Shown piece by piece: positions 1 to 64,000 of a DNA stretch of 64,000 nt. The DNA is from Candidatus Marinacidobacterales bacterium (lineage in GTDB: Bacteria > Acidobacteriota > Vicinamibacteria > Marinacidobacterales > DATDRI01). The notes under the pieces are model-generated. The model was not told the DNA's origin. It saw nothing but the letters and a program-made list of their open reading frames with translations, and did no database searches. Location: positions 2,400,001-2,464,000 of the forward strand of contig CBDCNP010000002.1 in the NCBI GenBank assembly GCA_965219415.1, read 5' to 3'. Numbering within the stretch: the stretch's first letter is position 1; each line of letters starts with the position of its first letter. Both the position numbers and the translations under genes were made by a program.

Positions 1-44
1 CCAGACTACCGAAGTGCTTCTTGAACGACTCGTCGACCGAGGAG

Positions 45-1880
45 TTAGTCTCTCTCCCCCAGGGCGCGATCAAGATTGAACGCCGCACTGATCAACCCGA
101 GATGCGTGAACGCCTGCGGGAAGTTCCCCAAGGCCTCGCCACTGAATCCCGTCTGCTCGGCGTAAAGTCCCACGTGGTTGGCGTAACCGAGCATCTCTTC
201 GAAGATGACCCGTGCACGCTCGAGCCGGGTGCGATCCGAGCGACCGGCGCGGGTGAGCGCCTCGACTAACCAGAAGGTGCAGATATTAAACGTTCCTTCC
301 TCGCCTTTGAGCCCATCGGCGGTCTCCTCCACGTTGTAACGATAGACCAGGCTGTTGGAGAGGAGTCCGCCTTTGTGTGGAGGCTCCATCGTGGCGTCGA
401 TGGTGCGAAGCATCCGCGGATCAGTGGGTGAGACAAAGAACACCAGCGGCATCATTAGATTGGCCGCATCCAAGGCATCGCTATTGTAGTGCTGAACGAA
501 AGCATTGCGTTTCTGGTTCCAGCCCTTGGCCATGATCTCCTCATAGATCCGATCACGCACGTCGTTCCAGCGCTTGCGGTCTGCGGGAAACGAGCGCTTA
601 TCGGCCAGTCTCAAGGCGCGATCGACCGCCACCCAACACATGAGCTTGGAATAAACAAAGTGCTGCTGCCCCCCGCGCACCTCCCAGATGCCCTCATCCT
701 TTCGTTGCCAGTTGTCGCACACCCAGTCGATGAGCCGGCGGAGGTGGAGCCAGAGATCATAGGAGATCGGCTGCCCGTATTTGTTGTACAGGTACACCGA
801 ATCCATGAGCTCACCATAGATGTCGAGTTGCATCTGGTCATAGGCGCCATTGCCAATGCGCACCGGACGTGAGCCCTTATAGCCATCCAGGTGATCGAGA
901 ACCTCCTCCGTGAGCTTTCGCTCTCCGCCGATGCCATACATGATCTGTAGCAACCCGTCTTCAGGGAGCTCATGGCAGATCTTCTCGAGCGCATCCATGA
1001 AGTGGGCCGCCTCTTGCGTGAAACCGATGCGCATCAGCGCGTAGAGTGTAAACGCGGCGTCGCGCACCCAGGTATAACGGTAGTCCCAGTTGCGCTCCCC
1101 GCCGATGCCTTCGGGGAGGCTCGCGGTGGGAGCGGCGACGATGGTGCCGGTGGGTTCGTAGGTCATCAGTTTCAACGCCAGCGCCGAGCGGTGTACCATC
1201 TCGCGCCAGCGGCCCCGGTAAGTGCATTGTGCGAGCCAATGGCGCCAGTAGTCCACAGTCTTCTGGGCCAGCCCTAACGCCTCGTCTTCGGTCAACAACC
1301 CCTTGTGGCCAGTGCCCGGATCGACGCGCCCGAGCACAAATATTGCTGCTTGGCCCTCATTGAGAGTGAACTCCGCGGTGACCCCGTTCCGCTGTTTCTT
1401 TAGCTTTCGGCGTGTGCCAAGCCCCAGGGTCAGACTGGGTGATTTGAAAACCGCGCCCGTTTCTGCGAGCTCGGTCGTGTGTTCATCGCGCGCGTAATTG
1501 AATGCAGGAAAACACTCCATTCGAAAGGCCATCGTGCCGCGCATACAACGCGCGGTGCGCACGAGTTGATGGCGGTCCTGCCCGTCACGAGGCAGGCCAA
1601 CGGGCATGAAATCCACCACTTGGCCCACTCCATCCGGGCATAAGAATCGGCTCACAAGCACGTTGGAGTCTGGCCAGTAGAACTGTTTGTGCGTAGCCCC
1701 GTCGGCGACTGCGGTGATCTTGAAGTGGCCGCCTTTCTGGTCATCGAGAATGGCAGCGAAGACGCTGGGGGAATCGAAGCGCGGGAAGCAGAACCAGTCG
1801 ACCGAGCCATTCATTCCGATGAGTGCCACGGTGTTCAGATCGCCGACGATGCCGTAATCTTCTATGGGTTGGTAGGCCAT
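45..1880 (-). CDS. Glycoside hydrolase family 15 protein (glucoamylase/trehalase-like)
   Basis: 611 aa with GH15 motifs: N-terminal IEDYGIVGD...[53 protein letters not shown] and C-terminal [13 protein letters not shown]. Confidence 0.92.
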
Positions 1881-2113
1881 GGTGCGACTCCCTTACGTGC
1901 GCCGGTGGAAGGCTTTCGTTGTATCAGATCGGGGCACGAACCCGGTAGCCAACGGCGCCAGGCGTCATTTCGAAAAACATTCATTGCCGGTGCTAACGTC
2001 GAGAAATTGCCGGCGTCGAAAAAAGGGAATCGTACCACACCGCGAGAGTTGCGTCCGCAATCTCGACTACGACTCCCGTGACCCAGCCGGGTCCTATTTC
2101 GGAAACAGGAAGT

Positions 2114-2370
2114 TCAGCTGAAAGCGCCACTCGAGACCGGCTGGATATTCATGACCCAAGCCGTCGGTCGTTTTCGCCGATGTCGAAGAAGGTGTTCGGC
2201 TGAAGCGGAAGGCTGATCAGATTGGCGACTGGGTTCTGGGACTGCATAGCGAGGTCCGACTCTCCGTCCTGCGGCGCCTCTTGTGCAAGGACAATCGCAC
2301 ACGGCGCTAGCATCCACATCAGCAAGCAGACTGCGGTTCCCTTGATGCGGCTGACGCGATGGATCCTCAA
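2114..2370 (-). pseudogene. Truncated, frameshifted secreted or outer-membrane protein remnant
   Basis: Signal peptide followed by QNPVANLISLPLQ. The next conserved-looking block (VMNIQPV) is in another frame and then stops. The start overlaps the sulfatase stop (ATGA). Confidence 0.55.
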
Positions 2371-4414
2371 GATTCACCCGTGACAGGGACAGGGCCCACC
2401 TCGAAGTCATTCAAATCGGAGTCCGGGGTCGGCCCCTTGGTACCGGGCAGGATCTCGAAGCCAAGCTCAAAGCGCACCATGGTCGAGGCCAGCTGCTGCA
2501 GGACGCTGAGATCACCCTCGGCCTGCGCGTCTCCATCGGCGATCTGGTCTGCTAGTGACTTCACGCCCGCCATGACTTGTCCCAGACCCAGGCGAGTGAT
2601 GGTGAGCGTGAGGTCCGCGTCCTCTGCCTGGTAGCCTTCGATGTTGGTCAGCGTGGAGTTGCTTAGCTCGATGACGAACTGTTCACCGTTGTCCGGCGTG
2701 ACCAGGTTGATGGTGAACTGCATACCCTCTGCTTTGCGGCTGTCCATCAGGATTCCCAGGAAATCGAGGAATAGTTCGGTGGTCATGGCCCGTAAGATGT
2801 CCGGGGTCAGCCCATCCGGAGTCGCGCCCTCGGGGATGCCCGAGCGCAGCTCGTAGGCCCCGGCGAGGAAGCTGTTGCGCAGACCCAGGTTTTCCTCTGC
2901 TCGAAGACATCCGCCAACAGGTCCTTGGCCGGCTGGTTTTGCGGCTCGGCGAATACCAGTTTGTTCAGGATCTCCGTGGCTTCGAGGTACTTGCCCTGAT
3001 CGTGCAGCTCCCGCCCTTTGGCCATGATCTTGTCGGCACCACCCATCATTTCCACATACAGCGGCGCGGAGTCTCGCAGCGACAGTGGAATCAGCGTGGC
3101 AGGGTTGACGTCCCAGTAGCCCAGGTAGCGGTTGATCACGCCGCGGCTGTTGTGCTCCGGCGAGCCGTGATAGCCGCGGTTATACCACTGGTCGGAAATA
3201 CTCTTGGGCGTCTCGTAGACATTGTGAATTTCATTGATCGTCACCCCCTGGTTCGCGAAGTGCAGCACCTGGTTGTTCATGTTGGCATACAGATCTCGCT
3301 GCCCTTTCAGGACTTCCTGGATCCGTTCGTTACCCCAGCGCGGCCAGTGGTGTGAGGCGAACATCACCTCGGCTTCCATGCCGTATTCGTACAGCGCCTC
3401 ATTGATGTACTTCGACCAGGCCAGCGCGTCACGCACCGGCGTACCGCGCAGCGTGTAGATGTTGTGGAACACGCCCGTCACGTTCTCGGCCATCCACAGC
3501 GCCTTCATGTCGGGTAACCACGTGTTCATCTCGGCGGGTGCCTCGGTGTTGGGCGTGTTCTGGAAGACCATCTTCACGCCATCGACGCTAAGCTCCTCGA
3601 CGTCGTTCTCGATGATGCGAGTCGGTGGGATCAGGCCGGTGTGGCCGGCAGCGGTACTCTGTGACAGCCCCTGCCCCGACGTAGCCATAGGGCTCGCCGG
3701 CAAAAGCACGCCGTACTGGTAGAACAGGCGGCGATTCATGGCGTTGCCGGCGTAGACATTCTCTGCGATGGCGTGTTCCATGAAATCGCGGGGCGCGATG
3801 ATTTCGACTTTGCCCGCGCGAACGTCGGCCTCATCGACGATGCCGCGAATGCCCGCCCAGTGGTCCCCGTGGTTGTGGGAGTAGATCACCGCCACGACCG
3901 GCAGCTCGCCCAGGTGCTCGTCGACGAGCTCCTTGGCCGCCCGGGCCGACTCCGAAGCCTCCGTGGGATCGAATACGATCCACCCGGTATCACCCTTGAG
4001 GAAAGTGATGTTGGCGAGGGCGAAGCCACGCACCTGGTAGATGCCGGGGATCACCTCGTAGAGGCCATAGTTCATGTTGAGAAGGGACTGGCGCACCAGC
4101 GATGGATGAATACTCTCGAACTCATCGCCCTCCAGCAAAAAGCCGAAGCGTTCCATGTCCCAGGCCACGTGGCCGGCATCCGCCATGATCTTCTTGGAAT
4201 CCGGGGCCGCGATGAACCCCTTCTTCTGCTCCTCGAAGTCCCGCGTGTCGGCGAAGGGCAGCGTGGTTCGCGCCTGTTCGAGCACCTCGATCGTGTGCTC
4301 CGAGGGCGGCTTGCCCTTGGGATGAAAGGGTTTGTCCTGAGACTCGGCCGGAGAGCAAAGGGCCACCGTTAGGCCCGCAACAGCAATCACTCGTCCAAAG
4401 AAGACGTGGGGCAT
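2367..4414 (-). pseudogene. Alkyl/aryl-sulfatase (SdsA/BDS1-type metallo-beta-lactamase fold), frameshifted
   Basis: Signal peptide, SHNHGDH metal motif, YTLRG, SHHWP and RGYHGS. The frame breaks at about 2898 after DVFEQ and resumes as ENLGLRNSFLAGAYELRSG into the SCP2-like C-terminal ORF 2367-2786. Confidence 0.85.
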
Positions 4415-4468
4415 TTCAATTACCTCCTAATTTCCGCTTGGGCGGTCGCGGGATCATAAGGGCCTCCT

Positions 4469-4508
4469 GAACGAAAAGGAAACCCGTAAAATTACGGGTT
4501 TTCGTTCT
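4469..4508. terminator. Inverted repeat, terminator-like or an operator
   Basis: GAACGAAAA..AAACCCGTAA-AA-TTACGGGTTTTCGTTC, lying downstream of the HAD gene and upstream of the sulfatase. Confidence 0.4.
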
Positions 4509-4539
4509 GGGAAACTACCTAGGTGATACGCGAGGGCTG

Positions 4540-5238
4540 CTAGGGAGAAGAGCCGCCGCTGGCGATGGCTGGGAGCTCATCGAGCCGGGAGATCTCATGG
4601 TTGACTCCGGCATCGGGGTCGGCGGTCTTGCCGTGCGGGTTGTACCAGCAGGTAGCGATGCCGTAATCCGCTCCACCGCGGATGTCTGAGCTGAGGCTGT
4701 CGCCGACCATGAGTGCCGCGTCCTTCGTCGGGGAACCGAGGGCTCGGAACGTCGCGTCGAAAATCTTGCCGTTCGGCTTCGATGCACCGATCTCGGCTGA
4801 GATCACAATGGCCTCGAAGTATTGCTCAAAATCGAGGCGCTCGATTCGGGCACGCTGCACCCCGCTCAGTCCGTTGGTGATCAAGGCCAATGTCGCTTGG
4901 CCTGCGAGCTGTTCGAGTACATCGCGGGCCCCGGGGTAGAGGTCGCCCTTGGCACCGAGGTCTACTTCAAATCGTTGGGACATGCGCTCGGGATTCGCAT
5001 CGAATCCGATCTCGGTGATCAGGCGCTCGAACCGAGTGACCCGCACATCGTCCGGAGTGATCTCACCACGCTCCACGGAGGACCACAGCGGCTTGTTGAT
5101 TCCAACGTAGGTCTTGTGGTGCCGAAGCGGTTCATCGACCCCCACCGCTCGGAGGGTTTCCTCGAAGGCTGCAAGTTCGCAAGTATCGGAATCGAACAAG
5201 GTGTGGTCTAGATCGAAGAGCAGGGTCGTATAGCGCCT
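4540..5238 (-). CDS. HAD-family hydrolase (YjjG-like nucleotidase); start codon apparently lost
   Basis: In-frame RYTTLLFDLDHTLFD (HAD motif I) lies upstream of the listed ORF, with ITNG, SKP and MVGDSLSSDIRGG downstream. The expected ATG position reads AGG (5236-5238). Confidence 0.8.
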   Translation of the reverse strand, partial: RRYTTLLFDLDHTLFDSDTCELAAFEETLRAVGVDEPLRHHKTYVGINKPLWSSVERGEITPDDVRVTRFERLITEIGFDANPERMSQRFEVDLGAKGDLYPGARDVLEQLAGQATLALITNGLSGVQRARIERLDFEQYFEAIVISAEIGASKPNGKIFDATFRALGSPTKDAALMVGDSLSSDIRGGADYGIATCWYNPHGKTADPDAGVNHEISRLDELPAIASGGSSP

Positions 5239-5292
5239 ACCTGAGCCGACGCGGGCAGTAGCCTAAGGCGCCCCGCATCTCCCGGTGGCGGG

Positions 5293-6719
5293 ATGATATC
5301 ACTCGCGATAGAGTCGCCGACGATGTGGGCCTTGTTCGTGATCCTCCTGGGCGTCGCGGAGGACTGGCCGCAGTTCCGCGGAGTCAACGCGGCCGGCGTG
5401 GCGGATGAGACGGGCCTTCCCGTGCAATTCGGTCCGAGCTCGAATGTCGCCTGGAAGACACCGATACCCATGGGGCTGTCTTCACCTTCGATCTCGGGCC
5501 GGCGTATTTTCCTGACAGGCGTCGAGGATGAGAGGCTCTTCACCTTTGCTCTCGACCGGGAAACAGGACGCGTTTTGTGGCGGCGCGAAGCGCCGCGCCC
5601 ACGGTTGCAGGAGCTCCAGGAGCAAAACCACCCCGCATCTCCACGCCGGCCACGGATGGGAAGAGCGTTTACGTTTTCCTTGCCGACTTCGGATTGCTCT
5701 CGTATGGGCCGGATGGCAACGAGCTGTGGCGCCTGCCGCTGGGGCCGTTCAACAATCCTTTCTGCCACGGGTCCTCTCCGATCCTCGTGGGGGATCTGGT
5801 GCTCCAGGTTTGCGACCAGGACGATGGGTCGTTTTTCATCGCCGTCGACAAAGCGACCGGCCGGGTTGTCTGGAGGGCACCGCGCGCCCTCGCGCAGCGA
5901 GGCTACGCCACACCTGTAGTCTACCAGCCTCCCGAGGGAGGGCTTCAGGTGCTCGTGATTGGCTCCTACCAGTTGAATGCCTACGACGTCGTGACCGGGA
6001 AGCTGGTGTGGTGGATCCGCGGTTTTCCCTGGCAGATCAAGCCGACACCGATTCTGACGGGCGATGCGGTCTACCTCGTGACGCGCGCGGGCGAGTCGGA
6101 TCCCGGCGAGCAGGAGGTCGTCCCCCCTTTCCCGAAGGCCCTCGAGCAGCTGGACGACGACGGCGACGGAAAGCTATCCAAAGAAGAGATCGTCGATGAG
6201 AGAGCGATACGCCGCTTCGACGAGTACCTGGATCTGGACGATTCGGGATTTCTCGAAGAGCGCGACTGGGACCAGTTCCGCATGCGGCGCGAGGGTATGA
6301 ACGCGCTCTGGGCGTACCGTCTCGGTGGCGAAGGCGACATGACGGAGCGGAACTTCATGTGGAAGAACTCGAGCTCGCTCCCCAATGTTCCCTCGCCGCT
6401 TTTTTATCGCGGAGTCCTCTATACCTTGAAGGAAGGTGGCATCCTGACGTCTTTCGATCCTGAGACCGGGGAGATCCTGAAACGAGCAAGGCTCCGTGGT
6501 GCTCTCGGAGCCTACTACGCGTCGCCCGTGGCCTCCGACGGAAAAATCTATGCGGTCAGCGAAGAAGGCAAAGTGGCCGTCATCCGCGCCGGAGCGCAGT
6601 GGGAGCCACTCGCCGTGAACGCAATGGATGAGGGCTCCAAGTCCACACCCGCCATCGTCGACGAAAAACTCTACATTCGAACCTACGACGCCCTATACAG
6701 CTTCGCGCGGAAGAACTGA
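5293..6719 (+). pseudogene. PQQ-like beta-propeller (BamB-like) protein with EF-hand-like insert, single frameshift
   Basis: Signal peptide plus EDWPQFRG and repeated SSP/TP..W propeller blades. HPASP|TPATDG is split by a 1-nt loss at about 5642. DDDGDGKLSKEE and DLDDSGFLEERD loops are present. Confidence 0.8.
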
Positions 6720-6780
6720 ACGACGGTGAGGCTTGTGCACCGGGCGCGGTCGAGAAGATCGGCTACGACGTAGATTCTTT

Positions 6781-8166
6781 GGGTCTACGCGGATTCGTGT
6801 GGGTTGAAAACTGCATTTCTGGGTAATGGCGGAAGGAAAGCCGCCACGATCTTCAGCTTGAGATATTCCTCGTCGCGATAGCCGTAGGCGCGTCGTTGCA
6901 GAACACGGATTTTGTTGTTGACCCCTTCAACTAGGCCGAGACTGACTTTGTTCTCCGGATGACAGTAGGAGGCGATACCATCCCAATGGGACTCAATCAT
7001 ACCGGCGAACTTCTGGTACGGATGCAGGCGTTGCCATTTGAGGCTGTCTTTCCAACGGGTGAAAAAGGCGCGAGCGCCGCGTTCGGTGCGGTAATCCCAG
7101 AGTTGCCCGAAGGCCTCCTTCAAAATATAGGCGGTGTTCAGGCGCCGGTTGGCCTGGAGCAACTTTTTGAGTGCGCGGCGACCGTCTAGGCTCAGGTTCT
7201 CCCGCCGGGAAAGCAAAGTGTAACGCTGCCCCTTGATGTACGACCGGTCCTTGCCGCTGAGGCGTTTGTACTCACCGCGCCGGACCTCATCGAGGGCCTT
7301 TGACAGATGACGCATGATATGAAACTTGTCGAAGATGATCCGCGCATTAGGCGCGTTGTGAATCACCGAGTTCCGGAAGGGCTTCCACATATCCATGGCG
7401 GCCAGCTTGATACGGGCGCTTTTCTTTCCGCCCGGCGCCTTGAAGAACAAATCGATGTCGGTTTCTTTGCGACCCTCACCGCCCACCCAGATGGGACGCG
7501 CCCGCTCCAGGTCGCTGACAATGACGCGATAGTTATGTCCCTTGCGGATGGAGATCTCATCGACACCGATGGCCCGAGGCGCCGGTAGCCCCGCCCGGTT
7601 CGACCTACTCTTGCATGTAGAGCGTATCCAGAGCCTTCACCGTACCGTGGTGCAGACGTTCCATCTCGGCCACCGCCTTGTTCGGCATATCCCGGCACAG
7701 CTTGCCCACATGGCGTCGCAAAACGCTGGGTGTAGCGCGAGTTGTTCGCCAGCCAGTCTAGGTGTTCTACATGCACACCGCCGCACCCAGAACAGTTGAC
7801 GCGCCGACGCTCGTATTCCAGATAGATCCGCCAGCCAGCCAACGACAGGTCGCGGACCCGGCACACTTGCTTGTCATAGCGCCCCCGGCACCGTTGCCCA
7901 CAGTAAGAGCACACAGCTGTTTTTTTCGCCTCTTGAGCTGGATGACGCGGGCGTATCGGTCACCGAATAGACCCTTCAATCCGGCACCAACCACGAAACC
8001 TGGCAGCGCAAACAGCGAGCGGATCGACTGGGAATTTTTCACTCGGTTAGCCTATCCTAAAAATGGACCACTTTTCAGCACCTGATGAAGTACTCGATAC
8101 CTTTTCCACACAATGAGTTACACTGTTTTTCCGTCAGAACTTACCCACACGAATCCGCGTAAACCC
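6781..8166 (-). mobile_element. ISL3-family insertion sequence with degenerate transposase
   Basis: 24-bp IRs (GGGTCTACGCGGATTCGTGTGGGT at 6781-6804 vs 8143-8166, 1 mismatch) and 8-bp TSD GATTCTTT (6773-6780, 8167-8174). Transposase motifs CxxC..RDL, GVDE, MDMW, FDKFH and EGVNNKIR are spread over several frames with an internal stop. Confidence 0.93.
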
Positions 8167-8705
8167 GATTCTTTCAACGCCCTCCGAATTTCATCCACGT
8201 CGCTCGCTACGAGTGCCGGAGAAAAATGCTTCAACCGCGCGAGGACGTCGCTCGTACCGAAATAGTCTTCGGCGCACTTCGTGTGTATGAAGCCCGACGG
8301 CTCGAAGCGACCCACCTCCTCGTCGTAGTACACAACCGAGATGCGCCAGGCGCCTTTCTTGATCGCCTCCCGGCAACTTCGACAGCGCGCCTGGCCGGTG
8401 GGGGCGCGGTCCGCTCCGTTGAGACGGGGGAGACGCCGGAACTCCAAGCTTCGCTTTGCTTCGGTCTCGAGCCACTCGGCGTTTTCGATGGTTTCGGGCG
8501 TGCTCCGCGCCGCTTCCAGATAGGGCTCGGGTCGTTTGTACGCCCCACAGACGAGATGAAACCAGAGCGTGAGCTCACCCTTGCCATAGGGGTTCGGCAG
8601 GCGGGCGCCGAGCCTTAGCTCGTCCTTGGCGATTTTCTCGCCGCACCCGCGACAGTTGGCCCGGCCGCTCGCCGCGGGCTTGATGGTGTGAACGATTTCA
8701 GCCAA
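8118..8705 (-). CDS. Tandem PARP-type zinc-finger protein
   Basis: Two repeats of A-x-S/T-G-R/Q-A-x-C-x2-C...I-x-K...R...H-x2-C (CRGC..WFHLVC and CRSC..FIHTKC). The C-terminus is altered by the ISL3 insertion. Confidence 0.8.
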   Translation of the reverse strand: MAEIVHTIKPAASGRANCRGCGEKIAKDELRLGARLPNPYGKGELTLWFHLVCGAYKRPEPYLEAARSTPETIENAEWLETEAKRSLEFRRLPRLNGADRAPTGQARCRSCREAIKKGAWRISVVYYDEEVGRFEPSGFIHTKCAEDYFGTSDVLARLKHFSPALVASDVDEIRRALKESGLRGFVWVSSDGKTV

Positions 8706-8896
8706 GGTATGCCTTGCTTCTCGAAGCCGACCACGTCGAGGTCGGCAATCAGTATATCGCCGTCCGCCTCGGCCAACTCAAGGGAACCCGAGCTCGGTGC
8801 TGTGCCAACAGCCGGGTATCCTCATTTAGACAGAAGATCGTGAAGGCACTCCTAAAGGAAGGCAGCGGGCAAGGCGACCGAGGGAACGAGAGTCGA

Positions 8897-9151
8897 TCAA
8901 GTCCAGAAGTGCCGCTTCGCGAATGCCCTCCCCGAGCCGGACTTGAGACAGCGCTCGAATTCTAGCGCTCGCGCTTCATCCTCGAACCAAACGGCCGCTC
9001 TGAGCCGCCAGTTTCGATGTTTGCTCGTATGAGGCGACTTCCCAGAGTTGTGGTCAGTGAGTCGCTGTTTCAAGTTCGATGTGACACCGATGTATCGCTC
9101 CAAAGGGTCTGTAGCCCGTCGAAGCAAGTAGACGGTTTGCTTTGATCTCAT
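8897..9151 (-). CDS. Small stand-alone GIY-YIG nuclease
   Basis: MRSKQTVYLL..RYIGVTSNLKQRLTDHNSGKSPHTSKHRNW..ALEFERCLKSGSGRAFAKRH. The Tyr/Arg/His/Glu pattern is intact; ATG at 9151. Confidence 0.88.
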   Translation of the reverse strand: MRSKQTVYLLRRATDPLERYIGVTSNLKQRLTDHNSGKSPHTSKHRNWRLRAAVWFEDEARALEFERCLKSGSGRAFAKRHFWT

Positions 9152-9175
9152 AGACAGGGAGACGAGATTCGCAGT

Positions 9176-9294
9176 GAAGGCCCGCCTTCGTCGGCGCACT
9201 TGATGTGACTTCGGCGCGCAACCTTCGCCCTTTTGTAGAACGTTGGCTTGCCAACCGAAGCCCAACCGGCTTATCAGTGGGCGGGCGAAGGTTG
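9176..9294. repeat. REP-like palindromic element abutting the tmRNA 3' end
   Basis: Perfect 12-bp IR CAACCTTCGCCC (9219-9230) / GGGCGAAGGTTG (9283-9294), with CCTTCG/CGAAGG and GGCTTGCC..CCGAAGC motifs shared with other loci. Confidence 0.7.
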
Positions 9295-9640
9295 GTGGAG
9301 GCGGCGGGAGTCGAACCCGCGTCCGAAGACCTTCACCCGTTGCTTCTACATGCTTGTCTGGTTCCGATTTTTTCGCTCTCGCCGGTTAGGAACCGGCAAG
9401 GACCCGACGAAAGCTATCCCCTAAATCTCGCCGATTACCCGGGGAGTGGCAATGCGGCCAGCCTGCTCTGATGACGCCCTTTCCAAACCACGCAGGCGAG
9501 GCCTGGGAGGACGTAGCCTTAAGCGGCTAGTGCTAACTCGTGGTCAGCAGTTGTGTTTTTATCCCACCTTTTTTACGAGTAGATGGCTCTCGGCATGCAG
9601 CAGCGGGATCAATTATCCCCGTCGAATCCGGTGCGCCCCC
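9293..9640 (-). ncRNA. ssrA: tmRNA (transfer-messenger RNA), tag peptide (A)ADHELALAA
   Basis: 5' GGGGGCGCACCGGATTCGACGGG and 3' GGGTTCGACTCCCGCCGCCTCCACCA, with a G3:U acceptor stem. The tag ORF at 9548-9519 ends ALAA-TAA. Confidence 0.96.
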
Positions 9641-9663
9641 AAGTTGGACCTCTTCTAGCCAAA

Positions 9664-9692
9664 ATTGTACATTTGACTAGGGTTTGTAGCAA
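9664..9692 (-). promoter_or_regulatory. sigma70-type promoter of ssrA
   Basis: TTGCTA-17 bp-TACAAT, about 25 nt upstream of the mature 5' end. Confidence 0.6.
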
Positions 9693-9830
9693 CTCCGACC
9701 GCCCTCCGTGCCAACATGCTTGAGACACTTCGCCCCTTGAAATTAGTGTGGAAGGCGGAGGAGGATCATGAATGAGTCTGTTGACTGAACCTCTCCGCGA
9801 AGCTCATTGGCCCAAGTGGAAAGCAGAGAA

Positions 9831-11265
9831 GAGTCAAGCCCATTCTTAGTTGAAACTCTCCACGGCTCACGTTTAAGCGACCTTCTTCTTCGATACGGTT
9901 GATGTCTTCGCCTCGATCTTCAGTTCCCGCTTGAGAGCTTCGCGAAGCTTGGGAAGATGGCGGTAGCCCACCACCTTCCTCAAGCGCGGTTCGATGTCTA
10001 CGAGCGCCGTTGCCAACCAGCGCTGGCGTTGGCTCGAGTTCTTCCAGTGGTCGACCTTCGCGCAGCGTTCCTCGACGAGAGCATTGACGGACTCAAGGCA
10101 GTTCGTCGTCTTGAACGAACGGCCCAGCACCGCGTGCACGCCGAGTCGATGCAACGTCAGCGTCTCCTCGAGGCCTTCCTCCAGGCTGCCAGCTGCGGAT
10201 TGGTTCCGCTCTTCTAACTCACCGTGGAGTTGCTCGAGCGCAGTGAGGGCCTCTTCGTACTCCGGCCTGTTGTAGGCCCACTGGAGCCGCTTGCGCCATG
10301 ACGCCTGCTCGCCCTTGGACAGGTAGCTCACTACGTTTTCACGTTTGTGCCACTGGCAGCGTTGTATCAGGGCCCGCTTACGGAATGCCTTCTTGACTGC
10401 CGCTTGGAGACCCTTGCCGCCGTCGATGATCACCAGCAGACCCTGGGAGATATCGAGTCCCCGCTCGAGCAGTGAACGCAGGAACGGCGTCAACACCTGC
10501 GCGTTCTCCGTGTCCGTCTCCACGAAGCCCAAGAAGCGTTTTTCCCCGCAAAGCGTGATGCCCAGAGCCACGACCATCGTTGCCTCGGCGAATGTCTTCC
10601 CATCCAGAAACAGCGCCACCACATCCTCGCCGGTCAGATCCCGTTCCTGCATCTCCCGCAGCTTCGCAGCGCTCGCTTGCACGAACCCTCGGGACACCGT
10701 TGAGCTCGACAGCCCGATGGCGCCCGGAATCGCTTCCGCTGCCGCCTCGTAGTTGCGACAAGAGATTCCGTAGAGAACTCGTTTCAGCAGAAGATCATTC
10801 ACCTCACCGCCGTGGCTCACCGCCTCGTAGCAGCGAAGCGGAATCTCTCCTCCCTCGATGCTCCGAACCCGTGGCACACGGATCGGTACCCGCTGGCCGC
10901 CAAGCCCTACCGTGCCCGGGTTGCTTCCGGGACGGCGACCGCGCTCCAGCTCGTCCTTGCGAGAGTATCGCTCTCCCGCCAACGCCTTCACTTCGTCGTC
11001 GAGCAACTCGTGAACGTGCATTAGACCAAGGGGGACCAACCAACGGATCATCTCTACCTTGGCGTCCAGCGCGAGTTCCCCGTAATCCTCGTGCCTCACC
11101 ATCTCGACCTCACCCAAACGACGCGACTTCTTGCGTTTCTTGACCGAACGTAGCAGACTTCCCATCTCGGCTCCTTTCTTCGCGGCTTGATTTTGTTTTG
11201 TCCAACGCCATCAAACCACGGGGTTTGGAGCCGTTTCAATTCCCAACTAAGATTGGCACACTTTC
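9831..11265 (-). mobile_element. IS256-family element, copy 1 (1435 bp)
   Basis: Imperfect 22-bp IRs sharing TCTTAGTTG, 8-bp TSD GCAGAGAA (9823-9830, 11266-11273); near-identical to 34545-35979. Confidence 0.95.
9873..11165 (-). CDS. IS256 (Mutator-like) DDE transposase
   Basis: 430 aa with LFLDG, IIDGGKGL, QRCQWHKRENV and TTNCLESVN motifs. Confidence 0.93.
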   Translation of the reverse strand: MGSLLRSVKKRKKSRRLGEVEMVRHEDYGELALDAKVEMIRWLVPLGLMHVHELLDDEVKALAGERYSRKDELERGRRPGSNPGTVGLGGQRVPIRVPRVRSIEGGEIPLRCYEAVSHGGEVNDLLLKRVLYGISCRNYEAAAEAIPGAIGLSSSTVSRGFVQASAAKLREMQERDLTGEDVVALFLDGKTFAEATMVVALGITLCGEKRFLGFVETDTENAQVLTPFLRSLLERGLDISQGLLVIIDGGKGLQAAVKKAFRKRALIQRCQWHKRENVVSYLSKGEQASWRKRLQWAYNRPEYEEALTALEQLHGELEERNQSAAGSLEEGLEETLTLHRLGVHAVLGRSFKTTNCLESVNALVEERCAKVDHWKNSSQRQRWLATALVDIEPRLRKVVGYRHLPKLREALKRELKIEAKTSTVSKKKVA

Positions 11266-11273
11266 GCAGAGAA

Positions 11274-11442
11274 TGAAACAGGGCCAGGCTTAGCCCGGAC
11301 GGGAATGAATCTCGAGCTGGATCCAGAGGAGTTTATCGAAGAAATCCCGTTTACCGAGACCCGCAACTACGTCAAGCTAGTGCTTCGTAACGAAATGATC
11401 TACCGACGTATTTATTACACCCCCGAGGCGGTTGCAGAGTAA
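11274..11442 (+). pseudogene. C-terminal remnant of a soluble lytic transglycosylase (Slt)
   Basis: DPEEFIEEIPFTETRNYVKLVLRNEMIYRRIY matches the Slt C-terminal motif. No catalytic N-terminal part is present. Confidence 0.7.
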
Positions 11443-11482
11443 CCCGCCACGGGTTATTTAGTTTCCCGAGGGCCATCGTTTC

Positions 11483-12667
11483 ATGTCATCCCGTCCATCG
11501 ACCGAGCGACCGATCTCCGGATCCAAGAAGGCGGAGTCTTTCACCGAATCCGTCATTCGCGAGATGACTCGCCTTTGCCAAATCCACGGTGGAATCAACC
11601 TTTCGCAAGGATTCCCGGACTTTCCGGCTCCGGATGAGATCAAGGAAGCGGCGGTCGCCGCTATCCGTGACGACGTCAACCAATACGCGATCACTTGGGG
11701 AGCGAAGTCGTTTCGAGATGCGATCGCCGAGAACTACAGCCGTGTCTATGGAATGGATGTTGACCCCGAGAAGGAGCTCGTCGTTTGCTGTGGCTCGACG
11801 GAAGCGATGATGTCCGCCATGTTGGGCGTGGTGGACCCGGGAGACGAAGTCGTGGTCTTCGAGCCTTTCTACGAGAACTATGGACCCGATGCCATTCTTT
11901 CGGGTGCGGTGCCACGCTACGTGACGCTCCACGAGCCGGACTGGCGACTCGACCCAGACGAGCTGGCCGCCGCCTTCAACGATCGGACGCGCGCCATCAT
12001 CATCAATACCCCCAACAACCCGACCGGCAAGGTCTTCACCCGGGAGGAGCTGTCTCAGATCGCGGCCCTTTGTCAGAAATGGGGCGCGGTGGCCATCACC
12101 GACGAGATCTACGAGCACATCCTCTACGAAGGCGAGCACATACCGCTCGCCTCCTTGGACGGCATGCGGGAGCGCACCATCACCATCAACAGCCTGTCGA
12201 AGACCTATTCGCTGACCGGCTGGAGGGTCGGGTGGGCCTTGGCGCCTCCGGTGTTGAGCGATGCGATCCGCAAGGTGCACGACTTCTTGACCGTTGGTGC
12301 GGCGGCGCCCTTGCAGGAGGCCGGGGTCGTCGCTTTGGGGCTTCCGGACGAGTACTACCGGCAGCTGTCGGTCGACTATCGAGCTCGGCGCGACGTTCTA
12401 CTGCCGGCGCTCAAAGAGGCTGGCTTCTCCTGTTACAAACCGAACGGGGCGTACTACGTGATGACCGACATTTCACGCTTCGGTTTTCGCGACGACGTGA
12501 GTTTTTCGCGGTATCTAATCGAGAAAATAGGCGTGGCCGCCGTTCCAGGCTCTAGCTTCTACCACCGGCCCGAAGATGGTGCCCAAAAGGTCCGCTTTAC
12601 ATTTTGCAAGCGAGAAGAGACCCTCCGTGCCGCGGCGGACAAGCTCGCTGCCCTCAAACCTTCCTGA
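11483..12667 (+). CDS. PLP-dependent class I/II aminotransferase (YbdL/kynurenine-type)
   Basis: INLSQGFPDF, NTPNNPTG, DEIYE and SLSKTYSLTGWRVG motifs. Confidence 0.92.
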   Translation: MSSRPSTERPISGSKKAESFTESVIREMTRLCQIHGGINLSQGFPDFPAPDEIKEAAVAAIRDDVNQYAITWGAKSFRDAIAENYSRVYGMDVDPEKELVVCCGSTEAMMSAMLGVVDPGDEVVVFEPFYENYGPDAILSGAVPRYVTLHEPDWRLDPDELAAAFNDRTRAIIINTPNNPTGKVFTREELSQIAALCQKWGAVAITDEIYEHILYEGEHIPLASLDGMRERTITINSLSKTYSLTGWRVGWALAPPVLSDAIRKVHDFLTVGAAAPLQEAGVVALGLPDEYYRQLSVDYRARRDVLLPALKEAGFSCYKPNGAYYVMTDISRFGFRDDVSFSRYLIEKIGVAAVPGSSFYHRPEDGAQKVRFTFCKREETLRAAADKLAALKPS

Positions 12668-12676
12668 CGGTATACC

Positions 12677-14695
12677 TTGCTATTGCGACCGCTATCTCTG
12701 GTAGTTCTCTTCATCGCTCTCGTTCAGTCTGGAGGGATCGGTCCCGCCGAGAGGGCACATTCCGAGGCGGTCCGGCTTCTCGGCGAAAAGGACGCCGCAG
12801 GTGCCGAAGCAGCTGCCCGTCGTGCTCTCTCGAAGTCCACGTACTTCGAGCCGGAGAGAGAGATCCAGGAGACCCCGGAAAAAGGAGTGCTTTTCGAAGA
12901 CATGATCGAAAAGGCTCGCACCGCCTATCGGAAACGCCGTGCCCGGTATTTTGAAGCTTTGGGCAACGCGCTCGTCGAACAAGAACGATGGGCGGAGGGA
13001 CGAAAGGCGTTGCGGCGCTCCGTGAACCTCGTTCCGTCGGCCAGAACCTTGTTGGGCATGTCGTCCCACCCGGACCTCGACGTTTCGCAACGCATGGAAC
13101 TCTTGCTGGAGGCCTATTTCGCTCCGCAGGCGGATCAGGCTGGCATTGAGCGGAGCCTGCTTGAAACGGGAGCTTTTGCGGATAAGGACGTGCTTCACGC
13201 CGTTTTCGATCGAGAGCGCTTTGCGCTAGAGCTAGCAGCCGAGTTCCCGGAGGTCAAAGTCGTACTAGCACCGCTTCCAGACATCCGGGTTGCCGCCACC
13301 CGCAGCACGTTTGTTTCCTCGGAGTACCTGGACGAAGGACTGACGGTCCTTCTGTATTTCCCGGTGGATGCCTGTCCTCGTTGCAGCGAGGAGTTGGACG
13401 CGATCGGGGAATCACTCCTCGAATTTGGCAAACAGGGGCACGAGTTTTCGGTCGGCGCGTTCGTTGAAGAGCCGGACCTGGCGTCGGTGCGACGCATCGT
13501 TCGCCTACTGAGCATGCAAGTCGAGGTCGGCCGCGTCGACCGGTTGCCGCGTGGTATCGAACCGGCTGACGATGGAGAGATTTGGGTCGTATCACGACGA
13601 GGCCTCATGCAGATACGGATCCCACTGGCCGGAGACCCGCGGGGTAGCCGTATCCGGGAGCAAGTGACTGCCGCGTTGCGACTTCTCGGACCGCCGCCTG
13701 AGAAAGAGACCGGGACGACCCCCCGTCGAACCGCTCGAGTTGAGAAGACATTCTCGACACTCATCGATGAAGCGGCTGCGCTCGAGGCAGGGCCGGTTCC
13801 GATCCCCGATCGGTACCGGCAAATCGACCTCGCTCTGCGGAAGATTCTCAGGGACGCGACCAACGAGACCCAGGTCTTGAATGCTCTCCAGGAGCTCGCG
13901 AAGCTTCGTGGCGCCGGCGCCGCGAAGTCCCGCGCTTTTCTCGCCTTGGACAGGGAATTGCCCAAGCGGCTCTTGGCGGCGGTGAAGGAGATTGCACGGG
14001 AGATCGACGTCCAGGCGACCCCCGAGCAGGGTGTTTTCTACCTCGACGTCACCGACGTCGGGGGACAAGAAACGATATTGCTTCAGCGAACCTTCTTCGG
14101 GAGGCTCTTGCCACAGAATTTCGATTTCATCCTGAGCCTCGAGGGAGGAAAGCCTTCGGTGGCGTGGGTGAGGGCCCAGCCGGACGAGCCCAAGGGGACC
14201 CGTGCCATATCCTCGGGGGCGGTGTTCTTCTTCGAAGCCGAGGACTGCCAGGGCCTTCGTCTCGTCGATCTCGGGGGTGGAAGCGGCCCCTTCTATAGAG
14301 GATGCCCGGCCAGACTCGAGGGTGAGGACATCGTGGAGGTAAGGGAGGTTCTGCTGGACGAAGTACCTTCCGGGCAGGCGCCTCTTTTCTACCGACGCGG
14401 GAAGATCGAAGGCTCCAAGCTCACCGCACCCGAAAGTCCGCTCGAGCGTGGCAAGCGACTATTCGAAGACGGGAGCTACCGGCAGGCTCTATCCTCCTTC
14501 CAAGAAGCTTCGAAGAAGATCGATCCGTTCGCGCCGTACGACGAAGTTGATCTCCGCTACAACATCGCTCGGTGCTACGAAGCGCTCGGTCAGCGTCCCC
14601 GGGCACTCGAGGTCATGGAGACTATTGGTGACGCGGACTATCAATCGCTGATCGACGAAAAGATCGGTGAGCTCGAAGTCGCCACTCGAAGGTGA
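12677..14695 (+). CDS. Exported TPR-containing protein with central thioredoxin-like CxxC domain
   Basis: Signal peptide, TPR-like helices at both termini (e.g. YNIARCYEALGQ) and LLYFPVDACPRCSEEL. Confidence 0.6.
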   Translation: MLLRPLSLVVLFIALVQSGGIGPAERAHSEAVRLLGEKDAAGAEAAARRALSKSTYFEPEREIQETPEKGVLFEDMIEKARTAYRKRRARYFEALGNALVEQERWAEGRKALRRSVNLVPSARTLLGMSSHPDLDVSQRMELLLEAYFAPQADQAGIERSLLETGAFADKDVLHAVFDRERFALELAAEFPEVKVVLAPLPDIRVAATRSTFVSSEYLDEGLTVLLYFPVDACPRCSEELDAIGESLLEFGKQGHEFSVGAFVEEPDLASVRRIVRLLSMQVEVGRVDRLPRGIEPADDGEIWVVSRRGLMQIRIPLAGDPRGSRIREQVTAALRLLGPPPEKETGTTPRRTARVEKTFSTLIDEAAALEAGPVPIPDRYRQIDLALRKILRDATNETQVLNALQELAKLRGAGAAKSRAFLALDRELPKRLLAAVKEIAREIDVQATPEQGVFYLDVTDVGGQETILLQRTFFGRLLPQNFDFILSLEGGKPSVAWVRAQPDEPKGTRAISSGAVFFFEAEDCQGLRLVDLGGGSGPFYRGCPARLEGEDIVEVREVLLDEVPSGQAPLFYRRGKIEGSKLTAPESPLERGKRLFEDGSYRQALSSFQEASKKIDPFAPYDEVDLRYNIARCYEALGQRPRALEVMETIGDADYQSLIDEKIGELEVATRR

Positions 14696-15645
14696 TGCTA
14701 GCGTTCGTTGTCGATGACTCACCCGGACTGAAGGAAATACCCACCCCCATCCCAGGTCCCGGAGAGACCTTGGTGCGGGTTCGGATGGCGGGGATCTGTG
14801 GGACCGACCATGCGCTTCTCGGCGGCTACCGAGACTTCCGCGGTGTGCCGGGCCACGAGATGGTCGGGGTCGTCGAGAAGGCTTCCGATTGTAGTTGGGT
14901 GGGCAGCCGGGTCGTCTCCGAGATCAACATCGGCTGCGGGAAGTGCTCTCTCTGCGGTCAGGGCCTTCGTCGACACTGTGAGAATCGAAAGGTCTTGGGC
15001 ATCGAGGGAAGAGACGGTGCGTTCGCCGAATATCTGATGACGCCGATCGCCAATCTTCATCGGATTCCGGACAGCCTCAGCGACGAAGAGGCGGTTTGGG
15101 TCGAGCCTCTAGCGGCCGCCCTCGCGGTCAGGGAAGCGGGGATACCGCCCGGTGACCGTGTGTTGGTTGTTGGTGATGGACGGTTGGGAACGCTCATTGC
15201 GCTCGGGCTTCAAACGCGAGGCGTCAAAGTGGAAGTAGCCGGCAAGCACGAACACAAATTGTCGCTGCTTCGCTCGGTGGGGTTGTCGGTCGTGGAAGGT
15301 GAGGCTCGTGCGATCTATCCGTGGGTCGTGGAGGCGACCGGATCCCCGGAAGGCATTGAGAAGGCGAGGGCATGGGCGAGGCCAAAAGGAACGATTATCC
15401 TCAAGTCCACAAGCGAACAAGTGTCGCGCGTGGACGCCTCGCGGATCGTCGTCGACGAGCTGCGGCTCGTGGGATCTCGTTGCGGGGATTTCGAGCCCGC
15501 CATCACGGCTCTGGTCGATAGAACCATCCCAGTCGAGCGATTGATCTCCAGGATCCATCCCTTCCGAGAGTTCGCCCGGGCTCTCGAAGACAGCGCCAAC
15601 CCCGAGTACTTCAAGGTTCTCGTCGATCTCCGAGAAACCCAATAG
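14692..15645 (+). CDS. Zinc-binding alcohol dehydrogenase (MDR family)
   Basis: GICGTD, GHE, CGKCSLC..C structural Zn site and GDGRLG Rossmann motif. Confidence 0.9.
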   Translation: MMLAFVVDDSPGLKEIPTPIPGPGETLVRVRMAGICGTDHALLGGYRDFRGVPGHEMVGVVEKASDCSWVGSRVVSEINIGCGKCSLCGQGLRRHCENRKVLGIEGRDGAFAEYLMTPIANLHRIPDSLSDEEAVWVEPLAAALAVREAGIPPGDRVLVVGDGRLGTLIALGLQTRGVKVEVAGKHEHKLSLLRSVGLSVVEGEARAIYPWVVEATGSPEGIEKARAWARPKGTIILKSTSEQVSRVDASRIVVDELRLVGSRCGDFEPAITALVDRTIPVERLISRIHPFREFARALEDSANPEYFKVLVDLRETQ

Positions 15646-15707
15646 CGATTCGCAGTTAGCTACCCGTCGTTTAGCCGGGCTATACTGTTCGAGGAGTTTG
15701 AAAACGG

Positions 15708-15953
15708 ATGAGCATCAAGATGTACACCACGACGTGGTGTCCTGACTGCCGGTTGGCGAAGCGGTTCCTCGAGGAGCGCAGCGTCGCCTATGAGGAGATC
15801 AACATCGACGGCAATCCGGAAGCCGCCGAGATCGTCGCAAGGGCTACCGGTGGTAAGCGTCAGGTTCCGACCTTCGATATAGACGGTCGTTTCGTGACCA
15901 CAAGCCCCTTCAGCCGTCACAAGTTGGCGGAGGCACTCGGGCTCCAGGCCTAA
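15708..15953 (+). CDS. Glutaredoxin/NrdH-mycoredoxin-like protein
   Basis: YTTTWCPDC and GKRQVPT motifs; RBS GAGGAG. Confidence 0.88.
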   Translation: MSIKMYTTTWCPDCRLAKRFLEERSVAYEEINIDGNPEAAEIVARATGGKRQVPTFDIDGRFVTTSPFSRHKLAEALGLQA

Positions 15954-16035
15954 AACGCCGTCGGGACCTACCGTCCGACTCCTCTTGCAAATCGAGGTAT
16001 CTCTTAGAAGAATTAACTGAGGACGAGTCTACGAA

Positions 16036-17772
16036 ATGCTAGAACTACGGCGTCTCATTCCCTATCTGGGTCGCTACAAGAAGCGACTGGGCGTAGGAAT
16101 GGTCTGCCTGTTCTTCGGCAAAGTGGCGTCGGTCCTCGCACCCCAGGTGCTCCGCATGACGGTCGATGATCTGACTGAATCGGTGACGAAAGACAAGCTC
16201 GTCTTTTACTTCGCCCTCATCGTCGCGATCGCGTTGGTCGACGGGTTTTTTCGATTTTGGATGCGCCGCCTCATCATTGGAGTGTCTCGCTATGTCGAGT
16301 ACGACCTGCGCAACGACTTCTTCGCACACCTTGAACGCATGAGCTTGTCCTTCTTTCACCGTTGGCGTACCGGAGATCTGATGTCTCGCGCCACGAACGA
16401 CATCGCCGCGGTGCGGATGGTGCTGGGGCCCGGGGTCATGTATCCGGTCGAGACGGTAGTGATCACCATCGCCGCGCTCGGATTCATGCTGGCCATTAAC
16501 GTCGAGCTGACGCTCGTGTCGCTCGCGATCATGCCGCTCGTTTCGATCGCGGTGAAACAGTTCGGTGCGGTGATTCACAAGCGCTTCGAGGCCATCCAGG
16601 CCAAGATGAGCGATATCACCGCGCTGGTGCAGGAGAATCTCTCTGGGGTGAGGGTCGTCAAGGCCTACACCCAGGAAGCGTCCGAGCAAGAGAAGTTCGA
16701 GGAAGAAAACCAGCAATACCTTCGTCACAACCTAGGGCTAGCGAAGCTCTGGGGCGCTTTTTATCCGTTGCTGGCAGTCCTCATCGGTATCGGCTCGGCT
16801 CTCGTCCTTTGGTGGGGCGGCCGGATGGTGGTCAGTCAAGAGATCACTCTGGGACAGCTGGTAGCGTTCTTCGCTTATCTCTCGATGCTGACCTGGCCGA
16901 TGATCGCCTTCGGTTGGGTGGTTAACATCTATCAACGCGGGACGGCGTCCATGAAGCGGTTGGTGGTCATTCTGGACGAGAGTCCCGAGCTGACCGACGC
17001 TCCCGATGCTCGCACCGATGTGGATCCAACGGGGCGGATCGAGTTTCGCGGCGTTCACTTCCGTTACAACGGCACGCCCATTCTGAGCGACATCGACCTC
17101 GTTATCGAGCCGGGAAAGACGGTTGCCGTCGTGGGGCGCACCGGATCGGGCAAGAGCACCTTAGTGGGCTTGGTGCCTCGTCTTTTTGACGTGAACGAAG
17201 GCGAGGTCTTGGTAGATGGTGTCGACGTTCGCAAGCTCCCGCTCGCTCGGTTGCGGGGAGCGATTGGTTTCGTTCCCCAAGAGAGTTTTCTCTTCTCGGA
17301 GAGTCTACGAGCCAACATCAGTTTCGGCGCGCCCGAGGCGTCGCTCGAAGAGGTGAAGCGAGTGGCCGGGGTGGCCGGCTTGGCAGGCGACATTTCCGAT
17401 TTCCCCAAACAGTACGACACGATGGTGGGCGAGCGCGGGATCACGCTTTCCGGCGGACAGAAGCAACGCACGACCATCGCGCGGGCGCTTCTCACCGAGG
17501 CTCGGGTGCTCATTTTGGACGACGCGCTCTCGAGCGTGGATACCGAGACCGAGGAGAGGATTTTGACACAGCTGAGAGGTGTGATCCGAGACCGTACGAC
17601 GCTACTCGTCTCCCATCGCATCAGTACTATTAAAGATGCCGACCTCATCGTCGTGTTGGACGAGGGACGGATCGCCGAGCGCGGCACCCACCAGAGCCTC
17701 GTCGAGTTGGACGGGATATACGCGAGTCTCTACCGAAAGCAACTTTTAGAGGATGAATTAGAACGGATTTAG
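16036..17772 (+). CDS. ABC exporter permease/ATPase half transporter (MdlA/YheI-like, degenerate Walker B)
   Basis: Transmembrane domain plus GRTGSGKS, LSGGQ and LILDD. Confidence 0.92.
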   Translation: MLELRRLIPYLGRYKKRLGVGMVCLFFGKVASVLAPQVLRMTVDDLTESVTKDKLVFYFALIVAIALVDGFFRFWMRRLIIGVSRYVEYDLRNDFFAHLERMSLSFFHRWRTGDLMSRATNDIAAVRMVLGPGVMYPVETVVITIAALGFMLAINVELTLVSLAIMPLVSIAVKQFGAVIHKRFEAIQAKMSDITALVQENLSGVRVVKAYTQEASEQEKFEEENQQYLRHNLGLAKLWGAFYPLLAVLIGIGSALVLWWGGRMVVSQEITLGQLVAFFAYLSMLTWPMIAFGWVVNIYQRGTASMKRLVVILDESPELTDAPDARTDVDPTGRIEFRGVHFRYNGTPILSDIDLVIEPGKTVAVVGRTGSGKSTLVGLVPRLFDVNEGEVLVDGVDVRKLPLARLRGAIGFVPQESFLFSESLRANISFGAPEASLEEVKRVAGVAGLAGDISDFPKQYDTMVGERGITLSGGQKQRTTIARALLTEARVLILDDALSSVDTETEERILTQLRGVIRDRTTLLVSHRISTIKDADLIVVLDEGRIAERGTHQSLVELDGIYASLYRKQLLEDELERI

Positions 17773-17864
17773 TCCGCCTTCGCCAGCACAAGAGACGGTG
17801 TGGCTACGGCGGACAAGGCCAGTGCGCCGGCTTGCCGCGCCGAAGCCCGAAGGGCGAAGGCGGG
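17773..17864. repeat. REP-like palindromic element
   Basis: TCCGCCTTCGCC..GGCTACGGCGGAC..GGCTTGCCGCGCCGAAGCCCGAAGGGCGAAGGCGGG; same motif family as 9176-9294. Confidence 0.65.
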
Positions 17865-17890
17865 AGCGAGCACTAAGTTAAGTTGTCGAC

Positions 17891-19720
17891 ATGTCAACCG
17901 ACTACCACGAAGAAGAACTCTTAGGTAAGGCCTACGACGGCCACCTCTTGGCGAGGCTGCTGACCTACCTAAAGCCCTACCGCGTCGCGGTGGTGGTGGC
18001 GTTCTTCCTTATCCTTGCGATCTCTGCCCTCAAGTTGGTTGGACCCTACCTGACCAAGGTGGCGATCGACGACTACATCGCCGAGGGAGATCTTTCCGGC
18101 TTGAACCTCGTCGCCGGACTCTACGTGCTGGCTCTCCTCGCCCAGTTCGGCTTGTCGTATCTCCAAATCTACGTGATGAACCTGACCGGCCAGCGCATCA
18201 TGTTCGACATGCGACGTCAGATTTTTGGTCACTTGCAGAGGCTCAACCCGTCGTTTTTCGACCACAACCCGGTGGGGCGACTGGTAACGCGAGTGACGAC
18301 GGATGTCGACGCGTTGAACGAGCTTTTCACCTCCGGCGTGGTCACCGTTTTCGGGGACATCTTCATGCTGGTCGGGATCATGGTGGTCCTGATCTCACTC
18401 AATTGGAAGCTCGCGCTGGTAAGCTTTGCGGTCCTGCCGCCGCTTTTCGCAGTCTCCATCATCTTCAAACGAAGGGTTCGTAACACCTATCGTAAAGTAC
18501 GGACGCGCATCGCGCGCATCAACGCGTTCAATCAAGAGAACATTTCGGGGATGGAAGTGGTTCAGCTCTTTCAGCAGGAACCGAGGAAGTACGAAGAGTT
18601 CAAGGGGCTCAACCACACACACATGGACGCCAACTTGGAGTCCATCCTTTATTACTCCCTTTTCTATCCCATCGTCGAGATCCTCGGTGCCACGGCCGTT
18701 GGGCTAATCATTTGGTACGGCGGCGGCCAGATCCTTGTTGGCGGTCTGACTCTAGGCGCGCTGGTAGCTTTCATCCAATACTCGGAAAAATTCTACCGAC
18801 CCATCGCCGATCTAACCGAGAAGTTCAACATCCTTCAGTCGGCAATGGCTTCATCGGAACGAATCTTCAAGCTGCTAGACACTGAGCCCACCATCGTAGC
18901 CCCCGACCGGTCGCAGCGACCGGCCCACCCAGAGGGCCGTATCGCGTTCGAAAACGTGCGGTTCGCATATCAAGACGAGGATTGGGTATTGAGGGATATC
19001 GACCTCCACATCGAGCCGGGAGAGCGAGTCGCCATCGTTGGCCACACTGGAGCAGGGAAGACCTCGCTGACCAGCCTGCTTCTTCGCTTCTATGATGTGA
19101 GGGAAGGACGGATCCTGCTCGACGGTGTCGACCTACGCGACTGGAACCTCAAAGAGCTCCGACAACAGTTCGGTATCGTTTTGCAGGACGTGCATCTTTT
19201 CTCCGGAACCGTCGCTTCGAATATCCGCCTGGGTAGCCGGGAGATCACCGATGAACAGGTCGCGGATGCCGCGGCCAACGTGCACCTCGATCGGTTCATC
19301 GCCAAGCTACCGATGGGCTTCGATGAACCAGTTGGCGAGAGAGGGGCGTCGCTTTCCGCCGGCCAAAAGCAGCTCATTTCCTTCGCTCGGGCTCTAGCCC
19401 ATGACCCGCGCGTCCTGATCTTGGACGAAGCGACGTCCAGTGTAGACACCGAGACCGAGATCTTGATCCGCGAAGCCCTCGAGCGCTTGATGATCGGTCG
19501 CACCAGCATCGTCATCGCGCATCGTCTATCGACGGTACAAAGGGCGGACCGCATCGTCGTACTGCACAAGGGACGGATCCGCGAAGTCGGGACCCACCAG
19601 GCTCTATTGGCGCAGCGCGGCATCTACTACCGTCTCTATGAGCTTCAGTACCAGGAGCAAGAACTCACTCTTTCCACCAGCAAGATGGCCTCCAAGGGAT
19701 CGGCCGACCCTCATCCATGA
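17891..19720 (+). CDS. ABC exporter permease/ATPase half transporter (MdlB/YheH-like), heterodimer partner
   Basis: Transmembrane domain plus GHTGAGKT, LSAGQ, ILDEATS and IAHRLST. Confidence 0.92.
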   Translation: MSTDYHEEELLGKAYDGHLLARLLTYLKPYRVAVVVAFFLILAISALKLVGPYLTKVAIDDYIAEGDLSGLNLVAGLYVLALLAQFGLSYLQIYVMNLTGQRIMFDMRRQIFGHLQRLNPSFFDHNPVGRLVTRVTTDVDALNELFTSGVVTVFGDIFMLVGIMVVLISLNWKLALVSFAVLPPLFAVSIIFKRRVRNTYRKVRTRIARINAFNQENISGMEVVQLFQQEPRKYEEFKGLNHTHMDANLESILYYSLFYPIVEILGATAVGLIIWYGGGQILVGGLTLGALVAFIQYSEKFYRPIADLTEKFNILQSAMASSERIFKLLDTEPTIVAPDRSQRPAHPEGRIAFENVRFAYQDEDWVLRDIDLHIEPGERVAIVGHTGAGKTSLTSLLLRFYDVREGRILLDGVDLRDWNLKELRQQFGIVLQDVHLFSGTVASNIRLGSREITDEQVADAAANVHLDRFIAKLPMGFDEPVGERGASLSAGQKQLISFARALAHDPRVLILDEATSSVDTETEILIREALERLMIGRTSIVIAHRLSTVQRADRIVVLHKGRIREVGTHQALLAQRGIYYRLYELQYQEQELTLSTSKMASKGSADPHP

Positions 19721-19813
19721 ACTGGTTTCGGCACGCCCCGTTTTTGATCGGCTGTCCGAAAGGATCTAGGATGGTTCGCCCCAACCGGGCCAGCTCGCAC
19801 GGCGGACCCTTTC

Positions 19814-20713
19814 ATGACAGACGACGAGAGCACAAGCAATAAATCATCTGAGGAACCGGCGGAAGACATAAGTTTCGGCACTACGGTTCTCCAGTTCTTC
19901 CTGATCCCGGCGGTGGTAGTTTTTGCGTGCGTCGGACTCTTCTTGTTCTTCGGTTGGTTAGTCGCCGAGGAGAAATCGAGCGTGGATCATCTTCGCGATA
20001 TCAAGTCGGGGAGCGCGACCCGCCGCTGGCAAGCAGCCTTCGAGCTTGCGAAGCAGCTCAACAACATCGATCGGCAGGATCAGCGGGACATCGATCGGCT
20101 CGTCCCGGAGATGATCGACGCCTTTCGCGAGGCGGAGCGTGATGACCCGCGGGTCCGGCGCTACCTGGCTCTTGCCCTTGGACACGTGGGAGATCCGCAG
20201 GCGGTCCCAGTGCTCCTGGAAGCTCTCTCCGACAACGATCCGGAAACGCAAATCTACTCGATTTGGGCCTTGGGTTCCCTCGGCGATGAACGCGCGGTGG
20301 AGGCGCTCTTGGAGCTCGCGCAATCCGCCGATCCCGGGATCCGGAAGATGGCGGTCTACAGTCTGGGAACCCTAGGCGCCGAGGAAGCACGCATCACTCT
20401 CCAAGCGGCTCTCGGAGATTACGAAATGGATGTGGCCTGGAACGCGGCCATCGCCCTTGCGAAACTAGGTGACGACTCCGGTCGAGACCGGATCTTTCAG
20501 ATGCTCGATCGGGAGTTTCTGGGCTCGGTGGGGGACATGAGTGGGGAGCAGCGCAGCGAGGCGATGTTGAATGCGATGAAGGGCGCGGTGCTTCTAAAGG
20601 ATCCGTCGTTCCGGCCGAGCCTAGAGGAGATTTCGGACCAAGACCCCGATCTGAAGGTCAGACAGGCGGCCTTCGAAGCCCTGAGCCAGCTCGATAAACT
20701 ACTTGGAGAGTAG
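19814..20713 (+). CDS. Membrane-anchored HEAT-repeat protein
   Basis: One N-terminal TM helix, then repeats such as ALGHVGDPQAVPVLLEALSD and ALGSLGDERAVEALLE. Confidence 0.8.
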   Translation: MTDDESTSNKSSEEPAEDISFGTTVLQFFLIPAVVVFACVGLFLFFGWLVAEEKSSVDHLRDIKSGSATRRWQAAFELAKQLNNIDRQDQRDIDRLVPEMIDAFREAERDDPRVRRYLALALGHVGDPQAVPVLLEALSDNDPETQIYSIWALGSLGDERAVEALLELAQSADPGIRKMAVYSLGTLGAEEARITLQAALGDYEMDVAWNAAIALAKLGDDSGRDRIFQMLDREFLGSVGDMSGEQRSEAMLNAMKGAVLLKDPSFRPSLEEISDQDPDLKVRQAAFEALSQLDKLLGE

Positions 20714-20748
20714 GGGTTCCGCCGGCCCTTTCGTGGGTGCGAGAAACC

Positions 20749-20778
20749 TTGACAGCTTTCTCGTGGGGCGAATACAAT
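20749..20778 (+). promoter_or_regulatory. sigma70-type promoter of the Rieske/b-oxidase operon
   Basis: TTGACA-18 bp-TACAAT. Confidence 0.65.
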
Positions 20779-20911
20779 TGGTGTTGGCGCGGAGCTTCCG
20801 CGCTCTTGTCTTGTTCTGGGCTAAATGCGAGGGACACCGGGGGCCAGGCGAGCAGCCTCAGCTCTGGTTTCCAGACACAAGTAAGAACGAGTAGCGCGAG
20901 TAAGGTTGATC

Positions 20912-21463
20912 ATGGCAGACGAGCAAAAGGATAGTAAGCCGGCTGAGTCCAAAAAGCCGGCCAAGTCCAAAGAGGTAAGCCGCCGCGGGTTCATCATCAA
21001 CTGGCTCGCGATGGCCTGGACCTTTTTCGCCGCCGCCGTCGCGACCGGCGGAATCGCGATGGGACGTTTCTTCTTCCCGAACGTACTGACCGAAGAACCT
21101 TCGACATTCAAGATCGGTTTTCCCGGTGATTTCGCCATCGGGGCAGTCGATGTGCGTTTCAAAGAAAAGTATCGGGTGTGGATCGTTCGAAACGACGACG
21201 GCATCTACGCTATTCAGGCTATCTGCACCCACCTGGGGTGCACACCGAACTGGCTCGAGGCGGAGAACAAGTTCAAGTGCCCGTGTCACGGGAGCGGCTT
21301 CTACTCGAGCGGCATCAACTTCGAGGGGCCTGCACCACGTCCTCTCGAGCGGGTCAAGGTTGGTCTGGCAGACGATGGGCAAGTTCTCGTTGACAAGAGT
21401 CGCACTTTCAAGTTCGAGGCCGGGCAGTGGGAAGATCCCGAGTCGTTCCTCACTTTTGCGTAG
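20912..21463 (+). CDS. qcrA: Rieske [2Fe-2S] subunit of a Rieske/cytochrome b complex
   Basis: Tat motif SRRGFI, CTHLGC, CPCHGS and GPAPRPL. Confidence 0.93.
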   Translation: MADEQKDSKPAESKKPAKSKEVSRRGFIINWLAMAWTFFAAAVATGGIAMGRFFFPNVLTEEPSTFKIGFPGDFAIGAVDVRFKEKYRVWIVRNDDGIYAIQAICTHLGCTPNWLEAENKFKCPCHGSGFYSSGINFEGPAPRPLERVKVGLADDGQVLVDKSRTFKFEAGQWEDPESFLTFA

Positions 21464-21579
21464 ATGCATCTACATGCTGCTGAACGCGGGGCTTACCTGG
21501 CCTGCGCGGTGGTTCACACTTCGTCCCCTTGCATTGAGTTGCCAAGACGGATGAACGCGGACTCTAAGAGGGGTTTCTA

Positions 21580-22377
21580 GTGCAGAAAGTACAAGCCTTC
21601 TTTGCGGACATCTGGAAGACGACGACCGACTCCCAGATTTGGAAATCCATCTTTCGACACGGGGCGCCCACCAGCAACCGCAACCGCGTCCTGGTGGTGA
21701 TGAGCAACGTCTTCCTTCACCTCCATCCGGTCAAGTCCCGCAAGGCCGGAATCAAGCTTCGCTATACATGGTGTATGGGCGGGATCACGTTCTTCCTGTT
21801 CCTAGTGCTCACGTTCACCGGATTGTTGCTGATGTTCTACTACCGGCCGACCGTCGAGTACGCTTACGCCGACATCGTGGACCTCCGCGAGCACGTGCCT
21901 CTCGGTATCATGCGAGAGATTCATCGCTGGGGCGCACACGCCATGGTGATCACCGTTTGGCTCCATATGTTTCGCGTCTTCATGACCGGCTCCTACAAGC
22001 CACCCCGCGAGTTCAACTGGGGAATCGGGGTGGTGTTACTGGTTCTCACCTTGCTGCTCTCCTTCACCGGTTACCTTCTTCCCTGGGATCAGCTGGCCAT
22101 CTGGGCGATCACCGTGGGCTCCAATATGGCACGCGCGACTCCATTGCTCGGGCATGAAGGACCCCTAGCGGCACAGTTGAAACTAGGGGAAATTAGCCTG
22201 GTGCACGCTGGAAATGACGCACGTTTCGCTCTTCTAGGTAGTCGAGTGGTGGGGGATAGCACGCTGCTGCGCTTCTACGTGCTCCACTGTGTGGGCTTGC
22301 CACTCGCTGCGGCGTTCTTAATGGCGGTTCATTTTTGGCGGGTCCGTAAGGACGGAGGCATATCCGGACCCATGTAG
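21580..22377 (+). CDS. qcrB: Cytochrome b, N-terminal (b6-like) subunit
   Basis: Four heme-b His (HRWGAH..LHMFR; LHCV..VHFW), [15 protein letters not shown] (heme ci Cys position) and terminal GGISGPM. Confidence 0.92.
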
Positions 22378-22441
22378 GTCATGAGGGTCTCAGGACCTCG
22401 TTTGACCGACGTGGCTAATCGGGAGCCCTTAGGCTGAGCTC

Positions 22442-23563
22442 ATGGAACTAGACATCATGTCGGAAATCAAGGGTTTCATCAATTACATCTCTGGGCCGAC
22501 TGTACTCTTCACGCTCACGATCATCGGCTTCGGACTTTCTCTCTACTACACGAAAGTGTGGAGCAAGAAGGCGGGTCTCATCGCCCTCGTCGCGTCGCTG
22601 GTGTTTTTCATTCTCAGCCTCTTCGATCCTAACTTCTGGCTCATCGTCGCCAAGCCCGACAACGTCCCGATTTCGGCGATGTTGTTCCTGGTGGGTTTCT
22701 TCACCTGGTTTGCGATGTACCAGGGCGTCGAGAACGACAAGCGCATCGCTGGTGGCGCAGAGCCCCTCGAAAAGGAGCAGGCGGAGAAGGTCTGGGTATG
22801 GCCCGACCTCGTCTACACCGAGCTCATCTGCCTGGTCATCGTCAGCATCGTCCTCGTCGTGTGGTCGATCTTCCTATTGGCTCCCATCGAGCAGCCGGCG
22901 AACCCTGCTGACTCCCCCAACCCATCGAAAGCACCTTGGTACTTCTTGGGCCTTCAGGAGATGCTGGTTTACTTCGATCCGTGGTTGGCAGGAGTCGTCT
23001 ACCCGACTCTGATCATCATCGGATTGATGGCGATCCCCTTTATTGATACCAACCCGAAAGGGAACGGCTACTTCACTTGGAAGGAACGAAGGGCGGAGAT
23101 CACGCTCTTCCTGTTCGGGTTCTTGGTTCTTTGGACTCTGATGGTCGTCTCGGGCACGTTTCTAAGAGGCCCCAACTGGAACTTCTTCGGTCCGTACGAA
23201 TATTGGGATCTGCACCGAGTCGAGCCGCTGCTGAACGTGAACGTTTCCGATTTCTTCTGGGTGAAGCTGCTCAGTCGGCCCCTGCCAGGAAACCCCTTCA
23301 TCCGCGAGATCTGGGGGATTCTGGTGACCCTCTTCTACCTCTTCGTGCTCCCGGTTCTCCTGGCCCAGCCGAGCGACAAACTGCCGCGTTGGCTGCGCTG
23401 GATGAGCCTCAACAAGTACTACGAGAAGATGGGACCGACTCGCTTCTACGTGGGAGTGTTGCTGTTCCTCCTCATGGTGAGTTTGCCCATCAAGATGTAT
23501 CTGAGGTGGGCGTTCAATCTGAAGTACATCGTGGCATTCCCCGAAGTCTTTTTCAACATCTAG
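22442..23563 (+). CDS. Cytochrome b subunit IV (PetD-like) with extra TM helices
   Basis: VWPDLVY..PANPADSPNPSKAPWYF (PEWY-equivalent), PFIDTNP and LRGPNWNFF. Confidence 0.85.
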   Translation: MELDIMSEIKGFINYISGPTVLFTLTIIGFGLSLYYTKVWSKKAGLIALVASLVFFILSLFDPNFWLIVAKPDNVPISAMLFLVGFFTWFAMYQGVENDKRIAGGAEPLEKEQAEKVWVWPDLVYTELICLVIVSIVLVVWSIFLLAPIEQPANPADSPNPSKAPWYFLGLQEMLVYFDPWLAGVVYPTLIIIGLMAIPFIDTNPKGNGYFTWKERRAEITLFLFGFLVLWTLMVVSGTFLRGPNWNFFGPYEYWDLHRVEPLLNVNVSDFFWVKLLSRPLPGNPFIREIWGILVTLFYLFVLPVLLAQPSDKLPRWLRWMSLNKYYEKMGPTRFYVGVLLFLLMVSLPIKMYLRWAFNLKYIVAFPEVFFNI

Positions 23564-23590
23564 GGCCAATGAGGGAAGAGTAGGAGAATC

Positions 23591-26389
23591 GTGGGTAAAG
23601 AAGCTCCCGGACACGCGCACGATATCAGTGGACTGAACGTCGTCTTCGCTATCACTAGTATTGCGCTCTTCATTACAACCGTGTGGATGATCTGGCATGA
23701 CTATTCGCGGGAGTGGAAGGGCTACCAACGAACGTTTTCGAAGCTGGAGCGCGAGACGACCCGGTCTCAGTTCGATGAGGCGCAGGCCGCCTTGGATCAA
23801 GACAAGCTGCAAGCGCTCGAGGAAGAGTTGCAGGCTGCCAACGACGCGCTTTTTCGAAACAAAGAGGGAGTGGACGAGCTCGAGGCGAAGCGCAAGGAGA
23901 TGGCGGACGAGAGGTACCTGGTCGATATCACGGAACGAGAGCTCAAGTCCGTGTACGACTCCAAGAAGTTTTACTACGAGGAGGGCGAGCACGCGCCGGC
24001 CGGGAAGGGTGTGAGCCAGGGAGAATTCGAGGCGCTGAAAGACGAATTTTTGACCGCCCGCGAAAAACGGATCGCCTTGGACTACGAGCTCGAGATCGCG
24101 GACAAAGAGCTCCGTGAGACTCGAGCCGAACGGACTCGGATAGAAGGCGAGCGGAAATCGCTCACCGAGCGTATCGATCTCCTCAATCGCAAGATGGATA
24201 CCATCGCGGTCAACTTTCCCAACGTTTTCCGGAACCTCCCCATCGTCGACTTCATCGACCCTTCGATCGAGATCAAGCAGGTCTTGGTCAAGAACGTGAC
24301 CGAAGATCTGAACTTCATCCAAGTACCGAGGGTGGATCGGTGCATGACCTGCCATCTCGGGATCGACAACCCGGACTATGCGGACGCGCCACAACCCTAC
24401 CGTACTCACCCGAACCTGGATCTCTACGTGAACCGAGAGTCACCCCACCCACTCGATGGTTTTGGTTGTACCGGGTGTCACAACGGTCGTGGCCGTGCGG
24501 CGGCGTTCGGCCGCGTAACCCATACTCCACGGGACGACGTCCAGAAGGTCGAGTGGGAGGAAAAGTACGATTGGGAGGCGGACCATTACTGGGACAAGCC
24601 GATGTACCCGGCGGATTTTTCCGAGTCGGGATGCCTCAAGTGCCATACGAGTACCGTCCACGTCCCCAAGGCCGACTCGTTCAATCGAGGTCGTGATCTC
24701 TACGAGAAGGCGGGCTGCTGGGGTTGTCACAACACCCGTGGGTTCGAGGATCGCCGCAAGGTAGGTCCCAACCTCGCGCACGTAGTGTCCAAGACGACAC
24801 CCGAGTGGGCGGCGCGGTGGGTCAAGAATCCCAAGAGCTTCAAGCCGTCGACGTTCATGCCACGTTTTTGGGATCTGGACAACAATCTGGACGCCGATGT
24901 CGGCGCCCGCAATAACACCGAAGTGGCCGCTATCGTTGCCTACCTCTTCGACAAGGCGGAGTCGATCGACTACCCGCGACCCGTACCCGCCGGAAGCGCC
25001 GATCGTGGACAGCAACTCGTCGAGTCCGTCGGTTGTCTTGGTTGTCACATCACGGATGAGTCCGAAGCGGCAGATGTTTCACTGCTGCGTCGTCACGGGC
25101 CGAGCCTGGCCGGACTGGGAAGCAAGGTCAATGGGAAGTTCTTGTTCAATTGGCTCAAGAACCCCAAACACTATTGGCCCGAGACCTTCATGCCCAATCT
25201 CCGGTTGACGGATCGGGAAGCTGGCGACATTAGTGCCTACTTGTTATCGCTCAAGAACCCCGAGTTCGAGCAATTGCCAGTCCCCGCGCCGGACGCCGCT
25301 GCACTCGACGAGGTCACTCTGGAGTTCTTGCGGACGAAACTGCCAGACCAGGTGGCCCAGGAACGATTGGGCGGGATGTCCGAGAAAGAGAAGCTTACCT
25401 TTTCCGGGGAAAGCCTCATTCGTCGTTACGGCTGCTTCGGATGCCACGACATCGGCGGGTTCGAGAACGCCCAGAAGATCGGCGTCGATTTGTCCGACTG
25501 GGGCTCCAAGATGGTGACCCGGCTAGACTTTGGATACATCCACATCGACCATACGCGACGCGCATGGCTAGAACAGAAATTGAAAGTGCCGCGCAGTTTC
25601 GATCGAGGAAAGGTCAAGGCTCCGCAAGAAAAACTGCGCATGGGCAACTTCGGTTTCAGCGACGAGCAGGTGAGAGACATCGCGATGAGCGTGCTCGCGC
25701 AGGTGCGCGACGAGTTTCCCTTGGAAGCCGTCAAGAGGCTCGATGCCAACGAGGCGGTCGCGGAGCGGGGTCGCCGCCTTATCCACGAGTACAACTGCAA
25801 GGGGTGCCACATCATCGACGGCGAGGGGGGTGCCATCTACGACACCATCGAAGATGAAGGAATGCGCCCGCCCAATCTGAACACCCAGGGACTCAAGACA
25901 CAAGGCAACTGGCTCTTCCATTTCCTTAAAGAGCCCTCCACGGTTCGCTTCTGGCTCAACGCCCGCATGCCGACGTTCGAGTTCAACGATGAACAAGCAA
26001 ATACATTAGTGCGCGGCTTCATGGCGATGGAAGACGCGGATCCTTATGAGACCGAGGATCAATCGGTGGATCCGGTGATGCTGTCCCAAGGTCGCGAGCT
26101 GCTGGCCCGCCTACGCTGCGAGCAATGTCACATCCCCTCCGCGGTAGGGACGATGTCCGCGTCTCAGTTGGCGCCCAGTTTTCGGCTCGCGCCGGAAAGA
26201 CTGCGGCCCGAGTGGGTCGTGAAATGGATGGCCGACCCACAGACGATAGCGCCCGGAACGCAAATGCCGCAGTTTTGGCCCGTCGATGACGAGGGAAATA
26301 TTCTTACTCCGGTTCCTGAGTATCTGGATGGCGATCCCATGAAGCAGATGGAGGCGGTTGCCATCTACCTGTCGCGGTATGGCCGATAA
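23591..26389 (+). CDS. Membrane-anchored octaheme cytochrome c with coiled-coil stalk
   Basis: N-terminal TM, long charged helical segment and eight CxxCH motifs (CMTCH, CTGCH, CLKCH, CWGCH, CLGCH, CFGCH, CKGCH, CEQCH). Confidence 0.9.
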   Translation: MGKEAPGHAHDISGLNVVFAITSIALFITTVWMIWHDYSREWKGYQRTFSKLERETTRSQFDEAQAALDQDKLQALEEELQAANDALFRNKEGVDELEAKRKEMADERYLVDITERELKSVYDSKKFYYEEGEHAPAGKGVSQGEFEALKDEFLTAREKRIALDYELEIADKELRETRAERTRIEGERKSLTERIDLLNRKMDTIAVNFPNVFRNLPIVDFIDPSIEIKQVLVKNVTEDLNFIQVPRVDRCMTCHLGIDNPDYADAPQPYRTHPNLDLYVNRESPHPLDGFGCTGCHNGRGRAAAFGRVTHTPRDDVQKVEWEEKYDWEADHYWDKPMYPADFSESGCLKCHTSTVHVPKADSFNRGRDLYEKAGCWGCHNTRGFEDRRKVGPNLAHVVSKTTPEWAARWVKNPKSFKPSTFMPRFWDLDNNLDADVGARNNTEVAAIVAYLFDKAESIDYPRPVPAGSADRGQQLVESVGCLGCHITDESEAADVSLLRRHGPSLAGLGSKVNGKFLFNWLKNPKHYWPETFMPNLRLTDREAGDISAYLLSLKNPEFEQLPVPAPDAAALDEVTLEFLRTKLPDQVAQERLGGMSEKEKLTFSGESLIRRYGCFGCHDIGGFENAQKIGVDLSDWGSKMVTRLDFGYIHIDHTRRAWLEQKLKVPRSFDRGKVKAPQEKLRMGNFGFSDEQVRDIAMSVLAQVRDEFPLEAVKRLDANEAVAERGRRLIHEYNCKGCHIIDGEGGAIYDTIEDEGMRPPNLNTQGLKTQGNWLFHFLKEPSTVRFWLNARMPTFEFNDEQANTLVRGFMAMEDADPYETEDQSVDPVMLSQGRELLARLRCEQCHIPSAVGTMSASQLAPSFRLAPERLRPEWVVKWMADPQTIAPGTQMPQFWPVDDEGNILTPVPEYLDGDPMKQMEAVAIYLSRYGR

Positions 26390-26438
26390 AGACGCCAAAC
26401 GCCGCTAATTTTGGTGTCCAAACAGACGAGGTCATCGC

Positions 26439-27254
26439 ATGGCATCTAATTCCAATCAATCGACCGTAGGGCTCGCGATGGCGAGTGTCATCTGGCTCAT
26501 CGTGGGCGTGTCGGTGGCATTCTTTTTCAAATGGGGCGTGCCGGAACTGGCCTCCGACCGAGTCGGGTTGGACAATCTGTACTACGTGATTCTTGGCATC
26601 ACCGGGGTGGCGTACGTTATCGTCCAGTGCCTGCTCGGATACTACATTTGGAAGTTCTCCGATCTGCCTGGTGCGGAAGGAAGCGACTGGCAAGAGAGCC
26701 ACAAGATGGAGGTCGCGTGGACCATCGGAACCGCAGCCATCCTGATCCCGATCGTCTTGGTGGGGCTCAGATTGTGGAACGGAGTCTATTCCCCACCTCC
26801 CGATGATGCGATCGAGGTCGAGGTAACCGGCGCGCAATTCCAATGGGACATGCGCTACGCAGGGCCCGACGGCGTCTTCGGCCGCCGCCGCCCGGAGCTG
26901 ATTTCGCTCGAGAATCTCCTGGGTGTCGACCCCGACGACCCGGCTTCCGCCGACGACTTCTGTTTAACGAACCAGCTCGCGCTTCCCGTCGATCGTCCAG
27001 CGGTCCTACACCTTCGATCCAAGGACATGCAACACAGTTTCTTTTTGCCCCAACACCGTGTCAAGCAAGACCTCCAGCCAGGGATGAGCATCATCACCTG
27101 GTTCGTCCCCACCAAGGTGGGTGACTTCGAGATCGCCTGTGCGGAACTGTGTGGGTTGGGCCACTACCGCATGCGCGGGTTCCTGACGGTGATGGAGCAA
27201 GGCGACTACGAGAATTGGCTGACCGAGCAACCTGAGATAGGCCCCTGCACTTGA
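26439..27254 (+). CDS. coxB: Cytochrome c oxidase subunit II
   Basis: QFQW, DMQHSF and the CuA motif CAELCGLGHYRM; no fused cytochrome c domain. Confidence 0.95.
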   Translation: MASNSNQSTVGLAMASVIWLIVGVSVAFFFKWGVPELASDRVGLDNLYYVILGITGVAYVIVQCLLGYYIWKFSDLPGAEGSDWQESHKMEVAWTIGTAAILIPIVLVGLRLWNGVYSPPPDDAIEVEVTGAQFQWDMRYAGPDGVFGRRRPELISLENLLGVDPDDPASADDFCLTNQLALPVDRPAVLHLRSKDMQHSFFLPQHRVKQDLQPGMSIITWFVPTKVGDFEIACAELCGLGHYRMRGFLTVMEQGDYENWLTEQPEIGPCT

Positions 27255-27259
27255 GCCGC

Positions 27260-27470
27260 GCGTGGGGGTGGGGCCCCGCGAGGATATTTAAGCGGCCCGT
27301 AAGGGCCGCCGGCCAGGAGGAATTGAGTAATTGAGAAGAAGTGCTCAAGGGAATCTGGCCGGGTTTTTAGGCGCGAGCGCCGAGCGTGGGCGGCCCGTGT
27401 CGGCCGCCAAATTACGGGTTGCTTTGACCGGGGCTAGCCAGGCGGCGGTGGGGCCCCGTGCGCATTAATA
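27260..27470. repeat. Pair of GGTGGGGCCCCG GC-rich repeats
   Basis: GGTGGGGCCCCG occurs at about 27268 and 27447, with a related GGGTGGGGCCCGCG at about 52813. Confidence 0.45.
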
Positions 27471-27484
27471 GAAGGAGATAGAAC

Positions 27485-29245
27485 ATGAGCGACGCTCATG
27501 ACCATGAGCCCCAGAGCTTCATAAGTAAGTACGTCTTTAGCTTCGATCACAAGATGATCGGCAAGCAGTACTTGATCCTCGCGATGTCCATGGCCGTGAT
27601 CGGGGGCTTACTGGCCATGTTGATCCGCCTCCAGCTCGGTTGGCCGGGAACGCAATGGCCGATCCTCGGCAGTCTCATGCCCGTCGGAATGGCGAGCGGC
27701 GTGATGACCCCGGAGTTCTATGTCTCGCTCTTCACCATGCATGGCACCATCATGGTCTTCTTCGTTCTGTCGCTGGCTCCGGTGAGTGGATTCGGGAACC
27801 TTCTCATCCCACTCCAGATCGGTGCCCGGGACATGGCCTTCCCCTTTCTGAACATGCTCTCGTTCTGGACCGTTGTGCCGGGGGCCCTCATCATTATTGT
27901 TTCTTTCTTTGTGACCGGAGGCGCCGCCGCATCCGGGTGGACCGCCTACCCGCCCTTGAGCGCTGTGAAAGCCGCCATACCGGGCTCTCAACTCGGCCAG
28001 ACACTGTGGATCGTCGGTATGGTGTTCTTTATCGCCGCTTTCACAATGGGCGGGCTCAACTTCGTGGTCACGATCCTCAACTTGAGGACCAAGGGCCTGT
28101 CGATGTTGCGGCTTCCGTTGACAACATGGGCCCAGTTTCTCGTGGGCGTTTTGGGATTGCTATCTTTTCCAGCTTTGGCGGCGGGCGGTATACTGCTTCT
28201 CTTCGACCGCCACGCCGGCACGAGCTTTTTCCTTCCCGCCGGAATGTATGTCGCCGATCAACTGTTGCCCAACCAGGGGGGGACACCGTTGCTCTGGCAG
28301 CACCTTTTTTGGTTTCTAGGCCATCCCGAGGTGTACATCATCATGCTCCCGGCTTTGGGATTCACCTCGGACATTCTGGCCGCCGGCGCCCGACGCCCCA
28401 TCTTCGGCTATCGATCGATGGTCTACGCCATGATCTCCATCGCCACCTTGAGCTTCTTGGTTTGGGGGCATCACATGTTCTTGAGCGGCATGAGCCCGTT
28501 CCTGGGAAGTGTGTTCGTGACGACCACGCTGGCGATTGCCATCCCATCCGCGGTCAAGGTCTTCAATTGGCTGGCCACGTTGTGGAAGGCGAGGATACGT
28601 TTCAGCACACCCATGCTCTTCGCGCTGGCCATTGTGTCACTCTTCGTGACCGGTGGCCTTACAGGCGTCTTCCTGGGCACGAACGCCGTCGACATTCAGC
28701 TACACGATACTTACTTCGTGGTGGCCCACTTCCACTTCATCATGGCCGGTGCGGGACTCTTCGGAGCACTCGCCGCGACCTACTTTTGGTACCCGAAGAT
28801 GTACGGCCGGCATATGAGCGAAAAGTGGGGGAAGGTGCACTTCTGGCTCACGTTCATCACGTACTACGGAACCTTTTTCCCAATGCACTACCTAGGAATC
28901 TCGGGGATGATACGGCGCATTTATGACCCGAACGTCTATCAGTATCTACAACCGCTGCAACCGGTAAACACCTTTATCACCATCAGCGCCTTCATCCTCG
29001 GAGCCGCCCAGCTGATTTTCTTGGCAAACTTTTTCCTGAGCATCTACAAGGGCAAGAAGGCCGAGGCCAATCCTTGGGAAAGTAACACTATCGAGTGGTC
29101 GACGCCGGTACCACCCGGGCACGGCAATTGGGAAGGCGACATACCCGAGGTCCACCGCGGGCCCTATGAGTACAACGTGCCCGGGGCGAAGGAAGACCAC
29201 GTACCGCAGTGGGCGGCTCCGGTCAAAGCGGAGACCAAGGGTTAG
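27485..29245 (+). CDS. coxA: Cytochrome c oxidase subunit I (A1 type)
   Basis: DHKMIG, MHGTIM, GARDMAFP (D channel), GHPEVY, WGHH, AIPSAVK (K channel) and VAHFH. Confidence 0.97.
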   Translation: MSDAHDHEPQSFISKYVFSFDHKMIGKQYLILAMSMAVIGGLLAMLIRLQLGWPGTQWPILGSLMPVGMASGVMTPEFYVSLFTMHGTIMVFFVLSLAPVSGFGNLLIPLQIGARDMAFPFLNMLSFWTVVPGALIIIVSFFVTGGAAASGWTAYPPLSAVKAAIPGSQLGQTLWIVGMVFFIAAFTMGGLNFVVTILNLRTKGLSMLRLPLTTWAQFLVGVLGLLSFPALAAGGILLLFDRHAGTSFFLPAGMYVADQLLPNQGGTPLLWQHLFWFLGHPEVYIIMLPALGFTSDILAAGARRPIFGYRSMVYAMISIATLSFLVWGHHMFLSGMSPFLGSVFVTTTLAIAIPSAVKVFNWLATLWKARIRFSTPMLFALAIVSLFVTGGLTGVFLGTNAVDIQLHDTYFVVAHFHFIMAGAGLFGALAATYFWYPKMYGRHMSEKWGKVHFWLTFITYYGTFFPMHYLGISGMIRRIYDPNVYQYLQPLQPVNTFITISAFILGAAQLIFLANFFLSIYKGKKAEANPWESNTIEWSTPVPPGHGNWEGDIPEVHRGPYEYNVPGAKEDHVPQWAAPVKAETKG

Positions 29246-29248
29246 CGC

Positions 29249-30175
29249 GTGAGAGAAGCCGTCGAGCTCGAAGCGACCGAACGCACTCACGAGCAGGGTG
29301 TCCTCGGCGCCATCGCACAGAAGCTGGGCGACTATTTCGTCCTCTCGAAGGCGAGGCTGTCCCTGTTGGTGCTTTCCTCGGGTCTCGTCGGATTTTGGCT
29401 TGCCTCGGGGGCATCACCCAACTTCGCGAAGCTGAGTCTCTTCGGGGTGGGTGCGCTGCTCGTTATTGCCGGGGCGAATGCCTACAACGAAGTCGCCGAG
29501 CGCGATCAAGACCGACTCATGGAACGGACCGCTCGACGACCGCTGCCCGCCGGCCGGATGAGCGTACGGGAGGCCACGGTGGCGGCAAGCTTGATGTCGG
29601 CTGCGGGGTTGGGCACTCTCCTGTGGTCCACGAACGTCCTCACCGCTACGCTGGCGGTGCTGGCATTGGTTGTTTACGTCTTCGTCTACACGCCCCTCAA
29701 GCGGGTGACGCACTGGTCGACATTTGCGGGGGCCCTCTCCGGCGCCATTCCCACTTTGATGGGTTGGAGTGCGGTAACGAACGGACTCGGGCAGCCGGCG
29801 TGGATCCTCTTCGGGATCCTTTTTCTTTGGCAATTCCCCCACACCTGGGCCATCGCATCGACCTATAGGGAGGACTACGCTCGGGTCGGGCATCGGGTGC
29901 TGCCTTTGGTCGATGCCAGAGGCATCAGTACACGGGCGCAGATGATCGCTTTTTGTCTGGCCTTGATAGCGGTCAGCGTTTTGCCCTCGGCCACCGGAGT
30001 CGCGGGGTCGAGCTACTTGGTCGGCGCGCTCGTCATGGGTCTCGTCCTACTTGGTTACGCTATTCGTTTCGGCGCGGGGCGCTCGCGTAGATTGGCTATC
30101 CAACTGATGGCAGCCACTCTTGTCTACATGCCGGTGCTGCTGACGTTGCTCGTTCTCGACAAGCGGAGCTTCTGA
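29249..30175 (+). CDS. ctaB: Protoheme IX farnesyltransferase (heme O synthase)
   Basis: ERDQDRLMERTARRPLPAG, YTPLKR, WQFPH and YREDYA motifs. Confidence 0.93.
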   Translation: MREAVELEATERTHEQGVLGAIAQKLGDYFVLSKARLSLLVLSSGLVGFWLASGASPNFAKLSLFGVGALLVIAGANAYNEVAERDQDRLMERTARRPLPAGRMSVREATVAASLMSAAGLGTLLWSTNVLTATLAVLALVVYVFVYTPLKRVTHWSTFAGALSGAIPTLMGWSAVTNGLGQPAWILFGILFLWQFPHTWAIASTYREDYARVGHRVLPLVDARGISTRAQMIAFCLALIAVSVLPSATGVAGSSYLVGALVMGLVLLGYAIRFGAGRSRRLAIQLMAATLVYMPVLLTLLVLDKRSF

Positions 30176-30177
30176 AG

Positions 30178-30819
30178 ATGCCTGACGTATTGACCAAACC
30201 GGTTGCCAAGGCGGGAGGAGGCGGCATTGGCATCGGCGCAGACGCCGGTGATTTCGGCGATGGAAGAGGGCGCGAAGGCTCGCCTCCGTTCGACACGGCG
30301 CGTCTGGGACTCTGGGTCTTCTTGGGCTCGGTCACAATGCTCTTTGCGGCCTTCACGAGTGCTTATCTCGTACGGCGTGCCGGATCGGATTGGGCTCCCC
30401 TTCAAATACCATCGGTGTTGTGGGTGAGCACCGCAGTGCTGCTTGCGAGCAGCGTCACCATGGAACTGGCGCGTCGCTACTTCCAGGACTGGAAACCGCT
30501 GGCCTCCCGAAAGTGGATGGCGGCGACGTTCGTCCTCGGCGTGTCGTTCATCTGTGGACAGCTGCTGGCGTGGCAGCAGCTCGCCGATCAGGGAATCTTT
30601 CTCCAGAGTCACCCGCACAGCTCGTTCTTTTATGTGTTCACCGCGGTCCATGCAGTACACGTACTGGGAGGGATTGCGGCGTTGCTCTACGTGCTGGTTC
30701 AGTCGTGGCGTTACAAGCTGGCGCCGGGGATTTCGAGCGCCCCGGCTTTATGCGCGACGTACTGGCACTTTGTGGATGCGGTCTGGATCTATCTGTTCGT
30801 AGTTTTGTTCGTGATCTAG
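30178..30819 (+). CDS. coxC: Cytochrome c oxidase subunit III-like (first copy)
   Basis: GLWVFLGSVTMLF, HAVHVLGG and YWHFVDAVW. Confidence 0.9.
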   Translation: MPDVLTKPVAKAGGGGIGIGADAGDFGDGRGREGSPPFDTARLGLWVFLGSVTMLFAAFTSAYLVRRAGSDWAPLQIPSVLWVSTAVLLASSVTMELARRYFQDWKPLASRKWMAATFVLGVSFICGQLLAWQQLADQGIFLQSHPHSSFFYVFTAVHAVHVLGGIAALLYVLVQSWRYKLAPGISSAPALCATYWHFVDAVWIYLFVVLFVI

Positions 30820-30844
30820 GACCGGGAATGGTCAAGGAGGCAAG

Positions 30845-31459
30845 ATGAACCAAAGCGCAGCTAGCCAGACCGCCGAATCGGTCTGGGGGGGCGGCGTCGC
30901 TCCATTCGCCACCAGCTGGCAAAAGCTGATGATGTGGATCTTCATCGTGACGGACGGCCTGCTTTTTGGAGGCTTGCTGGTGGGATACGGGGTAATGCGG
31001 GTGGCGAACGGTAGCTGGCCTGATCAGGCTGAAGTATTTCACATGAACTTCATTGCCTTGATGACCTTCACCCTGATAACCAGCAGTCTCTTCATGGCGT
31101 CTGCGGTGGGTGGGGCTCAAGCGGGAAGAAAGTCCCACGTCACTTTGTACGTTTGGCTGACCATCGTAGGAGGCCTGAGCTTCTTGGGAATGCAGGCCTA
31201 CGAGTGGTCTACCGTCATCCACGAAGGGGCACGGCTGACCAGCAACCCGTGGGGAATCCCTCAGTTCGGTGCCTCTTTCTTCATTATCACCGGGTTCCAC
31301 GGAATGCACGTCGTCACTGGCGTGACGATTCTGTTGGTTGTGGGTATCCGTTCCGCGATGGGGCGTTACTCCGCGGAGGGTGTCGAGATTGCGGGTTTGT
31401 ATTGGCACTTCGTCGACCTGGTTTGGGTCTTCATTTTCGCCTTCTTCTATCTGATCTGA
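30845..31459 (+). CDS. coxC: Cytochrome c oxidase subunit III-like (second copy)
   Basis: KLMMWIFIVTD, TGFHGMHV and GLYWHFVDLVW. Confidence 0.9.
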   Translation: MNQSAASQTAESVWGGGVAPFATSWQKLMMWIFIVTDGLLFGGLLVGYGVMRVANGSWPDQAEVFHMNFIALMTFTLITSSLFMASAVGGAQAGRKSHVTLYVWLTIVGGLSFLGMQAYEWSTVIHEGARLTSNPWGIPQFGASFFIITGFHGMHVVTGVTILLVVGIRSAMGRYSAEGVEIAGLYWHFVDLVWVFIFAFFYLI

Positions 31460-31478
31460 CGCGCGGGGAGAGAAAAGG

Positions 31479-31790
31479 ATGACAACAGAGTCACATGGAT
31501 ACGGGATCTATTGGATCGTCTGGGGGGTCTTGCTGGTCCTGACCTTCGTGATGATCTTCATAGGCGACGCGGATCTGAGTTATTTGGCAAAAGCCTCTTT
31601 GTTAATGCTCGGAGCGGCCGCCAAGGCATCGTTGATCATCTACTACTTCATGCACATGCGCTTGGAGAAGGCGGGGCTTGCTGTTATCGTTCTCGTCGGT
31701 CTCTTTCTCACGGGTTCCCTGATGTTTGCCCTACCGGCATACGATGGATCGAACGTCTTCCAGCACCTGTTGTATCCGCCCGGCCATTAG
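31479..31790 (+). CDS. Cytochrome c oxidase subunit IV family protein
   Basis: Three TM helices with KASLIIYYFMHMRLE, positioned after subunit III. Confidence 0.85.
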   Translation: MTTESHGYGIYWIVWGVLLVLTFVMIFIGDADLSYLAKASLLMLGAAAKASLIIYYFMHMRLEKAGLAVIVLVGLFLTGSLMFALPAYDGSNVFQHLLYPPGH

Positions 31791-31796
31791 AGAGCG

Positions 31797-32063
31797 ATGT
31801 CTCTAACCAAACGTATCGCCGTCATGCTGGCCGTGGTGGGCCTGGTGGTCCTTCTGGCGGCGGGGCCGTTGGCCGCCCAGTGCGCCATGTGCCGCACCGC
31901 CCTCAGCGAGTCCCCCGAGGGCCGGCAGTTGCAGGGAGGGTTCAACAACGCCATTCTTTTCCTCCTTCCTTTCCCTTATCTCGTCTTCGGAACGCTCGCC
32001 GCAGCGATCTGGCTTTCCCGAAAAAAATCTCAAGCGGAAGGCCCGACTTCGCCCACCGCGTAA
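31797..32063 (+). CDS. Small CxxC membrane protein (AQCAMC type)
   Basis: Signal peptide ending LAA-QCAMCR, C-terminal TM helix; last gene of the cox operon. Confidence 0.7.
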   Translation: MSLTKRIAVMLAVVGLVVLLAAGPLAAQCAMCRTALSESPEGRQLQGGFNNAILFLLPFPYLVFGTLAAAIWLSRKKSQAEGPTSPTA

Positions 32064-32091
32064 AGCACGACTTGGGCTTCGTCGGGCAGGC

Positions 32092-32505
32092 TTAGAGCCA
32101 GTAAAGCATCCAATAAATCGTCACGCCGGTCACGGACACGTATAGCCAAATGGGAAGTGTCCACCGAGCGATCCGTCGATGGAGCTCGAACTGACCTTTC
32201 ACTGCTCGATAAAGGGTCATCAGGGCCAGTGGGAGGATGACGGCCGCTAGCGCGATATGCGAAATCAGAAGGGCGAAATAGACCGGACGCACCCAACCCT
32301 GTCCGGTGAAAGCTACCGAGCCCACTTGGTAGTGGTAGTAGAGGTAGGACGCGAGAAAGAGGCTCGAGGTAAGGAAGGCCGCGACCATGGACACCTGGTG
32401 CGCGCGGATGTTCTTCCGGCGGATGAAAAAGTAACCCGCCGCTAGGAAGCAGGCGGCCGTCCCATTCAGGGCCGCATTGACGCTGGGGAGGATGGAAGCG
32501 TCTAT
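32092..32505 (-). CDS. DUF420 family membrane protein (CtaM-like oxidase assembly factor); start uncertain, possibly ATA
   Basis: LPSVNAALN, HQVSM, FLASYLYYH, LISHIALA and HRRIARWTLPIWLYVSVTG. Confidence 0.85.
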   Translation of the reverse strand: MDASILPSVNAALNGTAACFLAAGYFFIRRKNIRAHQVSMVAAFLTSSLFLASYLYYHYQVGSVAFTGQGWVRPVYFALLISHIALAAVILPLALMTLYRAVKGQFELHRRIARWTLPIWLYVSVTGVTIYWMLYWL

Positions 32506-33491
32506 GACAGACCCCGGTTCTCCGCCACGGACATCGAGCCCATCGAGGATGTGGCTACCGGTGCGAGGTGTAGGAACGCCCGCAGCGTCAACAGCCACGA
32601 GGTGGCCAAGAGCAGCGCCCCCGTCGCTACGTGAGCCGTTGCCGGGAAGACCGCTCGAGAGGTCCAGACGATCGTCCCTCCTAGGAGCACCTGAACGACG
32701 ACGAGGCAAGAGAGCAGTATCGCCGGGCGAGTGAATCGGGGTTCGCTCGAATGCTCACGCCAAATACGACTCACTAGCCAACCCAAGGCCCCCACGACGA
32801 CCAGAGCAAACACCCGGTGAGCAAAATGAGTAGCCACCGGTGCGGTATCGAGCGGCGGCGCCAAGCCTCCGAAGACTAGCGGGAAGTCCGGAATCGCGAG
32901 CGCGGCTCCGGTGTGCCGCACCGTCGCACCCAGGATGAGTTGGACGTAGATGACTCCCGTTGCGATCAGTGCAACGGTTCGAAGTGACGGATGGGCTCGC
33001 TCCGTCATGCCCGCCGCGCTTTCCCATTCCTTAGACGTCGCGAAGGCGAGAAGGACGACGACACAGAAAAACGTCTGCGCCAACGTCGCGTGCGTGATCG
33101 AGATCGGCGTGGGGAGAAGAAAAATGACTGTAATCCCACCCAGTAGTCCCTGAGTGATGACCATTGCCAGTGCCGCCGCCCCTAGTCGTCGCACCCACCG
33201 GCGCGGCTCGGAACGCCACAGCCAGATCGCCAGGATCGTCGTCAACAAACCGACCAACGTAGCCACCATGCGGTGGCCATGCTCGTAGAGGATCCCACCC
33301 ACCATCGGAGGCATGAGCATGCCGTAGGAAAGGGGCCAGTCAGGGACGGCAAGCCCGGAGCCGGTACTCGTTACCAATCCGCCGGCCCAGATGAGCATCC
33401 ACGTGCATGAGGCGGTTAGGATCGCGAAGCGATGCAGCCAGCGTCGCCGGTTGGCGTGGTCAGATCGATCGGCTCTTTGCGAGCGGGACAT
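32502..33491 (-). CDS. ctaA: Heme A synthase (COX15/CtaA family)
   Basis: GGLVTSTGSGLAVPDWP, EHGHR, QGLLGG, H..LAQ, HFAHR and ATAHV. Confidence 0.9.
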   Translation of the reverse strand: MSRSQRADRSDHANRRRWLHRFAILTASCTWMLIWAGGLVTSTGSGLAVPDWPLSYGMLMPPMVGGILYEHGHRMVATLVGLLTTILAIWLWRSEPRRWVRRLGAAALAMVITQGLLGGITVIFLLPTPISITHATLAQTFFCVVVLLAFATSKEWESAAGMTERAHPSLRTVALIATGVIYVQLILGATVRHTGAALAIPDFPLVFGGLAPPLDTAPVATHFAHRVFALVVVGALGWLVSRIWREHSSEPRFTRPAILLSCLVVVQVLLGGTIVWTSRAVFPATAHVATGALLLATSWLLTLRAFLHLAPVATSSMGSMSVAENRGLS

Positions 33492-33572
33492 TAGTAACCA
33501 GAAAAGGAGATTTCTGAAGAGACGCGGCGGCGCTCGCCGCGCCTCTTCGGGTCTAGAAAGGCGCGTCCGAGA

Positions 33573-34343
33573 TTACTCGGAGGCTTTGAAGGAAAAGGAG
33601 ATTTCCTTGCTCTCCTTCTCACCGACCGTCACGTTCTGAGTCTGGGAGCCCAGTTTCTCGTGCCACGCTTCGACGACATAGTCGCCGGGAGGAAGATTTC
33701 CAATCTCGAACGAGCCGGTGGTGCCGGTGACGCCGAAGTAGGGATGGTCCAACACGCCGGCGTACGAGTTCATCCATTTGTGGACGTCGCACTTGAAAGG
33801 CACCATGACCTCGGTTTTCTCGAATGTCTTCTTGGTGGTGAGCCCCTTAATCGGTTGTCCGATGTTGAACTGTGGGTTCTTTTCAGGCATGGCGTGGATG
33901 TTGTGGAGCGTGTCATCGCTATTCACGACGTTCAAGTCTTGGCCAACCATGATTCCAAAAACGTGCGGGTGGTAGGTACAACCGTTTTGGTCGAGCACTA
34001 CCGCCTCACTAGGTGTGGGGAACTTGCGTCCACCGAGCCCGTCCTTCACATAAACGAACACATTTGCTAGTGTGCCGTCCGCATTAGCGACGACGAATTC
34101 AGTCTGCACCGGCGAAGTGTGCATTTTCGCGCACACCGGGTCGGCGCCCATCTGGATAGCTTTCTGCTCCGGGGCATCGCCCTCTAGGACTGCTTTTCCA
34201 GTGATGGAGCCAGCGGTTGCCGGGTCCACCGGCGGCGGAGCGGGCGTCGAGCTCTTTGCGGGAGCCGAACTCGGGGCTTCTTCGCCACCTCCACAACCTA
34301 CGAGTGCTAACGTAAAAAAGACAGCGAGAACTTGCTTGATCAT
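33573..34343 (-). CDS. Lipoprotein with cupredoxin-like core and carboxypeptidase-regulatory-like domain
   Basis: Lipobox LVGC, LDQNGCTYHPHV, NSDDTLHNIH, KCDVHKWM, HPYF and AWHEKLG. Confidence 0.8.
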   Translation of the reverse strand: MIKQVLAVFFTLALVGCGGGEEAPSSAPAKSSTPAPPPVDPATAGSITGKAVLEGDAPEQKAIQMGADPVCAKMHTSPVQTEFVVANADGTLANVFVYVKDGLGGRKFPTPSEAVVLDQNGCTYHPHVFGIMVGQDLNVVNSDDTLHNIHAMPEKNPQFNIGQPIKGLTTKKTFEKTEVMVPFKCDVHKWMNSYAGVLDHPYFGVTGTTGSFEIGNLPPGDYVVEAWHEKLGSQTQNVTVGEKESKEISFSFKASE

Positions 34344-34492
34344 TCAGTTCCTCCAGTAGAGTGCCATTTGGTCTATGGGACGGGCACTCGCCCTAGGGTG
34401 GCCCGCCTCCGTCAGCGTGTTCGGTGTGACTGCGGCGGGCAATCCCACGCGTTTAGCTGTGGGATTGGGGTAACCCGTCCTCAAAGCAGCTC

Positions 34493-34520
34493 AGTATACA
34501 GAAACCTCGAGACAAAGCAA
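34493..34520 (-). promoter_or_regulatory. Putative sigma70 promoter of the cupredoxin-ctaA-DUF420 operon
   Basis: TTGCTT-16 bp-TATACT on the minus strand. Confidence 0.5.
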
Positions 34521-34544
34521 CTAAGAGTCCACAGCGCGCCGTTT

Positions 34545-35979
34545 GAAAGTGTGCCAATCTTAGTTGGGAATTGAAACGGCTCCAAACCCCGTGGTTTGAT
34601 GGCGTTGGACAAAACAAAATCAAGCCGCGAAGAAAGGAGCCGAGATGGGAAGTCTGCTGCGTTCGGTCAAGAAACGCAAGAAGTCGCGTCGTTTGGGTGA
34701 GGTCGAGATGGTGAGGCACGAGGATTACGGGGAACTCGCGCTGGACGCCAAGGTAGAGATGATCCGTTGGTTGGTCCCCCTTGGTCTAATGCACGTTCAC
34801 GAGTTGCTCGACGACGAAGTGAAGGCGTTGGCGGGAGAGCGATACTCTCGCAAGGACGAGCTGGAGCGCGGTCGCCGTCCCGGAAGCAACCCGGGCACGG
34901 TAGGGCTTGGCGGCCAGCGGGTACCGATCCGTGTGCCACGGGTTCGGAGCATCGAGGGAGGAGAGATTCCGCTTCGCTGCTACGAGGCGGCGAGCCACGG
35001 CGGTGAGGTGAATGATCTTCTGCTGAAACGAGTTCTCTACGGAATCTCTTGTCGCAACTACGAGGCGGCAGCGGAAGCGATTCCGGGCGCCATCGGGCTG
35101 TCGAGCTCAACGGTGTCCCGAGGGTTCGTGCAAGCGAGCGCTGCGAAGCTGCGGGAGATGCAGGAACGGGATCTGACCGGCGAGGATGTGGTGGCGCTGT
35201 TTCTGGATGGGAAGACATTCGCCGAGGCAACGATGGTCGTGGCTCTGGCCATCACGCTTTGCGGGGAAAAACGCTTCTTGGGCTTCGTGGAGACGGACAC
35301 GGAGAACGCGCAGGTGTTGACGCCGTTCCTGCGTTCACTGCTCAAGCGGGGACTCGATATCTCCCAGGGTCTGCTGGTGATCATCGACGGCGGCAAGGGT
35401 CTCCAAGCGGCAGTCAAGAAGGCATTCCGTAAGCGGGCCCTGATACAACGCTGCCAGTGGCACAAACGTGAAAACGTAGTGAGCTACCTGTCCAAGGGCG
35501 AGCAGGCGTCATGGCGCAAGCGGCTCCAGTGGGCCTACAACAGGCCGGAGTACGAAGAGGCCCTCACTGCGCTCGAGCAACTCCACGGTGAGTTAGAAGA
35601 GCGGAACCAATCCGCAGCTGGCAGCCTGGAGGAAGGCCTCGAGGAGACGCTGACGTTGCATCGACTCGGCGTGCACGCGGTGCTGGGCCGTTCGTTCAAG
35701 ACGACGAACTGCCTTGAGTCCGTCAATGCTCTCGTCGAGGAACGCTGCGCGAAGGTCGACCACTGGAAGAACTCGAGCCAACGCCAGCGCTGGTTGGCAA
35801 CGGCGCTCGTAGACATCGAACCGCGCTTGAGGAAGGTGGTGGGCTACCGCCATCTTCCCAAGCTTCGCGAAGCTCTCAAGCGGGAACTGAAGATCGAGGC
35901 GAAGACGTCAACCGTATCGAAGAAGAAGGTCGCTTAAACGTGAGCCGTGGAGAGTTTCAACTAAGAATGGGCTTGACTC
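34545..35979 (+). mobile_element. IS256-family element, copy 2 (1435 bp)
   Basis: Same ends as copy 1; 8-bp TSD CGCCGTTT (34537-34544, 35980-35987). Confidence 0.95.
34645..35937 (+). CDS. IS256 DDE transposase
   Basis: 430 aa with three amino-acid differences from 9873-11165. Confidence 0.93.
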   Translation: MGSLLRSVKKRKKSRRLGEVEMVRHEDYGELALDAKVEMIRWLVPLGLMHVHELLDDEVKALAGERYSRKDELERGRRPGSNPGTVGLGGQRVPIRVPRVRSIEGGEIPLRCYEAASHGGEVNDLLLKRVLYGISCRNYEAAAEAIPGAIGLSSSTVSRGFVQASAAKLREMQERDLTGEDVVALFLDGKTFAEATMVVALAITLCGEKRFLGFVETDTENAQVLTPFLRSLLKRGLDISQGLLVIIDGGKGLQAAVKKAFRKRALIQRCQWHKRENVVSYLSKGEQASWRKRLQWAYNRPEYEEALTALEQLHGELEERNQSAAGSLEEGLEETLTLHRLGVHAVLGRSFKTTNCLESVNALVEERCAKVDHWKNSSQRQRWLATALVDIEPRLRKVVGYRHLPKLREALKRELKIEAKTSTVSKKKVA

Positions 35980-36506
35980 CGCCGTTTCGGAACCGAACGC
36001 GTCGTCTGGCTTAGCTGCGCGGCGTAGAGCTGTCGAAGGAGACTCGACTCGCGTTTGTAGAACCCTTCGGTATGAAAGGACTCCTCGAGCCCGAGTTGCT
36101 CGTAGTCGAGATGGTGACAGAGCTCGTGCAGAAGCGTTCGAAGGAATGTCTTGAACTTCACAACCTGGGCACGCTGAGCAGTTCGCATCCAGACCGAGAT
36201 TCGGTTGACGCCGTTTTCGCCCGGTTCATATAGACCATGTAGCTCACCGGTATCCCAGGACGGTCGTCGCCGGAGCACTTTGACCCTGAGTGGGGAAACG
36301 CCAAGCGACTCGGTAAGGCGTGACAGCAGCGCCTGCGCCGCCCGCTGGGTGGTGGGTTGGTTTTCTGCTTGGAGGGAGCGTGCGAGGGCGTCAACCAGTG
36401 TCTCGAAGTCTTTCGTCGACTCTAGCTCTACCTGTTCGATACCGTCGCTCTTGCGGTAGGTGTTCTTCTGATGAGCGCTGAGCCTCTGGTAGTAGGCGAA
36501 AGGCAT
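35961..36506 (-). CDS. Small HExxH zinc-metalloprotease-like protein
   Basis: ELHGLY..ISVW..TLLHELCHHLDY..SFHTEGF. The last codons are supplied by the IS256 end. Confidence 0.7.
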   Translation of the reverse strand: MPFAYYQRLSAHQKNTYRKSDGIEQVELESTKDFETLVDALARSLQAENQPTTQRAAQALLSRLTESLGVSPLRVKVLRRRPSWDTGELHGLYEPGENGVNRISVWMRTAQRAQVVKFKTFLRTLLHELCHHLDYEQLGLEESFHTEGFYKRESSLLRQLYAAQLSQTTRSVPKRRSQAHS

Positions 36507-36548
36507 ATCAGGTCTGCGGGGAGTATACCTCGTTTGACAGTTGAGTTT

Positions 36549-36646
36549 CCCTCACCCTATCCTCTCCCAGCCCGCCTCCGTCCGCCTCTGCTCATTGGAC
36601 TTCGGCGTGTCCGCCGAAGCTTTGGCGAAGGCGGAAGGGAGAGGTA
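36549..36646. repeat. Composite REP-like element
   Basis: CCCTCACCCTATCCTCTCCC...GGGAGAGG encloses GCCCGCCTCCGTCCG..GTCCGCCGAAGCTTTGGCGAAGGCGGAA; the reverse complement closely matches 51294-51372. Confidence 0.75.
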
Positions 36647-36657
36647 GTGTGAGGGGC

Positions 36658-37497
36658 ATGAGATTCTACAGCCATCACGTTCCGACGCTAGCTTTCATGG
36701 CTTGCTCTCTACTCGTCTGCTCAGGAGGGGAACGCCGAGACGCTCCGGAATCGCGAGACGATGCGCTCGCAGATGCCGGCTCACCGCGCGAGAACGAAAG
36801 CGCCCAGCCTCCGGCTTATGAAGCCATCACCGTCGATGACGGTGGTGCGGTCGCGGGTACTGTTCGTCTGTCGGCTTCTCTCCCACCGCTAGCCGAGAAA
36901 CCGGTGCTTAAAGATCAAGCCGTGTGCGGTGAACATACTCCGGATCTATCTCTAGAGTTGGGCAAGGACAACACCATCGCCAACGTGGTGGTTTCTTTGG
37001 TGGGCGCAGTTCGGGGAAAGGAAATGCCGAAATTACGAGAGCCGGCGAAGCTCGACCAGAGGAAATGCGTGTACCTACCCCACATCCAAGTTGTCCCCCC
37101 GGGAACTTCTGTCGATATCTACAACAGCGATCCGATCCTCCACAACGTGCACGCCTACATGAACGGCAGCGCAACGATCTTTAACCTAGCCCTACCTGTC
37201 CAGGGATTTCGAATACGTCGGAGGCTCGACGATCCTGGATTGGTGAGTTTGAAGTGCGATGCCGGCCACACGTGGATGAGTGGCTTTATCGTAGTGCAAG
37301 AACATCCCTACTATGCACTGACCACGGCAGATGGAGCCTATCTTATCGGAGATGTTCCTGCAGGAGAATATCGGCTCAGGACTTGGCACGAGTGGTTGGG
37401 TGAATCCGAAGTGCCGGTGGTCATTGAGACGGGTACGACGACGACAGTGGAACTGGAGTTAACGCCACCCGAGGAAGCAGAACGGGAGCCGTCCTAG
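36658..37497 (+). CDS. Exported cupredoxin-like/carboxypeptidase-regulatory-like protein (paralog of 33573-34343)
   Basis: LDQRKCVYLPH, NSDPILHNVH, KCDAGHTWM, HPYY and TWHEWLG. Confidence 0.78.
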   Translation: MRFYSHHVPTLAFMACSLLVCSGGERRDAPESRDDALADAGSPRENESAQPPAYEAITVDDGGAVAGTVRLSASLPPLAEKPVLKDQAVCGEHTPDLSLELGKDNTIANVVVSLVGAVRGKEMPKLREPAKLDQRKCVYLPHIQVVPPGTSVDIYNSDPILHNVHAYMNGSATIFNLALPVQGFRIRRRLDDPGLVSLKCDAGHTWMSGFIVVQEHPYYALTTADGAYLIGDVPAGEYRLRTWHEWLGESEVPVVIETGTTTTVELELTPPEEAEREPS

Positions 37498-37889
37498 AGG
37501 GGTGAATCGTTCTGCAACGGTTGCCGGCCGGTAAAACCAGCGTCCACTTCGTGCCAAAAGCTCACTTCTTGCTCGCCGAGCTTCCAGCAGAGGTAGACCT
37601 CGCGGCCTTCCCAAACCGTGGGGAAATCGATGAGACCACTCTCGAGATCTTTGAGCTGACATCCTTGAGAACAGATCTCCGATGTGATTCCTTGGATCCG
37701 TCCGACCAAGTGCATATAGGCGGTGTCCACAGGGATGCCTCCGCGAACGATGACGTCTTGAAGGTTGGGGGTATAGTTTTCTACGTTGCTCTTCAGTCCC
37801 TGGTAGATCGAGCGGATCTGGCACAATCGCTCGGTAAGGAAAGGGATCAACTCGTTGGCTTCCAGCACCGTGAAGACGCGTCTATCCAT
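37494..37889 (-). CDS. DUF2203 family protein
   Basis: FTVLEANELIP...KDLESGLIDFP...VYLCWKLGE..FWHEVDAGFTGRQPL. Confidence 0.88.
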   Translation of the reverse strand: MDRRVFTVLEANELIPFLTERLCQIRSIYQGLKSNVENYTPNLQDVIVRGGIPVDTAYMHLVGRIQGITSEICSQGCQLKDLESGLIDFPTVWEGREVYLCWKLGEQEVSFWHEVDAGFTGRQPLQNDSPL

Positions 37890-38080
37890 TGTCTAGGAGT
37901 TTAGCCAAAACGGCCTGGGCGAACAAACCGCCTGGTGCTGGGAAGGCGCCTTGGGGGCAACTCCTCCTTGTGCTACAATCCCAAAGGTCTTAACTGGACG
38001 CTTGGCTCTGTTGATTGCCCCCCCGAGCCGTTGATGAAGGCGAGAATCTCGATCGAACTGGAGCTAACGAGGAACACAAC

Positions 38081-39025
38081 ATGTGGCGAATCATCATCAC
38101 TTTGGCTCTTCTAGGCGGGGTCGTTTTGGTGCCTGCCGGAACCGCACTCCCTCAGGAGCAAACGGACGGAGACCGGTTTCAGTTCAAGGTTGGCGTGGCG
38201 GCGGTGAATCTCAACGTCGTCGTCACCGACAAGAATGGGCGTTTCATCCCCGGCCTCACCGAAGCGGACTTCGAGGTTTACGAAAACAGCGTCCTTCAGG
38301 AGATCAGTTTTTTCAATCCTGAGGTCACACCAGTTACCGTACTCCTGCTGCTCGACGCGTCGACTAGCATCCGCCCCAGCGTGGAAGGCGTCAAGGAAGC
38401 GGCCGGTAATTTCGTCGGCAAGCTTTGGGAAGGCGACCAGGCGATCATCGGAGACTTCAATGAACGAGTCCGGTTCAGCACGTATTTCACGGATGACGTC
38501 GATCGATTGGTGGCCACGATTCAGTCGCTCTATCCTTCCGGATGGACGGCGCTCTACGACGCGATCCTGCTTTCCATTTTCAAGCTGGAGTCGGTGGAAG
38601 GGCGAAAGGCGCTGCTAGTCTTTACCGACGGTGACGATTCGCGGTCGATCGGAGTGGGGAGCGAAGCGACCAAGGACGATGCCATCGAAGGAGCCAAATT
38701 CTCGGAAGTGACGATCTATTCGGTAGGATTTCAAGGGCGTCGTGGTTTCGGTGGCGGCGGTGTCAACAAAGGTTTCCTCAAGAGATTGTCCAAGGACACG
38801 GGCGGTTCGGCCTTCTTTCCGAAAGGCATTGGCGAGCTCGACGATTCCTTCGATCGCATCCAAGACGAGCTCCATAGCCAGTACCGCTTGGCCTACGTTC
38901 CCCAGAACCCAACCCAAGACGGGCTCTGGAGGCCGATCGAAGTTCGCATCAAGGACAAGCGCGACCTCGTCGTGCGTACGCGCACCGGCTACTATGCGGT
39001 TCCTCCGGTCGGAGTGGAGCCCTAG
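38081..39025 (+). CDS. Exported VWA-domain protein (acidobacterial VWFA-related type)
   Basis: Signal peptide, VTDKNGRFIPGLTEADFEVYEN, DASTS MIDAS motif, TALYDA, RKALLVFTDG, QYRLAY and VRTRTGYYA. Confidence 0.88.
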   Translation: MWRIIITLALLGGVVLVPAGTALPQEQTDGDRFQFKVGVAAVNLNVVVTDKNGRFIPGLTEADFEVYENSVLQEISFFNPEVTPVTVLLLLDASTSIRPSVEGVKEAAGNFVGKLWEGDQAIIGDFNERVRFSTYFTDDVDRLVATIQSLYPSGWTALYDAILLSIFKLESVEGRKALLVFTDGDDSRSIGVGSEATKDDAIEGAKFSEVTIYSVGFQGRRGFGGGGVNKGFLKRLSKDTGGSAFFPKGIGELDDSFDRIQDELHSQYRLAYVPQNPTQDGLWRPIEVRIKDKRDLVVRTRTGYYAVPPVGVEP

Positions 39026-39104
39026 CTCTATACCCGGCCGTCCGAGCCCCCCTACGCCCTATCCCCTCCCAACCCGACGCCTAGCACCGTGCTAGAATCG
39101 CCGC

Positions 39105-39650
39105 ATGTGTGCAAGGGAGCTCGCGAAGCGGTTGCATCACCGAGTCGCTTACCGCGGGCGCATCCTTACTCTCGAAGTGGATCGAGTCTCTGAACCTGGG
39201 GGCGTGGAGGTCGAGCGGGAGGTGGTACGCCACGCCGGCTCGGCAGTCATCCTACCTATCGTTCCCGACGGTCGTCTAGTTTTCGTACGGCAGTATCGCT
39301 ACGCGGTCGACTCCTTCTTGTGGGAATTGCCCGCCGGTCATATCGATGCCGGTGAGTCGGCAGAGGAAACCGCCCGCCGCGAGTTGGTGGAAGAGACCGG
39401 GTATTTCCCTCACCGGTTGGAGAAACTCCTCGAGTTTTACCCAGCGCCTGGCTTCACCGATGAACTGATGCATCTCTTCCGGGCCACTGAGCTCGAAAAG
39501 AAGACACCTCTTCCAGAGGAAGACGAAAGGATCGAGGTTCGTCTCTTCACTCCCCAAGAAGCACTTCAAATGGTTGCCGGGCACGAGTTCAAGGATGCCA
39601 AGACCCTCGTTGGCCTATCGATGCTCGAGGAGCGTCTGGAACGGCACTAG
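39105..39650 (+). CDS. NUDIX hydrolase (ADP-ribose pyrophosphatase-like)
   Basis: RQYRY, ELPAGHIDAGESAEETARRELVEETG, PGFTDE and DAKT. Confidence 0.9.
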   Translation: MCARELAKRLHHRVAYRGRILTLEVDRVSEPGGVEVEREVVRHAGSAVILPIVPDGRLVFVRQYRYAVDSFLWELPAGHIDAGESAEETARRELVEETGYFPHRLEKLLEFYPAPGFTDELMHLFRATELEKKTPLPEEDERIEVRLFTPQEALQMVAGHEFKDAKTLVGLSMLEERLERH

Positions 39651-39652
39651 CC

Positions 39653-42229
39653 TTGCGCCAACAAATTTTCGAAAAACTTCTGGGCGCCGCCGCCGGGGCT
39701 TCGACGGCCACCGCGGTAGTCCTTCGATCGACGCTTCGCGTGCCCGTCTCGGAAGCGATCACGCGACCTACCGTCGTAGCGTCGCTGCCTTCCCTGGGTT
39801 GGTGGTTCTTTGCATTCGCGATCGGAGCGCTGGCGGGAGCCGTCGTCGGTCGTCATCTCGCCAGGCGTGGAGCTGCGAACATTCTCTACCCCCTCTTGCT
39901 GCCCGGCCTCGCTAACCTCGCATACGTGCCGGGCGCCCTGTCCATAGTGCCTTTCCTGTCGGTGTTTTGTGGGCCGCTCCTCGATCTGCTGCTGTTGGGG
40001 AGCCTGGCGATGGTCCTGTGGCTAGCCGCTGAGCACTTCGGGATCGTGCCATCCTTCTCCGCGAACCAAGTCGCGGTGGCCGCGCTCGGAGTCTATCTCC
40101 TGGTGGGCTACCGCGCTCAAGCGGAAGTGGGTCTAACCGGTGACGAACCACACTATCTATTGATCGTTCATAGTTTGCTTCGCGATCAAGATCTGCGAGT
40201 CGCGGACGACTACGCGGAGGGAAGCTTCCGCGAGTTCTACGATGGCAAGATAGGTCCCCATCTTGCTCATGGAACGCCCCACTCCGTGCACGGCATTGGC
40301 ATGCCTCTTCTACTATTCCCAGGGTACGCCCTGCTCGGGTTGTTGGGTGTGCTTTTGACCGAGGCGGCTCTTGGGGCGTTTGCCGTTCGCGAGCTGTTCC
40401 GAGCCGTTGAGCAGTTGACCGAAGATCGTGGGGCGGCACTGTTGGCCTCAGCCGGCTTCGGGGTGACCGTGCCGACTCTGTTCCTAGCCACCGCCGCCTA
40501 TCCGGAGTCGGCGGTGGCAACGTTGGCGATCGCGCTTTTTCGTCGTTGGGTCTCGTCAGCGCCACCGACCTCGATGGGTGCCGCGGGATGGGGACTGGCT
40601 TTCGGATCGCTTCCCTTCTTTCATATCAAGTTCTTTCCTCTTGCGGCGGTGTTCCTTGCGGGCTCTCTGATTCTCTGGCCGAAGAACCGAAAGACAATTG
40701 TGGCCGGGACGGCGGTTGCTCTTCTAGGGTTCATTACGTTTTGTTACATGTTGCTGGGAAGCCCGAACCCGCTTGCCTCCTACGGCACGCAGCGCATCTT
40801 CTGGGAACGCATTCCCCTTGGGCTCGCGGGTTTGTTTTTCGATCAGGAGTTCGGCCTTCTAGTCTCGTCGCCTTTCTACATCTTCGCGGTGGCAGCAATG
40901 GGACGCTACGTTCGACTCCAACCGGTCTCGGGTTGGCTCCTCTTCGCGACATTGGGTGCGGTGGCACTTCCAGGGGCCGCGCATCCTTTGTGGTCGGGAG
41001 GCAGCTCGGCTCCGGCGCGCTTCTTGTTTCCCGCGCTGCCTTTGCTGGCGGTAGCGGCAGGTGCGGTATGGAGTTGGGAGCCACGTCGCGGAATTCAACC
41101 GTGGGTGCGAACGCTTCTCATCGTGAGTGTTCTCTTCGGCGCCTACGCTGCGTCGTTCCCGGGTAAGTTCCTGTACCTCAACCAGAGAGATGGTACCAGC
41201 CGGCTCTTGGAGTCGCTCGGAGCTTCGTGGGATCTGACCCATTACTTTCCATCGCTGGTACGGGCAGACCCGCGGTCGTTTGCGTTGGCTTTCGTGTGTG
41301 CCGGGATTCTGCTCCTGGTTGCTGGCCTACAATTTTCACCCGGGCGTTTTCGGTTGCCGCCCATCGTTTTTCCCTTGCTGTTCGCGACATGCCTGGTGGA
41401 CTTCATTTCGCCGGGTCGAGCTCCGGAGAATGCGCCCGCCCGTTGGATGGAGGACCTCTTGTGGGGACTCCAGGGCCGGGAAGCGGATCGTTTCGTCAAG
41501 CTGCCGACTGTACACTCGGCCGAGTACGGGGAGGTTCTCGGACTCGTGGACCTGCCATTGCGGGAGGCGACGAGGTCCAGTCGCGATCAACGGGAGCAAA
41601 TCGATCATTGGCAGACTGCGCCGATCCGTCTCCCGCCGGGTGAGTTCGTGGTGAGCTCGCACGCGACGGGAGAAGTCCAGCTATGTAACGGCGAGGGTTG
41701 TTTCAAGTCTTCCCGATTGGGGCAAGGCTTCCGAACGGGTGTCGGACTAGCCCGTTTTCACGTTCGTAGCGGCGCAGCGGGCCTAAACTTTCGCCTGCGA
41801 CCGGAAAGGCTTTTCGGCAAGGCGGCGACGGCACTCAAGTCTCTTGCGCTCGAGAGGGGGCTCCGCCTTCATTCTCTGGACGACAACGTCTTCTTCGAGC
41901 CTCGAGGCTTTTGGGTTCGAGCTGGGGCGCGAGCACATTTCGTCTTGGAGGATCGCCGGGACGTCGAAGTGTTCTTGTCCCTGGCGAACGGAGGCAGGGA
42001 GAACTGGGTCGAACTGGAACAGCCGGACAAGGTACTGCAGTTCTCACTCCGTCCGTTCGAGACGAAACGGGTCCAGGTGTCGCTCGAGGACGGGCTCGCG
42101 TCCATGACGGTGACGTCGGCTAGCGGCTTTCGTCCTGCCGAGCTCGATCCAGCCAATGACGACCATCGCCGATTGGGTGTCTTCCTGACCGCTCCCGTCT
42201 TTGACTTATCGAGGGAACCTTCCAGATAA
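39653..42229 (+). CDS. Polytopic membrane protein, probable GT-C glycosyltransferase with C-terminal periplasmic domains
   Basis: Many TM helices, TGDEPHYL first-loop motif, YPE, HIK, GLFFDQEFGLL and PARFL. Confidence 0.7.
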   Translation: MRQQIFEKLLGAAAGASTATAVVLRSTLRVPVSEAITRPTVVASLPSLGWWFFAFAIGALAGAVVGRHLARRGAANILYPLLLPGLANLAYVPGALSIVPFLSVFCGPLLDLLLLGSLAMVLWLAAEHFGIVPSFSANQVAVAALGVYLLVGYRAQAEVGLTGDEPHYLLIVHSLLRDQDLRVADDYAEGSFREFYDGKIGPHLAHGTPHSVHGIGMPLLLFPGYALLGLLGVLLTEAALGAFAVRELFRAVEQLTEDRGAALLASAGFGVTVPTLFLATAAYPESAVATLAIALFRRWVSSAPPTSMGAAGWGLAFGSLPFFHIKFFPLAAVFLAGSLILWPKNRKTIVAGTAVALLGFITFCYMLLGSPNPLASYGTQRIFWERIPLGLAGLFFDQEFGLLVSSPFYIFAVAAMGRYVRLQPVSGWLLFATLGAVALPGAAHPLWSGGSSAPARFLFPALPLLAVAAGAVWSWEPRRGIQPWVRTLLIVSVLFGAYAASFPGKFLYLNQRDGTSRLLESLGASWDLTHYFPSLVRADPRSFALAFVCAGILLLVAGLQFSPGRFRLPPIVFPLLFATCLVDFISPGRAPENAPARWMEDLLWGLQGREADRFVKLPTVHSAEYGEVLGLVDLPLREATRSSRDQREQIDHWQTAPIRLPPGEFVVSSHATGEVQLCNGEGCFKSSRLGQGFRTGVGLARFHVRSGAAGLNFRLRPERLFGKAATALKSLALERGLRLHSLDDNVFFEPRGFWVRAGARAHFVLEDRRDVEVFLSLANGGRENWVELEQPDKVLQFSLRPFETKRVQVSLEDGLASMTVTSASGFRPAELDPANDDHRRLGVFLTAPVFDLSREPSR

Positions 42230-42305
42230 TAAGGAGCGCATTTCCCGGGCTCGCGCTCCATCGGAGCCTGAGCGTTATCGGGATTCGAATAGGAGAACAT
42301 CTAGA

Positions 42306-43139
42306 TTGGTCATCGACGCGAGGAAGAAAAACGGTTTCTTCTCCGGACCCGCACCGCGCCTCTTTGCTCATCGTGGAGCCAGCGCGCTGGCCCCCGAGAA
42401 CACTATCGAGTCCTTTCGACTCGCGGGAGCCGCTGGCGCCCCGTACCTGGAGCTGGACGTTCACCTGACCTCCGATGGGCACGTGGTTGTTATCCACGAC
42501 AACTCGGTGTCTCGAACCACCGGACGCCGCGGCAGAGTGGAGAAGTTGACGCTCGCGGGGATCCGCCGCCTGGATGCCGGGCACGAGTTTACGCTGGACC
42601 GTGGCCGCTCTTACCCCTATCGGGGAAAGGGTTTGGTGATCCCGACGCTCGAAGAAGTCTTGCAGGAGTTTCCCAATGCGCGATTCACCATCGAAATCAA
42701 GAAGACGCGCAGGGGAATCGGCGCCGCGGTCCTCGAGGTCATCCGCGGCTGCCAAGCGTCGGAGAGGGTTCTGGTGGCATCCCATGAACACCAGCACCTA
42801 AAGGAGTTTCGATCTCTGGACGGAGATGTTCCTACTAGTTTCAGTAAGACCGAAGTCCGCGAGTTCCTAGCATGGCTCAGGGGAGGCGCCGCTGACGGGT
42901 ATCGGGCTCCGGGCGAAGCTCTGCAGGTTCCGGAATACTTCGGCCTGCGGCGAGTAACGTCCGTGAACTTCATAGAGGCCGCGCATCGACTCGATCTGGA
43001 GGTTCACGTTTGGACCGTCAACGAGCCGGTTCACATCAAACGTTTGTTGGGTTGGGGAGTCGACGGGATCATGACCGATGACCCGGCTCGTGCCGTCGCT
43101 TCGGTGGACGAGCTGGCGAACGTCGGCGGAAGAGTTTAG
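42306..43139 (+). CDS. Glycerophosphodiester phosphodiesterase
   Basis: AHRGA..PENT, ELDVH, VIHD, IEIK, VWTVN and GIMTDDP; TTG start after GGAG. Confidence 0.92.
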   Translation: MVIDARKKNGFFSGPAPRLFAHRGASALAPENTIESFRLAGAAGAPYLELDVHLTSDGHVVVIHDNSVSRTTGRRGRVEKLTLAGIRRLDAGHEFTLDRGRSYPYRGKGLVIPTLEEVLQEFPNARFTIEIKKTRRGIGAAVLEVIRGCQASERVLVASHEHQHLKEFRSLDGDVPTSFSKTEVREFLAWLRGGAADGYRAPGEALQVPEYFGLRRVTSVNFIEAAHRLDLEVHVWTVNEPVHIKRLLGWGVDGIMTDDPARAVASVDELANVGGRV

Positions 43140-43141
43140 GT

Positions 43142-43654
43142 TTGCAGCGCGCCGCCCCATTCGTACTACTGCTTGTCATCGGTGTTTCGGCCTGCCTCGA
43201 CCGGACCGAGATACCTACCATCGGTCAGCCCGTACCCGAAGTGATTCTTCCCGATCTGGAAGGGCGGACCGTTCGCCTCTCCGATTTCCGCGGCGAGGTC
43301 GTGGTGTTGAATTTCTGGGCGACGTGGTGTCCGCCCTGCGTCGAAGAAATGCCGTCCCTACAGAAGCTCCAACAGGCGTTGGGCAAAAAAGGTCTCAAAG
43401 TGCTGGCGGCCTCGGTCGACGAGAATCTGCAGGATGTGGCGCGCTTTCGAGAGGACTACGATCTGGGCTTGCCCATTCTCCATGATCGGGGCGGAAAGAT
43501 CGCCCATCGCTTCTCTACGTTCAAGTACCCAGAAACCTATGTGGTGGATCGTGACGGAAAGTTGGTCGCGAAGATCATCGGGCCGCGAGACTGGGTTTCC
43601 CCGACTGTGATTCGCGACTTCGTCCGACTACTGCACGACGAAGACGGGGTGTAG
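43142..43654 (+). CDS. TlpA/ResA-like thioredoxin lipoprotein
   Basis: VSAC lipobox, LNFWATWCPPCVEEMP and YPETY. Confidence 0.9.
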   Translation: MQRAAPFVLLLVIGVSACLDRTEIPTIGQPVPEVILPDLEGRTVRLSDFRGEVVVLNFWATWCPPCVEEMPSLQKLQQALGKKGLKVLAASVDENLQDVARFREDYDLGLPILHDRGGKIAHRFSTFKYPETYVVDRDGKLVAKIIGPRDWVSPTVIRDFVRLLHDEDGV

Positions 43655-43662
43655 AGGCGCCT

Positions 43663-44262
43663 ATGCACATCACAAGACAGATCGCTCAACAGCTGGCGAT
43701 GGAGCTCGGTGAGCCCGCGGTAGAGGTTTGGAGCTTCGATATGCAAGACGAGGAGTACGCCCTGCTGCGAAAGCACATCGAGTTGCGGCGAACTCACGAC
43801 GTCACGGTACTGGTACTTCGGGGCGACGAGTTGGCCGTGATCCGCAAGCCCAAGTACCCGCCGGAGGCTTATCGCGCGCCTTCCGGGGGGATTCATCCCG
43901 AGGAGTCGTTCTTGGATGGGGCGACGAGAGAGACTTGGGAGGAGACCGGACTGAAGGCCGAGATCGATGGCTATTTGATGCGTGTTCACGTGAGTTTCAA
44001 CCACGGAGGTGAGACCTCACAGTGGACCACTCATGTCATGGTAGCCAAGCCCGCGCCGGGCAGTGAAGGCGACCTCGCGCCGGTGGACAAGAACGAAATC
44101 GAGTCCGCTCGATGGGTGAGCTGGGATGAGCTGATCGACAAAGTGAATCCCATCCTGGTCAAGAGTGGGCTCGGCGGCCTGGCCTACCGCGCCCGGGTTC
44201 ACGAGAGGGCCCGGGAACTGCTGCTCGCATCGAAACAGCCACCTTCCGAAAGCCCCTCGTAG
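43663..44262 (+). CDS. NUDIX hydrolase
   Basis: PSGGIHPEESFLDGATRETWEETG. Confidence 0.85.
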   Translation: MHITRQIAQQLAMELGEPAVEVWSFDMQDEEYALLRKHIELRRTHDVTVLVLRGDELAVIRKPKYPPEAYRAPSGGIHPEESFLDGATRETWEETGLKAEIDGYLMRVHVSFNHGGETSQWTTHVMVAKPAPGSEGDLAPVDKNEIESARWVSWDELIDKVNPILVKSGLGGLAYRARVHERARELLLASKQPPSESPS

Positions 44263-44356
44263 CACCGTTCCAACCGTTCCAACTGAGGTCGCACACCTTC
44301 TCATAAATCCCTCTCTTTTCGGAAGATGGTAAGATTTCCATTCGTAGTACCATCTC

Positions 44357-46255
44357 ATGGCTATCCGGATCAGCGTCTTCCTCGTTGTCACAGGACTGGG
44401 TGCTCTCGCTCCCGTGTTGAGCGGTTGGATCGAACCGCGCATCCATTTCAACTTCGGCCCCGGCGACCATGACTACCTCACGGGCTACGAGCCACGCTGG
44501 GAAATCGATCCCGATGGAGTCGCAACACACTGGAGTAGCTACCAAAGCAACGTGCGTCTGCCGCTGCGGCTCGCAGGCGCGCGATTCGAGTTGAAGTACC
44601 GTTTTTCTCGCGTGTACGGCGAGACCGCGGAAGTCGAACTCCGCGTCAACGGGGTTCCGGCCGATCAGTTCTCGGTCCGTGGGGACACTTACTACGAGCG
44701 GTCGGTGGCCATTCCGGGAAGTGTCCTAAGTAGTCAAGCACTCGATGTCGAGCTGGTGGTGGACTCACACGAAAGAAAAAACCGTGGCCTTCGGATGGAC
44801 TGGATGCGTCTCGAGCCCCAGGACCGGGGCGGCCGCGTCGTTCCGGAAAATACGGTCCTCCTCTGGAGCGCCTTGCTCTCAGTCGCTTTTTGGCTATTGG
44901 CCCGGATTTGTCTGAGAGGCGATCGATGGCCGTTCCTAATCGGGGCGAGCCTTCCCGCTAGTTTGACATTATACGGTGGTCTGGCGGGTCCCTTCGCACT
45001 GGGTCACGTGCTCGACGCTTTGATCTTCCCCGGGCTCGTCGTGACCCTCGCGGCCATGTTCTTGTCGCTCTGGGCAAGGAACGTCGGGGCTTCGCTTCTT
45101 CCCGTAGTTTTTGTGGTGGCTTTTCTCGTGAGGGCTGGAGGACTGTTTCATCCACTCTACTACCATCCCGATCTACGTTCGCATGCCGATCTGACGAAGA
45201 TCGTCTCGGAAGCGGGGCTCGATTTCTGGGCGCAGCCCTCTCACTACATCGCCAAGCAGGGAGTGTGGACGCAGGGGGCGATGGGTAGGACTTACGCGTT
45301 TCCCTTCTCGCCGGTATTTCATTCTCTTTTCCTACCGTTTGACCTCGACTTCTTCACGCTGATCGCGGCTATGAAGTTGGTCGCGTGCTTTCTCTCTGCG
45401 CTCGAGGTCCTGATCCTCTTCTACCTCGGCCGCCGGTTGGGAGGAACCGAAGTGGGTTTGTGGGGCGCGGCTCTGGCCGCCTTCTCGCCCGCGGCCCTTT
45501 CCCGGCTCTCCTTCGCGTTCCTGGCGGCGGTGTTCGCGCATTTTCTGGACACCCTTGTACTAGCCTCTCTCTTCCACAGAGAGTCGAACGGGAAGTCCCA
45601 TCTGTGGCTGACTCTGGCTCTGCTGACTTTGGCCCTCGTGTCCTATCCGGGAAGTCTGGTGAGCTTCGGTATCTTCTTCCCTGCGTTCGGACTCCTCCTC
45701 GTGGTTCGTACTGGCCCCGGTTTACGCCGAGATGGGCTCGCGCTATTGGCCGGATCGGCTGGAGTCGCAGTGATCACCATGGCGGTTGTCTACCGAGAGT
45801 TCGTGGGCGTGTTTTTGTCGGAACTGGTTCCACTCTTTCTAGCGGGGGAGTCGGAGGGTGGGAGCGTCTCTCTCGGAGGAACGACATCCTCGTTGATACG
45901 AAGATATTGGATTTTCTACGGCGGAGTCTACATTCCCTTGGTCGCGGGAGGCGCGCTGGTTTGGTTTTTGCAAAGACCTGGCCCCTTTCTATCTCGCCTC
46001 TTGCTGGCTTGGGCCTTTACGTTCGTTACTCTTATCTTTCTGCGGTCGAGCGCTCCCGATCTCTTCAATAAGGTCAAGGAGATTCTCTGGGTAGCTCCGT
46101 TGATCTCGTTGGCGGGGGCAACCGCGCTCGCCTGGGCTCGTCGCTCACTTCCTCGTGGGAGGTGGATCACCGCGTCCTATTACTCGCTGGTCGTCTACTA
46201 CGGCATCAGCTTCTACGTCTCTTCCATCGCGGAGAAGTTCACCCTCGCCAGGTAA
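44357..46255 (+). CDS. Polytopic membrane protein, possible GT-C glycosyltransferase with N-terminal beta domain
   Basis: N-terminal periplasmic domain, then YHPDLRSH, FPFSP and about 11 TM helices; glycosylation gene context. Confidence 0.55.
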   Translation: MAIRISVFLVVTGLGALAPVLSGWIEPRIHFNFGPGDHDYLTGYEPRWEIDPDGVATHWSSYQSNVRLPLRLAGARFELKYRFSRVYGETAEVELRVNGVPADQFSVRGDTYYERSVAIPGSVLSSQALDVELVVDSHERKNRGLRMDWMRLEPQDRGGRVVPENTVLLWSALLSVAFWLLARICLRGDRWPFLIGASLPASLTLYGGLAGPFALGHVLDALIFPGLVVTLAAMFLSLWARNVGASLLPVVFVVAFLVRAGGLFHPLYYHPDLRSHADLTKIVSEAGLDFWAQPSHYIAKQGVWTQGAMGRTYAFPFSPVFHSLFLPFDLDFFTLIAAMKLVACFLSALEVLILFYLGRRLGGTEVGLWGAALAAFSPAALSRLSFAFLAAVFAHFLDTLVLASLFHRESNGKSHLWLTLALLTLALVSYPGSLVSFGIFFPAFGLLLVVRTGPGLRRDGLALLAGSAGVAVITMAVVYREFVGVFLSELVPLFLAGESEGGSVSLGGTTSSLIRRYWIFYGGVYIPLVAGGALVWFLQRPGPFLSRLLLAWAFTFVTLIFLRSSAPDLFNKVKEILWVAPLISLAGATALAWARRSLPRGRWITASYYSLVVYYGISFYVSSIAEKFTLAR

Positions 46256-46373
46256 GAAGCGTCAAGAAGTGTCAAGGGAATGTCGGGAGGTTTGACTTGG
46301 AAGCGGGAGACGAGGCAAGCTGAACGCCTTTTGCGACATGGCACGGAGTCGTTCTTGAGGAAATGGAGCTAGC

Positions 46374-47699
46374 TTGAGGATCGTCATTATTGGTGCGGGT
46401 GTCATGGGTCTCGCTTCGGCCTACGAGCTCCTACAAGACGGCCATGAAGTCACGGTTCTAGAGACCGCACCAGCTCCGGGTGGACTGGCTGGGTCTTTCG
46501 ATTTTGACGGAACTCAAGTAGAGAAGTTCTATCACTTCATCTGTGGGGCCGACGACGCCTACTTCCGATGGCTAAAACGGCTCGGCCTAGCGGACCGGCT
46601 ACGTTGGAAGCGGACCGGGATGGCGATGTACAACGACGGTCGGTTGCATCCCTTCGGGGATCCACTGTCGCTGCTTCGATTCGCGCCGCTATCGATGTTG
46701 TCCCGGCTTCGATACGGGTTTCACATCCTGTCGGCCAAACGTCGAAAAGACTGGAAGGCGCTGGAGGATGTACGTGCCCGGGAGTGGCTACTGCGGGGTG
46801 AGGGGGAGGAGTCGTACCGGGTAGTCTGGGAGCCTCTGCTTCGAGAGAAGTTCGCAGAGGAGACCGATAGCCTTTCGGCGGCCTGGATTTGGAGCCGCAT
46901 CCGCCGTTTGGGAAGCTCGCGGAGAGGTTTCTTCGAGGAGTGGCTGGGCTACGTCGAAGGCGGGGGATCACAAGTCCTGGTAAATGCGCTCGTAAACGCC
47001 ATCGAGTCTCAGGGTGGTGTGATTCAATGCGAAACGTCCGCCGAGGAAATAGCTCTCGAGAACGGTTGGGCGATCGGCGTGCGGGCCGGGGGGCGGGACT
47101 ATCCGGCCGATGCACTCCTGTCTACGATCCCGCTTCCGATCCTGGTTCGGATCGGACAGAACCTTCCCGAAGAGTATCGTCGGGCCGCGCTGGATCTAGG
47201 GAATATCGGGGTTCGCTGTATCATCTTAAAAACGAAAAAACGCGTGACGCCCTACTTTTGGGTGAACGTCAACGACGACGCGGTGCCCGTCGTCGGCCTC
47301 ATCGAGTACACCAACCTCAACCCACCGGAAGCCTTCGGTGGCCATCATTTGATCTACTCTCCAAAATATGTCTCTTCGGAAGACCCCGAGTATCGCCGCC
47401 CCGACGACGAGGTCTTCGAGGAAACGGTCCAGGCCATTTCCGAAATCCGCCCTGGCTTCGATCGTGAGTCGGTGCTTGCTTACCGCGTCTTTCGAGCGCC
47501 GCATGCCCAGCCGATTTGTCCCGTGGGTTTCTCGCGTCGACTCGCTCCCATCCGGACTCCCGTACCGAATCTAGTGGCTGGAGATACCTCGCATCTACTT
47601 CCCCACGATCGCTCGATCTCAGATAGCCTGGCCCTCTCGGAGCGGCTCACCGCAGCTATGCGGGAAGTCGTTGCCATGCCTCGCGAGGGGATTGCATAG
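46374..47699 (+). CDS. FAD-dependent oxidoreductase (amine oxidase/protoporphyrinogen oxidase-like fold)
   Basis: IIGAGVMGL, PGGLAGS, EKFYHF and AQPI motifs. Confidence 0.85.
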   Translation: MRIVIIGAGVMGLASAYELLQDGHEVTVLETAPAPGGLAGSFDFDGTQVEKFYHFICGADDAYFRWLKRLGLADRLRWKRTGMAMYNDGRLHPFGDPLSLLRFAPLSMLSRLRYGFHILSAKRRKDWKALEDVRAREWLLRGEGEESYRVVWEPLLREKFAEETDSLSAAWIWSRIRRLGSSRRGFFEEWLGYVEGGGSQVLVNALVNAIESQGGVIQCETSAEEIALENGWAIGVRAGGRDYPADALLSTIPLPILVRIGQNLPEEYRRAALDLGNIGVRCIILKTKKRVTPYFWVNVNDDAVPVVGLIEYTNLNPPEAFGGHHLIYSPKYVSSEDPEYRRPDDEVFEETVQAISEIRPGFDRESVLAYRVFRAPHAQPICPVGFSRRLAPIRTPVPNLVAGDTSHLLPHDRSISDSLALSERLTAAMREVVAMPREGIA

Positions 47700-47753
47700 C
47701 AAGCGTGGTCTCAAGTTCTGGCACCCGCACGGGATGTGCTACCCTCATTCCGG

Positions 47754-48485
47754 ATGAGCGAAAGCTCACGCCTATCGGTCGTCATACCCGCCTACAACGA
47801 AGCAACGCGGATCGGACCGACGCTGGACCGTGTGCTCGCATACATGACGTCGCGGGGCGAGTCCTTCGAAGTCCTGGTCGTCGATGATGGTAGCGCGGAT
47901 GAAACCATCTCGACCGTCGCACGACGCGAGGATGCCGAGGTAAGAGTGCTCGTCTTGGGGGCGAATAAGGGGAAGGGAGCGGCCGTCCGCCGTGGCGTCG
48001 AGGAGAGCACCGGAGAGCTCATCTTGATCACGGATGCCGACCTTGCGGCACCCATCGAAGACCTCGAGCGGTTGGAGCCCTTTGCACGAAACGGTCATGC
48101 CGTGGTGTGCGGCTCTCGAGCACTTGCCGAATCGGACATTCGCATTCGCCAGCCCTTTTATCGAGATCGAATGGGAAAGATGTTCAACTTCATCGTTCGC
48201 TCGCTTGGATTGTCGACGTTCCACGATACGCAATGCGGCTTCAAACTGTTGCGAGCCGGTGAGGCTCGCGAGATATTCGCCCGTGCCCACATCGATCGTT
48301 TCGCCTTCGACGTGGAGATCCTTTACCTGGCGGAACAGCTCGGTTTCAAGACCGCGGAGGTGCCCGTCTCCTGGCAGCACGTTCCGGAGAGCCGGGTGCA
48401 CGCGGTCTTAGATTCCGCCCGGATGCTTTGGGACGTCATCGCGCTCAGACTACGCGCCGGCGGGATTCGCCCGCGTCGACCTTGA
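47754..48485 (+). CDS. GT2 polyprenyl-phosphate glycosyltransferase (dolichyl-phosphate glucose synthase-like)
   Basis: VIPAYNE, VDDGS, NKGKG, TDAD, DTQCGFK and FAFDVE. Confidence 0.9.
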   Translation: MSESSRLSVVIPAYNEATRIGPTLDRVLAYMTSRGESFEVLVVDDGSADETISTVARREDAEVRVLVLGANKGKGAAVRRGVEESTGELILITDADLAAPIEDLERLEPFARNGHAVVCGSRALAESDIRIRQPFYRDRMGKMFNFIVRSLGLSTFHDTQCGFKLLRAGEAREIFARAHIDRFAFDVEILYLAEQLGFKTAEVPVSWQHVPESRVHAVLDSARMLWDVIALRLRAGGIRPRRP

Positions 48486-48500
48486 GCTAGTGCCCTAGGC

Positions 48501-50906
48501 GTGGAATCTCCAAACACTTCCGAGCGAGCCAAGGCACGCATCCTGGAGGGGGCCCTCCTCCCTATTCTCTTTCTCCTGCTTCTAGCTGTTCTCACCTACC
48601 CGGGCATCCTCACTGGGGGCGTCATCCTTCCCACCGACTGGCTCTACGAGGCGTTTTATCCTTGGAAGAGCATGGCCCCCTCGGTCGTGAGCGCTAACCC
48701 TCGGCAAAACGATGCGGTCATGCAGCCGTACCCGCTCGATCTCTACACGAGGGAGCGGATGCGAGAAGGCGAAGTCCCTCTTTGGAATCCTTACCTCGGA
48801 AGTGGGATCCCTCACTTGGCGACGGGGTTCAATCGGGTTTTCTACCCGCTCGTTTGGCCGGGGCTACTGCTTTCGGCTCCGGGGTCCCGCAACCTCGAGA
48901 TGTTCCTGCACTTGGTTCTTGCCGCGGTCTTCCAGTTTCTGTTCCTGAGACGCCTCGGTTGCGGCAGGGCGGCTTGTCTCTTGGGTGGCATGGCCTTCGG
49001 TTGGAGTAGCGCCCTCGCCGTGAGAGCGCCGCTCAACTACGTCTCCGACACGTTGATTTGGCTGCCGCTCCTTCTCTTCGCGGTGGAGGGTATTCTCCAG
49101 GGGATCCGGGGAAGCGTCGCGGTCCTGGCGCTGTCGGCGGGGCTTCAACTGCTTGCGGGCTCGTTGCCCGACGTCCTGTCGGGTTGGATCTTGATCGCGT
49201 TCTTTCTTCTGGGGCGTCTCATCGGTAAGGGTGCATCGACGTGGGCGAAGGCACTCCTGCGAGTGGGGGCGGGCGTCGTGCTCGCGGCGATGCTATCCGG
49301 CGTACAACTCTTGCCTCATCTGGAGCTCGTTGGCCTCAGCCATCGCGGTGGTAGAAGTTATGAAGAACTAAGTGCTCGCGGCGCGCCCGTTGAGAGCCTC
49401 GCAACGTTCCTCTCCCCCCGTGTGCTTGGCTCGGATCCCGATCGGACGTCTTTCGGTCCTCCGCGCGTGGTGCAGTTGTACATCGGGGTCGTCGCGTTGG
49501 TGCTAGCGCTCCTATCGTTGCGAAGGGGAGTCCGGAGAATCGAGGGATCGCTTCTTCTTGCCGGGATTGGCACCTACCTCGTTGCTTCTGGGACGCCGCT
49601 TCTCTATGGGATCTACTGGATCTTCCCCCCCATCGCTGGTTTGCGTTACGTCCATACGTTCGCGGCCGTTTCGACCGTGGCCTTCTCGGCGTTGGCGGCA
49701 CTCGGGGCGGAGAGGCTGGCAAAGAGTCCGCCCACGAGAGTGAAGCCACTGGGCGTCATCATGGCCCTAGCGGCCGTTGCCTCGGTGAGCCTTACCGTCA
49801 CTTCCTTGAGTGTCGGGCCAACCTCGCCCTCGGGCAACGCGATGCTCGAGCTCGGCACCGCGTTCGGTTTGGTGACTGCCCTCTTTGCGGTCCTCTACTT
49901 TTGCAGCGTGGGGAGGTTTTCTCCGCGCGCCATGATCCTTTTCCTGATATGTCTCGCGGCCGCCGACTTGATCCGATTTCCGGCGCACCAGAATCCGGTG
50001 ACGTCGATCGAGCGGTTTCCGATCTTCCCGACGACGAAAGGGCTCGAGCTGATCGCGGCCGAGGAGCGTCTTTACCGCGCGTTGGCCGTCGTGCCCCGTA
50101 CGGCGGGACCCCTCGGCCCGTGGATGGCAGGCCCGAATTCGCTGATGGCCTACGGAATCCCCGATGCGAGTGCGTACCATTCACTTCTTCCCGCGCGGTT
50201 GGTCCGCTACTACTCTGTGATGGAACGTCAGTTCGAGAGAGCCAGAGGCGGCAGGGCGCTAGGCGAGGGGCGCGGGTTTTTCAATGTCCTGGAGAGTTAT
50301 GGGTTCAGCGCCAATCCCATGGCGAGGCTCATGAACATACGCTACGTCTTGTTTCGCCCTGGCGAGCGCCCACTCGATCATCACGGTCTGAGGCATCTCT
50401 ACTCCGATGAGATGCGCGTCTTTCAGTACGTGGAACAGCAACCGCGCGCATATCTTGTTCAAGACTACGAGGAGTTTGAGAGTCCTCGGGCAGTCATGCG
50501 GCGATTGGTATCTCCCGATTTCGATCCCAGCAAGACCGTTCTTCTCGAGCAACCACCCGGGCTCTTGCCGAGGCTCGAAGCGGATGAATCAGCGGGAGAC
50601 GTCCAGGTGCTGACTTACCATCCCGAGCACGTGCGACTACAGGTTGAAAGCGGGTCGGAGGGGATTTTGGTTCTGTGCGACTCTTACTTCCCGGGGTGGA
50701 AAGCGACCGTCAACGACGAGGAGGCCGAGATTCTTAGGGCGAACTTTCTGTTTCGGGCGGTAAGAGTGCCGAGCGGCCGAAGCATCGTGGACTTTCGCTA
50801 CCAGCCCAGGTCTTACGGTGTAGGAAAGTTCGCAAACCTATTGGGCCTCGCCCTAGTCTTCAGCTTATGGGGAGTATGGGTGGTGTCGGCTCGGGTGCCC
50901 CGATAG
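48501..50906 (+). CDS. YfhO-family (GT-C) membrane protein
   Basis: PLWNPYLGSGIP, QLLP, LYIG, PRAY, DSYFPGWKATV, ANFLFRAV and FRYQP. Confidence 0.85.
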   Translation: MESPNTSERAKARILEGALLPILFLLLLAVLTYPGILTGGVILPTDWLYEAFYPWKSMAPSVVSANPRQNDAVMQPYPLDLYTRERMREGEVPLWNPYLGSGIPHLATGFNRVFYPLVWPGLLLSAPGSRNLEMFLHLVLAAVFQFLFLRRLGCGRAACLLGGMAFGWSSALAVRAPLNYVSDTLIWLPLLLFAVEGILQGIRGSVAVLALSAGLQLLAGSLPDVLSGWILIAFFLLGRLIGKGASTWAKALLRVGAGVVLAAMLSGVQLLPHLELVGLSHRGGRSYEELSARGAPVESLATFLSPRVLGSDPDRTSFGPPRVVQLYIGVVALVLALLSLRRGVRRIEGSLLLAGIGTYLVASGTPLLYGIYWIFPPIAGLRYVHTFAAVSTVAFSALAALGAERLAKSPPTRVKPLGVIMALAAVASVSLTVTSLSVGPTSPSGNAMLELGTAFGLVTALFAVLYFCSVGRFSPRAMILFLICLAAADLIRFPAHQNPVTSIERFPIFPTTKGLELIAAEERLYRALAVVPRTAGPLGPWMAGPNSLMAYGIPDASAYHSLLPARLVRYYSVMERQFERARGGRALGEGRGFFNVLESYGFSANPMARLMNIRYVLFRPGERPLDHHGLRHLYSDEMRVFQYVEQQPRAYLVQDYEEFESPRAVMRRLVSPDFDPSKTVLLEQPPGLLPRLEADESAGDVQVLTYHPEHVRLQVESGSEGILVLCDSYFPGWKATVNDEEAEILRANFLFRAVRVPSGRSIVDFRYQPRSYGVGKFANLLGLALVFSLWGVWVVSARVPR

Positions 50907-50914
50907 GCGTGAAA

Positions 50915-51157
50915 CTATTCTTCCTCGCCCTCGGCGAGTTCGTCGGCTTCCAAGTCGGCGAGCTGTGGCTCTTCCTCGATGCGATAGAAGGGAAGCAAAC
51001 CCTTCTCCACCTCACGAAGGGCGATAGCCGCCGGCTTGCGGGACTTCGTTCTGAGGAGAGGCGCGGCGCCTTGCATGAGTTGCCGTGCACGCTGCGCTGC
51101 AATATTGACCAACAAAAAAGGGCCAGGCTCTAAATCTTCTTCTGAAGTTGTTGCCAC
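50915..51157 (-). CDS. rpoZ: RNA polymerase omega subunit
   Basis: FLLVNIAAQRARQLMQGA.P..KPAAIALREVEKG; RBS GGAGG before a TTG start. Confidence 0.88.
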   Translation of the reverse strand: MATTSEEDLEPGPFLLVNIAAQRARQLMQGAAPLLRTKSRKPAAIALREVEKGLLPFYRIEEEPQLADLEADELAEGEEE

Positions 51158-51293
51158 TTGAAATCCTCCTTGTCCTTGCCTTCGGGCCCTCCGGAGACTC
51201 GCTCCGAGCGGCCGGAGACCAGGAACCCCCCATTATACCCCAGCATGGCCACGCTTGTGGCATAATTAGCGGTTCTGGAGGGATGGTGTCTTT

Positions 51294-51372
51294 CCTCTCC
51301 CTTCCGCCTTCGCTAAGGCTTCGGCGGACCCGCCGTAGTCCATAGAATGGAGACGGACGGAGGCGGGCTGGG
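51294..51372. repeat. REP-like element (inverse copy of the 36566-36642 core)
   Basis: CTCTCCCTTCCGCCTTCGCTAAGGCTTCGGCGGAC..ACGGACGGAGGCGGGCTGGG. Confidence 0.75.
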
Positions 51373-51513
51373 GGACTGCGGGCATCAAGCAAGGGTGCCC
51401 ATGGTGGACGCCAAGACAGCGAGTAGCTATTGTTTTGCCGTCAAAATAGGCGGTGCCAAGAAGAAGGTGGCCAAACGGCGGGTGAGGGCAAGGAAAGACT
51501 CTTGTTCCGTTAT

Positions 51514-51546
51514 CCCTCTCCCTCTGGGAGAGAGTAGGGTGAGGGC
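51514..51546. repeat. CCCTCTCCC..GGGAGAG..GGGTGAGGG REP-type palindrome
   Basis: CCCTCTCCCTCTGGGAGAGAGTAGGGTGAGGGC; same family as the outer shell of 36549-36646. Confidence 0.65.
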
Positions 51547-51567
51547 ATTAGAGAGGAGAGGTTCAGC

Positions 51568-52716
51568 GTGGCGCGTTCAAAAGTGGCGGTCATCCGCACC
51601 CAGCCGGAAACGGTCTTCGAGGATTACGGCAAGGCGATGCGGATGGCCGGTTATCAGGATTTCCTTGCCAAAAATAAGGATACGGCGCTCAAGATCAATA
51701 TTTCCTGGGGAAAATTCTACCCCGCTTGCTCGACCACGCCATGGCAGCTGGAGGGTGTCATACGCACCTTGCTAGCGGATGACTACTGGCGTGATTTGGT
51801 TCACGCCTGCCACAACCGCACGGTCGTGGTCAGCGCACGAGCCGGGGAGCGGAAGAACCGACACAAGGTTGTGGTGGATCGGTACGGCCTTCGGAACGTC
51901 CACCTCTACGAGAAGTCCGAGGAATGGCTCCACTACGAGCCGAAGGGTAAGACGCGGGTTCTCCACGAGGTTTTTCCGAAAGGGATCCACATACCGAAGC
52001 GTTTGATCGGTGAGAACATCATTCACCTCCCGACGATGAAGACCCACGTGTTCACTGGCATGACCGGCGCGATGAAAAATGCCTTCGGTGGTCTCCTGAA
52101 CGAGAAACGCCATTGGACACATTCTGTGATCCACGAGACTCTCGCAGACCTGCTCATGATCCAAAAAGAGATTCACTCCGGCCTCTTTGCGGTCATGGAC
52201 GGCACGGTGGCCGGTAGCGGGCCAGGACCCCGCTGCATGAATGTTCACCTCAAGAATCTCGTCTTGGCTTCGGCCGATCAAGTCGCCATCGACGCGGTGG
52301 CCGCGAAAATCATGGGCTTTGACCCTCTCGACCTCGCCTTTATCAGAAGTGCTCACGAACGAGGGTTGGGAGTGGGCGATCCCAAGGAGATCGAGATCGT
52401 CGGAGAGGATATCGAGGAAATGAACTGGGGCTTCAACGCCGGCGATACGTTTGCCAGCAAGGGGCAGCACGCTATCTACCATGGTCTGTTCAAACCACTC
52501 GAGAATCTCCTTCTGCGCACGCCCTTGGTGGTTTGGGCCTACGTAGCTTCTTGGGCCTACCATGACTGGTACTGGTATCCGTTCATCGGAAGCTCACGGG
52601 TTGCGGAGTTCATGAAAACTCCCTGGGGGCAGATGTTCGAGCGTTATGGAGAGCAGGGTGACCTGCCGCTCGGATCGCCCGAGCCGTCACCCGCCTTGGC
52701 CAGCGAGTCCGGGTAG
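51568..52716 (+). CDS. DUF362 domain protein
   Basis: LKINISW, TTPWQLEG, HLPTMKTH, TGAMKNAFG, VMDGT..GPGP and DQVAIDA. Confidence 0.85.
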   Translation: MARSKVAVIRTQPETVFEDYGKAMRMAGYQDFLAKNKDTALKINISWGKFYPACSTTPWQLEGVIRTLLADDYWRDLVHACHNRTVVVSARAGERKNRHKVVVDRYGLRNVHLYEKSEEWLHYEPKGKTRVLHEVFPKGIHIPKRLIGENIIHLPTMKTHVFTGMTGAMKNAFGGLLNEKRHWTHSVIHETLADLLMIQKEIHSGLFAVMDGTVAGSGPGPRCMNVHLKNLVLASADQVAIDAVAAKIMGFDPLDLAFIRSAHERGLGVGDPKEIEIVGEDIEEMNWGFNAGDTFASKGQHAIYHGLFKPLENLLLRTPLVVWAYVASWAYHDWYWYPFIGSSRVAEFMKTPWGQMFERYGEQGDLPLGSPEPSPALASESG

Positions 52717-52907
52717 GCTTCCCGCCTGCGCCGTGGTCGAGGTATCCGATCCCACGGCCACGGCGTGGCCTCGCCGAAGCACCGCGAAGGCGAGCGGCGC
52801 GGCAAGCCCCGAGGGTGGGGCCCGCGGGGGCATTTCCCAATTTGGCCTAGATGGACTAAGATCCAGGGGCTTGTCAGGGCTCCATGGGGAGCTCAATTTG
52901 AAGCGAC

Positions 52908-53333
52908 ATGAAGGAGAAGAAGAGGAAGAAGAAGAAGAAGATGACACAGGTGGATCGGCATCTGCAGGAAGAGATGCATGTTGAAGTGGGACGCAGAATC
53001 CGCGAGCTACGGCAGGAGAAAGGGTTGCTTCAAGAAGAACTGGCCAGGAAGGCGGGCCTTTCCGCCTCGGCCTTGTCGAACTTCGAGCAGGGGCGACGGC
53101 GTATCTCCCTAGAATGGCTCAGGAAGATCAGCAAGGTCCTGGGAGTGACGGTCTCCGACCTTATCCCCGACAGTCGAGTTCGCAAGCCCCTTGCCGAGAA
53201 CGACGAGGAAGAGGGACTCCTCGGCAGCTGGAGAAGAATCGGGAACTCCGATGTGCAGGATCAGTTGCTCGAGCTCATCGAGCTGACTGCCCACAGCAAG
53301 TCGACGCGCGGCGCTACTAGCCCGCGGCGGTAA
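52908..53333 (+). CDS. XRE-family HTH transcriptional regulator (start 52908 or 52941)
   Basis: VGRRIRELRQEKGLLQEELARKAGLSASALSNFEQGRR. Confidence 0.88.
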   Translation: MKEKKRKKKKKMTQVDRHLQEEMHVEVGRRIRELRQEKGLLQEELARKAGLSASALSNFEQGRRRISLEWLRKISKVLGVTVSDLIPDSRVRKPLAENDEEEGLLGSWRRIGNSDVQDQLLELIELTAHSKSTRGATSPRR

Positions 53334-53393
53334 CCACAGGGAGAGCCATCATTCTTCTGGGAGTGGTGTGCCTGAAGCCTGTCGGCCGCCAGC

Positions 53394-54089
53394 TTAGAGG
53401 CTTTCGGTCAAGAAGCCTCTAGAGAAGAGCTGCGTGAGATTACGAACGAGATCTTGCTCGGCCAGACGACCATCCTCTTTGTACCATTGGTAGATCCAGT
53501 TCATCGAGCCGAGTAGAAAGAAGGTCGCTGCCGTCGGATCGATGTCCTGCGCGATCCCCTGCTCCTTCAGCTGAATGAGGATGTTGCGGACCAGCTCGAT
53601 GTAGGCCTTCTTCCGCTTGAGGATTTTTTCTCGGTACTCGCCGGTAAGACCCGTGCGCTCGTGCAAGATGATCGTCACCTCGCGCGGCCGGTGAATCACC
53701 ATGTGCACGTGATGTCGGATCATCTGGCGGAGCAGCTCTCGAGGTTCCTCGATGCTCCCTAACGGCTTCACCACCGTCTCGTCGAGCAGATCCAAGCCAT
53801 AGTCGGTGATTAGGTAGAGCAGGTGCTCTTTGCCTTCGACGAAATAGTAGAGCCCTGCTTTGGTAATGCCGACCGCTTCGGCAATATCGCTCATCGAGGT
53901 GGAATCGTAGCCCTTGACGCAGAAGAGGTGCGCGGCTTTCTCTAGGATCTGAGCCCTCCTCGGGCCGAGCTGGCCCAAACGGGCCTGCGATTTGGGTGCG
54001 GATGAAGTCGTTTTACTCAAGAGGTCTCCATTGGGTCGGGACGTTTCGCCATCCTTTCTAGCGGCCCGCCTCTCGGAAGTCAAGCTCAT
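53394..54089 (-). CDS. TetR/AcrR-family regulator (KstR2-like C-terminus)
   Basis: AAHLFCVKGYDSTSMSDIAEAVGITKAGLYYF..KE and GSMNWIYQWYKEDG. Confidence 0.9.
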   Translation of the reverse strand: MSLTSERRAARKDGETSRPNGDLLSKTTSSAPKSQARLGQLGPRRAQILEKAAHLFCVKGYDSTSMSDIAEAVGITKAGLYYFVEGKEHLLYLITDYGLDLLDETVVKPLGSIEEPRELLRQMIRHHVHMVIHRPREVTIILHERTGLTGEYREKILKRKKAYIELVRNILIQLKEQGIAQDIDPTAATFFLLGSMNWIYQWYKEDGRLAEQDLVRNLTQLFSRGFLTESL

Positions 54090-54339
54090 GGGCGAAGTTG
54101 GGTCTTACCTCAATAGAACGAGGTGTTGCGATCTCACCTCGTTCCGTCGCAGGGGAAAATCTGTCGCATTCGTCACTGACGACGGCTAGCCGGTCCGCGT
54201 AGCACGGTCGACAGGCCAATGGATTTCCCGAGAGTCCCTGTGCTAGACTCCTGCTTCCCAAACAAAGAGAAGGTGACGAAAGTGTCCGAGAAGCGAGACT
54301 TTCGCGAGCGGTTATCGCGCGAAAACACTGCAATCAGGC

Positions 54340-57300
54340 GAGTTCGGCAGGTTTCGTGCCCGGTCATTTTAGCTACTTTGCTCATCATGGTAACTCCCGA
54401 GCGAGACCGAGGCTCAAGGGGATGAGATCCAAGAGACGGCGCTCGAGCAGATCCGGACCCTGATGGCGGAGAAAGCGGCCCGCAGCGATAGCGAGAGGCG
54501 GCTCGACTCCCAACTCCTACTCGAGCTGAAACGCCGTCGCGGGCATGCCGTTGCACGGTCCGTCCCCAGCCTGATTACGGGTGTCGAGACCGATGCCGAC
54601 GATACCACCCTCGTCGTCGATATCAAAGCCGATTTGACCGGCAACTTGGTGGCCCAGATTGAAGCATTAGGGGGCACGGTCGAAAGTCAGCACCCCAACT
54701 ATCGTCTGTGTCGCGCCCGGGTGCCGGTGAATAGTCTCGAGGCGTTGGCCACCGATCCGGCCATCCAATACATCCGTCCGGCGTTCAAACCCATCACCAA
54801 CAAGATCGACACTTCGGAAGGCGACGTGGCGCACGCAGCGGACGAAGCGCGCACCACCTTTGGGGTCGATGGGACTGGGGTTCGTCTTTGTGCCCTTTCG
54901 GACAGCGTCGACTACCTGGCCTTGCTTCAAGCCGCAGGAGATTTACCGGCGGTGACAGTCCTCCCAGGGCAAAGCGGAAACCCGGGCACCAGCGAGGGAA
55001 CCGCGATGCTCGAGATCCTTCACGATTTGGCCCCCGGGGCCGAGCTCTACTTCGCCACCGCCTTTAGCAGTGAGGCGACGTTTGCGAGCAACATCCTCGC
55101 CCTCCGAGCCGCGGGCTGCGACATCATCGTGGATGACGTCTTCTATCCCGAAGAGCCGACTTTCCAGGACGGTATCGTTGCCCAAGCGGTCAATTCAGTT
55201 ATCGCGGACGGCGGGTTTTTATTTCTCTGCGGCTGGCAACTCCGGCAACATCAATGATGGCACATCGGGAGTGTGGGAAGGTGATTTCTCGCGCCGATGC
55301 CCGCACCGCCTCCCCTGAGCGGCAACGAAGTCCACGACTTCGGCGGCGGGAATCTACTACAACACGGTCGCCTTCGATACCCCATTTCTTTTTGCGCTGC
55401 AGTGGTCGGACCCGACCGGCGGGTCGGCCAACGATTACGATCTCTATCTCCTCGATCCCTCGAGAAGCTCGGTCTGGGCCGCATCCACCAACGTCCAGAA
55501 TGGTAATGACGACCCGTTCGAGTGGATCGATTCGCAGTTTTTCGACGACACCGGTACCCACCTGGTCATCGTTCGTAAAACGGGTGCCGAGGCTCGTTAC
55601 CTTCATTTGAACTCCCATCGAGGCGTTCTCGCCGAGGCGACCGACGGACAGATTACCGGACACGCAGCGGCGATGGACGCGTTCGCGGTGGCCGCGGTGG
55701 ACGTTTTCCACGCACTCGGTGGCGAGTTCACCGGCGGTGCCACGAACCCAGTGGAGTGGTTCAGCTCCGATGGACCGCGACAGATATTCTTCGAGGCGGA
55801 CGGAACGCCGATCACCCCCGGCGACTTCCTCTCCACGGGAGGCGAGCTGCGGCTCAAACCCGACGTCGCCGCCGCGGACGGCGTGACGACGGCGACTCCC
55901 GGTTTCGCTCCCTTCTATGGGACCTCGTCCGCCGCACCCCATGCCGCGGCCCTCGCCGCACTGATGCTTCAGGGGGACCCGATTCTGACTCCGAGTAGGC
56001 TTCGTGATCTGCTCAGCGCGACCGCACTCGACATTGAAGAGCCTGGGTTCGATCGGGACTCCGGTGTCGGTATCTTCGGGGCTCGCAAGGCGTTATTGCA
56101 TCTCCTCGCCGATGCAACTTCCGATCTCTCGGTGAGCATCGTAGACGTCGTCGACCCCGTCGTCGTCAAGGACAATGTCACCTACACGGTAACGGTGACC
56201 AATCCGGGGCCCGATTTAGCGCTCGATGTCGTCATGACGCAGACGCTGCCGGCGGGAACGAGCTTTCAGTCCGCGGTTCCCGCACAGGGTAGTTGCCTGG
56301 AATCTAGCGGGGAGCTCACGGGTCCGCTCGGTGACGTCGACGTCGGAATCACCGTCGCAATCACCGTCGTGGTAGCGAGCACTTCTGAAGGCACCCTCTC
56401 AACGACTGCCAGCGTGACGGGCTTCGTCATCGATACGGTCGTGGGCAACGACATCACGACGGAGACGACCACCGTGGTGGCGCCAATCATTGCCCTCACC
56501 GTGGACGAGGTCGATCCCGGTTCGTACGGTTTTGGCTTCGGCACCGACCAACACCGGACCGCTCTGGTCACAACGTTCACCGGCAGCGAAACGAGCACGT
56601 ACTACCTACAAGTCACCGGTTGGGACATCGACTACGGTAATGAGATCTCGATTCACTTGAACGGCACACAGATCGGCCAGCTCACCAAAGGCCCTAACAA
56701 CAATCTGAACGAAGGTGACGTGTTCGCGCTGGAGCCGCCTTTGGTGGTGACCGGTCAGAACACACTCGAGTTCAAGGAGAGGGTCACCGGCTGGACCTGG
56801 GGTGTAACGGAGATCGGCGTACTGAGTGCGCCTCCGGCAGTGCCCGTCGTCGCACTCACAGTGGACGTCGTCGACACGGGTTCGTATGGGCACAACTACG
56901 GCACCGATGAGCACGAGACCGTTTTGCCGGCTACCTTCACCGCTGATGGAACCAGCACTTACTACCTCCAGGTTACGGGCTACGACATGGACTACGGCGA
57001 CGAGATCTCGGTCTATTTGAACGATCAAGTGCTCGGATTTCTCACTGCCGGGCCCAATAACGCGCTCAACGGAGGCGATCTGTTCACGTTGCCGCCGGCC
57101 TTGGCGATGGCGGGTCTGAACACGATCGAGTTTCGGCAGAGAACGGTGGGTTGGACCTGGGGCGTGACGGATCTCGGTGTACTTAGTGCTCCTCCGGCAG
57201 GCGCGGCTCCGGTGATCGCACTCACCGTGGACATGGTCGACGGCGGTTTGTACGGACACAACTACGGAACCAACGAGCACGAGACCAGTCTGTCCGCGAC

Positions 57301-58269
57301 GTTCACCGGCGATGGGACGAGCACGTATTACCTTCAGGTCACGGGCTACGACAGCGATCATACCGCCGAAATTTCTGTGCATCTGAACGGCGTCCAGATC
57401 GGTGTTCTCGCCCAGGGCCCGAACGACAGCCTGAACGCAGGCGACCTGTTTACCCTGGCTCCCCCCTCGGTGGTCGCGGGTGAGAACACCCATCGAGTTT
57501 CGCCAGAGCGTGCCGGGTTGGACTTGGGGGACGAATCTCGGTGTGCTCAGCGCCCCTCCAGTTGGAACTCCACTCGTGATCGCGCTTACCGTGGACGACC
57601 TGCCCCACACCGGCATGTACGGACACAACTGCGGCACCAGTGAGCACGAGACGCTTCTTGCTGCGACGTTTCACCGGAGACGGGACCAGCATCTACTACC
57701 TCCAAGCCACCGGCTACGACATCGGCTACAACGACGAGATCTCTGTTTGGTTGAACGGCACGCAAATCGGGTTTCTGAGCAAAGGTCCAAACAATGGCCT
57801 AAACGCAGGCGATGGGTTCACAAACACCATCGAGTTTCGTCAGAGGACGGTGGGTTGGAAATGGGGCGTAACCGATCTCGGTGTGCTTACCGTTGCGCCT
57901 CCTGGAACGCCACCGGTCTTGACGCTCGCCTTGGATAGCGTGGACGGGAATTCCTATGGGCACAACTATGGCACCGGCGAGCACAAAACCGTTCTTGCAG
58001 GGATTTTCACCGGCGATGGAACGAGTACCTATCACTTGCAGGTGACTGGCTACGACATCGACTATGCCGACGAGATTTCTGTTTGGTTGAACGGCACCCA
58101 GATTGGGTTCCTCGCCAAAGGCCCGAATAACAAACTGAACGCAGGCGACCTCTTCACGCTGCCGCCAACTTTGCATGAAGCGGGCCCCAATGCCATCGAG
58201 TTTCGTCAGAGGACGGTGGGTTGGAAATGGGGTGTGACGGATCTCGGGGTGCTGACGTCACTGCCCTAA
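54340..58269 (+). pseudogene. Large secreted subtilase/sedolisin-like peptidase with DUF11-like Ig domain and five C-terminal repeats, multiply frameshifted
   Basis: Prodomain, LSDS, EGTAMLEILHDLAPGA, IIVDD, SAAGNSG, FSSDGP, KPDVAAADG, GTSSAAPH and DLSV..VTYTVTVTNPGP. Frame breaks at about 54399, 55220, 55290-55360, 55580, 57490 and 57670; start approximate. Confidence 0.82.
56486..58266 (+). repeat. Five tandem coding repeats of about 120 aa
   Basis: Units start at about 56486, 56846, 57212, 57577 and 57916. Consensus ALTVD..YGHNYGT.EH.T..FTGDGTSTYYLQVTGYDIDY..EISV.LNG..GPNN.LN.GD..NTIEFRQRTVGW.WGVTDLGVL. Confidence 0.9.
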
Positions 58270-58291
58270 CGAGGATGTGAGGGTCGGCGGC

Positions 58292-59431
58292 CTAGCCGAG
58301 AACCTCTCCGTACACCCGAAGTAGGTTTAACCCCAGCACTTTCTTGATGTCGGGCATGGAATAGCCCCGCTTCTTCAGGCCCTTAGCGATCGTTAGATAA
58401 CGGTGAGCGTCGTTTATCCCGTCTAAAAACGGGGGGTACTTGGGTCTCACGAGGTTCCAATCTTGGGCGCTATAGCCTTTCTTTACCGCCTCCCAGATCT
58501 GGTCGGGCTCGGTAACTGGCCAGCCGGGAAGCCCCATATCGGATCCGAACCCCACGTGATCCGGCCCGACGAGCTGGACGGCGTGATCGAAGTGATCGAG
58601 CAGGTCGTCTAGAGTGGATCGTGGCTTCTCGCTCACGAACCAAGAAAGAATCGTCATGCCCATCACGCCACCGTTTCGCGCCAGTGCCTTGATCTGTTCG
58701 TCGCTCTTGTTGCGCGGGTGGTCGTAAAGAGCCTTACAGTTCGAGTGTGAGAAGAGGATGGGTTTGGTGGACGCCTCGACGGCATCGAGCGTGGTTCGGT
58801 ATCCACTGTGAGCCACATCGACCACGATTCCCATCTCATTCATTTTTTCGACAAGCTCGAGCCCGAAACGAGTTAGGCCGCCGTCGACCCGTTCGAGGCA
58901 ACCATTCCCAACTAGATTTCGCCAGTTGTAGGTGAGCTGGATTTGACGCACCCCCAAGCCGTGGAAGACCTCAAGATTTTTGAGGTCTGTCCCAATCGCG
59001 GTGGTCCCTTGGAAATTGGCCAGAACGCCCAGTTTGCCCTGCGCCTTCGCCGTCTCGATGTCGGAGCCTTTGCGTATGAATGTGACATTGTCGTGATACC
59101 GAGCGACGGTGCTGGTCAGCTCTGCCAACCGTCTGACCGCGCCATGGAAGGCGCGGTCGGGGTCCCTATCTCTCGTGTCCGTCGTAGGGCTGACAACCGT
59201 AACGCCGGAGTCCGCCAGCATGGCGAGATCGAGCGTCGAGTGATCGGCACCACGTAGATCGGGGTTTCGATGAAGATACGAAAGGGCGTCGATTACCACG
59301 CTGTCAGCCACAATGGCCTCAATACTCGGTTGCGCTGAGGTGGCGGAGGCCTTGGAACCTCGTCCAATGGGTGTAGCGACCGCCCCAGCGGCGGCTAGAC
59401 GCTTCAAGAAAGATCTGCGGTTGATCGACAT
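58292..59431 (-). CDS. Tat-exported membrane dipeptidase (M19/renal dipeptidase family)
   Basis: NRRSFLK, QLTYNWRN, DVAHSG, FSHSN, HPRN, HVGFGSD and GLNLLRV. Confidence 0.88.
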   Translation of the reverse strand: MSINRRSFLKRLAAAGAVATPIGRGSKASATSAQPSIEAIVADSVVIDALSYLHRNPDLRGADHSTLDLAMLADSGVTVVSPTTDTRDRDPDRAFHGAVRRLAELTSTVARYHDNVTFIRKGSDIETAKAQGKLGVLANFQGTTAIGTDLKNLEVFHGLGVRQIQLTYNWRNLVGNGCLERVDGGLTRFGLELVEKMNEMGIVVDVAHSGYRTTLDAVEASTKPILFSHSNCKALYDHPRNKSDEQIKALARNGGVMGMTILSWFVSEKPRSTLDDLLDHFDHAVQLVGPDHVGFGSDMGLPGWPVTEPDQIWEAVKKGYSAQDWNLVRPKYPPFLDGINDAHRYLTIAKGLKKRGYSMPDIKKVLGLNLLRVYGEVLG

Positions 59432-59743
59432 GCCAATCTCCTGATGCGGTTGAACCTTCGTGACATCTCGCGAATTCCTCAAGGTTGACCGAGTGTGACA
59501 GTTTGGGCGCTTGCTCGAGCGCAGCCTGCACGGTCAATCGATGGGAAAAGCATTCTCCTCTATTTTCCTCTTTTTCGCGACTAGTTCCGTCCATGCGTCT
59601 GAATCGCGGGAGGGAGGTCCTCAGCTTTTAATCGTAAACGGCACGCTGAGGGCGTCCGACGCGGCTCGATAGGATGAAGCCCACTCTGCCACGGTCCAAT
59701 GACGAACGTATGACCCGCGACGCGGCAACCGAGAACTTCTGGC

Positions 59744-60979
59744 TCACTCCGGCACGATTGGCAGCACCATTCGCGACGGATAACGGGCGGAATGGTGGAC
59801 GCTGTTGTTGGCGGTTTTCCATTCGGTCTCGTCGTAGTCGCGGCCGCCGGTGTTGAGGTTGCGCCCGTACCGGGGGAAGTTACTCGATGACACCTCGATG
59901 CGGATGCGGTGGCCTTTCTTGAAAAAGTTGCTGGTGCCCAAGGGCCCGACTTTCACTTCGTAGACCTCGCCCGGTTTCATGAACACTTCCTTGTCGGAGC
60001 CTTCGCGATAGCGGGCACGCTGGATCGAGTCGTCGAGATTGTAGGCCGTGCCATCCGGATAGACATCGAGGACCTTGACCGCGAAGTCCGTATCTTTGGC
60101 ATCGGACGAGACGTGGAGCGTCACCTCGATCGGCCCGGTCACGTTGACGCCCTCCTCGAGCGGCTCGCTCGTATAGATCAGGACGTCGCGGCGCAGCTCG
60201 AGATGGGATTGGTCGAATGCGCCCGGCACGGCATCCGTACCCATGCAGCAGAAGCCACCACCGAGTGACGGCACCGGATATCCCGGATCGTAGACGAACG
60301 TGTCGTAAGCGGATGAACTAGGCTTGACTGGGGTGAGCCGACCGTCACCCAAGGTCGAATTCGCATCCCCCGAGCCGGCGAGATAGTAGGTGACGAAGTT
60401 GGTCTTGGGATGCGGCCAGCCGTCATAGCCGCGCCACTCGTTCTTGCCCATGAGATAGCTTTCGACCTTGGGCCGCTTGCCGACGTCGTTGTCTTCGCCC
60501 TTGAGCCAACGGTCGAACCAATCAACGAACAGCGTTTGGTAATCGTAGCGGGCGTCACCTAGAAATCGCTCGCCCACGACCGTCTGCTCGGTCTCCCGCC
60601 CCATGGCGCAATGCTGCACCGGCGAGATGACCATGAATTGATTGTCGCGTACCTCCGGGTCCGTCCCCTTCCTGCGAGCATAGTTGAAGAGCTCGATGTT
60701 CGGCATGACCGATATGTCGTACCAGGAGAAAACCCAGAGCGTCGGCACGCCGTAGTCATCGCCCTCGTTGAAGAAGTCCGTCTCCGCCCACTTGGGATCG
60801 CCGGGGGTGCGCAGAATGAAGTCGTCGAACGGGCTCTCGAGGCCATGGATGTTGGGCATCAGATCTTGAAGTGGCAGATGACGGATAGCCTTCGCGAGAT
60901 CGAACGGGGGCACCTTGGGGTGCAGATCATAGAAGCGCGACAGGCGGATGCGGTCTTCCCGTGTTGTCTCTTTGGACAT
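59744..60979 (-). pseudogene. CocE/NonD (S15) hydrolase, 5' part missing at the IS boundary
   Basis: SWYD, WFDRWLKG, FVYDP..PVPSLGG, RRDVLIYTS, DTDFAVK and GHRIRIEVSSSNFPRY. The N-terminal catalytic Ser region is absent. Confidence 0.85.
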
Positions 60980-62062
60980 GCCTTGGTGCACAACTCCGAT
61001 AGAGGCCGAGAGCTCGCTTGGCCCCGACTCCCATCATCCGATCATCTCGCTATCAGGCATCCCGAGCGCCGTCATGGTTGAGAATCTTGCACCCGATCCT
61101 TGCCTCACCTCTCTGTGCCGCCAACCCTCTCGCTCGCATCGCTGAGCCCACGATAGCCTTGTAGCGATGGAACGTTGTCTCGACTTTGCTCCGTTTGCTG
61201 TAGCCTGATTCTGTGTGCCACTTTCGTTTGCCGAGCCGAGCTTGTGCTGCAATGTTGCGATTGCGCTGTCGGCTGCTCGCCGGCCCCGATGCGAGCAGGG
61301 CGCCCTTGCGCGGCGGTATCAGCACCCTCGGCGAGCGATGAGCGCTGTGATTCTCGATTGCCTCATAGACGCCGCCGGCGTCGTATGCGGTGTCAGCTCT
61401 GGCCGATGAGATGGGACTGTCGATCTGTCCGACAAGCGATGTAACCCGCGATGAATCGCGGGCTCTTTTGCTCGTCAGCTCGCCGGCGACGACTTCGCCA
61501 CTCTGCTCGTCGACACACAGATGGAGCTTGCGATAGTCCCTGCTCTTTTGTGCTCTGCGCAGCTGGCCGGCGTGGACAGCGAGACCGCTGCTGTCGAACA
61601 AGATGTGCAACGGCGTCTTCTGCTTGACTGGGTAGAAGGGGACCTTACCCAGCTTCGGCTTGCGCCTCGAGATCGTGGTGTGATCGGGCACATCATTGTC
61701 TAGCTTCATCAGAGCGAACAACGACCGCAGCAATCCCTCGCTCTGCCTAGATGACAGATGAAACACCATGCCCAGGGTGACAGCCGTCTCGATGGCGTGG
61801 TTCGAGTATTTGCGTTGACGGCCCGGTTTCCTCCTCCTTGGCCGGGGCGCGTCCCAGTTCACAAGCTTGCCGGCGGTGAGCGAGATCCAGACGGTCAGGC
61901 TCCCGCGGTTGCGTAGACCCGCCTCATATTCACGCCAATTCCTCACGCGATAGGCCTTCTTCACATACTTCCGCTGAGTGCGTTTGAAAATGCTCATGGG
62001 GAACCTCGTATCCGCGAGTACAGGACAATTGTGGACCGAGATCGAGAGTTGTGCACCAAGGC
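60980..62062 (-). mobile_element. IS5-family (IS903 group) element
   Basis: Perfect 17-bp IR GCCTTGGTGCACAACTC (60980-60996 / 62046-62062). The transposase (61997 to 61034) has YRVRNWREY..RGSLTVW, PDHTTISRR, DSSGL, YRKLHL, ADTAYD and RSKVET, with a frameshift at about 61077. No TSD is visible. Confidence 0.9.
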
Positions 62063-62440
62063 AGCTCTTCGATAGGTGCTCCTCACCGAGCAGTGGTTTC
62101 AGCGCTTTGCGGATCCGGCGGCTATTCGCGCCCGACAAGTACGTCCCCAAGAGCGCCTCGTCGACCTCACGAGTCCGGCGCGCGTACCGGGGCAACAGCT
62201 CGCTCCTGAACTCTGTCGTTTCTCCCGTTTCCTCGTCTCGCACGCGGGCTCGTGGCACCCGGAGCTCGCGAGTTCCCACCGACGTCGTCACGCGACGGGT
62301 TTCGGCTCCGTTGCGATATCCACGGCGGTCTTCCGCACGCTCGTAGCTACAACACCCCAGCGCTTGGTTGACTTCTTCCTCGAGCACGACCTCGATCGCC
62401 TCCAGTACCCGCTTACGCAGCCGAAGTTGGACGAACTCCC
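62063..62440 (-). pseudogene. N-terminal fragment of a second, different IS256-family transposase
   Basis: LEEEVNQALG..YER..RRGYRNG..R.V.TSVG..ELRVPRAR..FRSELLPRYARR..YLSGANSRRI. Confidence 0.8.
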
Positions 62441-63356
62441 GGCGCAGCGACTCGTCGATCACTCCGTCCGGGCCGATCGCGGTTCCAAACAGACGTGAAA
62501 CCACCTTCGAGACTTCCAAGGCCCGGCTGGCACCACTGCCTTCGCTGGACATCGTCGCAGAAGTCCCAATACAGATTGGAACCTTGTTAGGCGTGCAGCG
62601 ATCGCGTAGCCGACGAACAAGAATGGCAACGTCAGCGCCCTGGCGGCCGCGGTAAGTATGCAACTCGTCCAGGACGATGAACTCAAGCCCACTCGCGTTC
62701 GCCATGACTTGGGAATCGACGGGGTCTTGCCGAGTCAGCAAAAGCTCCGCCATCATGAAGTTGGTCAGGAGAATATCCGGCGGATTGTCCGCGACCCGCT
62801 GACGTTCCTCCTGGTTCTCCTGTCCGGTGTAACGCCGGACCACCGGCCTGAGATTCTCCGAAAGGCCTGACTGGTCGATGAATTTGTTGATTTCCTTGAC
62901 CTGGCTGTTAGCGAGTGCGTTCATCGGATACACGATGATCGCCCGTGTCCTCGGCGCATAGCCAGCCTCCCGCGCGCGGATGATGGCATCCACGATCGGA
63001 ACGAAAAATCAGAGGGATTTGCCCGAGCCGGTCCCCGTGGTCACAACGAAACTCTGTCCCGCCCGCGCTTTGGCGAAGGCCTGTCCCTGGTGCCTATGAA
63101 ATGGAAGCCGCTCTGATCCGAAAGGGAAGGCCTGGGCCGTTTCAGGGCAAATGTCACCGGAGTTGACGAGATCGTCGGCGGTTGGCCCTGCTTCGTATCG
63201 CGGATTCAGGGAAAGAAGAGCGTCCGGCCAAAAACGGCCTTCTTCATACTCTCGTTCAATCGCCTCACGCAGGTCGGCCGCCTTAATCTTGCCGAAAGAC
63301 TGAGAGAATCGGGCGTAGCTCTCTACAATGTGGCGATCAAATAGAAAGGCCTTCAT
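62441..63356 (-). pseudogene. Truncated DEAD/DEAH-box helicase (YprA/DrmB-like large SF2 helicase family)
   Basis: HRHQ Q-motif, TGTGSGKS, YPMNAL, LLTN, LDELHTYRG.QG and GTSAT. In-frame TGA at 63009-63011; the gene ends before helicase domain 2. Confidence 0.85.
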
Positions 63357-63492
63357 CTAGCGCTCTGTATTTGTGCCCCGCGGGAAACTTCTCTCAGGAC
63401 ATCAAGCTTCCGCCGGAAGCCGTCTCTGATTCTTAACGGATGAAGCCTACCATGATCGGGTGAATCAGGTGGCCCGATTAGAATCCTCAATC

Positions 63493-63640
63493 ATGAGGAC
63501 GCCGATTAGCCCTTGACATGGTTGGTGGTCGCCATCGCTGGTTGGATCCAGCGTGACCAACAGGCCGCTATCGTCTACTTGCTTGAGGAGAACAGGTCCT
63601 CAAAGCTCGGCTTTGCGGGAAGAGGCTTCATCTCGACCAT
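63493..63640 (+). pseudogene. N-terminal remnant of an integrase-core/transposase gene
   Basis: LVVAIAGWIQRDQQAAIVYLLEENR..KARL..KRL resembles the N-terminus of a widespread integrase-core transposase type. Confidence 0.5.
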
Positions 63641-63929
63641 CCACTCAGGCATCGTCGCTCGCGGCCTCGTTCACCAGAACCCATGCCACGCGTCGCTCCG
63701 CGTCACCCAGCCACGACACCGCCTCGGGGTGACGCACCAGGCCGCCTTCGAGACGAACGAACAGTGCCGGGAGCTCCCACACTACCAACGCCTCGGGGTC
63801 GAGCCAGACCAAGCCGCCTTGAGCGCCCCGCGGGTGTCCATGCCGCTGCGCAAGTCACAATCGCGTAGCCGTCGTGTTTGATGGAGAAGCCTTCGGCTCC
63901 CGGCCAGGTCTGTTCGAAGTGCAGCTGAT

Positions 63930-64000
63930 ATTCTGGAGACGCTTGCCCCGAAGCCCGGCTCGGAGCACACGGTTCTCCTCTTGCAGGTAGTCGATCACAT
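63930..64000 (-). pseudogene. Second remnant of the same integrase/transposase type, running off the window
   Basis: VIDYLQEENRVLRAGLRGKRL on the minus strand. Confidence 0.5.

Follow-up and report, generated by a model that had tools for sequence, protein, structure and literature searches.

A hairpin doublet and a minimal GIY-YIG nuclease gene form a conserved cassette at tRNA and tmRNA gene ends

Phage T4 encodes SegB, a free-standing GIY-YIG homing endonuclease whose gene lies in a tRNA gene cluster and which is thought to promote its own inheritance; the Seg proteins possess a DNA-binding domain, and their substrate is double-stranded phage DNA. A second principle is described for the Ssn family, in which a minimal GIY-YIG nuclease is cognate to a hairpin repeat, an arrangement that its authors compared with RAYT/REP (Chenal et al. 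2025, Nat Commun 16:2388, PMC11893778). According to this paper, SsnA of Neisseria meningitidis, a GIY-YIG protein of 94 aa, binds the NTS/SRM hairpin repeat and cuts single-stranded DNA (ssDNA) upstream of the repeat (PMC11893778). The family, for which the paper compiles 7,051 sequences, is delimited by similarity to SsnA or cd10448 (E < 1e-10), and the activity that characterises it is site-specific ssDNA cleavage beside the hairpin, double-stranded DNA and RNA being left uncut (PMC11893778). The concept of a minimal GIY-YIG enzyme paired with a hairpin is therefore not new, since it has been published for the Ssn family (PMC11893778).

We analysed a locus at which two hairpins and a small GIY-YIG gene follow the tmRNA gene, in a window of 64,000 nucleotides (the whole stretch of DNA that was analysed) from a Candidatus Marinacidobacterales genome. 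This locus is one copy of a conserved, widespread tRNA/tmRNA-end cassette and not a local oddity. The anchoring at tRNA ends is the part that we did not find in print: no description of a tRNA-linked GIY-YIG hairpin cassette was found in the literature on GIY-YIG with tRNA, tmRNA or REP repeats, or in papers from 2025 onwards that name the Ssn family.

Anatomy of the locus and its GIY-YIG protein

The tmRNA gene (ssrA) occupies 9293-9640 on the minus strand, as located by ARAGORN (tag ADHELALAA) and Rfam (RF00023, 175 bits, E 1e-70, the whole model being covered), and its CCA end is encoded, the match ending in CCACCA. The sole sigma-70-like site within 8700-9900 (TTGCTA-17 nt-TACAAT, 9664..9692, minus strand) is promoter-like for ssrA and is kept 5' of this gene in the relatives G001-G003; no promoter-like site was found in the same region for the GIY-YIG ORF itself. 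Behind the tmRNA we observe module A, a nested hairpin of 76 nt (9219..9294, minus strand), whose outer stem is a perfect 12-bp inverted repeat, CAACCTTCGCCC / GGGCGAAGGTTG (9219-9230 / 9283-9294), with 52 nt between the arms. The CA at 9293-9294 is shared by the repeat arm and the final two tmRNA bases, so that the stem starts within the CCA end. By our own arithmetic, about 0.01 perfect 12-bp inverted repeats within 200 nt are expected per 1.1-kb region. The apical box of module A is GGTTGGCAAGCCAAC, and in an alternative pairing arm 1 and the inner arm 2 (GGGCTTCGGTTGG) form a B-like hairpin in reverse orientation.

Module B (9180..9219, minus strand) is an imperfect hairpin, GCGCGCC-GAA-G..C-GAA-GGCGGGC, whose 7-bp stem contains a single mismatch, and it is a member of a dispersed repeat. 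It matches the pattern GCCGWAG..CGWAGGCGG at 9182-9215, a pattern that occurs five times in the window versus 0 in 100 shuffles. A small GAAGG/CCTTC hairpin (9176-9189) overlaps the 3' arm of module B, and a CTCGTCTC box (9159..9166, minus strand) lies 8 nt 5' of the ATG. This box is kept before the GIY-YIG gene in same-order relatives, as read in the sequences of this genome, G003, G005, G007, G014, G024, and G032. The GIY-YIG gene itself (8897-9151, minus strand, ATG start) encodes a single-domain protein of 84 aa and is present in a single copy in this genome. Single-sequence folding only modestly beats shuffles (z -1.7 as DNA, -2.5 as RNA); the cassette structure is convincing because of the comparative evidence, rather than because of such folding.

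The protein matches PF01541 (E 1.1e-12, 48.5 bits, for a cut-off of 22.6) and thus belongs to the GIY-YIG superfamily. Among 75 homologues, the catalytic-type residues Y8, Y20, R30, and H34 never vary, and conservation of E66 is 90% or more. The AlphaFold model (pLDDT 94.9) shows the elements E-E-H-E-H-H, in agreement with the beta-beta-alpha-beta-alpha fold of GIY-YIG nucleases. SLX1 nuclease domains are the top structural matches in Foldseek (TM-score 0.70-0.74, query-normalised, 28-35% identity), and the top sequence matches are 1zg2 (E 1e-7) and SLX1 6seh (E 7.5e-7). The protein has a C-terminal signature of its own, F-E-R-Y-L-K-S-G-S-G-R-A-F. No family is assigned to the protein in NCBIfam, and the ESM Atlas returns unnamed GIY-YIG clusters only.

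For the comparison with SsnA, an SsnA-type paralogue of 95 aa from Bradyrhizobium (L156) served as a stand-in. It shows 33% identity over 54 aa in the pairwise alignment (E 4e-6) and, in hhalign, 97% probability with 27% identity profile-to-profile to the 84-aa family. L156 has Y6, Y17, and E64, which were the targets of mutation in the SsnA study (PMC11893778). At the level of sequence, these similarities point to an SLX1-like family that is sister to Ssn, and the ORF of 80-90 aa behind the hairpins is a real gene.

A preliminary description made from the sequence of this locus had reported a perfect 12-bp repeat overlapping the tmRNA CCA end, a second hairpin, and a stand-alone GIY-YIG protein with intact catalytic-type residues. 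All three are confirmed by the features above, the second hairpin (GAAGG/CCTTC) being contained in the larger module B.

Linkage to tRNA and tmRNA 3' ends

We examined the 80 closest homologous loci found, which are spread over at least 16 phyla. A co-oriented tRNA or tmRNA gene ends no more than about 600 nt upstream in 64 of them (61 loci with 48 tRNA and 13 tmRNA genes, to which Rfam adds three), and 3'-end remnants of RNA genes, judged by eye, are present at seven further loci. The RNA genes concerned represent 14 tRNA identities as well as tmRNA. Such positions make up 50 x 600 nt of the 8.05 Mb of this genome, about 0.4% by our own arithmetic.

When a 9-nt arm is taken from the last two nucleotides of the RNA gene, its reverse complement is found downstream in 66 of the 71 gaps, versus about two expected by chance. 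The third pair of this stem shows all four Watson-Crick types (G-C in 24 cases, T-A in 22, A-T in 11, and C-G in 6), and at two loci whose tRNA gene lacks an encoded CCA (L072 and L100) the arm covaries with the final two encoded bases, GA...TC. The preliminary proposal that the system sits at CCA ends is supported, both by the position of the gene and by the start of the stem. Over the 71 loci, hairpins occur upstream of the GIY-YIG gene in 29 sense and 32 antisense cases, versus 3 and 1 downstream of it.

We also considered whether members of the sub-family generally carry a duplicated tRNA 3' end. This was rejected, because a duplicated RNA gene 3' end behind the GIY-YIG gene was found at 1 of 59 homologous loci, equal to the control. 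No terminal repeat, target duplication or right-end structure of the cassette was found at the homologous loci or in a comparison of Bradyrhizobium sites.

The ssrA gene is an established hot spot for integration, and the locus could be read as what is left of a classical genomic island that a tyrosine integrase had inserted there, the GIY-YIG gene being a surviving piece of its cargo. This genome, G001, G002, and G003 have entirely different DNA downstream of ssrA, and transposase genes occur on both sides, as might be expected of such a remnant. Nevertheless, no integrase was found, either next to ssrA or, for ORFs of 150 aa or more, in 1-8900, and no direct repeat of the tmRNA 3' end was found behind the GIY-YIG gene at this locus, in agreement with the preliminary description, which had seen neither integrase nor att duplication. 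Moreover, many different tRNAs in many phyla are followed by the 0.4-kb unit with no integrase present, which makes an island remnant highly improbable.

Dispersed hairpins and distribution of the gene

Copies of module B are scattered over this genome, where about 76 are found compared to 7 for a reversed-pattern control. Three stretches of the window contain such hairpins away from the cassette. Pattern matching reveals two orphan B-type hairpins in opposite orientation at 17774..17863 (17774-17810 minus, 17839-17863 plus) and another at 36613..36634 (plus), and an inverted doublet at 51304..51366 (minus then plus) lies inside a longer nested palindrome with outer arms CCCTCTCCC / GGGAGAGG. 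Genome-wide, about 30 nested palindromic loci are found, and the strict B doublets are all in one orientation, minus then plus (12/12). B hairpins are dispersed both ways round and also occur as fixed inverted doublets distant from tRNAs. Cumulative GC skew is monotonic in the three contigs and indicates no origin or terminus that could serve as a replication-strand reference for B. A second A-type copy, 77% identical, is found in this genome at G000:C3:2655383-2655500, where it follows a sequence with CCGCCA at its end and precedes a signal-peptide ORF.

The abundance of B follows the presence of the GIY-YIG gene, with median densities of 12.0 per Mb in genomes with the gene (n=7) versus 3.4 in those without it (n=18; p 0.0004, for genomes that are related and not independent). 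A Y1/HUH-like gene makes no such difference (4.6 per Mb when present versus 4.4 when absent, p 0.56), and the two Y1-like ORFs of this genome are located elsewhere than the cassette. In G024, whose gene copy has an internal stop, B is at background level (23 vs 13). B is also fairly numerous in some genomes where the gene was not found, namely G004 (61 copies, in an assembly only 73% complete), G038 (48), G028 (46), and G001 (33). The orphan repeats elsewhere in the genome and a correlation of repeat number with the gene, both put forward in the preliminary description, are thus recovered.

Hairpin type was assigned from the first arm, because typing by fixed patterns overlooked many imperfect copies, and the B-type labels from that typing were not used. 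On the protein tree, which was built by a quick method from only 82 columns and leaves 50 of its 85 forks open, hairpin type changes 3 times, versus 12-15 times in the first 20 of 200 shuffles. Type 2 hairpins, the Bradyrhizobium type, correspond to a single protein clade that includes rows labelled Verrucomicrobiota, Tectimicrobiota, and Parcubacteria, odd phylum labels that stem from metagenome bins and are possibly mis-binned. Hairpin type hence co-segregates with protein clade across host phyla.

The identity of the tRNA next to the cassette switches at least 35 times along the same tree. The closest homologues of the window gene (74-75% identity, 94% branch support) follow tRNA-Leu(gag) and tRNA-Leu(cag), not tmRNA. 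At a Bradyrhizobium tRNA-Tyr site with flanks about 90% identical, G042 contains A, B, and the gene, and G050 and G075/G091/G064 contain A and B alone, of other sequence types. One locus, L093, carries a tandem copy of the entire A-B-gene unit.

These observations bear on the possibility that the hairpins act as RNA, as 3' trailers of the tRNA or tmRNA precursor serving in termination, as a processing barrier, or in stabilising the 5' end of the downstream mRNA, with the nuclease gene being incidental. The hairpins do start exactly at the encoded RNA end and always stand on the sense strand behind the RNA gene, RNA folding gives a z of -2.5, and the internal loops, from a reading of the sequences, are purine-rich (GAA/GAA), a common RNA motif. 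A weak hint comes from RNA-library contigs (three runs of one study), which cover the tmRNA only (9300/9304-9631) and end near its mature end, at 9300-9304; none lies over 8897-9292, although contigs of this kind cannot show absence, and one contig of a DNA-like run spans 8700-9318. Against an RNA function, such trailers are found on only 3 of the 50 tRNA/tmRNA genes of this genome, B is dispersed far from tRNAs in both orientations and in inverted doublets, and the orthologous tRNA-Tyr sites hold different hairpin types. In addition, no T-run terminator was seen at the locus, and Rfam 15, run on the 9152-9292 stretch and on eight homologous loci, gave no family for the hairpins, the only match being the tmRNA or tRNA. 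We consider that the hairpins are improbable as primarily RNA elements.

The gene is patchily distributed. At E<=0.001, 9 of 41 relatives have a match, near full-length in 7, and the gene is absent from the same-genus genomes G001 and G002, including from their ssrA sites, so that the comparison of ssrA loci proposed in the preliminary description does reveal sites without it. Genomes that have the gene carry one or two copies. Within some groups it keeps to a single tRNA, for example tRNA-Ala(ggc) in six Vicinamibacterales/Acidobacteriota rows and tRNA-Ser(gct) in three Mesorhizobium rows. Such constancy suits a resident that has been domesticated better than a selfish element that is still active. 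A search of 72,556 plasmids and 50,697 phage records at E 1e-8 gave no homologue. The low copy number, the stable tRNA, the hairpins lying only upstream, and the lack of plasmid and phage matches all count against an actively selfish element.

The same features could also be explained by a housekeeping SLX1-like nuclease, involved in the resolution of branched or structured DNA or in repair, that rides on strong tRNA and tmRNA promoters, the hairpins being a separate REP-like system which also favours tRNA trailers. Strongly conserved residues in a gene kept at one or two copies, its stable position in several genera, the absence of plasmid and phage homologues from these searches, and a gene without its own promoter-like site are all consistent with this explanation, as are tRNAs that carry hairpins without the gene and genomes in which B repeats are present and the gene was not found. 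However, its patchy distribution is unusual for a housekeeping function, and two separate systems would not lead one to expect that protein clade sets the hairpin type across host phyla, that B density follows the gene, or that close homologues stand behind differing tRNAs. Furthermore, two Bradyrhizobium genomes contain six further small GIY-YIG paralogues, none of which has a tRNA within 1 kb. A housekeeping role with unrelated hairpins is thus rather unlikely.

Proposed explanation and comparison with known systems

We propose that the hairpin doublet and the minimal SLX1-like nuclease constitute a tRNA/tmRNA-end cassette in which the enzyme is a nuclease specific for the hairpins of its own repeat family, a reading to which we give a probability of roughly 55%. 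The unit would be laid out as the RNA gene end, module A (whose stem takes the last two RNA-gene bases), module B, and the GIY-YIG gene. By analogy with SsnA and the NTS/SRM hairpins, the protein may be a structure- or hairpin-specific nuclease acting on ssDNA, with the cassette hairpins as its cognate sites. These hairpins could extrude because, behind a tRNA or tmRNA gene under heavy transcription, the sense strand would often be single-stranded. The GIY-YIG gene, without its own promoter-like site, probably relies on read-through for its expression; for this locus the preliminary description had proposed co-transcription from the ssrA promoter. In the course of evolution, the unit (the hairpins with or without the gene) would move between tRNA/tmRNA ends, and B-type hairpins would reach further intergenic sites in the form of inverted doublets, while the gene would remain at one or two copies, like RAYT genes with their REP/REPIN repeats.

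A bolder version, which we regard as doubtful though conceivable, is that of a self-contained mobile unit that needs neither integrase nor transposase. The nuclease would nick the hairpins or a tRNA-like junction in extruded ssDNA, and the unit would be copied to exact tRNA ends and bare doublets elsewhere. If true, this would represent a new way for DNA to move, one that targets the ends of tRNA genes to the single nucleotide and operates in most bacterial phyla.

Should the enzyme be a hairpin-specific ssDNA nuclease, the Ssn principle would hold for a second family of minimal GIY-YIG proteins that is just as widespread, and each member would come with a natural recognition hairpin, useful for ssDNA tools. 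The proposed cassette would also account for one class of GC-rich palindromic trailers, which follow tRNA and tmRNA genes in many genomes, and for part of the REP-like intergenic repeats of these genomes. Anchoring at the final two bases of these genes is a sharp, directly testable rule, and it points to a targeting mechanism. For annotation, such trailers should not by default be taken for terminators or small-RNA genes, and the 80-90-aa ORF behind them should be kept as real.

The likeness to SegB lies in a GIY-YIG gene located among tRNA genes; the Seg genes are without a hairpin doublet, and the 84-aa family is without a homologue in the phage records searched. The minimal GIY-YIG nucleases SLX1 and UPF0213 (BH0048, EF2693) are nearest to the 84-aa protein in both sequence and structure. 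Nevertheless, SLX1 has a RING domain and needs SLX4, whereas the 84-aa protein is a bare nuclease core, and it differs further by its own C-terminal signature and its fixed genomic context.

The Ssn family is more similar in its organisation. Both enzymes are single-domain GIY-YIG proteins of about 90 aa (84 aa here, below the 150 aa that delimit the Ssn proteins), both genes adjoin hairpin repeats with further copies scattered over the genome, and in both systems repeat abundance is linked to gene presence. Several differences separate the two. Ssn genes are often flanked by SRM on both sides, whereas the cassette hairpins stand upstream of the gene only, and the cassette is fixed to tRNA/tmRNA 3' ends, whereas the word tRNA is absent from the main text of the Ssn paper (PMC11893778). 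The published SRM motif has no match at the locus and is not enriched in the genome (82 matches vs 91-108 simulated), nor does it match beside the six other small Bradyrhizobium GIY-YIG genes. Supplementary data 4 of the Ssn paper lists Geomonas paludis with NO in all four columns and Mesorhizobium neociceri with NO/NO/YES/NO, i.e. with no full SsnA/cd10448 call (PMC11893778). In the genomes of these two species, matched to the table by species name so that the assembly may differ, the 84-aa family is the sole small GIY-YIG, in addition to UvrC. Pseudaquidulcibacter saccharophilus, also with NO in all four columns of that table (PMC11893778), holds at least the homologue L081.

The REP/REPIN repeats and their RAYT genes provide the last comparison. 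RAYT proteins have the Y1/HUH fold and the cassette enzyme is a GIY-YIG protein; the cassette gene, unlike RAYT genes, is not flanked by repeats on both sides, and anchoring at tRNA ends is no feature of RAYT. The presence of a Y1-like gene in the relatives does not track B density, unlike the RAYT/REP expectation. The preliminary description had proposed the GIY-YIG enzyme as cognate to the palindrome family and as an analogue of RAYT. The linkage, the repeat density, and the agreement between hairpin type and protein clade argue for such a pairing, whereas the hairpins found only upstream, the one or two copies, and the stable tRNA sites disfavour the active selfish element that this analogy might suggest. 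What the two systems have in common is a single-copy gene accompanied by dispersed palindromic repeats, including inverted doublets, together with vertical inheritance and a patchy distribution.

The tmRNA trailer and the gene behind it

The genome to which the window belongs (G000; 8.05 Mb, 59% G+C, three contigs, with the window at G000:C3:2400001-2464000) carries its tmRNA gene, ssrA, at 9293-9640 on the minus strand (ARAGORN; Rfam RF00023, 175 bits), behind the region's only sigma-70-like site, TTGCTA-17-TACAAT (9692-9664, minus). Past the tmRNA end, the minus strand reads module A, module B, a spacer and the ATG of a single-domain GIY-YIG ORF of 84 aa (8897-9151, minus), the only copy of this nuclease gene in G000; its PF01541 match (E 1e-12) bears out the stand-alone nuclease gene that the preliminary description had placed behind the tmRNA. 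A 122-aa version initiated at TTG would traverse the hairpins and finds no support among homologues, which begin at the equivalent of the ATG.

Module A (9294-9219, minus, 76 nt) begins on the terminal dinucleotide of the tmRNA gene, and its arm 1, CAACCTTCGCCC, forms a perfect stem with arm 3, GGGCGAAGGTTG. The 12-bp inverted repeat noticed earlier (9219-9230 / 9283-9294) is indeed real and perfect, and takes in CA, the final two bases of the tmRNA's encoded CCA end. In an alternative fold, arm 1 can base-pair with GGGCTTCGGTTGG, an inner arm 2, with TTC/TTC internal loops left over; read on the opposite strand, this fold is a hairpin with GAA/GAA loops. Between the arms there is also a small apical hairpin, GGTTGGCAAGCCAACC. 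Module B (9219-9180, minus) combines a 7-bp stem of G+C, mismatched at one position in this copy, with GAA/GAA internal loops and an inner stem that is variable, and is followed by a spacer of ~28 nt (minus) that carries a CTCGTCTC box at 9166-9159. Two related hairpins, A and then B, thus make the trailer an inverted doublet, with the gene behind it. No Rfam model matched modules A and B, either in the window stretch or in eight homologous loci.

No promoter- or terminator-like site was found between the tmRNA gene and the nuclease ORF. In three runs of a single study, RNA-library contigs match the tmRNA with 0-1 differences and end at 9300-9304, and a DNA-like run gives a contig across 8700-9318. 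The RNA-library contigs demonstrate a tmRNA that is expressed and processed, with no firm indication for the ORF.

The neighbours are an IS256/Mutator-family transposase gene (9873-11165, minus; PF00872, E 1e-36) that ends ~180 nt upstream of the ssrA promoter, a zf-PARP protein, an ISL3-family transposase gene split into two overlapping ORFs (6785-7914, minus; Zn-ribbon part 7363-7914, DDE part 6785-7486) and probably frameshifted, and ordinary enzymes. The domain annotation of the neighbouring ORFs revealed no integrase near the tmRNA and nuclease genes, in agreement with the preliminary description. In three relatives (G001-G003), different DNA lies upstream of the conserved ssrA promoter. 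A weak SAH-riboswitch-like match inside the IS256/Mutator transposase ORF (9995-10079, minus; 23.8 bits against a gathering score of 37, E 0.26) is most likely due to chance. Directly downstream of the GIY-YIG gene, a 195-aa protein (8118-8705, minus; PF00645, E 1.5e-19) contains two PARP-type zinc-finger stretches and no catalytic domain. PARP-type fingers are sensors of DNA nicks, and this adjacency to a nuclease gene may therefore be non-accidental; no zf-PARP gene was seen beside the homologues, whose downstream flanks are variable.

Linkage to tRNA and tmRNA ends

A pattern scan with one genome per species gave at least 589 relatives, and the analysis covered the best 80 of these at least 589 loci, which span at least 16 phyla. 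Among these 80, ARAGORN placed the end of a co-oriented tRNA (48) or tmRNA (13) upstream in 61, at 90-564 nt from the protein match, or 43-543 nt from manually chosen start codons. Rfam contributed three more, a tmRNA that ARAGORN had not called (L132) and two RNA genes truncated at contig ends (L110 and L095), so that 64 of the best 80 are linked, which answers in the affirmative the proposal that homologues would be enriched for tRNA/tmRNA 3' ends upstream. In seven more loci, tRNA- or tmRNA-like 3' ends were recognized by eye just ahead of arm 1, and none was seen in this way at L109, L118 and L124. Among the linked loci, 14 tRNA identities occur. For scale, the 600-nt stretches downstream of the 50 tRNA/tmRNA genes make up, by our own arithmetic, only ~0.4% of G000. 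Two Bradyrhizobium genomes encode six further small GIY-YIG paralogues, none of which has a tRNA within 1 kb; tRNA linkage is therefore a trait of the window's family and not of small GIY-YIG genes generally. At one locus (L102), in which neither ARAGORN nor Rfam called a tmRNA, the cassette is preceded by a tmRNA-like 3' end, with a group II intron domain match (1505-1582, minus; RF00029, 48 bits) several hundred nt further upstream.

We examined 71 gaps, from 61 loci, 6 relatives and 4 trailers lacking the gene, for a 9-nt arm whose first two bases are the final two of the RNA gene and for its reverse complement 20-260 nt downstream, with at most one mismatch. The reverse complement is present in 66 of the 71 gaps, where we estimate that ~2 would be expected by chance, and the arms comprise 21 distinct sequences. 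The third stem pair is G-C in 24, T-A in 22, A-T in 11 and C-G in 6, and pairs 10-12, which lie outside the selection, are paired in 61, 47 and 45 of the 66. At L072 and L100, whose tRNA genes lack an encoded CCA, the two bases that end the encoded tRNA open the arm (GA...TC). The overlap of palindrome and CCA end, first noticed at the window's tmRNA, therefore recurs as a common design and is the family's defining feature. Hairpins are found upstream of the gene only: among 71 loci, 29 carry a sense and 32 an antisense hairpin in the 400 nt upstream, and the corresponding 3 and 1 loci downstream are at background level.

The residues invariant among 75 homologues of the protein are Y8, Y20, G22, R30, H34, K70 and a C-terminal S-G, with E66 almost so. 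The 84-aa protein has no extra DNA-binding domain, and the top structural matches of its confident AlphaFold model (pLDDT 94.9) are SLX1 nuclease domains, followed by UPF0213 proteins. SLX1 is a structure-specific endonuclease for branched DNA. It is strongly supported that the window locus is a copy of a cross-phylum cassette located at tRNA/tmRNA ends.

Distribution, dispersed repeats and probable movement

The nuclease gene is patchy, with a match at E<=0.001 in 9 of 41 genomes (40 relatives and G000) and near full-length matches in seven (G000, G003, G005, G007, G014, G024 and G032), the copy in G024 having an internal TGA. It is absent from both same-genus genomes, G001 and G002, whose ssrA genes are 94-96% identical to that of the window; downstream of ssrA, G001 has unrelated DNA, G002 a simple hairpin and a partial B module, and G003 a simple hairpin and a full B. 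Of the 10 fuller matches, seven come right behind a co-oriented tmRNA (G000, G032, G024 and G005:C21) or tRNA gene (tRNA-Leu(gag) in G007:C798, tRNA-Leu(cag) in G005:C4 and tRNA-Glu in G014). The closest homologues of the window protein (74-75% identity) are the copies behind the tRNA-Leu genes of G007 and G005, and the two corresponding genes in G000 have plain trailers. G007, an unpublished genome, is the basis of the tRNA-Leu(gag) copy, a gene-less tRNA-Ser copy (G007:C862) and two copies on G007:C331. The G014 gene (L036) lies between tRNA-Glu and tRNA-Leu, both with A-type trailers, and a tRNA 3'-end-like remnant (T-arm and ACACCA end) that matches neither neighbour follows its stop codon.

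Module B is a dispersed repeat, with 76 strict-pattern matches in G000 against 7 for the reversed control, and 5 in the window against 0 in shuffles. Adjacent pairs in G000 are all minus-then-plus (12 of 12), and at ~30 G000 loci the B doublets form the core of a longer nested palindrome of ~110-130 nt (for example 51304-51366 in the window) with outer arms CCCTCTCCC / GGGAGAGG. Similar CCTCTCCC..GGGAGAGG hairpins trail tRNA-Arg(tct) and tRNA-Arg(ccg) of G000. A second A+B trailer copy, 77% identical, occurs away from any called tRNA (G000:C3:2655383-2655500), behind a sequence ending CCGCCA and upstream of a signal-peptide ORF. Outside the window, a distinct, near-identical repeat of ~150 nt (G000:C3:780165, C3:2542327 and C3:4994933) begins immediately behind the CCA of tRNA-Asp, tRNA-Ser(cga) and tRNA-Ser(tga), and is a second tRNA-end-linked element or an att-type sequence.

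In the 25 genomes of families f1 and f2, those with the nuclease gene (n=7) have a B density of 12.0 per Mb vs 3.4 per Mb in those lacking it (n=18), a correlation in the direction anticipated by the preliminary description (Mann-Whitney p 0.0004). With respect to a Y1/HUH-like candidate RAYT gene, the densities are 4.6 vs 4.4 per Mb (p 0.56). These p-values overstate the significance, because related genomes are not independent. Several genomes without the nuclease gene still have 33-61 B copies (one, G004, being only 73% complete), and the 16 genomes of family f3 have neither repeat nor gene. G000 itself encodes two paralogous HUH/Y1-transposase-like ORFs (G000:C1:1342775-1343548 and G000:C3:700399-701565) with the motif HxFxFLSNHYHMLV and weak PF01797 matches, which may be RAYT-like genes, although no flanking B hairpins turned up in the pattern scan.

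When three hairpin types, classed by arm 1, are mapped on the protein tree, they require 3 changes vs 12-15 in shuffles (first 20 of 200). Type 2 (CCTGCTTCGC, with B stem CCTCC) is confined to one side of a 93% branch, and its clade has rows labelled Verrucomicrobiota, Tectimicrobiota and Parcubacteria amid Alphaproteobacteria, a mixing that mis-binned metagenome contigs could inflate. On the tree of 88 proteins, tRNA identity requires 35 changes (minimum possible 14, shuffled mean 47), counts that are rough because the tree rests on no more than 82 columns and leaves many forks open, and closely related proteins are found behind differing tRNAs. At L093, tRNA-Pro is followed by two tandem A-B-gene units.

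At an orthologous tRNA-Tyr site in Bradyrhizobium, with flanks ~90% identical, G042 has A, B and the gene, the right end of this form lying within ~30 nt past the stop codon, and G050, G075, G091 and G064 have A and B only, of two other sequence types; hairpins have therefore been replaced there. In G053, G087, G047 and G097 (L143, L144, L146 and L148), the tRNA-Tyr side and right flank are mutually inverted with the breakpoint where the hairpin element ends, suggesting recombination-prone hairpins. A tRNA 3'-end duplication behind the gene was found at 1 of 59 loci, the same as in the control.

Taken together, we favor, with a probability of about 0.55, a minimal SLX1-like and probably hairpin-specific ssDNA nuclease that, with its own hairpin family, is anchored at tRNA/tmRNA ends, occasionally relocates and seeds orphan doublets. 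The cassette's substrate, mobility mechanism and expression are what we infer here.

Relation to known nuclease-repeat systems

The central idea of the preliminary description, a GIY-YIG nuclease cognate to a palindrome family, has a published precedent in SsnA, a 94-aa single-domain GIY-YIG protein (cd10448) which, according to Chenal et al. 2025 (PMC11893778), binds the NTS hairpin repeat and cleaves ssDNA just upstream of it. In the same source, Ssn homologues cleave their own hairpins, motif-rich genomes usually have an Ssn gene, and the authors liken the NTS-ssnA-NTS layout to IS200/IS605 and REP elements. The word 'tRNA' is absent from its main text and occurs in the supplements searched in gene descriptions only, and literature searches found no description of a tRNA-linked GIY-YIG cassette.

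An SsnA-type Bradyrhizobium paralogue (L156), which has Y6, Y17 and E64, the residues mutated in that study (PMC11893778), shares only 33% identity over 54 aa with the window's protein (27% by profile comparison). In the Ssn table of the same source, Geomonas paludis has NO throughout the four columns and Mesorhizobium neociceri NO/NO/YES/NO, and in the genomes of these two species examined here the window's family is the sole small GIY-YIG gene; Pseudaquidulcibacter saccharophilus, which carries a homologue (L081), is also NO in all four. The published SRM motif has no match at the locus and is not enriched in G000. From these sequence comparisons, the window's protein family appears to be distinct from the Ssn family.

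The cassette is of like kind to the Ssn-like nuclease-repeat pairs, and follows a logic similar to that of RAYT and REP. The pairing of nuclease and repeat is itself already known; the new, testable element is the single-nucleotide anchoring to tRNA ends.
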